DNA from: Hyphochytrium catenoides
Lineage: Eukaryota; Protista; Hyphochytriomycota
DNA length: 63,988 nucleotides
NCBI GenBank assembly: GCA_900088475.1
Contig: FLMG01003780.1
Span: 16,685 to 80,672, forward strand
Direction of reading: 5' to 3'
Shown here: positions 1-63,988 of the stretch, one piece after another
Position numbering within the stretch: the first letter of the stretch is position 1
Layout: every line of letters begins with the position of its first letter
Notes under the pieces: generated by a model
The model's input: the letters and a program-made list of their open reading frames with translations, nothing else
What the model was told of the DNA's origin: nothing
The model's database searches: none
Translations under genes and position numbers: made by a program

Positions 1-643
1 AGGGAAACTGATCCTCCAGTTGCAACACGAGATAGCGCAACAGGTCAGCTGCCAGGTAGGAGCCTGTCTTCTCAAAGAAGTTTATAATCGTTGGTAGGCG
101 GACCGCAATGCGCTCACAATTCTGCCAGTTCTCATGGCCGTCACGGTCATCTCTGGCGAAATTGATCAATGCCCAGGCTGCAGCACTGACAGGATTTTCT
201 TCCTTTGGTAAGGGCCCTGGTGCAGCCTCATCGAGCACAGAGAGAAGAACCTCAATGGCCGAGGTAGTTGCGCCAATTTGTTCTCGTGCGTCCAGGCTGT
301 GGCACACTACATTTGACAGCAAGATGATCACGTGGCAAAGCGACTCAAGCGAGACCACATTCTTCTTTTTCTCTGCTAACACGAGCTGTACCAGCTTCGT
401 ACCGCCAAAAACGCTGTAAATTGCCACAGCTCCATCTGTCTTGGCACTGAGCTTAGCCAGGTCCCTCGTCTGCAGCTCATTCAAGGGCCTTCCCCCTTGC
501 ATAGTAGCGTCAGCCTGACTAACTACGCGTTCAACTTTACGGCGAAAGAGTCGTCTGGAGGTTCTGTCCAAGGCGCCTTTCATAACATCCTCACCTAACA
601 GCGGCCGCTGCGTTCGAACCATGACTCTAGTCCAGCGGGCCAT
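1..643 (-). CDS. Armadillo/HEAT-like helical repeat protein (partial, runs off the window start)
   Basis: Open minus-strand frame from ATG at 643 to position 2, absent from the ORF track because it has no stop in the window. It reads MARWTRV...LSNVVCHSLDAREQIGATTSAIEVLLSVL...AAAWALINFARD..., with ARM-like 'AAWALxN' and 'AIEVLLSVL' helices. Upstream exons are possible. Confidence 0.6.
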   Translation of the reverse strand, partial: MARWTRVMVRTQRPLLGEDVMKGALDRTSRRLFRRKVERVVSQADATMQGGRPLNELQTRDLAKLSAKTDGAVAIYSVFGGTKLVQLVLAEKKKNVVSLESLCHVIILLSNVVCHSLDAREQIGATTSAIEVLLSVLDEAAPGPLPKEENPVSAAAWALINFARDDRDGHENWQNCERIAVRLPTIINFFEKTGSYLAADLLRYLVLQLEDQFP

Positions 644-1778
644 GAAGGCACCTATTCTCACCTGTATTCCTTCTGTAAACGCTAGCCGTTGGTGCTAATG
701 GTAAGCAGAGGGTTGCGAAGTCATTTCACTCTCAGCTTGGCAACAAACATTTCAGCAATGGCTCACGCCGGCACCATGACGCTGTTTAATGGCTAGCTCG
801 TTCCCGTCAAACGCTTATCCAGACGGAGGCAGCCTTGACTTACAACGCAGGGTAGCGCTAATATCTGCAGACTCTTCAAAAGCAAACAGCGGAATAGTAA
901 CAATTGTCGATTGTGGCAGGATTCAATCCGCGGCGCTGGGCGGCGGCGGCGGCGGCCTTGAGCTGGCGCTGGGGCGAGAAAAATTGCGAGTGCGCGCTTC
1001 TGATTCCCCAGCCCGGAATTGAGACAAAACGGCCCACCCATGCGAAGCAAGGATTCAGGATTAAATGTATTTCAATTCTAGGTTTATATCATCTGGCCAT
1101 GATGATTCGCGATATGATCAGAAGAGAATGTTCTGAGCCCTAAATTGAGTTTTTACTTTGAGAGATATTTGACTCAGAAAGGTCAACACGCTGTCTTCTC
1201 TCTTTATTATAAATCTTTGGGGCCAGATGAAGATGGAGACGCGTCTGGTGAAGCGCCGGCATCGGAAAAGCAAGATGATTGAACTATTAGAGCTAGTGCT
1301 TGCCGTGAAGGGGGGCCTAGGATGGCAGGAGCTGAGTATGTTATGTCTCTCTTGCTGGTAAACTGCCCTCTATTGGAAGCTCTCTTCAACACGCCGAAGT
1401 TCTAGGCTATTTTCAAATTCATCGTGCTCAGGCTCTTAGTTACAGGCTGCACGTTCCTCCCTCAGTTGTTGGACTCATCATCAGCCTATCACTCCTTAGA
1501 AACGATACAAGTGCTATAAAGTCCCCATGATAAAGGTGGCTCAGGAAAAGGAGCGCAGTTAGCAGATTTCAGTCTTTATGGGTCACGCCAGGAGATTTGT
1601 CTGCCTATGTCTTTGCTGATTGTCATTAGTGGCGGGATTTGTGGGTCCAGCGCTTGGATCCCAACCCATAACCTTTCGCAGCGCAGGTGGTCTCTGCAGG
1701 TCCCATGCAGCTAAGATCAAGATATCGTCTACTTCCCCTCCCCCGAGCTCGGAACTGCTGCTCTAAGTCTTTTGGGTG

Positions 1779-3248
1779 CTAGTACTGGCTCTGGAATTCG
1801 ACTTGAAATGCTTTCACTTGAGACAGAACTGCCGCCTCCAGCGTCTTAAGCTGTTCCTTCACTGCTCCACTTTCAGCGCTAGGCGGGGACTTCGTGAATT
1901 TCTTTGTCACCTTCAGGAAGACAGGCGAGGAATAGAGGGAGTTAATTCAGTGAGCGCCACTTTGTGGATGTGCCCGTGCCCGGAGCCGCGTTTCTCAGTT
2001 AGAATTTTTTGGGGTTGGGAGGCAGAGTTGCTGGTTAGAGAAGAGAGAGAGACACAGATAGGGCGGCTAACAAGAATGACTTCGAGAGAGAGAAAGAAAG
2101 AGAGTCTTCGCCAAGAGCAAAGACTGCGGCTGTTACCTCATAATTGTTAAGATTATTATCTACGTCCGCGAAGTCTAGTTCCCCTGCGCAACTGCCGGCC
2201 GCGAGCGACATCGACCAGGAAACCGTGAAGTTGAGATCAAAAATGTATCTAGTTCGCAGTGAAGGCAGGACAGACTTGTGAGCCATCCCGAGGAGCACAG
2301 CGCAAGAGGTACGCGAGCCAGAGAAAGTAGCCAAGAGACAGAGACCTGGAGAACGCAGAGCACGTCAAAGCAGGTGAAGAAGAAGGGCGAGAGATGTAGA
2401 AGGGTGGCAAAAGTTGGTCAGAAGAAGCAAAACAATGGGCGGCAGCGCCAAGTAAAGCAGGAAAGACTAGATATGGAGATGGACAGCTCAGCGGCATGAC
2501 TGACCGTTTGGTGCCTCTGATCACGGCGACATGACAGTCTCCCTTCACCTTGCTCACGGCTGTCACCTTCAACTTCTCGTCTGTCTCTGACAAGTCTAGG
2601 CCCTGTAGCATCTCCCTCAGCCGCTGACTCGCCCAGCCGCTGACGTCTTTCTCTTCCCACGTCCCACCAGCGTTCCAAGCGGATCCTGAGGAGTTTGTTG
2701 GGGGACGCTTCTGAGGGCTGTTTGATCCTTCTGAGATCTTCTTAGGCTGAAGGTCTCCAAGCAGTTCTTTCTCGCTTGCGTCCAACTCTCTATGGAAGTA
2801 AGGCTTGCCATCCCGGTAGCCTAAATAGACAGAGAGGACACGGTGGAGAGAGAGAGAGAGAGACAGAGAGAGAGAGAGCGAGAGACAGAGAGAGAGACAG
2901 AGCGGTCAGCGGGTGTAAGGTATAGAACAAGACTGACGATGAGGTCGAGGGAGATAAGCCCGCCCACTGCGACCTCAGGAGAAGAGAATAAACCATATGG
3001 ACAGAGGGAAACGGAGGTCGAGAAACGAACAAGAAGAGCAGTCGCGGTGTGGGTCAGAGGGAAAGAGAGTAGGAGAGACAGGAAAGAGAAGGGAAAGAGG
3101 GAATGGGTGGAGATCAGGTAGGGACAGCTAAGGAAGGTAGCAACTCATAGTCTCTGAAGGATGAAAGGCGTGTTAGCCTTACTCCGTACTACCGTGGGAT
3201 ACCAGCCGGGTCCATAGAGAGGGAGGATTCATGAAGAGAGAGAGAAAC

Positions 3249-3283
<35 letters not shown>

Positions 3284-4591
3284 AAAGGAAAGACTAGTAG
3301 AGAGAGGCAGACAGACAGACAGACAGAAATGGTATTACAAAGAAGAGAAACGTGTTCCCCTTTCTTTCCCTTACCTCTCGCGTCCTTCAGATCCAGATCC
3401 TCGTCCTCCACCTTCACCACCTCAGTGCGGCTGCGGCTAGGCTGGGCCGGGGCAGGAGAGGCAGAGGGAGAGGAGAGGGAAGCACTTCGGGACGCTGTCT
3501 CTCTCTCTGCCTTCTTTTCCTCTTTCTTCGGCTCTGGCTTCTTGCAGATCCGCCTGTGGAATTGCCAATCGGACTTCTGCTCCCATAGAGAGCGGCGGAG
3601 AGGAGCGATGGCGGCGAGAAGGAGAGAAGAGAGAGAAGAGAGAGAGAGAGAAGATCATCTTCAGCGTCACTGGAGCGTGAAAGGAAGAAGCAGAGGGAGA
3701 AAAGAGAGACCGCAATGTGAGAGAGAGAAAGGAAAGGCACATCAACCTCCAGTTGAGAGAATAGTCAAGCTGTGGTCTGACGCACTGCAAATCTCCGCAA
3801 GAGGTCAGACAGCCATTCACTCGGCGACACGAGAAGAGCAAGAGCAAGAGAGAGGGAGAGAGAGAGAGAGAGGGAGAGAAATTATAAAGACGCGACAAAG
3901 CAGAGAGAGACATAGCAGGCTCTTCATGCCCCACCTGACAGTCTCTATTGCAATACTTCGCTTTCTTGCAGACAGAGCAGAGTAGTCGCGCCGCGGGCGC
4001 CTGGCAGTTCTTGCAGTTCACAGGCGCCGAAGGCCGCGATGAGACCTTCGCTGAGGGCCAAAGAGAAGAGAAAAGAGAGCGAAAAAGAGAGACAAAGAGA
4101 GAGAGATCAGCGAGAGAGGCAGAAGGAGGGGAGAGCATGAAAGAAGGACGGTGAGAAGCGAGAGACGGAAAAGCGAGAGGAAGAGAGCAGGAGCACGAGA
4201 GAAAGATACCACGATGCGTCCTTGACTTTCTCTTGTCGGCCTGTCTCTATCCTTCCTCTTTCTCTCTCTCTCCTCTCTCTCTCTACTCCCTCTTTCTCTC
4301 TCTCTCTCTCTCTCTCGCTCTCGCTCTCTCTTTCTCTCTCTCACTCCCTCTCTCTCTTTTCCCCTTGGCCGTACCGTTCTCCTTCTCATCATCGCTGTCC
4401 ACAATGTTATCAAAGCGGGAGTAGTCAATGGGACGCGCAGAAGGCAAAGAGTTGCCATCAGTCCTCTCTCTCTCTCCCGCTCTATCTCCTTTGTCTCTCT
4501 CCTGCCAGCGCTGCTGCGTGGCAGCGTCCTCGACACTAGTGTCCCAGCCAATGCTGGGGGAAGAGGAGGAAGGAGAGAGAGGAGAGGCCAT
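1779..4591 (-). CDS. Hsp90 co-chaperone-like protein: Cdc37-like acidic motif + MYND zinc finger + Aha1 N-terminal domain (~364 aa, 6 exons)
   Basis: Phase-consistent GT-AG exons 4591-4375, 4050-3935, 3576-3375, 2820-2505, 2248-2137, 1910-1779. MYND: CKNC...CSVCKKAKYCNRDCQ|KSDWQFHRRIC. Aha1_N: SAWNAGGTWEEKDVSGWASQRL...KGDCHVAVIRGTKR|YIFDLNFTVSW. Confidence 0.85.
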
Positions 4592-5043
4592 AGGTCCGAG
4601 CAGTCACTGTTTTCTGAGCGGTAATGACAGCAGAACGGAGAAGAGAGGACAGAGAGAGAGAGGCTCCCTTTCAAACTCTTTCCCTGCGGTCCAGGTCTCT
4701 CGTTGTCTGGTTCTCTCTGTGTTCCGTCTTCTGTCTACGATGCCACCTTCAGGTCGGGGCTGGGGAGAGAAGAGAGGAGAGAGAGAGAGAGAGAGAGAGA
4801 CAGATAGACACCTCTAGAGAGAATATCGGAGTTTACCGTTAGACAACGAGTCTAGGAAGGACCTTTTTGCATTGAGATAACTCCGCTAACGGTACACCCA
4901 TCAGGGACATGCCCCCTATCATTCTCTCTCTCTCTTCTGGCTGTTTCCTTCCTCTGTCACAGTGCTCTCTCCTCTCTGCGCTCAACTGGCAGGGGCAGGA
5001 AGAGAAAGGACAACAGAGCGCCTGAGCGCAGCGTGGAAAGAGG

Positions 5044-5085
<42 letters not shown>

Positions 5086-5305
5086 NNNNAGCAGAGAGTA
5101 GGAGGGTTTCCCGATTGTTTATAACTGTTAGGACTAATATACTTTACAACGAACATCCTTTCTCTCTCGCGCGCACCTCTTTCTCTCTCTCTGTCTTTCC
5201 TGCTCTTCTCTATCCACAATCTTCTTGCGCTTGGGCCCACTGTTTCGCCGACCAGGAACTCCCTGTCCTGGCCAACTGGTGTTGGGATAGAAGGCGAGGG
5301 AGAGG

Positions 5306-5358
<53 letters not shown>

Positions 5359-5385
5359 GAAAGGGAGGGAGACCACGTTGCGCGC

Positions 5386-8300
5386 TCAGCTCTCCATGAT
5401 AAAGTCACTCAGCTTCTCCAGCACCAGTGGCAGCGGTAGACCGAGCTGCTGCGCCAGCCCCAACGCCTGATCCTTTGATATCTGAAAGGTCTTTCCTCTG
5501 CTGCTGCCGTCCAGCCCCTGCTGCTCCACCCAGCGCTGCAGACGCTGCACGAAGATCTCCAGAGAGATGATGTCTCGGTCCTGCACCTCGCCCTCCGGTC
5601 CGTCCAGCAGCCCTGAGGGTGGCGCGTAGTTCTTGAGGATGAAAGGGTGAGAGAGGAGCTGCCGTGGTGTGGGACGCTGCGATGGTTCTCTCTTCAGACA
5701 GAGATCCACAAAGTCTACCAGCTCTTCGGGGAAGTCGCCATAGGAACGCAGCGAGGGCAGTGCCTTGTTCCTCACAGCCTCCACCACGCCCCAGAAGCCG
5801 TCCTTGCTGTCTATCGGCCGCCTGCCGATGGCGCAGGCCATGATGGTCAGACCAAACGACCAAATATCACTCTCCATGGCGTACTCTCCTCCCGCAATCC
5901 GCTCCGGTGCCATGTAAAAGACCGTGCCTGTGAAGGTAGTGGCGAAGGCCTCAGACTGTTCAAGCTGCTTGCTGATGCCAAAGTCGGAGATCTTGGCTGT
6001 TCCCTGTTTATCTATGAGGATGTTGCTGGGTTTGATGTCTCTGTGGATCAGCCGCTGCTCGTGCAGGTACTGGAGCCCGTGAAGCACATTGTGCGCGATC
6101 CTTGCCAATGTTCGCTCGCTGCACTTGACCTGCCTCGCGACCAGGTCTTCTAGGGAACCACCGTTCATATACTCGAGAACGATGGAGACAGTGCGATCAT
6201 TGGGGTTCGTGAAGGCGTCATAGAAGGCAATGACGCAGTGTCTGCCAAAGTTAGCAGAGTCTCTGATGCCCAGCGCTACAAAGTTGTTATGCTGCGCTTT
6301 CAGCTCGCGCACGAGCTGATGGCGCTTCTCTTTGTCATAGATTGTCACCACCTTCACAGCCACCAGGCGCATCGCCTGCGTGTCTAACGCCTTGTACACC
6401 TCACCGCCTGCCCCTGCTCCAAGCCGCTCCAGCATCAACAACCGCTCCGTGATGCTCAATGAGTTCTCAGAGTCACCTCGTCGCATGCCATTGGCCTACA
6501 AGAAGGACGGGGAACGGGGAACGAGGAAAGTAAGCGACCCGCGTTAGGTCCGGCCAAGTAAACAATAAAGAAGGCCAATAGAAACCTATTCCTTATTTCT
6601 TGTAAGGATCATACAAGCGGAGAGAGAGAGAGAGCAAAGAGAGAACTGAGCGAGGAGAAGGAACAGACAAGGGGAGAGAGAGAAAAAGAGACTGAGAGGT
6701 AGATGAGCTCGGATGGGAGCTGCGCACAGGTTCTTAAAGCCCGTCAAGCTGCATTTTACCTTGATCTCTAGCCCTTGGGTCAGCAGCGATCCCTCAGCCG
6801 AAAAGATGTAGGATTGTTGCAGCGGGTTGGCCCGCGGAATGTTCGCAATATCGAGCGAGAGATCGCCAATGGGAGTCGGACGGCGAGGTTTCTTCCCTCC
6901 CATACCCACCGCCCCAGTCTGCGCCGACGTAGCGACAGAAAGGGTAGAAGAAGCGTTGTGCCCTGGTGCAGGCGTCGGGCCAGCGCTAGTCACTGCTGTG
7001 GTCTGTAGGCTGGCCGGCCGGGTAAGAATCTTAGTTCCCACCGGCGGAGAAGTCTTTCCCGCAGGCGCGTTGGAGGCTGTCCCGGACATGACAAAGGCAG
7101 GCTGCACAGTCACAGACAGAGAACTGGTACTGGAGGATTGAGCATTGCGGTCGCTGACAGTTTGACTCTCTGATGGTGACTTGGCCGAAGAGCTCTCTGC
7201 CACTGCCACAGCAGCTGAGGGCGTGGAGGCCGCGGAAGACGAGGTGGTGGAGGAAGCAGGAGACACCCCACCGCGGACCGAGATGCGTGTGCGGGATATC
7301 ATGGTTGGGGAGCCTGAAGAGTTGAGGGGACTGCCGCTGAGCGTGGCAGCACCAGCGCGGGAAGGGTCCACATTGAGGAAGGAGCGGGATACGCGTCGCG
7401 ACTGGACTTGTGAGCGGCTTGGAGAGTTGACAGATGGTGCGGTGCCTGCGATCTGCGGCGGTGCCCCGGTCTTGCTCTCTGAGAAAGATCCCCGACGCGC
7501 GCGGGGAGAGTCGTTGAACCTTCGTTGCATCATAAAGCGCTCCACTTGCGTCACCGGCCTGCAGAGAAGGAGGGCCAGACACGATCAGATGCCGGAGAGA
7601 CGCCATCGAATGCGAGTAAACGCAATGTTAGATAGAGAAGTGGCGACCAAATGCAGGCAATTAGACAATCGCGTAGGCTCAAGAGGGACCTAGGAAACGC
7701 TTTACAGAGGTAAATAGAGGAGCTTGCGTAACGGGCAAAAACGAGCAGAGAAGTCGAAGAGAGAGAGTAGGAACTAAGGAGAGACAAAGGGAGAGAGAAG
7801 AATAACCAGCGGCAGAAAGAGCAACGTGACAGCAACTTGAGGGACAGCTGTCTGCCCAAAAGAAGAGAAAGACAAGGGCAACACACCTCTGGGCATTGAC
7901 TGGAGTCACCGCTGCCTCCTTGTTCGCTGCGGTGCTGGGAACTCCGCCGCCCACACTTCCCCGTGAATGAGTACTGGAGCTGCTACTGGCAAGCGAGCCA
8001 GCACTGACTCTGAAGTCTTTGTGCTCGCTGAAGGAGCTCCGGGTCATCCCGCCCTCTCCTTCTAGGCTGGCTGGAGGCGGCGCAGAGGCACATCTCTCTG
8101 AAGGAGAAACGGAGCTGTCTCCTGCCCTCCCGCTCTCTCGATGAGGCAGAGGATGGGTCACTCGACGCGTAGTTATCTTGCCTGGAGTAGGGGAATCCTC
8201 TCTGCGCCCTTCAATGATTAGACCGTCGCTCCCTCGTCGACCCTGGCTCTCTAGGCCAGGCCTCCCCTTCTCCTCTCCGTGGTCCTGCACATGGCCCTGG

Positions 8301-9655
8301 CTGTCTCCTGCTTTGTCTTCCATTCCTGCCAATCCCTGGCCCGCGAATAGACCTTCAGAGGCTCTGTTCTGTTGACCAACTGAGGCTGAGGACCACGCTT
8401 TCTTCAGATGAGGCTGTTGCGACTTCACATGAGAGAGAGACGAGACGACTTTCTTTCTTGTCGTGCACGCCTCACAACGCGGGTTGGCCTTCATCTGCCC
8501 AGGTATCTGGAGCAACCGCACATCGTGTACCACCAGCTTCCCGCGCTGATGGATCAACTGAGAGCAGTCATGGCAGTACACCAGCCCACAGTCATGGCAG
8601 AAAACGGCTGGCCCTGTCTCCTTGCAGCCTTGACAGATGCGATTGCACTCGGAGTTGTCCAGCTCTGTAGTCACATAGAAGGTCATTAAACGGTTCAGCG
8701 GCGACCTCCGTCTCCCCTTCGCCCCGACTCCTCCTGCTCTGTCTCTTCCCCCTGCTTGAGGAGAGTCTGACTTACAATAGGAGCGGAGGAAGAGGTTGGA
8801 GACATTCAGCCTGCTGATGAGAGCAGAAGAGCTCTTGCCTTCCTCTCCAATGTATTCCACACAGTTCGCCACTGTCGAAGCAAAACACTCGTCACAGCCT
8901 GGCAGTGTCAACGGCATGGGCGAGCTGTGGATCGGCCTGAAGTCGTGCACAACGAACTTTCCCTTCTGATGCAGCAGTGTGTTGCAGGCGTTGCAGTAGA
9001 TCAGTCCACAGTCATAGCACAGCCGCTCCGCCTGCCTCTTCTCACAAGACTGGCAGATCATCTGGTTGAGCGTGTCACTGAGCTCTGTCAGCACTACCGC
9101 GTGCACTGAAGATGGCTTCTGCGCCTCCGTTGGGGAGACAGAGTGCGCTGGTCGGCTAATGTGATAGTTCTGTACGCGATAGGAAACAGGAGTGTGTCCT
9201 CCCCCGCAGCCGTCAGCAACACGAGCCGGATCTGACACATGGATTGTCTTGATACCCAGTCCGCCGCCTCCGCCGGCTGACGCCTCCGGCAGCAGCGGAG
9301 AGTCATCAAAGTCTTCTAGCGCGTCATCGATATCGTAGGCATCTTCCAGCCCTGCAAAAGGGTCAGAGACGCCGCTTCCAGTCTGAGGACTAGCGATGAT
9401 GAGCTCTGAGTCACCTGCGAGGTCGTGCAAACGATAGTCGCGCTGCGGCTCTCTCCCTCCATAACCTGACGGTCCCAGCGAGCTGCTCTTTGGTCGGGAA
9501 AGAGGGTTGATGGGTCCCATGACAGAGCCCATAAGGCAGAGAGACATCATGACGTTATCCTTGCCACGGCCATCCTGGTTCTGTCGCCGATCTTCGGCAG
9601 ACAGAGGAGCAGTCAGGCTCTGCTGGAGTGGCGGTGCTGCATCTGTGTCCGGCAT
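5386..9655 (-). CDS. MAP kinase kinase (STE7 family) with two N-terminal B-box zinc fingers (~1,225 aa, 3 exons)
   Basis: Exons 9655-7887, 7558-6760 and 6495-5386 join in frame (NAQR|PVTQ; LEIK|ANGM). Kinase motifs are GAGAGG, VAVK, HRDIKPSN, DFG and an S-x5-T activation loop SEAFATTFTGTVFYMAPER. Two B-boxes follow the pattern CxxC...CxDCxxxYCxxCxxxxHxxGxxxxH. Confidence 0.88.
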
Positions 9656-10438
9656 AGTGAGAAGAAGGAAGAGATGGATGGGGAAAGAAGAAGAAGCAGA
9701 ATGAGGAAACAACGGCGTGTTATCAAGAGATGGCTATGGCCTTCGATAGGCAGGCTTCATCTCTCCGTGGAGAGACGAGATAAGAGAAGAAGATAATGAA
9801 GCCAAGCGATCCAGGGCGGACGACCCTCTCTCCTCAAAGGCTGAGCCTTTACCTTTACATTCACCAAGAGATCCAGAGAAGAGGACGCTAGAGCACAGTT
9901 AGAGAAGGAGTAAGCTAAAGAGGATAGCAAGGGGATTGGAAAAAGAAGGGAAGCGAGCTCTGTCTCCTTCTTAGAGCGAGCTGATCAAGCTAAGCGTCTC
10001 TCACGAAGGGAAGACAAGATCTTTTCTCCTTCCGCTTCTGCACTTTCTCTCCTTTTGGCTGGCGATCTCTCTCTCTCGCTCTCTTTCTCCTTTCAAAATC
10101 GTCCTTGACTTGGCATCTCCACCAGGATCATCCAACTTCTAGTCAAGCTTGAGAAAAGAGATATGAAGATCTATGGCTGTATCTCTAGAAATGCTTCTCC
10201 CTTTCTCTCTTTCTCTCTCTCGCGCTGTTTCTCTCTCTCTCTTCGTTCTCTCTCCGCTCCTCCGTCTCACATTGGTCTTATCCTCCTCCGCCCTCCTATC
10301 GTCCTTAGCTGATCGAGTGCTTTGTGAATCTTTTTTATCGAGAGGGAAGGTTGCTCTTCTCTTTTTCCTCTCTTCTCTGCAGTGTTCTGAGCGCAACCCC
10401 CAGTCTGTCTGGCGCNNNNNNNNNNNNNNNNNNNNNNN

Positions 10439-10470
<32 letters not shown>

Positions 10471-13400
10471 AGAAGCTTGTATCCGGGTACGCCTGTATCT
10501 CGTTGCTGCTTCTTTGTCATCTCTCCCTGTCTAAACCTAGTACGCCTAAAGTACCAAAATTCTCTCTGTCTCGAGAGAGCTTGACTCTGTCTGTGGATCT
10601 ACTTTTGACTTCTCAGGCGCCTCTGTCCAAGAGGCAGGGCAGGAAGCAAGAGGGAGCATGGAGAGGAAGAGAAGAGAGGACGGCACGCAAAAAATGGATA
10701 TCAGATCCAAGACCTGCAAGAAAGAAGGACTAGAGAGATATGGATCCCTGAGACAGAGCAAGACTATTTTACCTTTGTAACCTTTATAAGAGTTGTGAGA
10801 GATAGGTCACTCCACGAGACAGAGAGGGAAGAGTGAGACATGAGAGAAGGAGCTTGGAGAGGCCAGAGTTATTATGCCTGTCTTCCAGCTGTACTCCCTT
10901 GTACCTGAACATATCGAGTGCCAGCCATCTACAAAACCTGTCACTTTACATATATAGTATATTGTAGCCTAGCACACCGCGACGGTTGCCACATTCTCGC
11001 AGAACATGTACTCGTACTACATTCAATGTACACATCCCGCTTCACTTGTAGGCAGATTCTGATTAGCTACAGCTAGAGATGAGATTATCCTGTATATGAA
11101 TTTTCCTATAACTAATAGTCTGCAGAATGACAAATTGATACTTTAGGGAAACTGTAACGGAACGCAGTGTTCTGTAATATAAGGTACCGGAGGAGGTCTG
11201 GGCTCTCACCCTCTTTATTCTTCTGCTTGCGAGTACTTCTGCGTGCATGACAGCATCACCATCATCAGCTCCATCATCCTCGGCCTTACTTGTTGAGATT
11301 CTATTCTTCTCTCAGGATTCCCTCCTCGCCCAGAGCGCCATCCTCTCATCTTCAAAGCCCACCATGTCCCATGTCCGCCTTCTTGTCCAACTCTCCACTG
11401 GCTTGTTGGCTTCCCTTTCATGAGTTTGAGCAGCAGCAGAATGCTACTACACAATTCTGTACGAAGGAGCGACACAAGCTAATGAATGGCAGACCCTACT
11501 ATTCTTGGACCCATCGTGGCCTGGTCTTTAGGCCTTTAGGTCTCCTTGGGAGCGATGAGCTCGCTCATTTCCTGCTTTGTACAGCACAGCTGAAGCTGCA
11601 GAGCTCCCAGTGATTGATGAAGAGAGATTCCCAATAAGCGCCGATACCTGCACTTGCTCAAGGAATGAACTCGCTGTTCTACGGAATGTATGATTGGACA
11701 CTCGCGGTGAGGCCAAACAGGTGAGGCCAAAACAGAAAGGTAAGGAGATGGCGCTCCTTGTCAATCAGCTCCACACTGGCCTCGTCGGCCCTCATCATTC
11801 CTTCCCCCTGCTGCTCGCCAGTTGCTACGCGGCTCCATCAGAAGACTTGGCTGCGGTCGGAATTGGCTGCAGTCATCAATCATCTGTCTGGCTCTGTCTG
11901 ATGAGTGACGTAGAAGGCGCCATTGTTCATGGTCCTTGCCTGGGTGAGTGGACAGGAAGCAACCCAAATAGACGACTGGTTGAGACACAGCGAGAAACCT
12001 GCCAAAGTTTATAAAAAGAGGTGTCCGACTGCACTCAAGGTTGTTCGCGACGAAAGCTTTTGAATAGCTAGTACAAGTAGGGTCACTATAGGAAGGGCGA
12101 GGCAAAGGAACTCAAAGTTTCTTGCTTCAACGTTATTTTAAAATCGATCACCACCCAGCAGATTGCCGTCCTCGTCGATAGCTCGCCAAAAGAACAAACC
12201 ACTTCTACATTCTGCTATGGACGGGCCAGCCGGATGCTGTCCCTATGATGGAGCCGGCTCAAGGACAACCCCTGATCGCACGCATCTTGTCTTGGTGCTA
12301 TGTTTGTCGACCTACTAAAGCCTGAAACCTGCCGACATAATAGGATTCTTGCTGCTGCTGATGAAGAGAGACACGTCGTCATCATCAGCCTTCGGTTTCT
12401 ATAGTATTTGTGTAGATTGCTATGGAATCGAAATTGCAGCAGCAAAGGCGTTTGGCATCACGACGGTGAAACTCGAGAAGGCTATCAAAGACCTGAACTC
12501 TATCTAGTTATGAGGGCTGTCGCCAGCACACACGAAGCAGAAGCTAGCAACGCATAACAGTGGATTGCGCCGCTAACCTATTATCCATGAGAAGCAAGTG
12601 GCCAACAGAAAAAGAAGTCCTGTGCTCAAGCTGCAGCTAGCCACGCTACTCCTTCATAGAAGATGTAAGCTTGAGAGCAATATTCGAAAGTGCTTGTTGG
12701 AAGCGGCGTTGATTGCCGAGCGTATATCTACGGGCAAGGAAGGGAAGGGCATTGTGACTATGAGGAACTTACCTGGACCGCCTGCTACACTATGGTAGCA
12801 TGCGGGCTGGGAATAAAGACAAAGCAGGACAGAAGAAGATGCCAACCTCCTCCGAAAGCCAGGCCCTCCTTCTTTACCCTTCCACGTCCTGCCTTATCTA
12901 ACCGCAGCAGATTTGAGGCAAGATGACTGGGCCCAAGTGGTCGCCCACTCACGGGTTTGAGCTTACTATCCACATACATACTGTCGAAGCGTCGGGTTCC
13001 AGGAACTATCTTCGACTCAATTTCGATTTTTATAAACCTTTGGATGATCCTGAAGGACGATGATGTCCCGAGCAGCAGCGGAACTGAGGTAGGAGGTGGG
13101 GTCGGACTTCGCCCCAGACGGTACTAAAGAGCAGGGGGACCAAGAATCATATCCGGTCCCTGTATGTGATGCACAGAGTGGAGAGGCAAAGAAGAAGAAG
13201 ATGCAATTCTAGATGTTAACGAAGGTGGAGAGGAGGAGGCTATTTCCCCTATATCCCCACAGACGGATGAAGCAACGCCAGGCCACGGCTCCGTCCAATT
13301 AAGCTGCCCAAGAGATACAGGCAGGATGATGAGAACATCTACTTCGTCGTGTCAACCCTCCTTTCCTCCATTCTTTACCTTCACCCTCAAAACTACAAGG

Positions 13401-16177
13401 ATTGACTTGTCTCATCCTCATCATCAAAGTCGTTTTTGTCTTCTTCCAGAGAGCAGGGCAGATCTTAGAGACGCTATTCATAAGAGGTGCCCCCGTTCTC
13501 GGTCGTTCTTTCTTCAGTGACTTAACCCCATTCAGAGAGATCAAGCTCAGCAAGGAAAGGAGAGCAGCAGGACCAGACTAGCTCCCTTGTCTGGAAATCA
13601 GCCATGGAAGAGACCTTTCGTGTCAGTGCTCTTTCGCCTCCAAAGGGCGGTCTTGCATACTCCTCTTGGTCCGGCACAACGTACTACCACTTGCCTTCTT
13701 TGGCTCTATCCTCCTTCATTTCTATTAGTACTCCATCCACCAAGCTCTGGGGCATTTTATCATCATTATCCTGCTCTTCTTCGTCACATCGTCCTGGCAG
13801 TCTCACCATATCCTACTAGCCTGATTATGAATCTAATATCTTACTACGCTGCTGGCAAAAGATCAGGGAAATGCTTATCCATAGCCTTACCGTGGTAGGA
13901 GGAAGAAAGGAGGAGAAGGTGGAGTACTGATAAGTATGATGCCAGGATGGTGTGACGGGAAGAAGAGAAGGAACGCCTGCCGAGCACGAGCTCCTGGTCA
14001 GCACTGCTTAAGCTAATAAAGGGCTGGCATTAGGAAGAACGAGATCAGGACCACCAAAGGCATTCTGTGTTATATTATCGCCCACCAACGCGCATTTATT
14101 CTCCTCAGCAGCATCCTGGGTCGGCAACATCAATCGTGATTGTCATTGCCACCAGAAGAAAAACAGTCGCCCCGTTTCAGTCACAACTCTCTAGCTGATC
14201 GTCAAAGCCAGAACGAAGAAGGGGAGAAGTCTCCATCACATCATCACTGTTCGCCGCCGACGTCGCTAGTCTCTTCGCCATCGGTCTTCACCACATCAGC
14301 ATCCCTGACCGGCGTCATTGCTAGGAAGGAGGAGGAGAAGAGACTCTTCTTCCTTCAGCCTTCTTATTAAGTCAATCATCACTATCAATGGCCGTCTTAT
14401 CATCAACTCCTACGGCGAGGAGCTCTACGGCGTCGCTCATCTTTATTAAAATCTTCATTTCTGCAGACGTCTTCATCCAAGCTTCAACTGGCCTTTCTGC
14501 TGTACTGACGGTGTAGACAGGCACATACACATGACACGACTACAACGCCTGGGGATATAATAAAAGTGGGAAGCCCAGATCCCCATTTCGTTGCAATATT
14601 TTATATCTGTAGCAAGGGACTTCAGAATCCGCATGACATTCTTTCGATAAAGTGCTAAGAGTTATCCTTGGACCTCAAAACCTTGAGGTTAATATAAGGA
14701 ATACAGAAGGGCTAGCCATGTTATTGTCGTATAATGAGGTGTGATCATCCCACACTTTCTTATGGGCTGTGTGAGACAGGGACAAGACTTCTTCAACCTT
14801 CCAGGCCGTTCAACTGCCTGCCTGGAGGAGACCTGTGTAAAAGGATCGAATTGCCTTTGTCATAGATTTTATACCTTGACTCAGGGTATCAGCGGTCCAG
14901 GGGCATCTCTCATGCCTCTGTCTCCCATTGACCATAGAACAACTCCAACGGTAAGTTTATCTCTTGCACCTCGTACTTTCGATATAATCTTCCACACAAA
15001 CGTCAATTCCATCATTTTGGCCTGGTGTAGACCGAACGAACCTAAATAACCTAAGAAACGTCTTGCCTCAGCCCCACAGCCGCAAACAGCACAGGATATT
15101 ACCAAGGGCCACATAACACTGGGATAGTAGTCTCTAACATTCAAGCCTATAAGTCCTTATCCCAGTGCTGTCTGTTGTCTGTCCTCTCCTGCTGCAGTCG
15201 ATGCTCATCCATAGCGACAGATCCACTTGAGGGAGAGTCTGCATGAGGCTCCTACAGGAGAGGGAAAGGCAGAGACAGAGTGACAGTTATCTGAAGTCTT
15301 ATTAGGGATTCTCAGTGTGAAAGAGAGAGGCAGAGGAGAGTTAGAGGAAGTGCACATGGTCGGACAGTTAGAGGAAGAAACATGGAAGGCAATCAGGGTC
15401 AGAAAACGGTGCCTGTCCTTGTACTTCCACGAGTAAGACAAGGTAGTGAAAGGAGGAGGGAAATAGGGGATGTGCAGCAAGAGAGAGAGGTAAAAGGAAG
15501 AGTTCGAAAGGGAGCGAGCTTGCTTGAGGAAGAGGAATAAGACGAGATAGAAGCAAGGAAGAAGCATGTTTTTGGATCGTTCTACAAGTGCGAGTGAGTA
15601 CGGAACGGGATGGATGAGTGCATGCAACGCTGGCCAGACCCGCACGGCATATTTGAAGGCAAGCCACTCTGCTTGCCCCTTCCCTTCCTTGCTCTTCTTT
15701 GCCCTTGCTGACTCCTCTCTTCACCCCTTCCCGCTTCCCTTCTCTCCCTTCTCTTCCCCACTTCCTGTGATGAGCTGGAGCTATTCCAGACAGTTCCTGG
15801 TAGATAAGAGCAAGCTACCTAGAGGAGTGAACAAACAGTACCACAATAGAAGACAGAGTGGCTCCAAGAGAAGAGCGGGTTAGGTCCGTGACTCGAGAGT
15901 GTGGTTGTGGGACCCCGCAAAGTAAACGACCGGCTCTGGGGCGAAACACGAAGACACGCTCAAGACAGGCGGAACCAGACAGTCATCAGACAGGCAAACG
16001 GGGAGAGGAAGAGAGCAGATGAGGTCCAGACAGCCACTAAGGAAGCCAAGCAAAGAGACAACCATAATCTCTCTTTCCCGCAAGCAGCTACGACGGCGGC
16101 GGACGGTCAACCTCGCTTCCTCGTTCAATTTGTGGACCTAAGCAGAAAGAAAGGGAAAGAGAGAAGTTTCCGATAAG

Positions 16178-17720
16178 ATGGTAGACGGCGCCCTTGGAAG
16201 CTCCTCTTCCGAGCAACCTCTGGAAGTAGAGTTCGTTGCTCCTTCTCAGGCAGAGTTTACATCTCAGGCTGCGCCTCCAGAAGAGAGCGGCCTAACTGGG
16301 CCAGCCGACATCGTAGCTATGCAAGACAGAAAGGAAGAGCGTCATGTTACAGAGTCCATCGAGATATCAGAAAAGGACGTTAGAAAGGATGAGGTTAGAC
16401 AGCTAAGTGGCACTAACTGTGTCGGGACACGAGAAGCACTAGATGAATCCGAGACAGAGGTTATGAGAGACAGTCAGTCTGAGAGTCAAGACAGTCAAGA
16501 AGTTAGAGGTGGGTTCGGCGACCGTAAGGAGACAGAGGAGAGCGACAGATGTTCTCTGCCCATACACGCAGCCGATGCTGGCTGCGGTGACGGATTACAG
16601 AAAAGCGAGACACCTACATTAAAAGTGGGGACCATGTCTTCAACAACGGAGTTTGAACCGCTCCTCTCAGTAGAAGGTAAATTAGCAGCAGAAACAAGAG
16701 AAGCACAAGAGAAAGAGGACACCGAGGCTCTTGAGGTCCTCTGTGCGTCTCCCTACAGAGATGAGGAAGGGGAAGCGGACCAAGACGAGGAGGAAACGGT
16801 TCCTTGCACCTGGCGGTGCTCTCTGCCAAGAAAGCGTAGAAGACACGGAAGAGTTTACCGTGACCCTACCTCGGGAAGTTTCTCAGCTGACTCTGTCCAG
16901 GTAGTAGGTAGTTCGTGGTCTTCCGAGGACGTGAGCGCGAGCAGCGAGCAACAGCCATCGTTCTCGTCCGCTTCATGCCCTCTCTCACGACGACGGAAGA
17001 GACTGAGGGCGGGGCGAGGGACGGCTTTTGGCTATAGAAAGGGCCAAGCAACAACTCTACTCCTCTCTGTCCCGCAGCCAGAACCTGCTGATTACTGTCC
17101 AACTCATAAGAGCAGCGCGGCGGCAGCGCCCACCACCATGACCAGAAGTGAGGGCCGAGGGCTCAGCCTTCCTACTTCTTTATTGTATGCTAAGGTAAGC
17201 TTCTAGAACGTTTTAGAGCCATGGCTAAGACAAGAGGCAGGCAAAGGTAGCACTCGAATTAGACAATGCGGGAACGGAAGGAGTGTGGACAAGTCAAAGG
17301 AGGAGAGGGAGACGTTATGGGACGACCCTCCTGTTTGTTTAGGTCAAGCTCTCTTAATATATTTGTTCGCTAATCGCCCGCTTCCCCGTAGCCGTCCTTC
17401 AAGAAGAAAGCAGCTTCTTGCGGTCAGTCATTGCCCATGCCAAAGGTCAGTAGACCCATGCCTGTCCACTTCCCATGTCTTCAGAGTCATGCGCTATTTG
17501 TAACTAACACCAGGCTTGCTTCCCTTTATTATCTCAGATTCCTGCGCTTCGTGCTATGGAGCGTGCCAGCTTACTTGGCTATCAGTTGCATGACTCCTAC
17601 TGCCCCTGGGAGGGCGAGGAAGAAAATAGACTGGTAGGCTGGAGCTTTCCTTGGTTCCAGCCAGGCGCAGTGGGACTCCTGCCGCTCGCGCCGGGATCGC
17701 TGCTGCCAGGACCAGCTTAA
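16178..17720 (+). CDS. Acidic low-complexity hypothetical protein (probably 2 exons)
   Basis: 342-codon Glu/Ser-rich ORF with basic NLS-like clusters (RKRRR, RRRKR). A strong donor AAG|GTAAGC at 17194/5 joins an in-phase exon 17538-17720 ending in TAA. No recognisable domain. Confidence 0.55.
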
Positions 17721-18607
17721 CAGAGATTAGGAGGCCATAGGTTATATTGTAAATATCTGTTAATGTGTAGCACTATCACCCAGCAAGTCCTTAAGCTCGT
17801 TCACTCTCATTCTCGAGACATGTTGCCTTCCTCGCTTCACAACTGCTTGGTCACTCTGTACAAGAGGGACCTCATTCGTCGGAGCTATTGTCAAAAGCAA
17901 GCGGTTGCTTAGCCACGCATACGTGGTCCTCCACCTCTACCTAATTCTATGCTGTGAAGCTTGAGGCACACTCTCTCTCAGGATAGAGAAGCCACGCTTG
18001 CACATTACCAGTGCCTTCCATTCCAGCTTATAGTTCGTTGTAATGCACACGCCTGATCAAAAACTCTAATGATGCTCGAGACAACCATCCTCTAGCGTGA
18101 GAAACTTATCAGGCCCAAGGTCTCGCGCCATCTTTTGGCTCTGTTCCTTCAGAGCATCAAGACAGACAACAGCCAATGACCCCAACGCTCAGAAGAACTC
18201 AATAAAGGTCTGCGCAAGGACCGTTTACTCTTTAGCCTTTAGATTTCTCGGGGCCTTGTCCAGAGCTTTTCGCAGCCTTTTCAGAGCAAAAAGGTAGACA
18301 AGAGGCAGGAGGAGAATGAGAGACACACTTTTCAGAGGAACCCCAGGAGTCAAGCATTCACCAGACCTACCCTCAGCGTTGATATGAGGTGAATTCAGGC
18401 TTCCTCCTGGATCGCGTGGGAACTGAATGGTGGGCTATGGCCAAGTATGGGGAATATTGTAGAGACCATCGGGGAAGACGGAGCGAGGATGAAGATTATT
18501 GCCCAGAAAGTCAATAAGTATATGGAGATTCAGCTCGCAACAACGAGCCTGCGCAAGCCTCTGAGTATGCACTCTATGGTATAGAGGGTAAGTGTACCAT
18601 AGGAAGG

Positions 18608-19253
18608 ATGCAGAGGGCCGCTGTCATTATCGGAACAACCCTTGGGCGTGTGCCTTCGAGGACAGTTCTCAAGAAGTTTCAGAACCATCCAGCCAACCTT
18701 AAGCGCCTTGCTAAACTCGGCATTAAGCCTAAGCGAGTGCAAGAAATCGAGTCTATCTCACCTTTAGTGTATAAGCCTACCTACAAGCCTCCTCTGGTGG
18801 CATTCAATGGCTGGAGCCCAGCACCGCCCGCAGAAGTTGCGGCAGAATTGCTTAAGGATGTCCCATTTCGAGTATGTTAGCACTGCTTTAAAACGCTTGG
18901 CAAGGCGTGACAAGAAGCTCATTTGTCTCGCGTGTGATCTCTTATTGCAGGTAGAGCGGACTGGCAATAAGTTCCTTCCTATCTATAGTGACTACAAGAA
19001 TGGCAACACGCGGGCGCTGACGATAGTGAGGAAGATCTCTGGAGATCTAAATGTAGGTGTCTGCTTCTCGTGTTCGGAAGTTTCTCTCTTAAGTCATCAT
19101 TCTAATCTCCCCGCTCCGTACCGCTAGATATTCAGTAAGGAGCTGTCCAAAGTATGCGAAGGCCGGCCAGTAGTAAAGAAGCATAACCATGTGGAAGTGA
19201 AGGGCAATCATAGCGTTCGAGTTAGAAAATGGTTAGTTGGTTTGGGCTTTTAA
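18608..19253 (+). CDS. MRPL49: Mitochondrial ribosomal protein mL49 (Img2)
   Basis: Exons 18608-18871, 18951-19052, 19128-19253 give PFR|VERTGNKFLPIYSDYKNGNTRALTIVRKISGDLN|IFSKEL...VEVKGNHSVRVRKWLVGLGF*, the typical Img2/L49 signature, preceded by a basic N-terminal presequence. Confidence 0.92.
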
Positions 19254-21546
19254 GCCTCGCACGTTTACCTGCACATGGCACTTTCGAAGCGTCGTTCCAT
19301 GCTGGATGGCGATCAAAGACGGCCCCTACTTACGGAGCTGTAAGTAGACATCTTTGGATTGCTGATCCGTTATCGCATTGGCCGTTACCCTCAGGAACGT
19401 GTGATCGCACAGGAAAAAAGGAGGGAAATGAGGCCAGCACACGCAGGCACTATGTATATTTCGCTATTAATCTGAAGTGCGATGCAGTGGGATCTTCGTC
19501 AAAGGCGCTGTGCATCTCTCTTGAGCCTCTTATGGTGGTCCGCGCCTGCCTCATAAATATTTCTTCACTCTCCTGCTACTCTGTAAGCACGAAGTTCTGA
19601 GACTGCTTCCCCCTGTTAACTGTATGCTGAGGAAGGAGCAGCATCTTTCTACCAAGTCGGCAAAAACTATCACCCTTGCCATAAATACCTATCGTTAGCC
19701 TCTCCCGTATAAGAGTCTTTAATGCCAGCTGGCCCAACCATACCTATACCTAGGAAAACGGCTAATATTCGGCAGTGCGACGCCAGACAAAGCCCCGGAT
19801 CTAAGGAGCTGCTGGTGCATAAGTGACCGGATGATAGCCGCCCCCACCCCAAAACCCCAAGTTGAAGCGCAGGCACAAAATGCGACCTACTTTGCGATGA
19901 TAGGAAGACTGTTGAAGATGTTGCCGTCCGCTATACGGTATTAGTGTTTTGGGATAGCGAAGGCTAAGCCGGGGCCAGGGTTTCCTAAGACAGCCTCATA
20001 CTGACGTCTCTCCCACACTGAACGACCCTGCCGGACCGCCGGGGAATAGTTTAGTTAGTGGACAGAACTTATGCATTGTGGATCTCGTCAGCCATAGCAT
20101 ATATCTTCGGCACTATGCGCGGCGATTACCAATAAAGAAATTCCGTATCGGCCTCTGCTTAACCAAGCTCTGGTAGGAGAGAAGAGAATACATGGATGGT
20201 CTATTAGCAGGAGCAAGCAGCTTGCCGAAGAGTGATAACTCTTTCCATAGTGACATGCCCTTGGAGTACACTAGAGCCCTAGGGATGTCCGAACACTGCC
20301 CTACGAACTCTGTTAGAGACTGAACCGCGAATCGAAAGGCTTCAAATGGTGGCATTATTACTATGACGTTGAGTTAAAGCGACACATGACACGTGCGCTG
20401 CTGCAATAGAAACTACACTCTTTGATAAGCCTGGCCTGCTTGTCGCCGCATCTCGTCGGTCCCAGCACAGACGGCTAATGCCTCGTAGTAGTGTCCGGAA
20501 CCCCAACCCTATGCGGTCTTTATTAGTGGGATCAGTTCGGATTCCTCTTTCATTGATCCCTTGTGAACAGTGCAACACCAATCTCTTTCTCTTTATCCTG
20601 TGCGTCGACGATAACAGGAGAGCCTTTGACCTTTGATACCTAGGATGTGAGGAGCACGTTGTAGCTCATAACCCTCAGGTTTTGAGTACGAGAAACAGCA
20701 CAAGCACGCAACCGATTTGTGTGAGCAGTACTCTCCCATGTTTGTCGAAGAGTGCCCAACATTTCAAGTAAAAAGTGTCCGTGATTGACACGAAATCCCC
20801 CATGTCCACGAAAATAAACTCGTCTGTCTCTGTGCATCGACAACACCACGCTGTTTTTAGATTTTAGAATAGGGATAGATCCTTTCCGAATGACAGCATC
20901 TTTTTTCACCATATTCGCCGTGCAGTTTTGTTACTGTACAATGGTACTGCTGGCTCCGAGTTCTATTTTGGTCTATAGAAAATGTGAGACAGAAATAGGT
21001 CTAGCCTTACTACAGCACCCGCAGTTGTTAGGCATTTCTACACACAGGTGCTCGGTTCAGCCAATCAGCGTTGGCCTTTGGGTTCCTGCCTCTCATCCGA
21101 TCCGCATCATGGTTGACGGAAAGACTACCGAAAAGAGTATTTTTAGCAGGGGCGGTCAAGATTTAGGAATGGTGGGGCCGTTCTTCGCTGGTATGCACCT
21201 TCATAAATAGATCCAAGAGGTTAAAGTCTCGGAAGGTAAGAAAGGTATGCGAAAGAGCGAGGACAGGGAAGAGGCACAGACATAGCATTGGAAATTCAGT
21301 TTCCCTCAATTGAAACAGAACAGAACCTCAACCTCAGGACTATTACTACTTGTGTTGAACCGATGTTCTGTACGATCCTCATAATCCATAGCCTTATTAC
21401 TAATCCATTTCAGCCCGCCTCTGCCCCTTCTGAAAAAACATTCTCATTCTTCAACTTCCAACGCAATCCTGAACCCGCCCAACGCAAAAGCGATTACTGC
21501 AGACCTTAGAGAGAGACCATCCCGTCAAAACAAGAGATCGACCAGG

Positions 21547-22062
21547 ATGAGTACCATGACGATATCCTCGTTAAATCCATACGCACCAGAGTTTGTGCCG
21601 ACTGTTCATGCCCGCCGAGCCTGTGAGCCGGGACCTAATGGATTCATCCTCATGGAGACGAATGCCTCCTTACCCTACGTAAATGTTCCAGACGAGGAGC
21701 TTTTCGACCAGCATCTCTATCCTGTCACCGAGAGCGACTTGGAGGAGCTAATTGCAGCAGATGCGATGAACGAGTACCTCGCAGAGCTCGAGCTGATGGA
21801 GAGGGAAGAAGAGCTCCATTTTCTTCTCCATTCTAAAATCGATAGAAATGTCGTTCAGAAGCTGGTACAAGCAGCAGCTAACAGAAGAAACAACCATCAG
21901 CAGGCTGGCCGCAAAGTGCAGGGCCACAAGCATCAGCAGTCTGACGTCAATGCCGCCAAGCTGAAGGCCAAGGCCGACATGAAGAAGATGATGAAATCAT
22001 CGAACAACTCGCCCCGCGCTTCTCAACGTCGCCACATTCAGCAGCCTTCCAACCATCGGTAA
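21547..22062 (+). CDS. PAM2-motif (PABP-interacting) protein, PAIP2/ERD15-like
   Basis: Intronless 171 aa. N-terminal SSLNPYAPEFVP matches the PAM2 consensus, followed by an acidic middle (VPDEELFD) and a basic C-terminus ending HIQQP. Confidence 0.8.
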   Translation: MSTMTISSLNPYAPEFVPTVHARRACEPGPNGFILMETNASLPYVNVPDEELFDQHLYPVTESDLEELIAADAMNEYLAELELMEREEELHFLLHSKIDRNVVQKLVQAAANRRNNHQQAGRKVQGHKHQQSDVNAAKLKAKADMKKMMKSSNNSPRASQRRHIQQPSNHR

Positions 22063-22842
22063 GCCTGGTAGGGTGGCCGGTCACGGTTACAGCTCCTTTC
22101 AAGAAAGAAAAGAAAAATATACGGGTAACGAAAGAGGCAGCCTTGAGCTGTCAATGCAAGAAGCAGACTTCCAGTTTCTGCCAAAGCCATTCCAAGCTGA
22201 AGAGCTGAACCCAGGTTAGGGTTAGTACTAGTTCTACTTGTTAGCTATCAAATAGGGCATATGGGAGAGCCGCTCTGTGTTGGCGTCTGTCATGCCCACG
22301 CTTATACCATAAAAATGTAAGATAACGATGTAAAAGGAGGTGTAACTTTAACATATTGAACGTGCCTGAGTGTCACCTTGCCCTTTCTCTCTCTGTCTCT
22401 CTCTTCAGGACAGTCATTGGGCGCAAGTCGTTAACACTTTCCTCGTTTCCTTCCCCTCCGATGCTGTCGTTGTCATTGACCCTAATCTCTTCCTTTTCCT
22501 TCGCCTTCTCATACTCTCGTTGTCGTCTCCTAGGGTATCTATAGCACCCTGCCCAGTCCCTTGATATGAGCCAGCTTCAGAACTAGGCAATCAAGGGAGA
22601 GGCGCTCCTGGCTGATGCATTGATCATAAACGCCACAGTCTAGCGTCTGATATGATTGTGTTTAGAGCTAGAAACAGTGCCTTTGCTGCAAGCTGACGCT
22701 TCAGAAGAAAAAGCCACTAACACATCATAAGAAAGAATAAAGAACGAGAGACAGGTAAACTGCGCTGTTGGAAAAAGATCTTGACTACAAAGATGGGAAA
22801 GCAAAAGCTACCAGGAAAGAGGTCCGATAAAGCTTGAGCTAT

Positions 22843-23277
22843 TTAGCCATGTGACTGAGGGCCATGAAAAACAGCCTCAATGTTGTTGCCATCCAGATCG
22901 TAGACAAACGCTCCATAATAATTTGGATGATAGTGAGCCCTGATGCCAGGCTTTCCGTTATCCCTGCCGCCAGCTTTGATGGCAGCTTCATAGAATTGAT
23001 CCACCTCTTCCTGGCTCTTTGCTCGGAAGGCTACATGCACATTGGTATTCGCATGAAGAGCCGAGTCGCTCTTGGAAGATGTTGCCTCTTTCCCCTCTTT
23101 CAACCAAGATATCCAGAAGTCTGGAGAGCCTGGGACACCAAAGCCAGCAACCAGGTGTTCCCCATCTTTCACTTTCATGTCATAAATAAGCTCATATCCA
23201 AGAGGAGCCAGGGCCGTCAGGTAGAATGCCTTACTCTTCTCATAATCAGCCACGCTAAAGCCAATGTGGTCCAACAT
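22843..23277 (-). CDS. VOC-superfamily glyoxalase/bleomycin-resistance protein
   Basis: Intronless 144 aa: MLDHIGFSVADYEKSKAFY...HVAFRA...VDQFYEAAIKAGGRDNGKPGIRAHYHPNYYGAFVYDLDGNNIEAV. Confidence 0.93.
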   Translation of the reverse strand: MLDHIGFSVADYEKSKAFYLTALAPLGYELIYDMKVKDGEHLVAGFGVPGSPDFWISWLKEGKEATSSKSDSALHANTNVHVAFRAKSQEEVDQFYEAAIKAGGRDNGKPGIRAHYHPNYYGAFVYDLDGNNIEAVFHGPQSHG

Positions 23278-25319
23278 GTTGCTTGGCTGATGGTAACCGG
23301 GAAGGGTAATGTACGTTGAGGGGTGTTGGTTATGTATATCCTTGAAGTTGGAGTATCACTTGCGCCGTAGCTTGGAAGTTGGAGAGTGATGAGGAGAAAA
23401 CAAAACTAGTGAGAAGGTGGTGGCAGCTCAAAAAAGACCCTTTTAAGATACTGATACCTCTACCTAGAAAGAACTAGAGGGCAGTGGGCTGAAGAAGAAG
23501 GTAGATAGACGAGTGAACGACAGGATCAGAGGAAGAGGCGGGAGCTTGCAGCTTCGTGAAAAGGCGCCAAGATACCGCTGCTACTAGGAAAAAGACGGCG
23601 CATCATCAGTAGCAAGAGACAAGAGAACCTAAAGCACCTGATGATGGGACCTTCACTCGTTGATGTTGGCAAAGGATTCTGATCGCAAGGAAGGATAGCG
23701 CCACCTTCCAATAAATGTGACGAGTGCATCTTCAGCCTATTGCTATTAACTATGGAATACCCCACCCTCCTTGACATTCGTTTATTGTACGGCCCTTTCA
23801 CGAGGATAATAACTCCTCCATGATAGAGCGGGAAAGAAGAAGGAAGACCTACCGCCAACAGAGCTCATAACCAAGAAGAGGCAATCCTAGGCAGCAGCGC
23901 TCTTCTGTCTCCCCTTCTGCCTCCCTCTTCGTTCCCTTATGATCATCCCAACCTTCTTTATTCATACTTTCCCTCTGCTGTTAGCTTTCATCTGTGTCGC
24001 TATCGTCCTCTCGGTGTCTCTTGTTGTCAGATTCTTCTCCCCCGCAGTGCAGAAGCGGCAACAGCAAATAAGAAATAATCTTTTCCTCCGTCATCATCAT
24101 CGCCATTATTGCATCATTATCAATATGAGGCTAAAGGAGAGAAGGCGCCTGTCGACGACACCTTAGCAGCAGGAAACTTAGCTTGTCGCTTCGGTACTAC
24201 GAGCAGCCTACCACTACTGCTGCGTGCCTGTCCTACTTCCCCGCACGACTAATAACCATCTAACTACTTTGGTGCTCTTTTTTCTTTGGGCCCATTATTA
24301 TCGTTCCATCTCTTCTTGCATCCCTCGTTGCCTCTCCTCGCGCCACTAGTCGACGACAGGACAGCTTCTACAACAATGTGATCCAGCTGCCTGCTCCCTA
24401 TTCCTGCAGGAACAGGGTGAATGTTAAAGGTCTCTCAGTTGACAAAGACGATAACTGACAAACTAGTATTACGTCTTAGTATCAACAAGAGGGCGGATGC
24501 TATATTAGCAGAACTTTATTATAAGAGGATGGATCTGCTGGGCATGGAAGAAGGGCATGCATAGCTGCAGGTAATGATGAGATAAAACCCCGCTCTTCTT
24601 AAATAGAAAGTAATCTCACTCACCGCCGCCGCTGCGACGCAGGCTCCACTGCTCTTTCTTCTGCTGACTGTTGTGAGGACGAAAATTGTTGATCAATACT
24701 TAATTTATGATGCTGAAAACTTGAGGAGGACGGCTTTGTCGATACAGCCGCTCGCGAAGGCCGAGATCTGCCAATGATGAACGGAGACGGACTAATAGCA
24801 ATGACAATGATTGGTGATTGCTTGTGGCATGACCGATGATGATAGACAGATCATATTGAAGAATTACTGGAGGATCGCATCGCAGTGAGATCATCATGAT
24901 TTCCCCCCAAGTCCTGGACTAGTAGCCGGTAACCTCTATACGGCATGTTCCTTTGACCGTTAGCCGCTTCATCTTCCCGCAGCTTGCTCCCTTCCACTTT
25001 GGTCAGCTCCTTCTCATCTTCACCTTCTGAAGGCAATAGCAGCGGTGGTGCAACACCTAGCAGGTAACAGCAGCATCGATTGCGTCTCTCTCCCGCATTC
25101 TCTCTGTCTTTCTCCTCGCTCATCTTCATCTCAACCTCCATCTTCATCATCTGGAACTCAGACGCTTGCCAGCGCTACGGCTGTGTGGGCTAGCAGAGCT
25201 TCCTGCCATGAAGCGCAGCGATAATGGAGTCAGATAGCGTAGCAGCCTTGACAGCGAATCGCAAGGGGTACAAACTGCTCCACTTGCAAGCGGAGCTCTA
25301 GAGCTCAGACTGGAAGAGC

Positions 25320-28300
25320 ATGGCGTCAGTGCGAGAAGTACAGTCGGTGGATGCCATTCTGGCGCAGGAGGATGACGATGACGGCATCGACTATAGTAAA
25401 GACATCAATCTTGAGGATATTCTCCGGGAGGAGCCAGACGAAGAGGATCAGACGTAAGAGAGATGATTTCTCGGATACCCAGGCCGCTGTACTGACTATT
25501 AGCACCTCCTTCCCGTATTCCCGCGCACTTCAGCCTTCTCAAGCTCAGTAGCATCAAGCTCGGGCTCCTGACCGAAAGCCCCGAGGTTCCCGTTGGCGGA
25601 GAGGTAACCTGCTCCCTCTATTGTCTAGGGTGCGTGGCAGGCACTTATCGTAGTTTCACGCTCAGCGGAGTAAGAGCAACCTCGTGATTCAGAGATTGCA
25701 AAGAATCGTGCAAGAGGAAGAGGGTCGGAAGGATGATCCCAAGAGCTCAGCAGACTCGGAGCTGGACATACAGCTCTTTTATCAACAGCCCACACTACCT
25801 GGCAAGGGGAGAAGCTCCCCTCGCAGCCGCTCAGGAAGGGGCTTGGGCTCGCCCAAGGCAGAGAAAGAGACTCGAAGCCCCTTAGAGCTAGCGGAGGTAG
25901 CCTCAGTCAACTACGCTGCTCAGCTCCTTTCTCCACCTTTTCTACCGCATTTACCCGATAGGAAGTTGCGATCTTAAATGACCCTCACTCTTCCCCTATG
26001 AGTAGCGCCTTGGCGTAGCTCTTTCAGAGCTCGACCCCCCGTCGGCAGTGCTTTCTTGCGTTTATTTGTGCATTGCTAACCCTCTTTCACTTTGTCGGTG
26101 TTGGCAAATATCTACTGACTCGATCACCATGTTATTCTTGCTGTCTGACTTCATAGGAGCGTGAACAGCGCCTGCTTTCTGTCGGAAATACCGAGATGTT
26201 CATGCCCCTGGGAGTCAAGCGGAGACTTAGATCTAAGCCCAGAAGACGCACACGGTCTCTGGCACAGCCTACCAAAGAGGAGGAGAGGCATCACCGAGAG
26301 AAGTACGGAACATGGTCCATTTCGCCCCTCGTTGACTTTTGCTTAGTTAGCCCTCTACACTTTCGCTTCCAGTGGTCACTGCCAACTCAGCATGACTACG
26401 ACACCTCCAGCGTTACCTGAAGCTACTCATCATAATAGCTCTCTTGCTGTTCTTTTGGTCATCAAACAGTCGTTAAAGTCGCTCCTGTATACTCCATGAC
26501 GTTAGGGCTGTGCTATTTATTTCGTCACTCTGCGTCCGCCCCCCCGTTTGCTTTGTCCCTCATCCCTCCCACTCTGTCTTTCTCAGCGAACCTTCCTCCC
26601 AAGAGAACGCTGTGGCTGGCGCCCTTCGCATCGAAGATTTGGAGCGCATTGGGCTGCAGCTACAGAAGAACGCAAACTTTAAGGATAAAGGCCCAGGCAC
26701 ACCCACTGCAATCTCCATCCATTCAAAGTTTATCGCCATAGGAACCTCAGGCGGGTATATCCTGCTCTTTGATCACTTCCAGAATGTAAGAAGGATCTCC
26801 CATCCAAATACACGGTCAAAACTTTTGCGGTCTCTTCTCCCGCACTACTCCCGTTCCTCTTACTCACGCATTATCTTCTAGGGCCTCTGTACTGACGGGG
26901 CTCCCAATGACATCTGTCTCTTTGTGCTGTCCCTGGAGTCCCTTCTTTGGCTGTCATAGCTTCTTGCTCCACCTCCTTAGACCTCCTTTGTAACATGGAG
27001 TAATCATGCTTCTCCTTTGATTAGGTCCGCCAAGTGCTGGGCAATGCCTCCGACGCTCAAAGCGATGGCGCTGTTACTGCGCTAGATGCCTCAGGAGGCA
27101 ATGACTATCTTGTTTCTGGGTATCACTCGGGGCGAGTGGTGCTTTGGGACATGATCCGGGGAACAGCACTGAAAGCTATCACAGAGGCTCACAGTGCGCC
27201 GATTGTCTTTGTGAAGTTCTGGAGAGAGAAGAGTCCAGCGGTACTCGCAGTGGATAACAAAGGAATAGTGAACAAGCTATCTTTCTCCCTGGTGATGTTT
27301 ATATGGAATACTTCTACCGAGACGATACTGGATGGCGCCGGGGTGATTCCTGCGCTGTCTATACTTCCCCCTGCCCGGGTGTCTGGTAGAGGGGAGAAGG
27401 GCCATCCCTTGGAGCAGTATTCTCTCGCTGCTCTCAGTAGCGAGAAGAGCACCTTTGTATTTGCGATAGAACCAGAAGTGAAGGTGGTCTATAAATGGGG
27501 AAAGCCAGGTGCGTGAACAGATTGGACCTCGCCTTAGTTGCGCTCTCGCACTACGTTCATCGCTCTTCTTGTCCTCTAGCTTTTCAGCTTTTTGTCCTCA
27601 GCGTCTCTGCAATCCAGCCCATCGCCCGATTGTCTTAGTCTTTATATTTGTGGGCTGTTGGCTCATCAACGACTGGGTCCCCGCTATGACTTCTCTGGTC
27701 AGGCGTTCTTTCCCTAGCTCATACACACATTTAACGTTTCCCCTTTTTGCTTATGAAGAGAAAGTCCGCGCTCGTGATGGAATGCTGCCGGTGCTAGATT
27801 TTAATTGGGCTGCGGTTGGCGGAGACGCTAACCAAGCTGATGCGGTGCTGGCACGCGGCTGGGGCAAATATGTGCAGCTGTTACACGTGAGCTGCTGCTA
27901 TATCTTCTCTCTCTGATCCGCCTTGTTTTCCGTATGACACCCGTAGTTCTCGTAATTGTTGAAGATCTTAGTGGTGCCAAAAAAACAGCGTTACTGAGCG
28001 TTTTCGCTCTTGCCAATCTGACTCTCCGCCATGCCGATTCTTTGTTATTGCGCACTCTGTCCAGGTTGTCCTTCCAGGAGGTGCTCAGCATAGTCACTCG
28101 GAGCACGGTTGGCCCCACTTTCGGGTAGGCGGAGAGCTAGAATGCTCGTCGGAGGTAGTAGCCATTCAGTGGCTAAATGATCAGGTGTGACCGCTTTCTC
28201 AGTCTCCTCTGTCGCTGGTTAGCGTACCTACTGCGATAGGAATACACTTTTAGGACCAACCTTACCTGTCGTCGAACCCTTCTCCCATATCATCGCAGAT

Positions 28301-31300
28301 CCATAGCTTGCATGGGGCTTGTGGGGCAATAATGATTCTCTCGTCGCTGCTGCCACCTCTACTCATCGCCATGCCTCTCTTTCTACACGAAATATAGGTT
28401 CTAGTATATCTCAACGCTCAGGATGAGCTCTGCGTGTATGACACTGTTGCACACGAGGAGCTGGAGATTGTCTCCGTCTCCTCACTGGCACTAGTGCGGA
28501 CGCCTTTCGTCTCTAAAGTTCAGGCGGCGGCAAACAGGAAATGGTATCCACAGACGTTCAAAGTATGCGATGCAGCGCTTTATCTTTTGGGGCTCAAACA
28601 GCTGAAGGTGCGGCGGATCCTTCTTGTTTCTCTCCCATCGTCCGTCTCTCTCCTCTATTGTCTGTGGCTTGGCACGGGCCATCTCCCCCTCTCATTGTCT
28701 ACTCAATAATGCTTGCTCCTCAAGCTCTTTTGACTCTTCGACCTCACTCTCTTGAGGTCATGTCGGTAACATCTCATAACCCTCGCATTCTTGAGCATGA
28801 CATACCTAAACCTAATGTGCTCCGCTTTTTAACGCTTTGCCCTGTGGCACTGTTCCTTGTAGGTGGCAAAGGCCCAGTCCTGGCAGCAGCGAGTAGAGTC
28901 ACTAGTTGAGGACGGACAGTGGCTGGAGGCGCTAGCTCTTGCGCTAGATCACTTCGAGAGCGTCAGACAAATTGCCATGGAAAGGGCGCTCGAAAACCGG
29001 CGACGGGCCGTAAATGTGCGCTGGCCAGTGTCCAATGACCAGACCACCGTGGACCTAACCAAGATGGAAGCAACTAACGTACGCACTAATGAGCGCGCCG
29101 ATGTGCTAAGACAGGAAGGGGCGGGAGCGGTCCGATGGTTTATCGGGGACCAACCCTTCGCCTCCGAGTGGACACAGAAGTTAGAGGCAGCATTCCAGAG
29201 CGTCAGAACTGGGAATGTGACGCCTACCATTCCCATAGGTATGTCGCTGGCATTCCAAGGGAGGGTTGATAGGGGCGAGCATAACCTCTGGGGATTACTG
29301 GTCCAACTAAAAGGGCTGGAGGGCTGGAGAGGCACGATAGGGCCAGCTTGCTGGATAGCTCGACGCGGCTGGGTAAAGAGGCAGAAGCTTTATCTCTTAG
29401 CTATCCACCAGCGCTCTCTCACCTTCTCGTTTCTGATATCTTTGCCGCTTCTCCTTCCCATCTAGGGCTCTCGGAGAGGGTGGCGGATTTATTGATGGAT
29501 TATATCAAGCTTGCACTGGCTGCAAGGGGAAGCTCCGGTCTCTCTCTCTCTTCGTCGCACTACCGCCTTCTCGCAGCTGTTTGCACGGAGTATTGTGTCA
29601 CCATCGATCGAACTGACCTGCTGTTCAGAGACATCTTCCAGAGGTTTCAGGATGCAGGGCAGGCTGCCATGCTGGTTGAGGTGCTGGAGCCCTACATATT
29701 GAATGATAGAGTCAAGGTCCTAACTCCGGAAGTGATGCAACTGTTCGCCAGTCATTATATGCAGAAGAGCATGCTCGCCCAGGTAAAAGTTGTATTCCTT
29801 CGCGAATGCGATACTCTACGCTGTTCTCCACGTGCTCGTTTTCCCTCCACAAGCTTTGAGTTTACCTAGATCATAGTACATGGTGTTTTTGTCCCTTCTA
29901 GATCTGCCTCGATTGTAGCTTCAATCTCTATTATAATTTGCTCTGTGTGCCATCTTCTCTCTCTGTCAGAATATCCGTTCGCGATGCTTTGATTGAACCG
30001 CTTCCTGGGACTAACATTCAGCTATCTCTTACTATTCGGTTCCTCCAGGTTGAGCAGTGTCTTCTGCACATGAACGTGAAAGGTTTGGACTTTGACTCTG
30101 TGGTGCGGCTCTGCCAGTCCAACAACCTCTTCTCGGCCCTAATCCACGTCTACAACCACGGGCTCAATGACTATATCACTCCGCTGAAGGCGTTGCTCTA
30201 CGCAAGCAAGCCAAAAAGAGAGGGAGAGAGTGAAGAAGAGCGAGCTAGAAAGGAGTTATGGGGTTACAAGCTCCTGCTGTACGTCAAGTATTGCCTAGAA
30301 GGGAAAGTCTTCCCTCATCCACAAGAATCTTTGCCAGGGGAGAAGGCAGCGGTAGTCAGGGCCGCCGTGGCACACTTCGTCTTTGCTAGGAGAGATCCTA
30401 AAGATTTGAACAATGAGGTGCGAAGGATTGTCACAGGGACGAGACGACCTGTGCCTATGTTTGCCATCTGATCTGCTGCTCGTCGTCCTCTCTATTCTGC
30501 TCAACTATGCCCATTGACTGTGTCTCTCTCCGATGCATCTCCCTCTGAACTATCGTTTCGCCTCTTTCTCGCGGGCATGGTTATACTCTCTCTCTCACTC
30601 CCCCCCCCACACACACACACACACACTCCCCCTGGAAGCTAGGTCGCGTTTTACTCTGGCCACAACTTTCACCTTGAAAAGCTGACTCTCTCGAAACACT
30701 GATCATTGTAATCGCTGTTGCATGTTAACAGGACTTTGGTCGTCTGCGGCAGCTGCTGTTGCTGGACACCACAGAGATGCTGAAAATCATACAGCGTCTC
30801 TTTGAAAGCCAGGAAGTCGTCTTCGACCCAGACATCCATCTCTCAGAGTCGCCAGGAAGGAAGGAAGACAGAGCCAGCTTTGGAAGGCAAAGCTCTGTCT
30901 TGAGGATTCCTGCGAACCAGCGGTGCCCCTCGCGGATGTCTATCATGCTCGCTTTAGCCGAGGTTGACCTGGAGACTCCCTCTTTGTTTCTTTTTTGTTT
31001 CTATCCGTCTTGTTTCTCTCTAAAAAGAGTGTCTGACCCTCTCTTTCTCTGCTCTACACGTGTCCCTCAGGTTATCTTGGGTCCTCCTGGGTCAGATCCG
31101 TCTCGCAGCCCATTCCATGTCCGCGCTCTGGGCAGCTTTTATATGTTCGAGGCTAAGGCGCTAAGCTCTGCAACCATTAACCCAAGGGTAAGACCTAAGA
31201 GCCTCTTCATCTCCGTCTAACGTTGGCTCTTCCCTACTACTCCTGAGCAGATCGTCACCATTCTTGGCTGCGTCTGCCCACTCTATCATGCCAGACTGTC

Positions 31301-34300
31301 AGATTTAAAGTAACACCGCAAACTTCTTCTCTCTCTTCCGCGGCGGACACAGGATTACGCTGAAATGCGCACCCTGAAGGGCCGCGGCGATCGGGCCAGC
31401 ACTTCAATGATGGATTCGCTCATGAGGTTTCTGGCCTTGGGCACAGTCTCCACAACTGACAAGAGCTCTCCTCGTCGCTCCGTGCACGATCTCTCTCCCT
31501 TTCCTCCACGCTCTCGCACTGGTTCGTCCCCTCAGGATGACTGGGGTTTGGACAAGGCAGCGAGACAGGCGATGCTAGTTCGACTCATCCAGAAGATTCC
31601 TCCCGACTCTTATGATGCCAACACGCTGCTAAGACTCGTGGAAGAGGTGATTACGCAAGCAGCCGTTGCCTCATGCTGCTCCCCTTAGTCAACTCTTCCT
31701 TGCTTCTCGCTCACTGCGTCTCTGTCTGCCTCTTCCGCGCTTGACTTCCCGTCGGTGGTACTCTATCTCTCTCTTTATCTGTCTTTGTCTCTCCTCACCT
31801 CTCTAATCTACAGGAGAAGATGAATCGTGCGTCGATGCTACTGTTCCGGAACAAGCGTGACATCTCAGGCGTTATCCGGAACATTCTCGCCGACTCCGAC
31901 CCTTCCTATGCGAAGCAAGTGTTCCAGTTCATCACCTCAGAGGCAGAGAAGACCGCCCTTGCCAGAGAGGAGCAGGGAGGGAAGAGCCAGGCATGGAGGT
32001 CAAAGCATCAGGAGGACCTTGAGACTAGCGTGCTTGCACATGTATGGCACCTTGCTAACTTTGTATTGTCCTATCGATATTGCTTCTCTGNNNNNNNNNN
32101 NNNNNNNNNNNNNNNNNNNNNNNNNNNNNNNNNNNNTCCTTCAAGGTCTTCTCTTCGCCTTAGGGTGGTCAGCCCTCAAAACTCATATTTTTCTCTAAAG
32201 GGCGGTCTTCCTCTCCTTTGATGGTTTGTTACGCTTTCTTTGTTCCTCACACCTCGGTATTATCACGTCTTGTCGGACAGGTGCACACATTGGTAGAGAC
32301 GGACGCATGGGCGACGGTCATGCTCATAATTGGACATTTTCCTTCCCTGTCTGAGTCTGTCCTCAGGCGTCTTCGCGCCCTTGGAGAGAGAGGAGATCAG
32401 CTCGAGTTCCAGTACCTGAAGCACATCATCACCGCCTGCAACCCTCCCGAGAGTCTGGACGACCAACAGCAGGAGTACGATGTTCTCAAGGAAGCGCTGG
32501 ATAGGGCAAGGATCAGACCTACGGTCAGTCCTCTTCTCTCGTCCCTCTCGCTCCTTTCTATCCCGTCCACATTGCTGCCTCGTCCTCAGAATCTCTCTTC
32601 ATTCGTCAGAACTTATCTTACGCTGCCCTCTTCTTCCCCTAATGGAGCCTTCTTGGCCATACGGGCTAGCTTATTCTCCTCCTTGCTCTTCGATATTCTT
32701 GCTAGTGCTCTAAAAGGGTCTCTTTTTGGCTGCTTTGGCACTAACGTGGTTTCTGCGCTCTCCTTCTTTTGACTCCAAATCCTGCTGGCCCACTTTGTTC
32801 TTAGGATGATCCGAAGATGCAAGAACGTTATATCTCTCTGTTGTGCCGCTTCGAGCCTGACAATGTGTTTAAATATCTCGCCAACAACGATAATTATCCC
32901 ATCAAAGACTGCCTGCGGTAAGTGACCGCTCCTCTCTCTCTTTCTCTCTCATTCTCTCTCTCTCTCCCTCCCTCCCTTCGTCTTGAGACTCTCGTTGTTT
33001 CTCTCCACTCGGTACTGATTTTTTCAAGCATTCATCATTACCCACTTAATGGATGTTTTCGATCGTCGTCTGTAGCCTTTGCCAGCAGTACAAGATCACC
33101 GAGGCATCTTCTTATCTATTGGAAAGAATGGGAGACGTACGAGGCGCGCTGCAGCTGATGCTTCAAGATGTGCTTTCGCGACTATCGAAGCTTCTCTCTC
33201 TTCTCACGCGGACAGACGTCTCGAGAGCGGTCATATTGGCTCAGGGCGCCCAGAGCAAGACACTTACTCAGCAGCAGCACCAAATCCTTGGGGAGCTCTA
33301 CAAGGAAGGAAAGGGCCTAACAAGCATTCTGAGCAGCACGCTCTCTCTGTGTGAGAGAAACTCCAAGAGAAGCGAGGACAGCAGCAGCGAGCAGCTCTGG
33401 TTCAAAGTACTGGATATCTTCCTTCAGGCGCAGATCGACCTCAAGAGAAGGTTACAGAGCAAACAGAGCAAGGGTGAAGATATTCGAGGCCAGAGCACTT
33501 ATGGACTGACGGCTAAAGATACGGTGAGGTTGCACAGCGAAAGTGAGACAGCGAGAGCGAGTGAGAGAGAGAGAGAGAGAGAGAGAATGGCAGTGACGGT
33601 GGATCACTTGTTGCACCGTCCGGCGATCCGTTTATTGCTGGGCGCCATTATTCAGAGGAGTTAGTTGTTAACTCTTGCCCTTCCTTTGTTTGTCTAGCGT
33701 TTGACCTTTATTCTAGTCTCCTGTCCCTTGACTACCACGGTGTGGGTCTCTTTCTCATACCTCAAGGACTCCCTTTGGCACACTCTCTGACTGTGTTCGA
33801 TATATTTACGCCAGGGCAAGACCAAGGCTGGCGGTAGCGTCGTATCTCAGGCGCTGACAGACTACATTCGGATCATCCTTGAGCGTATGGCAGCGCACAT
33901 CCCTCTGAAGTCCATCCTGTATAAGATCACGAGCGAACATGCCAAGGACGAGTACGGCGAGTTCCGCAGTACTATCGCTGGCATGCTAGAGACGTACATC
34001 TATGAGCAGAATATCTTCAAGACGGCCAATTCTCTCCTCTCTGCTGACACACATGATGCTGTGAAGTCTCTGTACAGAGCCATTAATAAGTCTCTAGCGC
34101 CTCCCTCTTCTCGGTGCAACTTCTGCGGTGGCTATCTGCAGCAGCCTCCTGTGGGAATAGGAGCTCTCGGCGGAGTAGGAGGTCTAAAGATCACGATGGT
34201 GATGGTTGTGGTCTCAGGAGCAGGGATGATGTTCCACGAGAGCTGTGCGCGACTATATAAGAGTGAGAGCAAAGAAGGCGGAGCCGCAACGGTCGCAGCT

Positions 34301-35267
34301 TCACTGGAGAAGGAGGAGAGCAAGGTAAGAGGTAGAGCGGGAGCGCTGAAAGGCATAGATAGGAAAAATCTCGGGGCAGGTCTTCAGATGGAAAGGACTC
34401 GAGCGCGAGCTCCATAGACGGAGACCACCACCTGATAGAGAAGGGAAAGGGTGCCACAGTGAGGAGAGTGAGACAGAAAGTAGTTGAAGACGGCCAGAGA
34501 AAGGAGAAAATTTGGGCTCGTCAGAGTCTCTGCCGTGTTGTCGTAGTCTTCTTACCCCAAGCTCACAAACAACAACCTGCAGAAGGAGCCAGAGGAAAAC
34601 AGCGGGAGAGGAAAGAAGAAGGATCGAGGAGGCTTCGATGATGCGACGACGGCTAAGTACGTCAAGAGGCTACAGAAGGCTCAAGAGAAGCAGAAGAGCA
34701 CTGCAGTGCCTCTGGTGCGTCGGGCTCCTGTTTGATTTTTCTTTGCTGTCTTCTCTCTCCGCTCTCCTGCGCTTCGAACAGTCACAACCCTAAGGTTACT
34801 AAATACTTTCTCTCATGCTCGTCTAGAATGAGATTATGGCAGAATTGAAGCGAAAGGCCGAGGGCTCCTCCCCTGGTCACCCTCAGCTCTTGGTCCGCGC
34901 TAAGGTTTCCAAGCCAAAGACAGCGCCTGGCCAGAACATCTGGGAGGAGCGTCTGGACAGCCTCGGACAGCACACTCCGGCTGTGGAACGATTGGGAAAA
35001 CGCCAGCCTGGGGCACTGGACCCAACGCCACGTAATTTTGGCGGACTGCCTGGTGCCAGACCTCGGGCCTCGCCGCCGAAACCTCCTCCATCTTCGTCTC
35101 TACCTTCAGGTTCTGGAGGAATGTCACCACCTGCAGGTTCAGCAGGACCTGGGCTAGCTGGGTATCCTACCCAGCGACAGCCGTCTCGCTCTAACTTAGT
35201 CACAGCATCCTCGGTTAGGATGCCACGGACAAGCGCAAGTTCAGATTCTAGCCGAGGTCCGCGATAG
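25320..35267 (+). CDS. VPS8: Vacuolar protein sorting 8 (CORVET subunit), >20 exons
   Basis: ATG at 25320 (MASVREVQSVDAILAQEDDD). WD40 region (GTPTAISIHSKFIAIGTSGGYILLFD; GYHSGRVVLWD). Vps8 core (SWQQRVESLVEDGQWLEALALALD; LEPYILNDR; VEQCLLHMN...LFSALIHVYNHGLNDYITPL). Clathrin-repeat-like part (YLLERMGDVRGAL; LWFKVLD) and a RING-like remnant. Stop TAG at 35265-35267. One N gap lies in an intron. Confidence 0.92.
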
Positions 35268-35848
35268 ATAGGCATTAAGTGAGCGAACATAATCTTATTG
35301 GCCAACGATGTCTTTATTCTCTTTCTCTTACTGGGAGCACATTAATTGTGAGTATCCGACTCCATTCATAATTAAGGTAGATTGGCTTGTCCTCGTGTTG
35401 CAGAAAGCCTGCTACCCATCATTAATCTATCATGCCCCAATATATTGGCTCTTCTCTGCATTGAAGGGAGCTCCTCGTCTGCTGCTCCCCCATACAGTTA
35501 GCCTACTATGGGCAAAGAACCCAATGAAAATCTTGAACGAAGCTCTGTCTGCATCTTCGTCTGCATCTGAAACGGATCTCAAATCGTGAAATCATGCCAT
35601 TTGTGAAACCTCAATATACGGTTTGAAATGATATACTCTACTCCAGGGGAGGATTTGGAGGACCCGCTTTTGATGGCTCCAGGTCTTCACCGCTGGAGAA
35701 GCGACAACAAGGATTCTGATGCCAAAGCTTTGCCTGCGCTCGGGTGCTTCGCGATGGAAGATCTCAAGGCAAGCTCTTTGCAGAGACCTTGGAGGTTATT
35801 GTTAGCTGGTGCCGCCATTGTAGCCATCTCCTTGCACGTGTAAGGACC

Positions 35849-37470
35849 ATGCTTGAGGCAGATAGTCTAGAGACCATGACAGGACATGATGATCAGATAT
35901 GCTGGCGGTCGGAGGGGCAGATAGACGCCCTCGAGATCTGCGGAGGAGAGGGCTCGTTCTTAGCGATAGGATCTTCTAAACTCGATGGCAATACATGGGA
36001 CGGCTTTCTTGCGCTTGCTGATGCTGAGAATTTTGAGATCCACGCCACTGCACACTGCTGGTGGGGTGGGGTGACCTCACTCACAGCCTGTGGGTCAGGC
36101 AAGGAGCTCATTGCAAGCGCCAGTGATAACGNNNNNNNNNNNNNNNNNNNNNNNNNNNNNNNNNNNNNNNNNNNNNNNGAGGATAGGAAGCTCCGCCAGG
36201 TCTCAAGCTACGGTGCACATACAGATGTCGTGTCTTCTGTAGACTGTCATGCCAACCATAGAACCATCGCTTCAGGCAGCTGGGACTTAAGGTAAGAAGG
36301 ATGCTCTCTCTATAGCTATAGCAGCCTATATCCCTTTTGCCTTGTCTTTATTGCCAAAACTTTCCACTGTCATTTGTGGCTAAGTGATCGATCACGATGT
36401 GTTCCTACTCTAGTATAAAGCTCCACGACTTTGAGGCAGGAGATGGCAAGACTGTAAGACTGGAAGGTAAGACTTCTTCCGGAACCTTACCCTCACATGC
36501 TGCTGACCGGAGCCATCGTGCCTTCCCAGGTCATACGGCAAGAGTGCACAGCCTCTGCTGGAACAAAGTTTCCCATAATATTCTGGCCTCGGTGGCAGCG
36601 GATCACAGCCTTCTTCTCTGGGATACGGCGCAGCGACGGCCGCAGCTCGTGCTCAAGCAGCTGGACTCTGCCCTCGCTGTTGATTGGCATCCTGAGCAAG
36701 AGCATGAGCTCTGTGTAGGTCAGTCGTTAGATAAGCTTTCTGCTTCAAAAAGCAGGCCAGTATATCTCTTGTTGCGTGTTCCAGCTCACCATCAGTCATG
36801 TTGGTCACATTAATTCTATGTGCTAGTATTCTCTTGCTTTTCCTTTAGATTGTACTTCATAGATGCTGAGATGCTTGTTCGACTCCAGGCAATGAGGCAG
36901 GTGAAGTGCTCCGCTTCGATCTTAGGAACCCCTCAGAAGAGCTTGCGATCGAGGTATGTCAACCAGCTCAGCACTTTATAAGCACTGGAACTCCATGTCC
37001 CGTTCATCAGCTCCCCTTCTTAGTATAGGTTGGATCTCTTTCTCTTCCTTCTCATGTCAGATTGGCTGTTGCTCTTAAGCAGGCTTCACCTTTTTGCATC
37101 TAATCAATGCTTTCTACTGCTTCCACATGTCTACTACCCCCTGCCACGGATTGGTAGCGTCGGCACAGCGGCGCAGTCTTCGCGGTAAAATACTCTCCAC
37201 AGCAGAAAGAAAAGGAGCCATTGATCGCCAGCGGCGGCGATGATGCTCTTGTCGCCCTCGTAGATGATCAAAGCAAGAGGTATGAGAAAGAAAGAACAGC
37301 AAAATCCATTATCTGTCGAAATAACTCCCAACCTGTCCTGCAGAATACAATGTCACGGCCACCGTGACTACGTGCGGGCGGTACTGTGGACCCTACCCTC
37401 GCCTGCGTCCTCTACTCGCGCTCTCCTCTCAGGATCCTGGGACTTTACAGTGCGACAATGGCAGATCTGA
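35849..37470 (+). CDS. WDR77: WD40 protein, methylosome protein 50 (WDR77/MEP50)-like
   Basis: LAIGSSKLDGNTWDGFLAL resembles the MEP50 N-terminal S-x-L-x-G-x-x-W-x-G motif. WD repeats include HTDVVSSVD...ASGSWD, GHTARVHSLCW...LLWD and HRDYVRAVLW...SGSWD. Multi-exon, with an N gap in exon 1. Confidence 0.75.
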
Positions 37471-37580
37471 GGCCCAATCAAGCTTCCACTGAGACAGAGA
37501 ACAGACTGAAAGTGCACAGATGTCGACAAACCGCCAAGATTTGATATATAAGTTATGCACACAAATAATGTGTGGCCTGT

Positions 37581-37945
37581 CTAATAGAAAACAGTCAGCG
37601 TCCGATGGTGAGCTCTCAGTTGTCCTTTCCGGTCGAGCTCCTCTCCTTGCTGCCAGAGCAGCCAATCAAGCTCTATAACACGCCAGTTGGCTCCTCGTTT
37701 CACTATGGCCTGGTGCAGCTGCTCTACGGCCTGGACAGTGGCGGCTCTAATCTCTATCTCTTCCTCCGAGCCCACGGCTATCTCTTCCTTAGTGTCAATC
37801 TTTTTCGCTATTTCACTGGAGTATCTCAAAGCGCCCATTGCTTCCATCAGCTGAGGAACGCGGTAATCCGCTGCGATAAGCATGTGAGAGATATCTTTCC
37901 TATAGATAAGGAGCAAGCGGATAAATAGCGATACGATAACCGAAG

Positions 37946-37979
<34 letters not shown>

Positions 37980-38985
37980 TACGGCGCGCAGAAGTGGACG
38001 ACGTGAGCCGAGTAAATGCAGCATAGAGTTGGCCTTACCAAACATTGTTAGCTGGTCAATATCACGGAAGGCATAGGGATGCTGTCCGACTTGACGGCCG
38101 TAGGCAGCCCATACATCTCCCACAAAGATCTGTGCTCGCTTGTAGAAGAAGATCTGGCGTCCTTTATAGACAGACTGGTCTCTGAACCCTAGCATGCCCT
38201 CCTTGAGTCAACCTTCAAGATATGTCATCGACGGATGAGCAAACAAATGTACCGGGAAAGTGGCAAGTCAAGAGGTCAACGAGTGCCACAGCGGAGCCTG
38301 CAGCTGCCTTTACAAGCTCTGCAGCTTGGCCTTGGAACGACTTGAGTAGCACTAGGCCAATCTAGAGACGTCGAAAGAGTAAGTAAACTTACGAAGCTAT
38401 ATCGTACTCATGACGATGTACCTCTTGCACTTTGCGTACTCGCTCCTCTATCTGAGGCACCTGGAAGGGTTTGAACCACTGCTCCACCTCCGGAGCGGTG
38501 ATCTCCGCAAGTCTCTTGGCATCTAGCGCTCTCTCATCAGCCTCCAAGGCTCGCTTGAGACCTTGCGCTAGATGTTCATATTGAAGGCTGGGCAAGAGAG
38601 GGGCAGCCGCTGTCACATCGCGAAGGTTTAACCCTAGTCACAGTAAGAGCTGCAACAACCTTACCCATCGGTGGGCCAGAAGCAGAAATTCAGTGCGTCT
38701 AGTACGAGGATGTACTGGCAAGTCAACGGGCCCGCATCCGCAGCATCCTTAGAGTAGTGCCAGTCGTTCGCATCCCAGGCCACCTGCTGGAAATCAAAGG
38801 TAGTGGAGGCCTACGGAAGGCAGAGAGATCATAACGTCAAACAGTATCTCGATGGTGTCGTAATAAGGCTGCCTCCGCACCATGTCCACCGCTAGCTTAT
38901 CAATAGCAGCGGCGTCGATCGTCACGTGCCGCATCAGCTGGCAGACCTCCTGAGTGGTGACTCTAACTGCCTGAACGCTATTCAT
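37581..38985 (-). CDS. QNG1: Queuosine 5'-phosphate N-glycosylase / queuosine salvage protein (DUF2419, C9orf64)
   Basis: Spliced product contains YILVLDALNFCFWP, YEHLAQGLK, EERVRKVQE|IG, FP|GFRDQSVYKGRQIFFYKRAQIFVGDVW, LTMF|ADYRVPQ, EIEIRA, LDWLLW and HHRTLTVFY*. Confidence 0.93.
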
Positions 38986-39559
38986 CCTATCCCACTTCCT
39001 TCCGGCAGCCAAATGAGCGAAGATACCCAGTGCTAGAGCCTTAATAAATGCTAGACAAGCATTGAGCCTCCCGCTATACTCCTTATCAGTCTCTCTGCAT
39101 CATACGCGAGGCTTAGCCGTGGGCAGGCTTGAGCTAAGCAGCAGGCAAACAACTCTTCAACATCACGAATTATTCTGATTCCTCTGTGATTCTCAAAGTT
39201 CTCATCACCAACCCCTCTTTCCCTAGCATGTAGCATGGGAATAGGTAATTTCAATAGCCGTTAGACAATAGCAATAACAGCTTTGAGAGCTCATTTAGGA
39301 TTGTGAGAATAGTGAATTCTCATACCTCTGTGGCGGGATTCTTCGTTACTTCAAAATCTCTGTCCAGAAAATTATTGCCATCGCCATAAAGATTGAGATT
39401 TGCCTTGCGCACAAGCAGAGGGTTTCGCACAGCTCTCTCTCTCTCTCTGGGTTGAGCCAGTCACTGCGATGTTCCCCCGCGGTCTCCGAGGGTCACTCTT
39501 CCGTTAACATTCTTTGATTCATCGGCCGAGGTTGTGTATATCACTGTGAGCTCGTTGCG

Positions 39560-41428
39560 ATGACCCTCAGCAGAGGACAGATGATGATTCAGCTGCCAGA
39601 GACGAAAGCAGAGGCCCCTTACCTTGCTGCCGATGCTAAAGGATCTCCAAGTACAGCTTCAAGCTGTAAGAAGAATGAAGCAGCGGATAGTGAAGAGGTA
39701 CCTGATGCCGTCCGGACCCTGCTATCTCGATTTCAGGAGCTCGATAAAGGCGTCAGAGTACTCAGCAGGCGTCAGGTACCCACATTCTTCGCCCTACATG
39801 GATTCGTCAGCCGAACCAGTAGCACGTAAGCACCTCCCACGCTACCTCGCCCTCTCGTTTGGCTCAGTAAGTCCTGGCCGTAACTACACAGAGACTTCAA
39901 CAAGATACATCTACGGCAGATTCTCTATTTGTATCCCGAGGCATTCACTGTCGAGGTTCGTCCTATCAAAGCTGCTGTCGACCAGAAGGAACATCAGGGT
40001 GGCCAAGAGACTCTTATAGTGAAGGTGCAAGCGCTCTGTCTCTCCTCAGAGAGCACAACGCTACTCTTGCTAACCTCAGCCGCGTCGTATAGGTTAAGGA
40101 AGATAAGGAGGCACTCACAATCGCTGAGAGAGCCGACAAGTTCTTAAGCAGAGCCAGACAATGGTGGCGAGCTTACGCGAGCCAGACCCACTCCGCTTCA
40201 TGCACCGATGACCTCTTCCCCCTGGTACCCTACTTCTAAAGCTAATGGAGCAGCTTTCCTTTGCCCTTGTTACTTATGCCCTAAACCTGTGGGATGGCCT
40301 CTTCACACTCCTGCATTGACACGCAATTCTCACAGGCCACTCTACCAGAAAGAAGTGAGAGGAGTTTGAAGGCCGAGGACCTGCTCCTAAACGGGGATAA
40401 TGGGGTCCTGAACCAGTTGGGAAAGAAACAAGAGGTAACAGGAGTCTTCTCTTGACTAGCCCCTGAAGCTTCATGAGGTTTTGCACCACCTCCGCACCTG
40501 GCTTCATCAGTCGTATATCTCCTCCAGCTTCTCTGCATCAATCTCTGCTCTTACGTATCTCCACAAACCCTCTGTTACTAGGGAGCTAGGTTAGAGGTGA
40601 AGCGGCCCAAGTCTAGCCTTCAGGATATCTCTGCTCGGGTAAGAAGATCCTCCTGTGACATCGACACTATTATCCAATTTCTAATCTGGTGGTGACGCCT
40701 CTGCCTATTTCGGCTCAACCTGTTGGCTCTTTCTGGCTATGCGCTCTTGTCCATACAGATTAGTAAGAAAAGGAAGGCACGTGAAGACCTGCAGCCTGCA
40801 ATCGAGAAGTGCATCCAGCAGTCCAAGCTCACGGATCTTCCTCCCTTCTTCGATAGAGTGGCAGGGTACCGAGTCATCTACTATCTGTCTTAAGTACGCT
40901 ACTTTTCTTTCTCATGTACCCGTTTAGGTTAAGCACTTGCTCTCTCACCTACGTAGCCAACTTCTGTTTGTCAATCTACCCGGTTCTCCAACTCTTAGGC
41001 TGAAGATGCTACTTTCCTTTGCACAGGCTGGTAAGACGAGAGAGAAGATGGAGTTTTCCCTTACAGCAGCTTGCGAGCAAGTTGGCTGCCACGTATACAA
41101 CGCCTATCACCGAAGGTAACGTCACACGCTGATCACTATTTTTACCTTCACAGATCGGCTATTTGGTCCTCTTCCACTGGTCGTTGTTTATCAACCTGAC
41201 TTCTCCTGACTTACTCTCTTCTTTGCGGATTTATCTACTCTCATCCACCTGACTTCTATAGAGGAACTCCAAGAACGATTGGCGCTGCTTGCGGAACATT
41301 CAGACGGCTGGTGCTGTCTCTCTGTGTCGAAAGTGGACCCTGTGCTGCAGCTATTTCAGATTGACAGTCACAAGGACCTAGCTCAGGCGCGACGAGCACT
41401 AAGCTTGGCAGCGGCCCAAGAGCACTAA
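39560..41428 (+). CDS. CDT1: DNA replication licensing factor Cdt1
   Basis: Middle domain LLSRFQELDKGVRVLSRRQVPTF...DFNKIHLRQILYLYPEAF. C-terminal winged helix KLTDLPPFFDRVA|GLVRRERRWSFPLQQLASKL...EELQERLALLAEHSDGW. Multi-exon; the start codon is uncertain. Confidence 0.75.
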
Positions 41429-41445
41429 GCTTGGCAGCGGCCCAA
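41394..41445 (+). repeat. Perfect 26-bp tandem duplication GAGCACTAAGCTTGGCAGCGGCCCAA x2
   Basis: Units 41394-41419 and 41420-41445 are identical. The second unit supplies the CDT1 stop codon. Confidence 0.95.
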
Positions 41446-42730
41446 AAGACGTTGGGACAAAGAAAGCTCTTGGGAGACAGAAGCTAGAGCGCTGCCCAGC
41501 CTATTTATTCGTGGCTGTACACTATCAAATGGGTAGCATCGATGCAGGAAAACAGTAGGACGTAAGGGTTACAGCGGCGCCTAATATAAGGCGCTACTCT
41601 TCTTTTTGTCTTTCTGGGAATGACACTCGGGAGCTAAGGCAAGACTAATGTTCTATAGCAAAGTACATTCGGTACCTTCAAGGTGAACTCCTACTGAGAG
41701 ATTCATCGAAAGAGAGTAAGGGTCTCCTTCTCACTCTAGGTGGGCTAACTATCAATATAATAGCATCACAACCAGGGACTCATCTTTCCCCTATCATTCA
41801 CACTTTAGCTGCGGTGATCATGAGCGCCACCCCGGATGATACTTCGAGACTGACCACCAGCTAGAAATGCCTGAATGGGAGCCCTATTGGCTTTACAGGT
41901 TTGATGTCATGTCCCTTTTCACCCCTTGTCTGAAGCCTTCCTAGTAGGCCCCTGTAAGGAGCCATATCAAGAAGAGACGAGGACCTGGGAGGAGACACGA
42001 TAGAAAGGGAGAACGAAAAGATAAAGAAATGGATAAGCCAGACAGGGCAAAACCAAAGTCTACTTAGCGAGAAGACGCAGGGGGGCCTCACCACTCTCCT
42101 CCCTTCCCTCATCTGCCTGTTCGGTTTCCGGGCTTCCTTTACGGTCCCGTCAAGCAGCTAGAGTACACATCCGGCTAGACGTTAAAGTAAATGTGAGCCA
42201 TTAGAATAATAGGTAACCTAGTTGCTTCATAACAAAGCCGAAACAAAAACAACCTTAAGAAGGGACCAACATCAGCCGCTACTATGGTCTGCCGTCCGAA
42301 ACGAGCCTGCTGCTGCTGCCACGCAGGGCATAAACTTGCTCTCCGCAGCATCTAGCGCAACAAGCAATAGGGGCCACATGCCAACAATCAGAAAGCGGAT
42401 GCAGCGCGGCGTAACTTCTACTGACTGCTGGTGATGACTGCTTGATCTTCTCGTGGCCTGTTGAAGGTCTTCTTCCTCCTCTCTTTCCTCAATGCCATGT
42501 CTTCCAACGCTGGGCCGAACTATCGCACTTGGTGCGTAATTCTTATCAGCTGGGCACCGCCCCATTAGCTAGCCAAGAGCATTCAAATCCTCCAAGGAAA
42601 GAAGTAAGAGCTACTTCGAACAATGGGTATTGGCTGCAGCGACTAAAGGATTAGAGATACACGAAAGAGCCATGCTAGCTGACCTGGCTCACTCCCAGCT
42701 AGAGCCTTCTACATCACAGCAGCTACCTTG

Positions 42731-44575
42731 CTATTCGGTATGCCTTTTGGTCACATGGCCTACAGGATACTGAACACGCTTCCCGAGGTATATGCGTGGT
42801 ATGGCGAATAGGCACCATAAGCCAAAAGCTGTCAAAGTCAGGAGACAAAGCACTGTCCCAGGTGCGATCTCACTCCTTGCCTTTAGATAAGAAAGGTCAA
42901 AGCTCTTCATCCCGCCTCCAGAGGCAGTTGGCAGTGCTGGATGACTTGCATTGTGCACTCTTAGGGTCATTGAGCTTCGACCTTCTTCGTTCATAATCCG
43001 TAGAGTGAGACTCGGCCTTGTACTATTTGCATCTCTGTCTGATTGCCAGTCGATATCCAGAATGCCGAAGTTCTTGCCCTCATAAACAGCTGAGGGAACT
43101 ATTCTGTGTCCCTCATACTTGCGGAGTACCCACTGGCAGAGAGACGAGTACCAAGCGTCTCTGCAGGAGTGGCTTAACCCCGAACTTGTTACCTCAATCA
43201 CTCGATGAGCAGCATCTACATCGCAGATGAGTGCATTCGCTTCCCTATAGCAAACTGGCGAAGAGCCTTCGGCATCGACTGTTTGTCCCCTCACACTAGC
43301 AGAGGATAGCTCTGCAAAGTGGACATCTCCACTAAGCAGTATCGGTGCTAGAGAGTGCAGAGTCAATATTCTCTTTGAGGCTCCACCTATCGCTTGCAAA
43401 GTCTTATCTACCTCTCTGAGCTGTCGCTACTAAGCTTAGCAGCCGCTGTAGACTCCATGGATAATGACTCCAGCTTTCCACCAGAGGATTTGAAGTCAAC
43501 ACCTGCCAGAGTAGCTATTAGGACGTCTAGTCCTCCACCAATTATGGCGTTTGACGAGTTATCGACCACCTGGATGCTTGAGACTATGATTGTTACGGCA
43601 GCCTCAGGACTACGGAGCTGCGACTCCAGCCAGGTCCATTGCTCTTTACCAAGGATATCTCCAGAGTAGTCCACGTCTAAGCTCAGAGCGTCATCTATGA
43701 GTAAACTAGGACGATAGTCGTAACTTGTACCTAGCCCCATTATGGCACTGGCCGCCCTGAAGAAGGCACCAATGAAAGACCCGAACGGGAAATGTGCAGC
43801 AAAAACACCTGGCACCACAGCAGGATCTCGGTCGAAGCGAGTGTCGAGGATAATCACCTTCACCTGCATGGGAGAGCTATCAGTCTTAGAGGCTGAAGGG
43901 TCCCAGACCGATCTGAGAGGTATACCTGTTCTGTAGGGTTATTACCATAGGTAACGCTCCAGTATGCTCCGCGTCGCTGACGGCGCTTTGAGTGCGGCGG
44001 AACGCCAATGAAGTCTAAGAAAAGCTTAAGACTCTGTTCTTTCCACCTAAACTCCTACTGACGGATTTGTCAAGAAAGTGTTAGGCTGCCTTCATCACCC
44101 ATCATGTGCTCAGACAGTCAATAATCAATGAGGGGGGCAACGCGTACTTAAGGGCTCACCTTTCCCCCGTCGTTCCGACCATAGTCGTGGTCATCGTAAG
44201 TGCCGTCAACGATCATCCCGCGAGTCTGGCCATCGGCTAGAAATGCCTGGTACCCGGCTCCGTGTAGCTGCTGGGAGTAGTCCGTAGCCATCCTCTCGGG
44301 ATTGGGACTGCCACCAGACCTTAGCCAGGCAGCTAGCAGTCATGGCCCTGCATTGCTACTTACCTATCCGGGTATATTGCGTCTCCAAGCCACAGAAAGA
44401 CGTCGGGTTTGGACGAGGCAATGTGAGGCCACAGAGGCTGGGGTAGCTTTTGATTGCTGCATGAGCCAAAGGTAATGCGGTTGAGAGTCTTCTCATGGTG
44501 CTCATCAGCAACGCTAGCAGAGATGGCACTCTCGTCGTGCAACATGGGACCATCATTGGCGATGACCCTTGCCAT
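42731..44575 (-). CDS. phoD: PhoD-family alkaline phosphatase/phosphodiesterase with C-terminal transmembrane helix
   Basis: Motifs across exons: ITFGSC, WLGDAIY, GTYDDHDYGRNDGGK, ILDTRFDR, LGKEQWTWLE, ESWSHYP, LLSGDVHFAE, EVTSSGLSH, NFG. Hydrophobic tail VLCLLTLTAFGLWCLFAI. Start uncertain. Confidence 0.9.
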
Positions 44576-45744
44576 GGCCGTTTACTTGGCTCTAGCCACA
44601 CAAATTGACTACTGTTTCTTACATACCGCCATCTTCGTTCGGCTACAAGTGCCTGACAGACGCCGATGGCCAAAGGACAAAAGCTTTTACAAGTACTATA
44701 TTATGATAGGACGGTGTCACCTTCAAGCCCTTCCATCCCGCCTATCACCATAGACTAGCATCGGGCTCATGACAAATGCCGAAGATTATTGCCCCGCCAG
44801 ATGCGGGCAGATTATTGAGATGTCAAGCTCTGAATGAGAGATTTCTGTCGAGATGCTTTTTATGAGAGGAGCACCATATATGACTGATAAATATAAATGT
44901 ATGCCAAAATTCACATATCCAGGCCCAGACTATCAGGGATTCGCCCCCAACTTGAACCTCAATGATGTTACAATGTAGGAAGCTCATCTCTGTCAACAAT
45001 CTGACGACTGAGTGGCCGAGGTACCAAGGTATCGCAAATTCAGTAATAATTAGCTCAATTTGGTTATTATGACGGTAAGGACGAGTGTTTTATTCGGAAT
45101 AGAGTCTCTATTGATGAGTAGACAGTGGAGTTGCAGTCAACAATCTGCGCGGCATCAGCATGTGTGATGAGTGTTGGTTCTCACTCTGGACGGACCGCAC
45201 CAGAACCGGCTGATTGTCAGTCAAGAAGTATTATGTTCTTCAGGGCTGGATCGTTAGTGGCTGCGTCTGATGGAGGTAGGTACTTCTCTTAGGGCTATCT
45301 TACCCACTGTCTCCTGATGAGTAGAGCTCTGTCTCTGCTTCCTGGACAACGCTCATGAGAAGCAGATTGCAAGCCATGCTTTCCAACTGCCCTCCAAAGC
45401 TGAGACAAGTCTCTCTTCCCATTCCCTGCCTTCCTCACTTGTGCTGACACTTCCTTCTCATCAAGGCAGTTACCGATTGACCTTCTGAACCGCATCACGT
45501 AGAGCTGATATGAGGCCATATCAGCGGCAAAATAGGGGTCAACTCTTCCAGCCGTAGCTTTCAGCAGTCTCTTGTTATCCGTACATTCGGGCGGGACTCT
45601 AAGGTGACCTTGCTCTAGTCCCCGTATCTTCTCATCACCCACGCAACACACCTTATTGTGCCTTCTTGGGGCAAGACTCTCTTTAGCGGAGTTGTACAGA
45701 ACCGGCGGGCCTTGCAGATTGTCATGGGCACCAGGGAGCTTAGG

Positions 45745-46947
45745 ATGGCCACTTTAAAAAGAGCTTTAAGCTGGGCCTGTTTGGCTTTGATTGCTTCATT
45801 CCAACTGCTTTCGATGCGCTGCCCATATGTGAGTGCTGATGGAGACCATAGCTCCCACTCCTCCGGGCCCACTCCATCCTCAAGCGCCATCTCACTTAGC
45901 TCTTCGGTTTGTGTTACAACCCCATCAGATGCAGCATGCAAGACCTACACTTACCCCGATGCCGATGCAAGAGCGGATTTAGACAAGCTGTGCACTTCTA
46001 TGCCCTTCATGATTGGATGTAGCCTTCGGTCCCTGTGTGACGCTAAGTCAATTGTCTCTGAGAAGTACTGCGCACCCATCAGTCTGTTACAGACAATTTG
46101 CATTGAAGACACTGGCATGAGCAGCATGCAAGGCTGTGCCAATGTCTCCTCTCTTTGTGGCTCTGGGGGTTCTGTCGTGGAGCAATGCAAGCAGAAGCCA
46201 CCGATTCCCTCAGTTATTGAATCATTTTCGACCACAAAGTTGGCCGTCAAGTCTTGCTCTCAGATGAACATGGACGGCTGCGACCTCTGTGTCTCTGAGA
46301 ACAACTGCAAGGACCCCTTGATGGCCATGTCAAGACTTTGTCAGTCCATGTGGATGGATGAATGCCAGGAATGGAAAAGCATGTGCGACGCCCTGCCTGA
46401 CAACGAAAGGCAGTCTTTAGCAGTCATCTGCGGCTCCTCTTCACCTAGCGAAGCCACACCTCTTATGCGGATGTACTTCCACACAGGCCTTGTGGACTAC
46501 GTTCTCTTCAAAGGGTGGGTACCACGGACACCCGGTTACTATACCCTCACCGTCCTGGCTATCCTGCTCCTTGGAATACTCTCAACTCTCCTTCGTCTCT
46601 TTAGAAAGAATGCTGAGATGAAGTTTGCGATGAAAGACGCCAAAGATTCCGCCGAGGTCCATTCCCCTGCAGACAGAGGTGAAGCTGGGGTCGTCATAGT
46701 GAATGGCATGAAGCGCAAGGTACTATCACGGAAGACAATCCTCCTGCAAAACGCTGTCAGAGGCGCGTTCATGGCGGCCATAGTGACGGTGGACTACATG
46801 CTCATGCTGATTGCTATGACCTTCAATGTCGGCCTGTTCATAGCTGTCGTGGTGGGCTTCAGTCTAGGCCAGCTCTTATTTGGGCACCTCCTGGTGGAGG
46901 AAAGGGTCGGCTCGCCCGGTGTGGCAGACCCAATGTGCTGCGGCTAG
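45745..46947 (+). CDS. Ctr (SLC31/COPT) copper transporter with signal peptide and Cys/Met-rich ectodomain
   Basis: Intronless. MRMYFHTG precedes TM1, the MxxxM motif lies in YMLMLIAMTFNVGLFIAVVVG, there is a GxxxG, and the C-terminus is MCCG. Hydrophobic N-terminal leader from ATG 45745. Confidence 0.92.
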   Translation: MATLKRALSWACLALIASFQLLSMRCPYVSADGDHSSHSSGPTPSSSAISLSSSVCVTTPSDAACKTYTYPDADARADLDKLCTSMPFMIGCSLRSLCDAKSIVSEKYCAPISLLQTICIEDTGMSSMQGCANVSSLCGSGGSVVEQCKQKPPIPSVIESFSTTKLAVKSCSQMNMDGCDLCVSENNCKDPLMAMSRLCQSMWMDECQEWKSMCDALPDNERQSLAVICGSSSPSEATPLMRMYFHTGLVDYVLFKGWVPRTPGYYTLTVLAILLLGILSTLLRLFRKNAEMKFAMKDAKDSAEVHSPADRGEAGVVIVNGMKRKVLSRKTILLQNAVRGAFMAAIVTVDYMLMLIAMTFNVGLFIAVVVGFSLGQLLFGHLLVEERVGSPGVADPMCCG

Positions 46948-47804
46948 GCAAGGATGACGAAGAGCAATAAAGTAGCTAGAGGAAGAGGTTACTAGGAGCC
47001 TCCTTGAGGCTTGACACAAGGGATTGTGTCCTCACGTTTGTATTATGTGGTGTCACTTAGCTAGTCTTACTAGGCGCGTGGTATGGTCCTCTAAGGATCA
47101 CGATCCTCTTCATATCCTCTCCTCCTTCCTAACCTAATAAACCACATAAGTTACTGAACTGACACTTGCTTGGACGCTTCCTCCGGTTACCTCTATGGAG
47201 GCAAGTGTGGGGCCGCGCGGTCCCTTACCCAGTGAGACCTAGACCTAAGGTGCTGTACAAGGAGGCAGCTGCTCTCTTAGAGTGCACTACTGGGAACAGT
47301 CTCCGTCCTCTCTTACATCCTTCTTTGTATCATCTGATTGGCCTCTCTTGAGCTTCAGACCAGCTCCCTGACGCTTCATCTCAGCATCAGCAACAAGTGT
47401 CTTCTTTTCCACCTTTCCGAAAAAATGGGATGCACTCCCGAGGGTAAACAGTCCAAGATTCCTTATATACGAAAATGAAATATACCTTATCATAATGCCC
47501 CTCGCTCGTTGTAAATGAAAGACCGAAGATAAATACTTCGCCTAAACTATTCAGCCTCAGCCTCCAGTACCCCTCCTGGGGAGACAAAGTTGTTTCTGAT
47601 TGAAGCTTCTTGGAGACCATCGGCTTCTCAAGCTCTGGAGCCGGCGCGCCTGGAAGTCATCGCCGAGAGAAGCTTCAACAGTCTTCAACTGTCACCTTCG
47701 ACGCGGTCTCAACATCTTCCCTTCACATTTTTCAAGTTCTCTATCTCTCTGTACAGGTCGCCGTTCTTCTTGGTAGGCGGTCCTGGGCGTTTAGAGGAGG
47801 AAGC

Positions 47805-50800
47805 ATGGGAAGAAGAGTACGAGGAAGTGGTGGTGGCAGAGGACCACCTGAAGATCTGCTAGCAGCTCAGCAGGAGGCACTCAGGGAGCTAGAAGAGGCG
47901 CAGAAACTCTTTCAGGAGGCACGGCGCCAGGCAGAAGAGGCGAAAAGAGTACATTCTGAGATACTTGGAGCCGCAGAGGAAGCCATGGCAGTCAAAGAGG
48001 CAGCCCAGATGCAGCTCGCTGGTGCTAAGACGAAGAGATCACCGAAGAAAGGTTAGAGCATCCGCCTTCGCTTCTAGCCCCTTTTTGTTTATTCAGCTAG
48101 ATTGCGGATGAGCCTAGAAACATGACATCTGGCACTTCGCTTTGTCCTCTCGCCCTTGCGCTGGTTCCTTGCTCTGTTTCAAGTAGGAATCTTGTCCTGG
48201 CCACGCTATGTCAGGCGATTTTCTGTTTCTTTGGCAACTCTAAGCTAGACTAAGCTCCTCCTCACCCTGCAGCTCAAGGTAAAGCCCCAGAGTATGGTTC
48301 AGGGTCCTACTGGGAGGAGCGGTATGCCGCCTCTCTTCCCTCCGCTTCTACAAAAGGACTAAGCGATGGTGAAGAGGCGTCCCTCTATGAGTGGTACGGC
48401 GACTTCTCTTCGCTAAGACACATTATCACCTCGGCCATTCCTCTTCCAGAACCATGTGTTGAAGGTGCGCCAGAGGGCAGGTCAGAGAGAGGAAGGGAAG
48501 AAGTTGAGGAGGAGGAAGGGGCGATCCTTCTCGTGATTGGAACGGGGAACTCTTCTCTGTGTGAAGATCTAGCATTGTACGGCTATCCAAGAGTTATTGG
48601 GACAGATATCTCTCCCACCGTCGTGGAGTTGATGAACGAGAGAGCGCTAAGAGGTCAGCCACGAGGGAAAACAGGGTCTCCAGATAGAGAAGACGAAGCA
48701 AAAGCGAAAGGAGAAAGAAGAGAGCGAGAAAAGCTGGCCGATAGATTGACCTACTATCACCTGGACGCACAAGATATGAAGATCATTCCCTCTCTTTCCT
48801 GCAGAGGCGTGATAGATAAGGGTACCTTGGATGCCATCCTGGCTGGTGGCAAAGAAGGAAATGATGAAGAAGGAAAGACGGTGGAACGTGAGTCTCTCTC
48901 TCGGGCGGAAAGGGTTCTAACAGAAGTGAGTCGCGTCCTGAAGGAAGATGGAGTCTTCCTTCTCATCTCTGCGGTTGAGCCAGAGAAGTACAAGCCTCTT
49001 CTCTCCTCATATTTCTCTCTGGCTAACGTGACGCCCTTCCAAACGGACTACGGAGTACCAGCTTTTGCCTATGCGCTCCGCAAGCAGAACAGTGAGGACA
49101 AGCAGGGCGGAGGAGCGATTGGCGCCATTGTGCAAGCAATCCAGCGACTTCGCCTGGAAGTAGACAACGAAAGAGAAGAGGCGATTAGCAGTTGTTGGTC
49201 CTCTTTACAAGGTCTGAAGGAGCTCAAGGACAGACTGACATTTGAGCAGCAAGCTGCCGGAAAGGAAGTTGATGCAAAGTGGAAGGCGTTTCTCTCAGGA
49301 CTCGAGAACGAGGAGAAACAGAGTGAGGAAAAGCAAGAGGAAGAGCCGTACCATAGTGATTGTGAACCATCAGATAGAGAAGAGATTGTCCCTACATGCC
49401 CTCAATGCCTCTCTCTCTCCAAGACAGCTGGAGTCTCTGGAAACTGTTCCTGTGGCCTTCGGATCAGCTGGAGTCAGGATGAGGAGGAAGTAGCGCTTTC
49501 CATTTCTCTTCCCTATCCCTGCCAAGCTAAGGATGTTAAGGTTGATATAAAGAGAGAGAAGGTGACAGTTGTTCTCGCTTCTGCTCCCTCTTCATCGCCG
49601 TCTTCCTCTCCTTTGGTTCTTTTGGACCACCTTCTTCTTCAAAGGGTTAACCCGGCAGAATCTGTGTGGACTCTACTTGATGAGGGCACTAGTCTTCATG
49701 TAGGTTACCTCTTCTCTTTCTCTCCTGTCCCACCTCCCCTGTTGCGATGTTTTTCTCTTTTTAACGCTTATTCCCCTGCCACGTCATTCTCGCTCGTTTT
49801 CTCTCCTCTCTGTTTCTCTCCACATGCCTGGCTATAGTTTCCTTGCCATCTCCGTCCCTTCGTAGCTATATATCGAAAGTGCTCTACCTTGTCCACGGCT
49901 GGAACAAGGGAGACTGCGTTACCTTTGTGTTCTGTCCAAACCTTCACGATCGATTTCTAACACTGACCAACTCCAGCTTGTTTTGGCCAAGACCCCAGAC
50001 GGAGGAAAGAGAGAGAAATGGAGTCGCATCTTCTCTCTCTCCCGTCCTCTCTCCTCTTCCACACACCCGCAGGTGTCGCTGCACCTTTTGGCGAAGGAGC
50101 TTCGTCAGGGTCGGTATCGGTGTGAGGTGGCAGCCGAGGTGCACTATATAGGTGGCAAGGTTCATGACAAGGTCAGAAAGAAGGGAACTAACGTTCTGAG
50201 GACCGGTTTTGCAGTCTAGTTCACTTTGTCTTCAATTTTTAGCTCTTTCTCCTTTATTTCTTCGTTCTCTGGCTAGACTTTGGTCCACTTTCTCTTCCGC
50301 ATTACCTGTCTGGCTCTCTCTCTCATGTCCTCTCTGTTCTTCAGGACTATGTCGCGATCTACCCATTTCACACTGCGGGCATCGCCTCCAATCTCCAAAG
50401 AGTGTCCATTCTATCGGACTTTGAAGATCTGTGCTTCGTGACGGAAGGAGAGCAGGAACAGGGAGGACGAACAAAGCTCTGGTTGATGCTTCCACAATCG
50501 AGTGGAGCCTACGTCCTATACCTTCTAAACGGGAGAAACAGGGTAATGGCGCAGTCTTTCCCTTTTCAGGTCTCTCTCTCTTCTCCTAGTCCATCCGTTT
50601 CCTCACTGGAGCAGTATGAAGAGAAACAGCCTTTGGAGGAGGACGGAGAGCAGACCCTTCCAACAGCGCTTCAGTCATTGTCGCTGAAGCGGGAAGACGA
50701 GCTCTTGCCAGGAAACTCTACTCCTTCCATTGAAGGAAGAATAGGGCAAGGAAAAGCAAGGGAAGAGAAAGATCCTAAGGTCGTTATTGAGAAGCTCAGT

Positions 50801-52883
50801 AATATAAGGTGCTACCAAGTATACTGCATCACGCCAGGAAGAGCGAGAGAGCTCACGGTGCGACAGAGTGCTCGGGACACATTGTCTCTCATTTTTAAAG
50901 GCTTGAACAAGGAAGAGCAGATGTTTCAGACAAGCCAAGAGGACAGAGAAGAGAAGAAGGTCCCACTGAGCTTTGACCTTCCAGTGGACGTGGAAGGGAT
51001 CCTGGCTCAAGCGAACGTAAATGCTCTCTTAATCCTGCTCAACCCATCCTTCGCTAAGAAAGCATGATAGCTGCCCAGCTGTTGCCTCTTTCCTTCACCC
51101 CGACTTCCCTTACAATGCTAGAGCTCCAGCGGGACTCTTGCCCCATTGCGCTCCGATCTTTCCTGCCCTGGTTCTCACGCTTGCCAACGCTTCTCCTCAA
51201 TGTCATGTGTCAGTGTGATGGACTCTCTATCATATAGTACTCTGGCCTGATTCTATCCTTTACTTCTCGAAAGCCCTGGTCTCCTTGTCCCCTCTCCCCA
51301 CGTGTTGTTTCTGCTCCCCTCAGGGTCCCTTCCTTATCCCTTCTCGTCGACAGCGCTCTTGCTCACAATGTTATCCCAGGAGGATTACATCTCTCTTCGT
51401 ATCCCCTTCAAAGAGAGAGAGAACGGAACAGGTGCGGCGTGGCAACGCGCATTGAATGTTTCGCTGACATTCCAAGAGGAACTGGAGCCTAGCAGCTTTG
51501 CCTTGATGGGCTGCAGGTTCTGTGGACAGGAGCTCAGTAACAACAGGATTGAGCAGGTATCGTGTCGTCTGGTTTCTACCTCGCTTGGTCACACCTCTCT
51601 TTCCTTCTCTAACTTTCTCGTTTTATTCTATCCATCAATATCCTTCCATGACTCAGCTTACAGCGTCTTCTGGCCCGATGCCGCCATAATCTAGCAAGGT
51701 AGTTCTCTTTCCTCAACCTCGTTTCTTTACTCGTCTTCTCTCTCCCTCTCTATCGTCTTTGGCCCTTTCTTCTCCTAACCCTTTGGCCCTACGTCGCCTG
51801 TGTCAGGTGTTCCCTCTCCCATCCTCTGGCTGGCAGGACATGACAGAATATTGGACCAGCTGCCTCGAAATCTCTCAAAAGATCCCTAAGGAAGACATCA
51901 GGGCCTCTCCCCGAAGGTACGCCGAAGCCAACATTATAGCACAATGTGCCTCAGGACTGATCTGCCTCCCTTACTCTCCTTCCTGTCTCTCCTTATCTAT
52001 CTTTCCCTCCCTAGATGTTACCTAGGAACCACCTTCCTCCTCCTACATCCTTCCGATCTCCTGACAGGAAGCTTCATTCTAGAAGGAGAGAACACGACCC
52101 CTACGATTGTGCGCTGTTCTCGCTGCTTGTCCCTGCTAGGCATCGAGGAAGGCAGAGGCAGAGAGGGAGACAAGCAAGGGAGGACCTTTAAACTGGAGAA
52201 AAAGGCGCTCTTCTCTAATAGAGCGGAAGATGTAATGGAAAGTGCTAGTAAGGCAGGACAGAGGTTGAACATTCTCTCTCAATACAGTGTGGAGAGCTGC
52301 ACCGCTGTTTCCATGATGGAGTCAGTGGACGCCGCCGCGGGATACTCATTCCTTCTGAAGGTAGTGAAAGAAGAACTGAAAGAGAGAGGGAAGGACGACA
52401 GCAATAACGAGGAACTCAGGGGAGAAGTGGTTGGACGTTTGCAGGTAAATTATAAGGCTAATCCTGTTAGCTCTTGCCCACGCTTTCTCCGCGGAGACTC
52501 CAAATCACAGTCTAAGCATCTGTCCCTTTTCCACCCTCTAGCTGCCTAGCTGCCGCTTCATACATTTATCGCAGGTTTCTGTCTCTCTTTCTAATAGTCA
52601 TCGCTCCCTCTCCTCTTGTTCTGCAGGTGCTAAGTTGGGATCTTAGCCTTCTTTCCGGAGGCAGTGAGCAATGGCAGAGAGTGCTAAAGGTGACCTACAA
52701 TCGCGAGAGAGAAGGCGAAAGAAAGCGAGGGGGTAGCTCAAGGTACAGTCTTACTGTTTGCCATTGTGACTTCTTTGGAGCTGACTTGAGGAGATAGCAG
52801 GCCCACCCACGTTCTTGTACTGACGCAGGAGGAGGCCGAGGAGGTAAGGAGAGTACACTGCTCTCTCAGTGGGCTGTACCTCC

Positions 52884-52942
<59 letters not shown>

Positions 52943-53075
52943 ATGTGGGGCAGAGTGAGCACAGGCTAACGCATCTCTGCAGCTTCTTTCAGGTCTAGAG
53001 GAGACTACCGCGCTTCTCCCTCGATCATGCCAGTCCTTCCTCTCCTCTCGCGTGGGCTATCTCCGTCTTCCCTAA
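47805..53075 (+). CDS. Multidomain fusion: EEF1AKMT4/METTL13-type SAM methyltransferase + CS(p23) + SKICH-like + UBE3D/Ipa1 (HECT_2) (~1,140 aa, 10 exons)
   Basis: In-phase exons 47805-48051, 48273-49699, 50073-50171, 50345-51016, 51380-51556, 51807-51916, 52015-52444, 52627-52742, ~52800-52843, 52983-53075. MTase: EYGSGSYWEERY, YEWY, IGTGNSSL, DKGTLDAIL. CS: WSQDEEEV...VNPAESVWTL. SKICH-like: DYVAIY...SFPFQV. HECT_2: EKLSNIRCY, CRFCGQEL, PLPSSGWQDMTEYW, RCSRC, LEETTALLPRSCQSF. Confidence 0.75.
52888..52936 (+). repeat. (CT)n microsatellite (intronic); representative of many GA/CT tracts, e.g. near 5050, 5315, 10440, 33565, 37950, 58905
   Basis: Uninterrupted CT dinucleotide run. Several N gaps abut such tracts. 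Confidence 0.95.
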
Positions 53076-53121
53076 GGGCCAGCAAGATGTCTGTCTATTT
53101 GCGCTTCAAGGGTTAACGGGT

Positions 53122-53971
53122 CTATGGCGCTTGGAACTGTAGGACCACCATGCTGCTGCTCTCTCTTTCACTCTCCAGCTCTTCCCTAGTTAAGGCCCTA
53201 AGTCGTAGCCTTTGCCGGATCCTTTGTCTCTGGTCTTCATTGGAACTTCGACTGAGAGGCACTGGAAGAGATAGGAACGAATCGCTTGTGCAGCTCATTC
53301 CGTCTTCCTCTACGCCAAGAGATCGCCTGCAAGTAGATATCTTAGATATTGAGGAGACTAGATGCCACTCCTCCAAAAGCAGGAAGAAAACGAGCGCCCC
53401 GTGGTCGTCAGTTTCTCTCTCCCACAGGGCGTCATCTGCCCGTCTCTGCTGTTGCTCGTCTATTCTGACTTGCAAGTCCTCCATCATTGACTCCCAATGC
53501 GTCCGTATGGCTTCCCTTATCCCTCGCTCAACCTCAGAGATCTCCCTGAATATTGACGGGTCGTCCGTCGTCCACACACTGACAGGCGTATCTTCTTCAT
53601 CAGTGCTTCTCTCTTCCTCCTCTCCTCTGTGCAAGAGAAAGAGAGGAACCCCTTCAAAGAGTTTCTTCTCCAAGAGGTCGAAGAGTGGCGGGTGATAGGG
53701 AAAACGCAGCGAGAACTCCCGGTCCCTCTCTCCAAGAGAGGTAAAGGGATTGCCTCTGATAATAAAGAATTCTTCGCCCGCGTTGTCTCTTCTTGGTCTT
53801 CCATGCTCTGCTCCTTCTCTCTCTTGATCTTGGAAGACAAAGATGAACTTGGAACTGGAAGGGGTGAGGGCGAACCAGTTCTTAACCAGCCACTGTCCCA
53901 CCTACATAGAACGACACGTGTGAGGATGGAGAAGCTTGAACCAAAGGGACAGAAAGAGAGAGAGAATGAGG

Positions 53972-54007
<36 letters not shown>

Positions 54008-55752
54008 TGATGCGACTGAGTGTATACGAAGGGAAAGAGTGTCGAGAGAGGGAATAGAGGAGTATCGGACCTTTGGAAAGAGCGAGACTAACGTGCTTTC
54101 AGGGACATCAGGCGACGAATGAGCTGACTCCAAGTACTCGACGAACATATTCTGGTCGAGGTAAAGAGAGAGAGAGACATTCGTTCCTCCGCCTCCTTCA
54201 TCTCTCACTCTCAACTCTGTCTGCTTGAATGCCTGAAGGAGATGTTGCGCTACACTGAAGTGAGGGTCAGAGAGCGGGGAGAGCGAGGAAGAAGACAGAC
54301 GTAGGATTTGAGACAGAGTAGAGAGGAGACCGTTCACATTGACAGTGCCATCAGGCAAGAGATGGTGAACAGCCACTACTCCTGCCTCTCCCAAAAGGGA
54401 CCTTGGGACTTCTGCTTTGCCCGCGGAAGGTCTACCGCTGGAGAGGAAGGAAGCTTCGATGGCAGTAGAAGAACTCTGTGAAGGAAGAGACCCATTTGCT
54501 TGTTGCTTTAGGGTCTCTCGGAAAAGGCGCACTACCTTCTCCTCCTCCATCTGAGGCCTCATCTCCTCACAGCGAGACAGAAGGAACAGGACCTTGTGGC
54601 CTGCAGGAAGAAGTTCTGCTAGCGTATCTAGCCGTTGACAAATCTCTCTCTCTCTTGAGTTGGCTTCTTGTGTCTCTGCAGACGTCGTCCCCTCTTGTCC
54701 TACTGCACTCTGGCCTTGCACCGGAGCTTGGTGGCCAACCAAAGAGGCGGTGTTGACGAAATAAATGACGGCTTTTGCACGGCTTAGCAGGGCCAGGGAC
54801 TTCTTCATCACTGTCTGGAGTCTTTCTTCCATGCCAAACCAAACATCCTTCTCATCATCGTCACGGTGCGCTTCTTCCGTGGCTCGTACCCTGTCCTTAT
54901 CTCTCTTCTTGACTTTTTCTTTGTATGCGAGACTGACCAGTCTATCAAGGTGGTCACCTCCTAGTTCTATGAACTGCAAGAGGATGTGCCTTGTATCCTG
55001 AGGAATATCCTCTTGGAAGGGCGTGAGGTCCGCTCCTTGTTCCTCTAGGAAGAAGAGGAAATCTTCGAGCGTAAGAAGAAGAGAGCCTTGCGCAATGTCA
55101 GTGTCCAAGAAGGGCAACTCATCCATCGCCGCACCTAAGCCCACACCGTGTGGAAGATAGCGTCCGTTGACAAAGCTGCTTTTTAGTATGGGGAGGACGG
55201 CATTGAGCTCAAAGAAGTGCGCCTCTGCGGCGTCTGAGAAGCTGTGGATAAAGGTAGACTTGCCGGCGTTCTGGTCTCCTAAGAGGATGAAGGTATAGAC
55301 CTTGGTAGGCGAATGAGAGGTGGTGAANNNNNNNNNNNNNNNNNNNNNNNNNNNNNNNNNNNNNNNNNAGAGAGAGAGAGAGAGTGTGTGTCAGAAAGAG
55401 AGAACGACAGGCAGGAGAGACAGACAGACAGAGACAGCGGGAGAGAAACGCAGATCCAGAACAGCCCATATCTAAGCATTGAGAGACCATTAAGAGGGAG
55501 CCTTCCACTTGAAGACTAGGAGAATTGACAGACCAAGACCAGTGACCTTGACGAGAGGACAAACGATCTCTGAACCGTTGAAAGACTGTCTTGATAAACC
55601 GAGACAGACAGAGGGAGGGGAGCTCCAATTAAAAGGAGAGATGCAGCTCAGGCTGACGGAGGGTTCATAGAGAGAGATCTCACCTGGAAGAACCCGAGCT
55701 CTGACCTCTGGATCGGAAGCCGCTTGCTCTTCTTCTTATGTTCCTCTTCCAT
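53122..55752 (-). CDS. Divergent P-loop GTPase-like protein (~690 aa, 3 exons)
   Basis: Exons 55752-55684, 55300-54071, 53901-53122, all phase 0. Walker A FILLGDQNAGKSTF, G3-position LQFIELGGD, then AVIYFVN and G4-position VLFLLSRCE. Confidence 0.72.
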
Positions 55753-58612
55753 TGCTAATGGCTGCCCAGTGCCCTCTCCCAGCCAAGTAGTGTCTCTTAG
55801 GCTATATATTCTGGTCACAGCTCCTCGTCAGAGCGTCTGCAGGAGCCATTCAACGGCCATAGATCGTATATGCTTTGGCCAAGGAACAGATCATCCCACG
55901 GCCGCCGCCACTAGCATTCAAGAGATATGAGGAGACCGACGGGCGGCACTCAAGCCAGTGCCCATAAAAAGGTAGTAGACTGTCTAGTGTCGGGTCTATT
56001 AACCCTTCTCTGCTTGTCTTGCCTTTCCTCTGCGCCATCCTCCGCAAAGCTCACTCTCCCTCTTGCCTCCTGCCTGATCATCTGCGGCGGCAGCATCTGC
56101 CGTTCTGATGTTCGCTTCCTTGGCAATCTGCTAGCGTTAGCGGCTCTGGAGGAGGAAGAACAAAGAGATAACGGAGAATTTTTATTATTGCGGATGATGA
56201 TGAAAGAGAAGACAGCAGCACGGTGATGGCACCTGCGGGGTTGTTGACGGCCGGCAGTCTGATGATTGCGGAGGAGGTCGTGACTGATGGAAACTCATGT
56301 CCCTCGGTTGTCGGAGCTGCTGCCATGTACCTCAACGGTCTGGGCTCCTCAAGGGAAGGAAGAGGCTATGAGCGAGCCAACAAGTTGCCACATCTCAAGG
56401 TAGGAAGGCCAGTCCCGTAGTAAGTCAGACAGAGAAAAGTTTATCTTCCTGTGCGGCGCAAGGTATGCGTAGAGCTTTGCTTCTTATCAAGGAAGGTCTA
56501 TTCTGTTCTTCTATCAGCATTGCCTACCGCCCGTCCACAGTCTATGAGAGGCATCAGCTTCCGTCTCCTCTGCCAGCAGCAAGAAGGATGAGCCCTTCCT
56601 CTGACCCATGGCCGTCTTTGAGACCCATTACGATGTCAGAATCCCTTGCCCGCTTCTCAAGGAGGGCTCTGTTCCACTTAGTGTCTTTCTCTCCTGATGC
56701 CACCGCACCTACATCCTCCTGCTCTTAACTCCTTACTCCCTTCTTTCGGGTTCTCCTGCCGAACCTTTGAGCAGCCGGTCAAGCTATCTAGAGCTCCTTT
56801 CTTCTTCTCTCTCACTACTGCTGGGAAGAAGCGCCGACCTCTTTAAGCTGAGCTCAAGCATCCAACAGACCTCACCACCGCTCCTCGTAGGTCAGGCAGC
56901 ACCATAGCGTCGTGAGTTAAAGGTAACGAGGACACTGCTAGGTTGGCTGTCGTACTCTCTAGCGTCTGTCTCTCAGTCTTCCTTCTCCTCTTCCATACAA
57001 GAGCAAAGATCTCACTAGCGACTTTTATCTAATGGCATCTGCGTGAAGCTAGGAGGGAGAGGAGACGTAACTCTCCTTCTCACCGTTGCTATTTCTTTGA
57101 GTTGCTCAACAATTCGAGGTTGGGGGCCCCTGATAACAAGTTCCAGAGCTGACAAGGCGGCCAGAAACGACTCTGCCCTTCTCTGACTGGCAAACATTAA
57201 CCTTTGTCTTCCTTCCAATGGTAATGTATATCCCTAGAAAGGCGATCTCGGGTCGTGCAGCCCTCTATGGCATTCGTCACGCATGAGGACGTGGTCTAGG
57301 ACAGAGCTTCACAGCAGATGAGACTGATCACCGAAGAGAGACAAAGTTACCCTGAGGTGATGAGAAAGACTACTTGCCAGTGCTTGCTTCTCACTCTAGG
57401 TCAATACATTCCTCAGAGGACAGGCTTTCCTGTTCGATGCAAAATGTAGCCGAGAGATAAGCCGGGCCGCTTCATTGCTCTTTGACCTTTGCTTTGAAGC
57501 GAAGTGGAACTGTGCTAGCAATAGAAAATTGTCTACTATGCAGAAGAGCTTGAGGGTACTAGTAGAACCCTTAGAATAGTAGGAGGTGCTCCCGACAAAA
57601 GCAGGTGGTAGCATGGAACGTTTGTTCAGCATGCGTAGTCTAATGACAGAATCTCTGTTTATACAGAGAGTATCAAGTTTGGGCTGCTAGTGGCCGTTGC
57701 TGCATAAAGCACAGTGCCGAAAGATCAGCAGCATAACTACTATTTCATAGCATGTCTTCCAAACGTATAGAGCCATCAGGCAATATCGCGATAAGAGGAG
57801 ATGTCCGACTCCAGCGAAGTGTGCTAATACGGGGTACAGATCATGATGAGATTGAGCTCTGATCGTCCACCGCCACTACCGGTAAGGCCGACGGGTGGAG
57901 CACTACATCCAATAACGCTGCAGACGACGTCCTTCCCGTCGTAGAGCTTTCTATTGGAGCGCCGTAGTACCTCCTCTCATGATGCGCCGTCAGCCACAGC
58001 CAGAGCTCCAGGGCACGCAACGCACCTACCTCCGAATCCTAGTCCGACCCAGACAGACCCTAAGATAATAACTGAGAGAGCTCCCTTGCCCATCACGGCC
58101 TCCGGGCGGGCCGGGCCATACACAGCGGCAGGCAGACTCTCTACCTCCCTCGGAGACTCTATGACGAGGGCGCTGGAAGCCGCCTCTATGGCTGTTATGA
58201 TGAGTTTGTAGGGGTTTCTAGGGTTAATCCTTCGAGGGCTGCACACTACCGTTTCGCATCACCTTAAGTACAAGTACATCAAGTCCAGTAGTGTTCGTGA
58301 CTTGGTACTTGTAGTAAGTCTATCAAGCCCAACAATACTCCTCAGATAAGCACAAGCATCCCACATTTATACTTTATTAGTTGCAAGTCCAACCGGGTTC
58401 TAGTTTTTCGAGTACTTGATTGACGGGCTTTATGGTAGTATGAGGTACCTGGACTTATACAAGTACTGTGAAACTGTACAACCAGTTCGTTTCTGTTGCA
58501 TGAGAGGAACAGATATACTTGTATTTGTACTTGTAACAGTATCGTGTATAGTTCTACTTGCACTTGACAACAATGGTGCTTTGTAGGTAGGCGAGACCGA
58601 GTAACGTCTAGA

Positions 58613-58690
58613 CAGAGAGAGAGACGAGAGAGAGAGACGAGAGAGAGAGACGAGAGAGAGAGACGAGAGAGAGAGACGAGAGAGAGAGAG
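58613..58690 (+). repeat. 13-bp minisatellite, (GA)6C unit, ~5-6 copies
   Basis: Interrupting C at 58625, 58638, 58651, 58664 and 58677, an exact period of 13. Confidence 0.9.
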
Positions 58691-58898
58691 AGCAGAAAAA
58701 GAAAGAGACGAGAGACGAGAGACATAGGCAGAGAGAGAGAGTGAGAGACAGTAGAAGGAGAAAGATAGAGAGACACACACAGAGAGGAATCATAGAGAGA
58801 AGGGAGAGAAAGACAAAGCAAGGCAGAGACAGACTGACGAAGCAGATCGGTTACTAACGTCCCGCGAATGCTCTCTTCTCCTCCGTTGCCTGCCTGTT

Positions 58899-58931
<33 letters not shown>

Positions 58932-60130
58932 NNNNNNNNNNNNNNNNNNNNNNNNNNNNNNCCCTCTCTCTCTCTCTCTCTCTCTCCTCCTCTTTATGAT
59001 CTCTCTGGTGCAGAACCTGCTTCTCCTTGGGCTTCCATTGCTGGCGGTTAAGTCATTCTCGCATCTCGTCCCCGTGTTAGTCAGTACGGCCCCTTCTGAT
59101 TCTTGGCTTCCTGTCTCCTCTATGAGAGGCTGTACCACTGATGGGATCTGAGAGAGGAGAGCAGATCGACGAGGAAGGGGCTGGGAGAGAGGCAAACACC
59201 AAGGGAGAGACCAAAGATAGATTGTAGCCTCTCGTGTCTTAGACTAGATGTGAGGAACAACAAGGGAGGGAGAGCAGACTCGAAAGGGCAAGTTAGATAT
59301 AGTAAAACAATAGAGGAAGGAAGGACAAAGGCAAACGCTGCTTCCCCTTTGTCCCTCTCCGTCTACGGTCAAGCCTCTTATTACCTCTCTACTTCTCTCT
59401 CTCTCTCTTTCTTGCTTCGAGTAGGGTCTCCCTCTTCACTGGCTCATCCCTTTCAATCCTTCCGTTACCTTATCTTAACACTCTTCACCAGCCGTACTGC
59501 TTCTGCTTTGCTGACCTGAGCGGCGTCGCCTACTTCTAAAAAGTCTTCTTCGTTTCTCTATCTCCCTCTCCCAAGACACGCCGCTGCACTAGATCACACG
59601 GCCACTACACTCGTCTCATCGAGCCCACACCGTTCCTTGGGCGCCATGTTCCTCATACTTCACCGGTACTATCCTCCTACTATGCTCAGCATCCAGCAGA
59701 AAATAGAGCTGGAGATCAGCTAAGCGTCTCCCATTCTATACGAGCCACCCGCCTTCGCCTGATCTGCTGGCTAAAGACATTTCTTTCTTTGCCAGTTTTG
59801 TCCTTAGACCCTCTGTCCATCACTATCATCTCTTGCTTTGGCTTCTCTCTACTACTTCAATCTCCCTTCCGCTCTCTCTCATCGCTCCGCCATATCCGGA
59901 CTCACTGCTCTCCATGCGATGAACTCATTCTGACCCTATCTTTCTCTCAGTCCCTGTTCCTTTCTCGCTTTCTAAAATCTTCATCCGCTACAACTTGTTC
60001 CGACTGCTACGTCGTTCTCTGTCATCGCCAAAAGGAGCGGCTAAGGAAACTAGGGCGAGGACACTTTTCCTTCTTGGCGGGAACGCTGTCTGACGTTGAG
60101 CGCTGAGCTTCTCTTTGTGATAGGGTCGTG

Positions 60131-63100
60131 ATGCTGAGAGGGATAGAAGATGAGAAGGACTCAGATGCCCTCAGCGTCAGTGAGGCGACCTCGAGGAGTA
60201 CGCGAGCAAGAGAGAGATCCCTAAGAAAAGAAGAACTACCTTCCACCACGTCTTACTCTTCTCCACGCTCCCCTCGCCCTTCTTCGAAAGGCGTCAAGTC
60301 CTCGTCTCCCCCTCCCATGCTCCTAATACCTCCCTCTTCTCTGGCCCTTCGCGTCTCCCCCGCCATCGCTCCACTTGGGCCTCTCTTGTCTTCTCCTCCT
60401 TCCGCGCGACCTTCCGCTCGTGTCAATAAACGGCGGTACACTCTTCCTGGGACGGTCTGGAAAGCGGAGTTCCGTCCCACGTCAAAGGTCCACTGGCGGA
60501 TGTTCTCCTGCTCTCGGGGCGATCGGTCCCGCTGGCTCATTGATGGACTGATAACTGAACTGCTCGAGGGAAAGCTCTCAGTCTCTGTCTTTCCTCTATC
60601 TTCCCAAGACCTCCCGTCCACTTCCTCTGGTGACAGAGCAGAAGATGACCCGGAGGAGCCTAATAAGCGGTTCAAGAAATATATTCTCTCTCGCCATCGC
60701 AGGCTGATTGACGGAGCTCACGTTCTCTTCATCTTCGGCCTTCTACTGTTGAATTTGGGCTTCTTCTTCCCTGCGGACTGGAGCTTCCTCTGTCTCCTTG
60801 GGCTCCTCTTCATGCTTCCTCGGCAGCTGATGGTCATAGTAACGCTTAGACGGTTCATGCTCACCGTACTGCTAATCTATTCCTTCGAGTATGTCTTTCT
60901 CTCCTTTCTTTCTATCATTCTCTCCTCTCTGTGGGTGGCCATGCTCGCTCCTCACCCGGACTGGGCGAGGGTACTGGGCGTTCTTAGCATTCTTCTCAAT
61001 GTCCAAGTAGCGCTAACATACGACGCCTGGGACATTAACTTCCGTGCCCGAGGGAGGCTTCCTCTCTCCCTCATGCTCCTCACCTACCTGCTCTTCGCCA
61101 TGGCTTTCCAGCTTAGAGTCTTCCCTATGATAAGAAGGGACGACGTTCCTCTCCCGCTACTCTGGTTCAAGCTCCTCCCAGCAGACGTCGTGGCCAACAT
61201 CTTCTATTTGTACGGGATCTACCATTGCAAAATGCTCTTCGACATCTGGAGACTGAGGAGAAACGGAAGAAAGAGAACAAAGAGAAGGGTTGCCGTTCCT
61301 GGCGCGCCTTCCCCTCAAAGGCGACTGAAAGAAGGCGCAGATAAGAAAGGAATAGGCACCGAAAAAGAGGAAGAGAGAGAGAGAGAAGGCAAGAAAAGCA
61401 CTATTTCGATCAGCGGAGAGAGGTTAAAGAGTGAGGTCGAGACGATCTCCATCCGCGTGCCTCTCATTCTTAGAGTGAGAGTGCAGAAGCCTAAGAGATT
61501 AGACTTGGGAAAGCTCTTGCTCTCCCGTTCTCCCCAGTCACCCGTCTCCTCTGCACGGACGGCTCTGTTCACTCCGGAGGAGCTTCAAGAACATTCCCTG
61601 CCCTCTCCTCTCTCCACGGCACGCACCCAAACGCCTCCCAGCTTAAGAGAAGAGGGAGAAGAAGGAAAGAGAAGTGAAGAAGCAGTACTGCCTCGGCCCC
61701 TTGAACCAGCCTTCCGCCGTCCGCGTTCTCTTTCTCTCTCTGGCCCCATCGGCGTCCCTAACAATAACAGCAGCCTGTCTCCGTCTCCACCACGCTCAGG
61801 GAGCCTCCTAGTCGCTCCTGTCATCACGAAGCAGCTAACTAAAGAAGGGAGATCTCCATTTTTCGTTACGGAGAAACAGAGTGTTCTCTCGGTACCAGGG
61901 AGATTGCCTGCCTCGCGAATACTTCCTCTCACCGTGGAGAAACCTCTGTCTCCTAACATCTCTCCCCTAGCCGGTGCGCCGTCTGAGGATAAGGTTGGAA
62001 TGTTCTCTTCTTCCTCTCTTGCCCATTCACATCCTCTTCCCTTGGACCGGAATCAAGAGACAGGGCCACAAAGTGCTGTCGCCAGGGAGGAGTCTAGCGA
62101 GGACTCGGGCCTCGGTTATGTTGTCTGCCTTCCTGCCTCTTCCTGCTCAGTGGCTCCTCTCTCTTCTTCCCCCACGTCAAAAGGAGACAGAATCTTTGAG
62201 CCAAGAGAGAGAGTCTTCGCGCCTCCTGCTACCTCTCCTTCTGCGGCGTCATCACTCATTTATCAGAAAATGGTAAGAGATAGGCTACCTGGTAGAGCCG
62301 ATAGCGAGGATAGAGGACAGCTTTCCATCGGTGGTCCTCCGCTTCTGTCTCGCTCTTTCACAGAAGGGACGAGAAGCCACTCTCCTTCTTCCCTCTCGAG
62401 AGACCAAGCTGTGCGATCTTTCCGTATGCCGAAGGTCCGCGCGGTCCCTGTGGAGGCCGCGCCACTCACAGAGAGAAGAAAGAACAGCCCCACTGCTTCT
62501 CCCCGCACCCCTTTCCCTCTCTTTCTCCCAGCGCCAGCTTCACGAGAGTTGCCGTTAGATAAGAAAGAAGGCGTCACTTCCCTTGGTGCTCCATCAGAAA
62601 GGGCTTCACCTTCAAAGAGAGAGGCACCCGTGAGCGGCCCTGCCATTCGTCCTAGTCCCACTGCTGAAGAAGTCCGAGCCTTNNNNNNNNNNNNNNNNNN
62701 NNNNNNNNNNNNNNNNNNNNNNNNNNNNNNNNNNNNNNNNNNNGGCTGGAGACACAGAGTCCGTGACAGAGAGAGGAACAATAATTAGCAGTCCTTGCTC
62801 CTCCGCTCGCTCTTCTGCCACAGAACAGAAGGAGAGCCCACTTGCTATCTCTCCTCCTTCTCCTTCTGCGAGTGGTACTCGACGCCTCTCGTTGAGAGCT
62901 GCCCTCAATCTAACTATGCAGACTGGCACTCTGGCTCCTTCTGGATCTGATCCTCCCCAAGACGCTCCCACTCCCGTCTCTCCCTTGGGCACGCTGAAGA
63001 GGAGACTGTCTTCCAAGATCTTCCCTCAGAACGAAGTCTCTGTTTCATCTGCTCCGCCGCTGTCTCCTCCTCTTGCACTCATCAAAAAGAACGTATTTCT

Positions 63101-63988
63101 TGCCTCTCCGACGGGCGGCATGGCGGTGGACGGAGACAGAGGCTTGCTTAAAAGAGAGGGAGGAGGAAGAAGAAGAAGCAGTATGCCCACCATCTCTAAG
63201 ATATCTGCCTCTCTGATAGCGGGCAAGCATATTCTTCAGACCTTTCTCAAGCGCAAAAAGAAGAAGAAGGTGGACGGAGAGATTGGCTTTGTGATTCCAT
63301 CCGCGATATCTTTCTCTCGACCTCCGAACAGAGGTCGACTGTCTCTCTTCCTGGTCCTGGGCGCCGGAATGGCCTCTGCTCTCTCTCTCTTCTGCATCAT
63401 CATCTTCTTCTCTCTCCAATATCCTGGCTCCCATCCTTTTTATGAGGAAGAAGAGCAAGATGGTGCGAGTTCTTGGTCTAGTTCTGCAGCGTGGAGAAAG
63501 GATGCCCAGTCCGCCTTTGCCATTCTGTCTCTCTGTCTCGCCATCATCGGCACCGTTGCCCCAAGAATAGGAAGAGAGAGAAACGCGAAGCTGATGAAGA
63601 TGGCTCTCTCTTCCTTTGACTTTGTCTTCATCTCCTTCCAGACCACTGTTTTCTGCCTCATTCACTCTGCACTCTCCTCTTCCGTTTCCACGGATGTCGC
63701 TGGCTTGAAAGAAGAGACACAGACCGTGGTGTTCTCTCTCTGGCTGGTGGTTCACACGGCGCTTCTTACAGACTCTCTCCTCGTCCTGCATGAGAGAGTC
63801 TTGTTGAAGCGAATCTATGCAGGCACTTTGTGGCTCTCTCTCCTCGCTTATCAGCTATGGGCTCTTTATGAGCTCACAGGTTCCACTTTCTCTTCTGAAG
63901 GCAACGGAGCTGAAGAGGTGTTAATCTCTCTTCCTTCCAATTTGGCGTCTCTCTTATCCCTAGTGACTTCAGAGGAGGGAGATACAGC
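60131..63988 (+). CDS. Large polytopic membrane protein with two related multi-TM modules separated by a long Ser/Pro-rich loop (partial at 3' end)
   Basis: Open frame from 60131 to the N gap (62683-62743). After the gap a frame starting at 62745 (AGDTESVTERG...) stays open to the window end and encodes a second hydrophobic module. The apparent frame offset falls inside the gap. Confidence 0.75.

What the first reader, a model, noticed from the sequence alone, without database searches (positions are those of the whole stretch)
47805..53075. Methyltransferase-CS-SKICH-UBE3D fusion: candidate coupled methylation/ubiquitin quality-control protein
Seen: ten exons join in phase with canonical splice sites and no internal stop. 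The chain runs from a coiled-coil N-terminus through a seven-beta-strand MTase, an acidic coil, a CS domain and a SKICH-like beta-sandwich to a complete UBE3D/Ipa1-like region. Established: EEF1AKMT4/METTL13-type enzymes methylate protein lysines, CS domains are Hsp90 co-chaperone-type modules, SKICH occurs in the autophagy receptors NDP52/TAX1BP1, and UBE3D/Ipa1 acts on the CPSF73/Ysh1 endonuclease. I know of no protein combining these. Inference: a Rosetta-stone link between lysine methylation, chaperoning and ubiquitin or 3'-processing control. This is the best candidate for an undescribed system in the window.
Basis: partly seen in the sequence, partly recalled or inferred. Interest (0 to 1): 0.85.

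Follow-up and report, generated by a model that had tools for sequence, protein, structure and literature searches.

The report
Methyltransferase fused to UBE3D chaperone
This is a real single gene that joins a protein-lysine methyltransferase, two small binding modules and a full UBE3D/Ipa1 module into one 1169-residue protein; the same fusion exists, unnamed, in other protists, which hints at an untested link between lysine methylation and control of the enzyme that cuts mRNA 3' ends.

Summary
Ten GT-AG exons (47805-53075, + strand) give an open 1169-aa protein. The second intron ends at 49976, not 50072. The extra 32 residues complete the CS domain.

- **Domains confirmed:** an eEF1A-KMT4-type seven-beta-strand methyltransferase with intact motifs, a NudC-type CS domain, and a full UBE3D/HECT_2 region.
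- **The "SKICH" module:** it is an Ig/fn3-type beta-sandwich. SKICH is its nearest named relative, but only weakly. There is no Pfam hit.
- **One gene, not two:**
  - Introns split the CS domain and the sandwich.
  - The sandwich and the start of UBE3D share exon 4, with no methionine between them.
  - A family profile built without the window covers residues 23-975 in one stretch (E 1e-94).
  - Homologues are single uninterrupted ORFs on genomic contigs, or come from a Paraphysomonas transcriptome.
- **Not unique:** I found at least eleven diverged relatives in environmental and transcriptome data. None is named, and I found no paper on them.

No RNA run was listed, so splicing in this organism is not shown directly. 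The mechanism is inferred: a methyltransferase tethered to the client held by the UBE3D module (CPSF73/Ysh1). I class it as a new variant of known kinds, of moderate interest.

The parts
47805..48051 (+). Exon 1 (aa 1-82, ends in phase 1). Contains a Gly/Arg-rich start, a charged helical stretch (aa ~15-75) and 'KTKRSPKK'.
   Evidence: This is the first in-frame ATG after a stop. The donor is AAG|GTTAGA. The helical stretch aligns with the N-termini of the homologues.
48273..49699 (+). Exon 2 (aa 83-558). Contains the methyltransferase, the second charged helical stretch, a Cys-rich stretch and most of the CS domain.
   Evidence: Pfam CS 2.9e-9 (profile positions 2-68 of 78) and Methyltransf_11 6.7e-6. 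The closest solved structure is 2PXX.
48287..49105 (+). Seven-beta-strand methyltransferase domain (aa ~88-360). Motifs: YWEERY at 48308-48325, motif I VIGTGNS at 48533-48553, Post I GTDIS at 48599-48613, Post II DKGTLD at 48815-48832.
   Evidence: The defining Post II motif [D/E]-K-G-T-X-D is taken from PMC5737405.
49439..50036 (+). NudC-type CS domain (aa ~472-578), split by intron 2 (49700-49976).
   Evidence: Pfam CS. For the homologue's CS domain, every solved relative listed at E up to 1 (six chains) is a NudC-family chain. Exon 3 supplies the last strands.
49977..50171 (+). Exon 3 (aa 559-623). Contains the end of the CS domain, a short linker and the first strands of the beta-sandwich.
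Evidence: The frame is open from 49977 to 50171. The acceptor is CTCCAG|CTT.
50070..50593 (+). SKICH-like Ig/fn3-type beta-sandwich (aa ~590-706), split by intron 3 (50172-50344).
   Evidence: A profile that includes the window's pieces hits only NDP52 and TAX1BP1 SKICH chains at E 0.0013-0.058. The model of the homologous P0001 region has SKICH domains as its top 14 Foldseek matches. Language-model features point the same way. There is no Pfam SKICH hit.
50345..51016 (+). Exon 4 (aa 624-847). Contains the rest of the beta-sandwich, an acidic linker and the first part of the UBE3D module, in one open frame with no Met in the linker.
50771..53072 (+). UBE3D/Ipa1 (HECT_2) module (aa ~766-1169) across exons 4-10. 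CxxC pairs: CRFC at 51512-51523 and CSRC at 52115-52126.
   Evidence: HECT_2 scores 28.8 bits on exon 7. blastp aligns window aa 737-1169 to P0011 719-1173 at E 2e-26. P0011 itself hits HECT_2 at 1.1e-39.
51380..51556 (+). Exon 5 (aa 848-906).
   Evidence: GT-AG borders, in phase. The junctions fit the homologue alignment.
51807..51916 (+). Exon 6 (aa 907-943, partial codon at its end).
52015..52444 (+). Exon 7 (to aa 1086).
   Evidence: Pfam HECT_2 7.7e-7.
52627..52742 (+). Exon 8.
52801..52843 (+). Exon 9 (43 nt).
   Evidence: This acceptor is needed to keep the frame. The product 'PTHVLVLTQEEAEE' aligns with the homologues.
52983..53075 (+). Exon 10, with the stop codon TAA at 53073-53075.
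   Evidence: The C-terminus '...ALLPRSCQSFLSSRVGYLRLP' aligns with the ends of the homologues.

Best explanation
Anatomy (confidence about 0.95). One ten-exon gene encodes a 1169-aa protein. In order it has: a charged helical N-terminus; an eEF1A-KMT4/METTL13-N-type seven-beta-strand protein methyltransferase with intact cofactor and Post II motifs; a second charged helical stretch; a NudC-type CS domain; a SKICH-like beta-sandwich; and a complete UBE3D/Ipa1 (HECT_2) module. It is the local member of a conserved, unnamed protist family.

Mechanism (inferred, about 0.3). By analogy with yeast Ipa1 and human UBE3D, the UBE3D module binds and stabilises the mRNA 3'-end endonuclease CPSF73/Ysh1 outside the mature cleavage complex. 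The two beta-sandwiches add holding or adaptor surfaces. The tethered methyltransferase methylates a lysine, or an N-terminus, on the held client or on a protein bound with it. Under this reading, methylation is coupled to assembly or turnover of the endonuclease.

Shown here: the gene model, the domains, the intact motifs, and the conservation of the fusion. Inferred: the client, the substrate, and any coupling between modules.
For: - **Gene model:** it is open and GT-AG throughout.
- **Exon/intron pattern in alleles:** indels in an independent DNA run fit the model. There is +7 nt at 49718 and -2 nt at 51793, both in introns, and +3 nt at 50723 in exon 4. Of 32 listed coding differences, 14 are synonymous.
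- **Domains:** Pfam CS, Methyltransf_11/31 and HECT_2. The closest solved methyltransferase is 2PXX, which is eEF1A-KMT4. DKGTLD matches the activity-critical Post II motif (PMC5737405). The motif residues are invariant across the nine homologues aligned and are present in the window. The CS domain is NudC-type.
- **One gene:** the CS domain is split by intron 2 and the sandwich by intron 3. The sandwich and the start of UBE3D share exon 4. The family profile covers aa 23-975 as one envelope, E 1.4e-94.
- **Conserved fusion:** eight scanned long homologues carry HECT_2, seven of them with a detectable methyltransferase hit. P0001, P0011 and P0018 are single uninterrupted ORFs on multi-gene contigs. 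P0015 comes from the Paraphysomonas transcriptome MMETSP1103.
- **Role of UBE3D/Ipa1:** it binds the Ysh1 C-terminal domain, prevents aggregation and is not part of core CPF (PMC6436931). It maintains Ysh1 and CPSF73 levels (PMC7236606; PMC9385686).
Against: - No RNA run was listed for this organism, so the joined transcript is not seen directly.
- Nothing here shows that the module binds CPSF73 in this lineage, or that the methyltransferase acts on it.
- Characterised members of this methyltransferase subfamily methylate eEF1A or citrate synthase, not 3'-end factors (my reading of the KMT literature; not checked).
- SKICH kinship is weak. There is no Pfam hit. A confident model of the subfamily-2 domain matches generic Ig/fn3 folds, with NDP52 SKICH only at rank 9, Z 7.7.
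Confidence: 0.5

Rival explanations
1. Same gene and protein, but the methyltransferase keeps the ancestral eEF1A substrate. The UBE3D, CS and sandwich modules then serve a proteostasis role at the ribosome or proteasome, not mRNA 3'-end processing.
For: The closest solved relative is eEF1A-KMT4. Its paralogues also act on eEF1A (PMC5737405; titles). A paper cited (Lutz et al. 2018) links Ipa1 to proteasome activity.
Against: The fused methyltransferase is only about 30-37% identical to any free-standing relative and carries lineage-specific insertions, so a changed substrate is plausible. The best-supported partner of UBE3D/Ipa1 is CPSF73/Ysh1.
Confidence: 0.2
2. The methyltransferase is a binding scaffold that no longer transfers methyl groups, and the protein is simply an enlarged UBE3D.
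For: There are large charged insertions inside the fold (aa ~208-240 and ~275-292). Pfam methyltransferase scores are weak in some homologues, and P0033 shows none at E 0.01.
Against: Motif I (GxGxS), the Post I aspartate and Post II D-K-G-T-L are invariant across the nine diverged homologues aligned and are present in the window. A dead enzyme would not be expected to keep them.
Confidence: 0.08
3. Two neighbouring genes (methyltransferase-CS and sandwich-UBE3D) were wrongly joined by reading exons together, or the assembly is chimeric.
For: No RNA evidence could be obtained.
Against: Domains are split by the very introns in question. There is no Met between the sandwich and UBE3D in exon 4. 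Homologues are single ORFs. Contigs from two DNA runs cover the whole stretch, and one bridges exon 2, intron 2 and exon 3 (49532-50012).
Confidence: 0.04

Closest known systems
eEF1A-KMT4 (EEF1AKMT4; PDB 2PXX) and its subfamily (eEF1A-KMT2, METTL12, METTL13 N-domain)
   Same: Both have a seven-beta-strand fold with the N-terminal 'Y..YW..RY' extension, motif I, the Post I aspartate and the Post II motif [D/E]-K-G-T-X-D. 2PXX is the best solved match.
   Different: Here the domain is embedded in a 1169-aa multi-module protein, is flanked by charged helical stretches and carries two charged insertions. Its substrate is unknown. In humans, EEF1AKMT4 shares its locus with ECE2 (gene structure section of PMC5737405); there it is never joined to UBE3D.
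UBE3D (human) / Ipa1 = Yjr141w (yeast), Pfam HECT_2
   Same: The C-terminal ~400 aa align collinearly with homologues that cover nearly the whole HECT_2 profile. Both CxxC pairs and the C-terminal motif are present.
   Different: From my own knowledge, known UBE3D/Ipa1 proteins are stand-alone and about 390 aa long in humans. Here the module has no start of its own and follows three other domains.
NudC-family CS domains (NudC, NUDCD2, NUDCD3)
   Same: There is a Pfam CS hit. All six solved relatives listed for the homologue's CS domain at E up to 1 are NudC-family chains, with E from 8e-4. The 'SW(S/A)QT'-type start is shared.
   Different: The similarity is low. The domain is present in only one of the two subfamilies of the fusion. 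Hsp90 or client binding is untested.
SKICH domains of NDP52/CALCOCO2 and TAX1BP1
   Same: The size and beta-sandwich fold agree, with a 'D(W/Y)(I/V)G(I/V)(F/W)'-like strand. A family profile hits only these chains (E 0.0013-0.058). They are the top 14 Foldseek matches of the P0001 model, at 16-24% identity.
   Different: There is no Pfam SKICH hit. The P0001 model is of low confidence (pLDDT 60). The confident subfamily-2 model matches many Ig/fn3 folds equally well, and its profile does not find SKICH.

Membership tests
eEF1A-KMT4-like seven-beta-strand lysine methyltransferases | Post II motif [D/E]-K-G-T-X-D, shown to be crucial for activity (PMC5737405) | tested here: met
   DKGTLD lies at aa 264-269 (48815-48832). 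D-K-G-T-L is invariant in the nine homologues aligned.
eEF1A-KMT4-like seven-beta-strand lysine methyltransferases | AdoMet-binding motif I and the acidic Post I residue (D88 in KMT4) | tested here: met
   VIGTGNS and GTDIS are present. They align with the GCGNS and S(V/I)D(Y/I)S of 2PXX through the homologue P0001.
eEF1A-KMT4-like seven-beta-strand lysine methyltransferases | Closest solved relative belongs to the family | tested here: met
   2PXX is the only hit for the window (2.2e-13). It is the top hit for P0001 (1.8e-18), far above other methyltransferases.
eEF1A-KMT4-like seven-beta-strand lysine methyltransferases | Methylates a lysine of eEF1A | not testable with these tools
   Needs an enzyme assay.
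CS domain (PF04969), NudC type | Pfam score above the gathering cut-off | tested here: met
   38.2-40.6 bits against a cut-off of 21.3. Profile positions 69-78 are supplied by exon 3.
CS domain (PF04969), NudC type | Binding to Hsp90 or chaperone clients | not testable with these tools
   Needs binding assays.
SKICH (PF17751) | Pfam SKICH profile match | tested here: not met
   No hit on the window's exon pieces at E up to 10, nor in eight homologues at E up to 0.01. The window's domain could only be scanned in two pieces because an intron splits it.
SKICH (PF17751) | SKICH-type beta-sandwich fold and sequence kinship to solved SKICH domains | tested here: inconclusive
   In favour. Not specific: (NDP52 at rank 9, Z 7.7).
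UBE3D/Ipa1 (HECT_2, PF09814) | Pfam HECT_2 score above the gathering cut-off | tested here: met
   Exon 7 alone scores 28.8 bits against a cut-off of 22. The collinear homologues P0011 and P0001 score 136.9 and 95.1 bits.
UBE3D/Ipa1 (HECT_2, PF09814) | Complete module from the N-terminal sandwich to the C-terminal motif, with two CxxC pairs | tested here: met
   Window aa 737-1169 align to P0011 719-1173 (E 2e-26). CRFC and CSRC are present. The first pair is invariant in the family.
UBE3D/Ipa1 (HECT_2, PF09814) | Binds the C-terminal domain of CPSF73/Ysh1 | not testable with these tools
   Known for yeast and human proteins only.

The most novel reading that the evidence does not exclude
The fusion marks a dedicated methylation step in the life of the mRNA 3'-end endonuclease. 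A KMT4-family enzyme methylates CPSF73, or a protein held with it, while UBE3D chaperones it. In organisms where the genes are separate, humans included, UBE3D and a KMT4-family methyltransferase would then cooperate in the same way.
Probability: 0.17. Interest if true: 0.8.

Novelty: new variant of a known kind. Interest (0 to 1): 0.55.

Why it matters
UBE3D/Ipa1 is essential in yeast, and mice lacking it show severe embryonic abnormalities, yet its mechanism is poorly understood. It is named as a ligase but behaves as a stabiliser or assembly factor of CPSF73. The eEF1A-KMT4 subfamily has few known substrates.

A fusion kept across diverged protists is a natural experiment. It places a lysine methyltransferase and two chaperone- or adaptor-type modules on the same polypeptide as UBE3D. 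This yields a concrete, testable hypothesis: methylation of the UBE3D client. It also names a candidate partner class to look for in model organisms. If the methyltransferase simply keeps eEF1A as its substrate, the result is a modest addition to domain-architecture catalogues.

Tried and rejected
- **RNA evidence:** no RNA run was listed for the whole gene. A second search with kind 'any' listed only DNA runs and three tiny runs that hold nothing of it. Splicing is therefore unconfirmed by reads.
- **Word-indexed protein searches:** these were nearly blind here. Candidates were saturated by methyltransferase and low-complexity words. The calls returned the query plus one methyltransferase-only protein, five methyltransferase-only proteins and one without Pfam hits besides P0001, or two new members.
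- **Named family cluster:** the ESM Atlas has no cluster of 50 or more members with this architecture.
- **Sequence search against solved structures:** the exon-4 part of the sandwich found nothing, and the UBE3D module found nothing.
- **Fold of the sandwich:** The second was confident but matched only generic folds. The subfamily-2 profile did not find SKICH.
- the window's own spliced sandwich and full-length protein could not go to Pfam or to structure prediction. They have no reference, and I did not type long sequences. Homologues were used instead.
- **Organism:** it was not identified here.
Full report
**What is in the sequence**

Between 47805 and 53075 on the + strand, ten exons with GT-AG borders join in frame into a 3510-nt coding sequence of 1169 aa. 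The start is the first in-frame ATG after a stop. The stop is the TAA at 53073-53075.

The exons are 47805-48051, 48273-49699, 49977-50171, 50345-51016, 51380-51556, 51807-51916, 52015-52444, 52627-52742, 52801-52843 and 52983-53075.

Donor 49699 joins acceptor 49977, not 50073. Both are in frame. The longer exon adds 32 residues ('LVLAKTPDGGKREKWSRIF...') that align with the last strands of the CS domain in homologues. It also scores 330.4 against 322.2 bits with a family profile that excludes the window.

An upstream Ctr copper-transporter gene ends at 46947. Open frames on the opposite strand start at 53122. The gene therefore has its own space.

**Domains**

- **Pfam on exon translations:**
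  - CS scores 2.9e-9, covering profile positions 2-68 of 78.
  - Methyltransf_11 and Methyltransf_31 hit exon 2.
  - HECT_2 scores 7.7e-7 on exon 7 (28.8 bits, cut-off 22).
- **Methyltransferase.** Its only solved relative by sequence is 2PXX, which is human eEF1A-KMT4 (PMC5737405). That paper defines the subfamily by the Post II motif [D/E]-K-G-T-X-D and shows it is needed for activity. The window has DKGTLD, plus motif I VIGTGNS, Post I GTDIS and the N-terminal YWEERY extension. These residues are invariant in the nine diverged homologues aligned.
- **CS domain.** It is of the NudC type. For the homologous domain of P0011, all six solved relatives listed at E up to 1 are NudC-family chains, including NudC, NUDCD2 and NUDCD3.
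- **UBE3D module.**
  - The C-terminal ~400 aa align collinearly with P0011 (aa 737-1169 to 719-1173, E 2e-26) and with P0001.
  - P0001 covers HECT_2 profile positions 39-365 of 369, and P0011 matches in two stretches, the best covering 1-221. They score 95.1 and 136.9 bits.
  - Both CxxC pairs and the C-terminal motif are present.

**The "SKICH" module**

Residues ~590-706 are conserved across the family.

Evidence in favour of SKICH kinship:
- A profile that includes the window's two exon pieces hits only NDP52 and TAX1BP1 SKICH chains in the PDB (E 0.0013-0.058).
- The top 14 Foldseek matches of a model of the P0001 domain are all SKICH domains, at 16-24% identity.
- Language-model features of two family members point to SKICH-labelled clusters, with scores of 0.89-0.91.

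Evidence against a firm call:
- There is no Pfam SKICH hit anywhere.
- The P0001 model has a mean pLDDT of only 60.
- The confident model of the subfamily-2 domain (pLDDT 83) matches many Ig/fn3 sandwiches equally well. NDP52 SKICH comes at rank 9 with Z 7.7.
- The subfamily-2 profile does not find SKICH.

I call it a SKICH-like beta-sandwich and not a family member.

**One gene or two**

No RNA run was listed, so I relied on four other lines of evidence.

1. **Domain continuity.** Intron 2 splits the CS domain and intron 3 splits the sandwich. The sandwich, the linker and the start of the UBE3D module lie in the single open exon 4, with no methionine in between.
2. **Family profile.** A profile built from eleven homologues matches window residues 23-975 as one envelope (E 1.4e-94).
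3. **Homologues carry the same fusion without splicing.**
   - P0001 (1110 aa), P0011 (1174 aa) and P0018 (1157 aa) are single uninterrupted ORFs on multi-gene contigs.
   - P0015 (1068 aa) comes from the Paraphysomonas transcriptome MMETSP1103.
4. **Independent DNA runs.**
   - They cover the whole stretch, and one contig bridges exon 2, intron 2 and exon 3.
   - Allelic indels fit the model: +7 nt and -2 nt in introns, and +3 nt in exon 4.
   - Of 32 listed coding differences, 14 are synonymous.

**The family**

An exhaustive search of 1.84 billion representative proteins with exon 2 returned 179 hits at E up to 0.001. Nine of them are 1038-1310 aa long. Of the eight I scanned, all carry HECT_2, seven with a detectable methyltransferase hit and three (P0001, P0005, P0011) also with CS. 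A further search added P0164 and P0165.

There are two subfamilies. One has the CS domain and includes the window. The other lacks it, and there the sandwich follows the second helical stretch directly.

All members come from metagenomes, Logan assemblies, EukProt or MMETSP. None carries a functional name. The closest is only about 25-32% identical to the window, so this lineage is poorly sampled.

**How it probably works**

The intact methyltransferase, the intact UBE3D module and the conserved order of modules are shown. The rest is inferred.

- Yeast Ipa1 binds the Ysh1 C-terminal domain, prevents its aggregation and is not part of core CPF. It is proposed as an assembly factor (PMC6436931).
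- Ipa1 maintains Ysh1 levels (PMC7236606).
- Human UBE3D stabilises CPSF73 (PMC9385686).

The simplest reading is that the UBE3D module holds the endonuclease, or another client. The NudC-type CS domain and the sandwich add holding or adaptor surfaces. The tethered methyltransferase modifies what is held. I put this at about 0.3.

The main rival, at about 0.2, is that the methyltransferase still acts on eEF1A and the protein works in translation-linked proteostasis. A scaffold-only methyltransferase (0.08) fits poorly with invariant catalytic motifs. A two-gene artefact (0.04) fits poorly with everything above.

**Comparison, novelty and score**

Each module belongs to a known kind, and the combination is what is new. 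Full-text searches found no description of it. The Atlas has no sizeable cluster with this architecture.

It is right in the sense that the family is undescribed. I rate it a new variant of known kinds, with interest 0.55. It is a solid, conserved Rosetta-stone lead with a clear experiment attached, but no functional evidence yet.

Noticed in passing
window 49346-49456: A Cys-rich stretch (C-x11-CPQC-x12-CSC) lies just before the CS domain. It is absent from the aligned homologues and may be a lineage-specific zinc knuckle.
   Followed up: no
window 47808-47846 and 48027-48050: The N-terminus starts with an RGG-like 'GRRVRGSGGGRG'. Exon 1 ends with a basic 'KTKRSPKK' that looks like a nuclear-localisation signal.
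   Followed up: no
window 52877-52952: There is a long (CT)n microsatellite followed by (GT)n inside intron 9. Contigs of the DNA runs appear to break there.
   Followed up: partly
window 47805-53075: Contigs of run X1 differ from the window at about 70 places in 5.3 kb and carry three indels, while run X2 is nearly identical to the window. This suggests two diverged haplotypes or strains under one species label.
   Followed up: partly
window 45658-46947 (+): A single-exon Ctr-family copper transporter (Pfam Ctr 1.1e-27) has a long Cys-rich N-terminal region.
   Followed up: partly
window 53122-55144 (-) and 60128-62788 (+): Long open frames (259, 420 and 886 aa) have no Pfam hit at E 0.001.
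   Followed up: partly
P0006:412-556 and relatives (subfamily 2): The confident model of the sandwich domain shows an unusually long beta-hairpin (strands 101-117 and 122-134) protruding from the sandwich. As a result, Foldseek ranks antibodies with long CDR loops first.
   Followed up: partly
L002 5462-8986 and L003 4821-8345: The P0011 gene sits in the same neighbourhood (a weak MORN-repeat match, Mnd1, then the fusion) on contigs from two marine metagenome sources, in a very gene-dense, apparently intron-poor genome of unknown identity.
   Followed up: no
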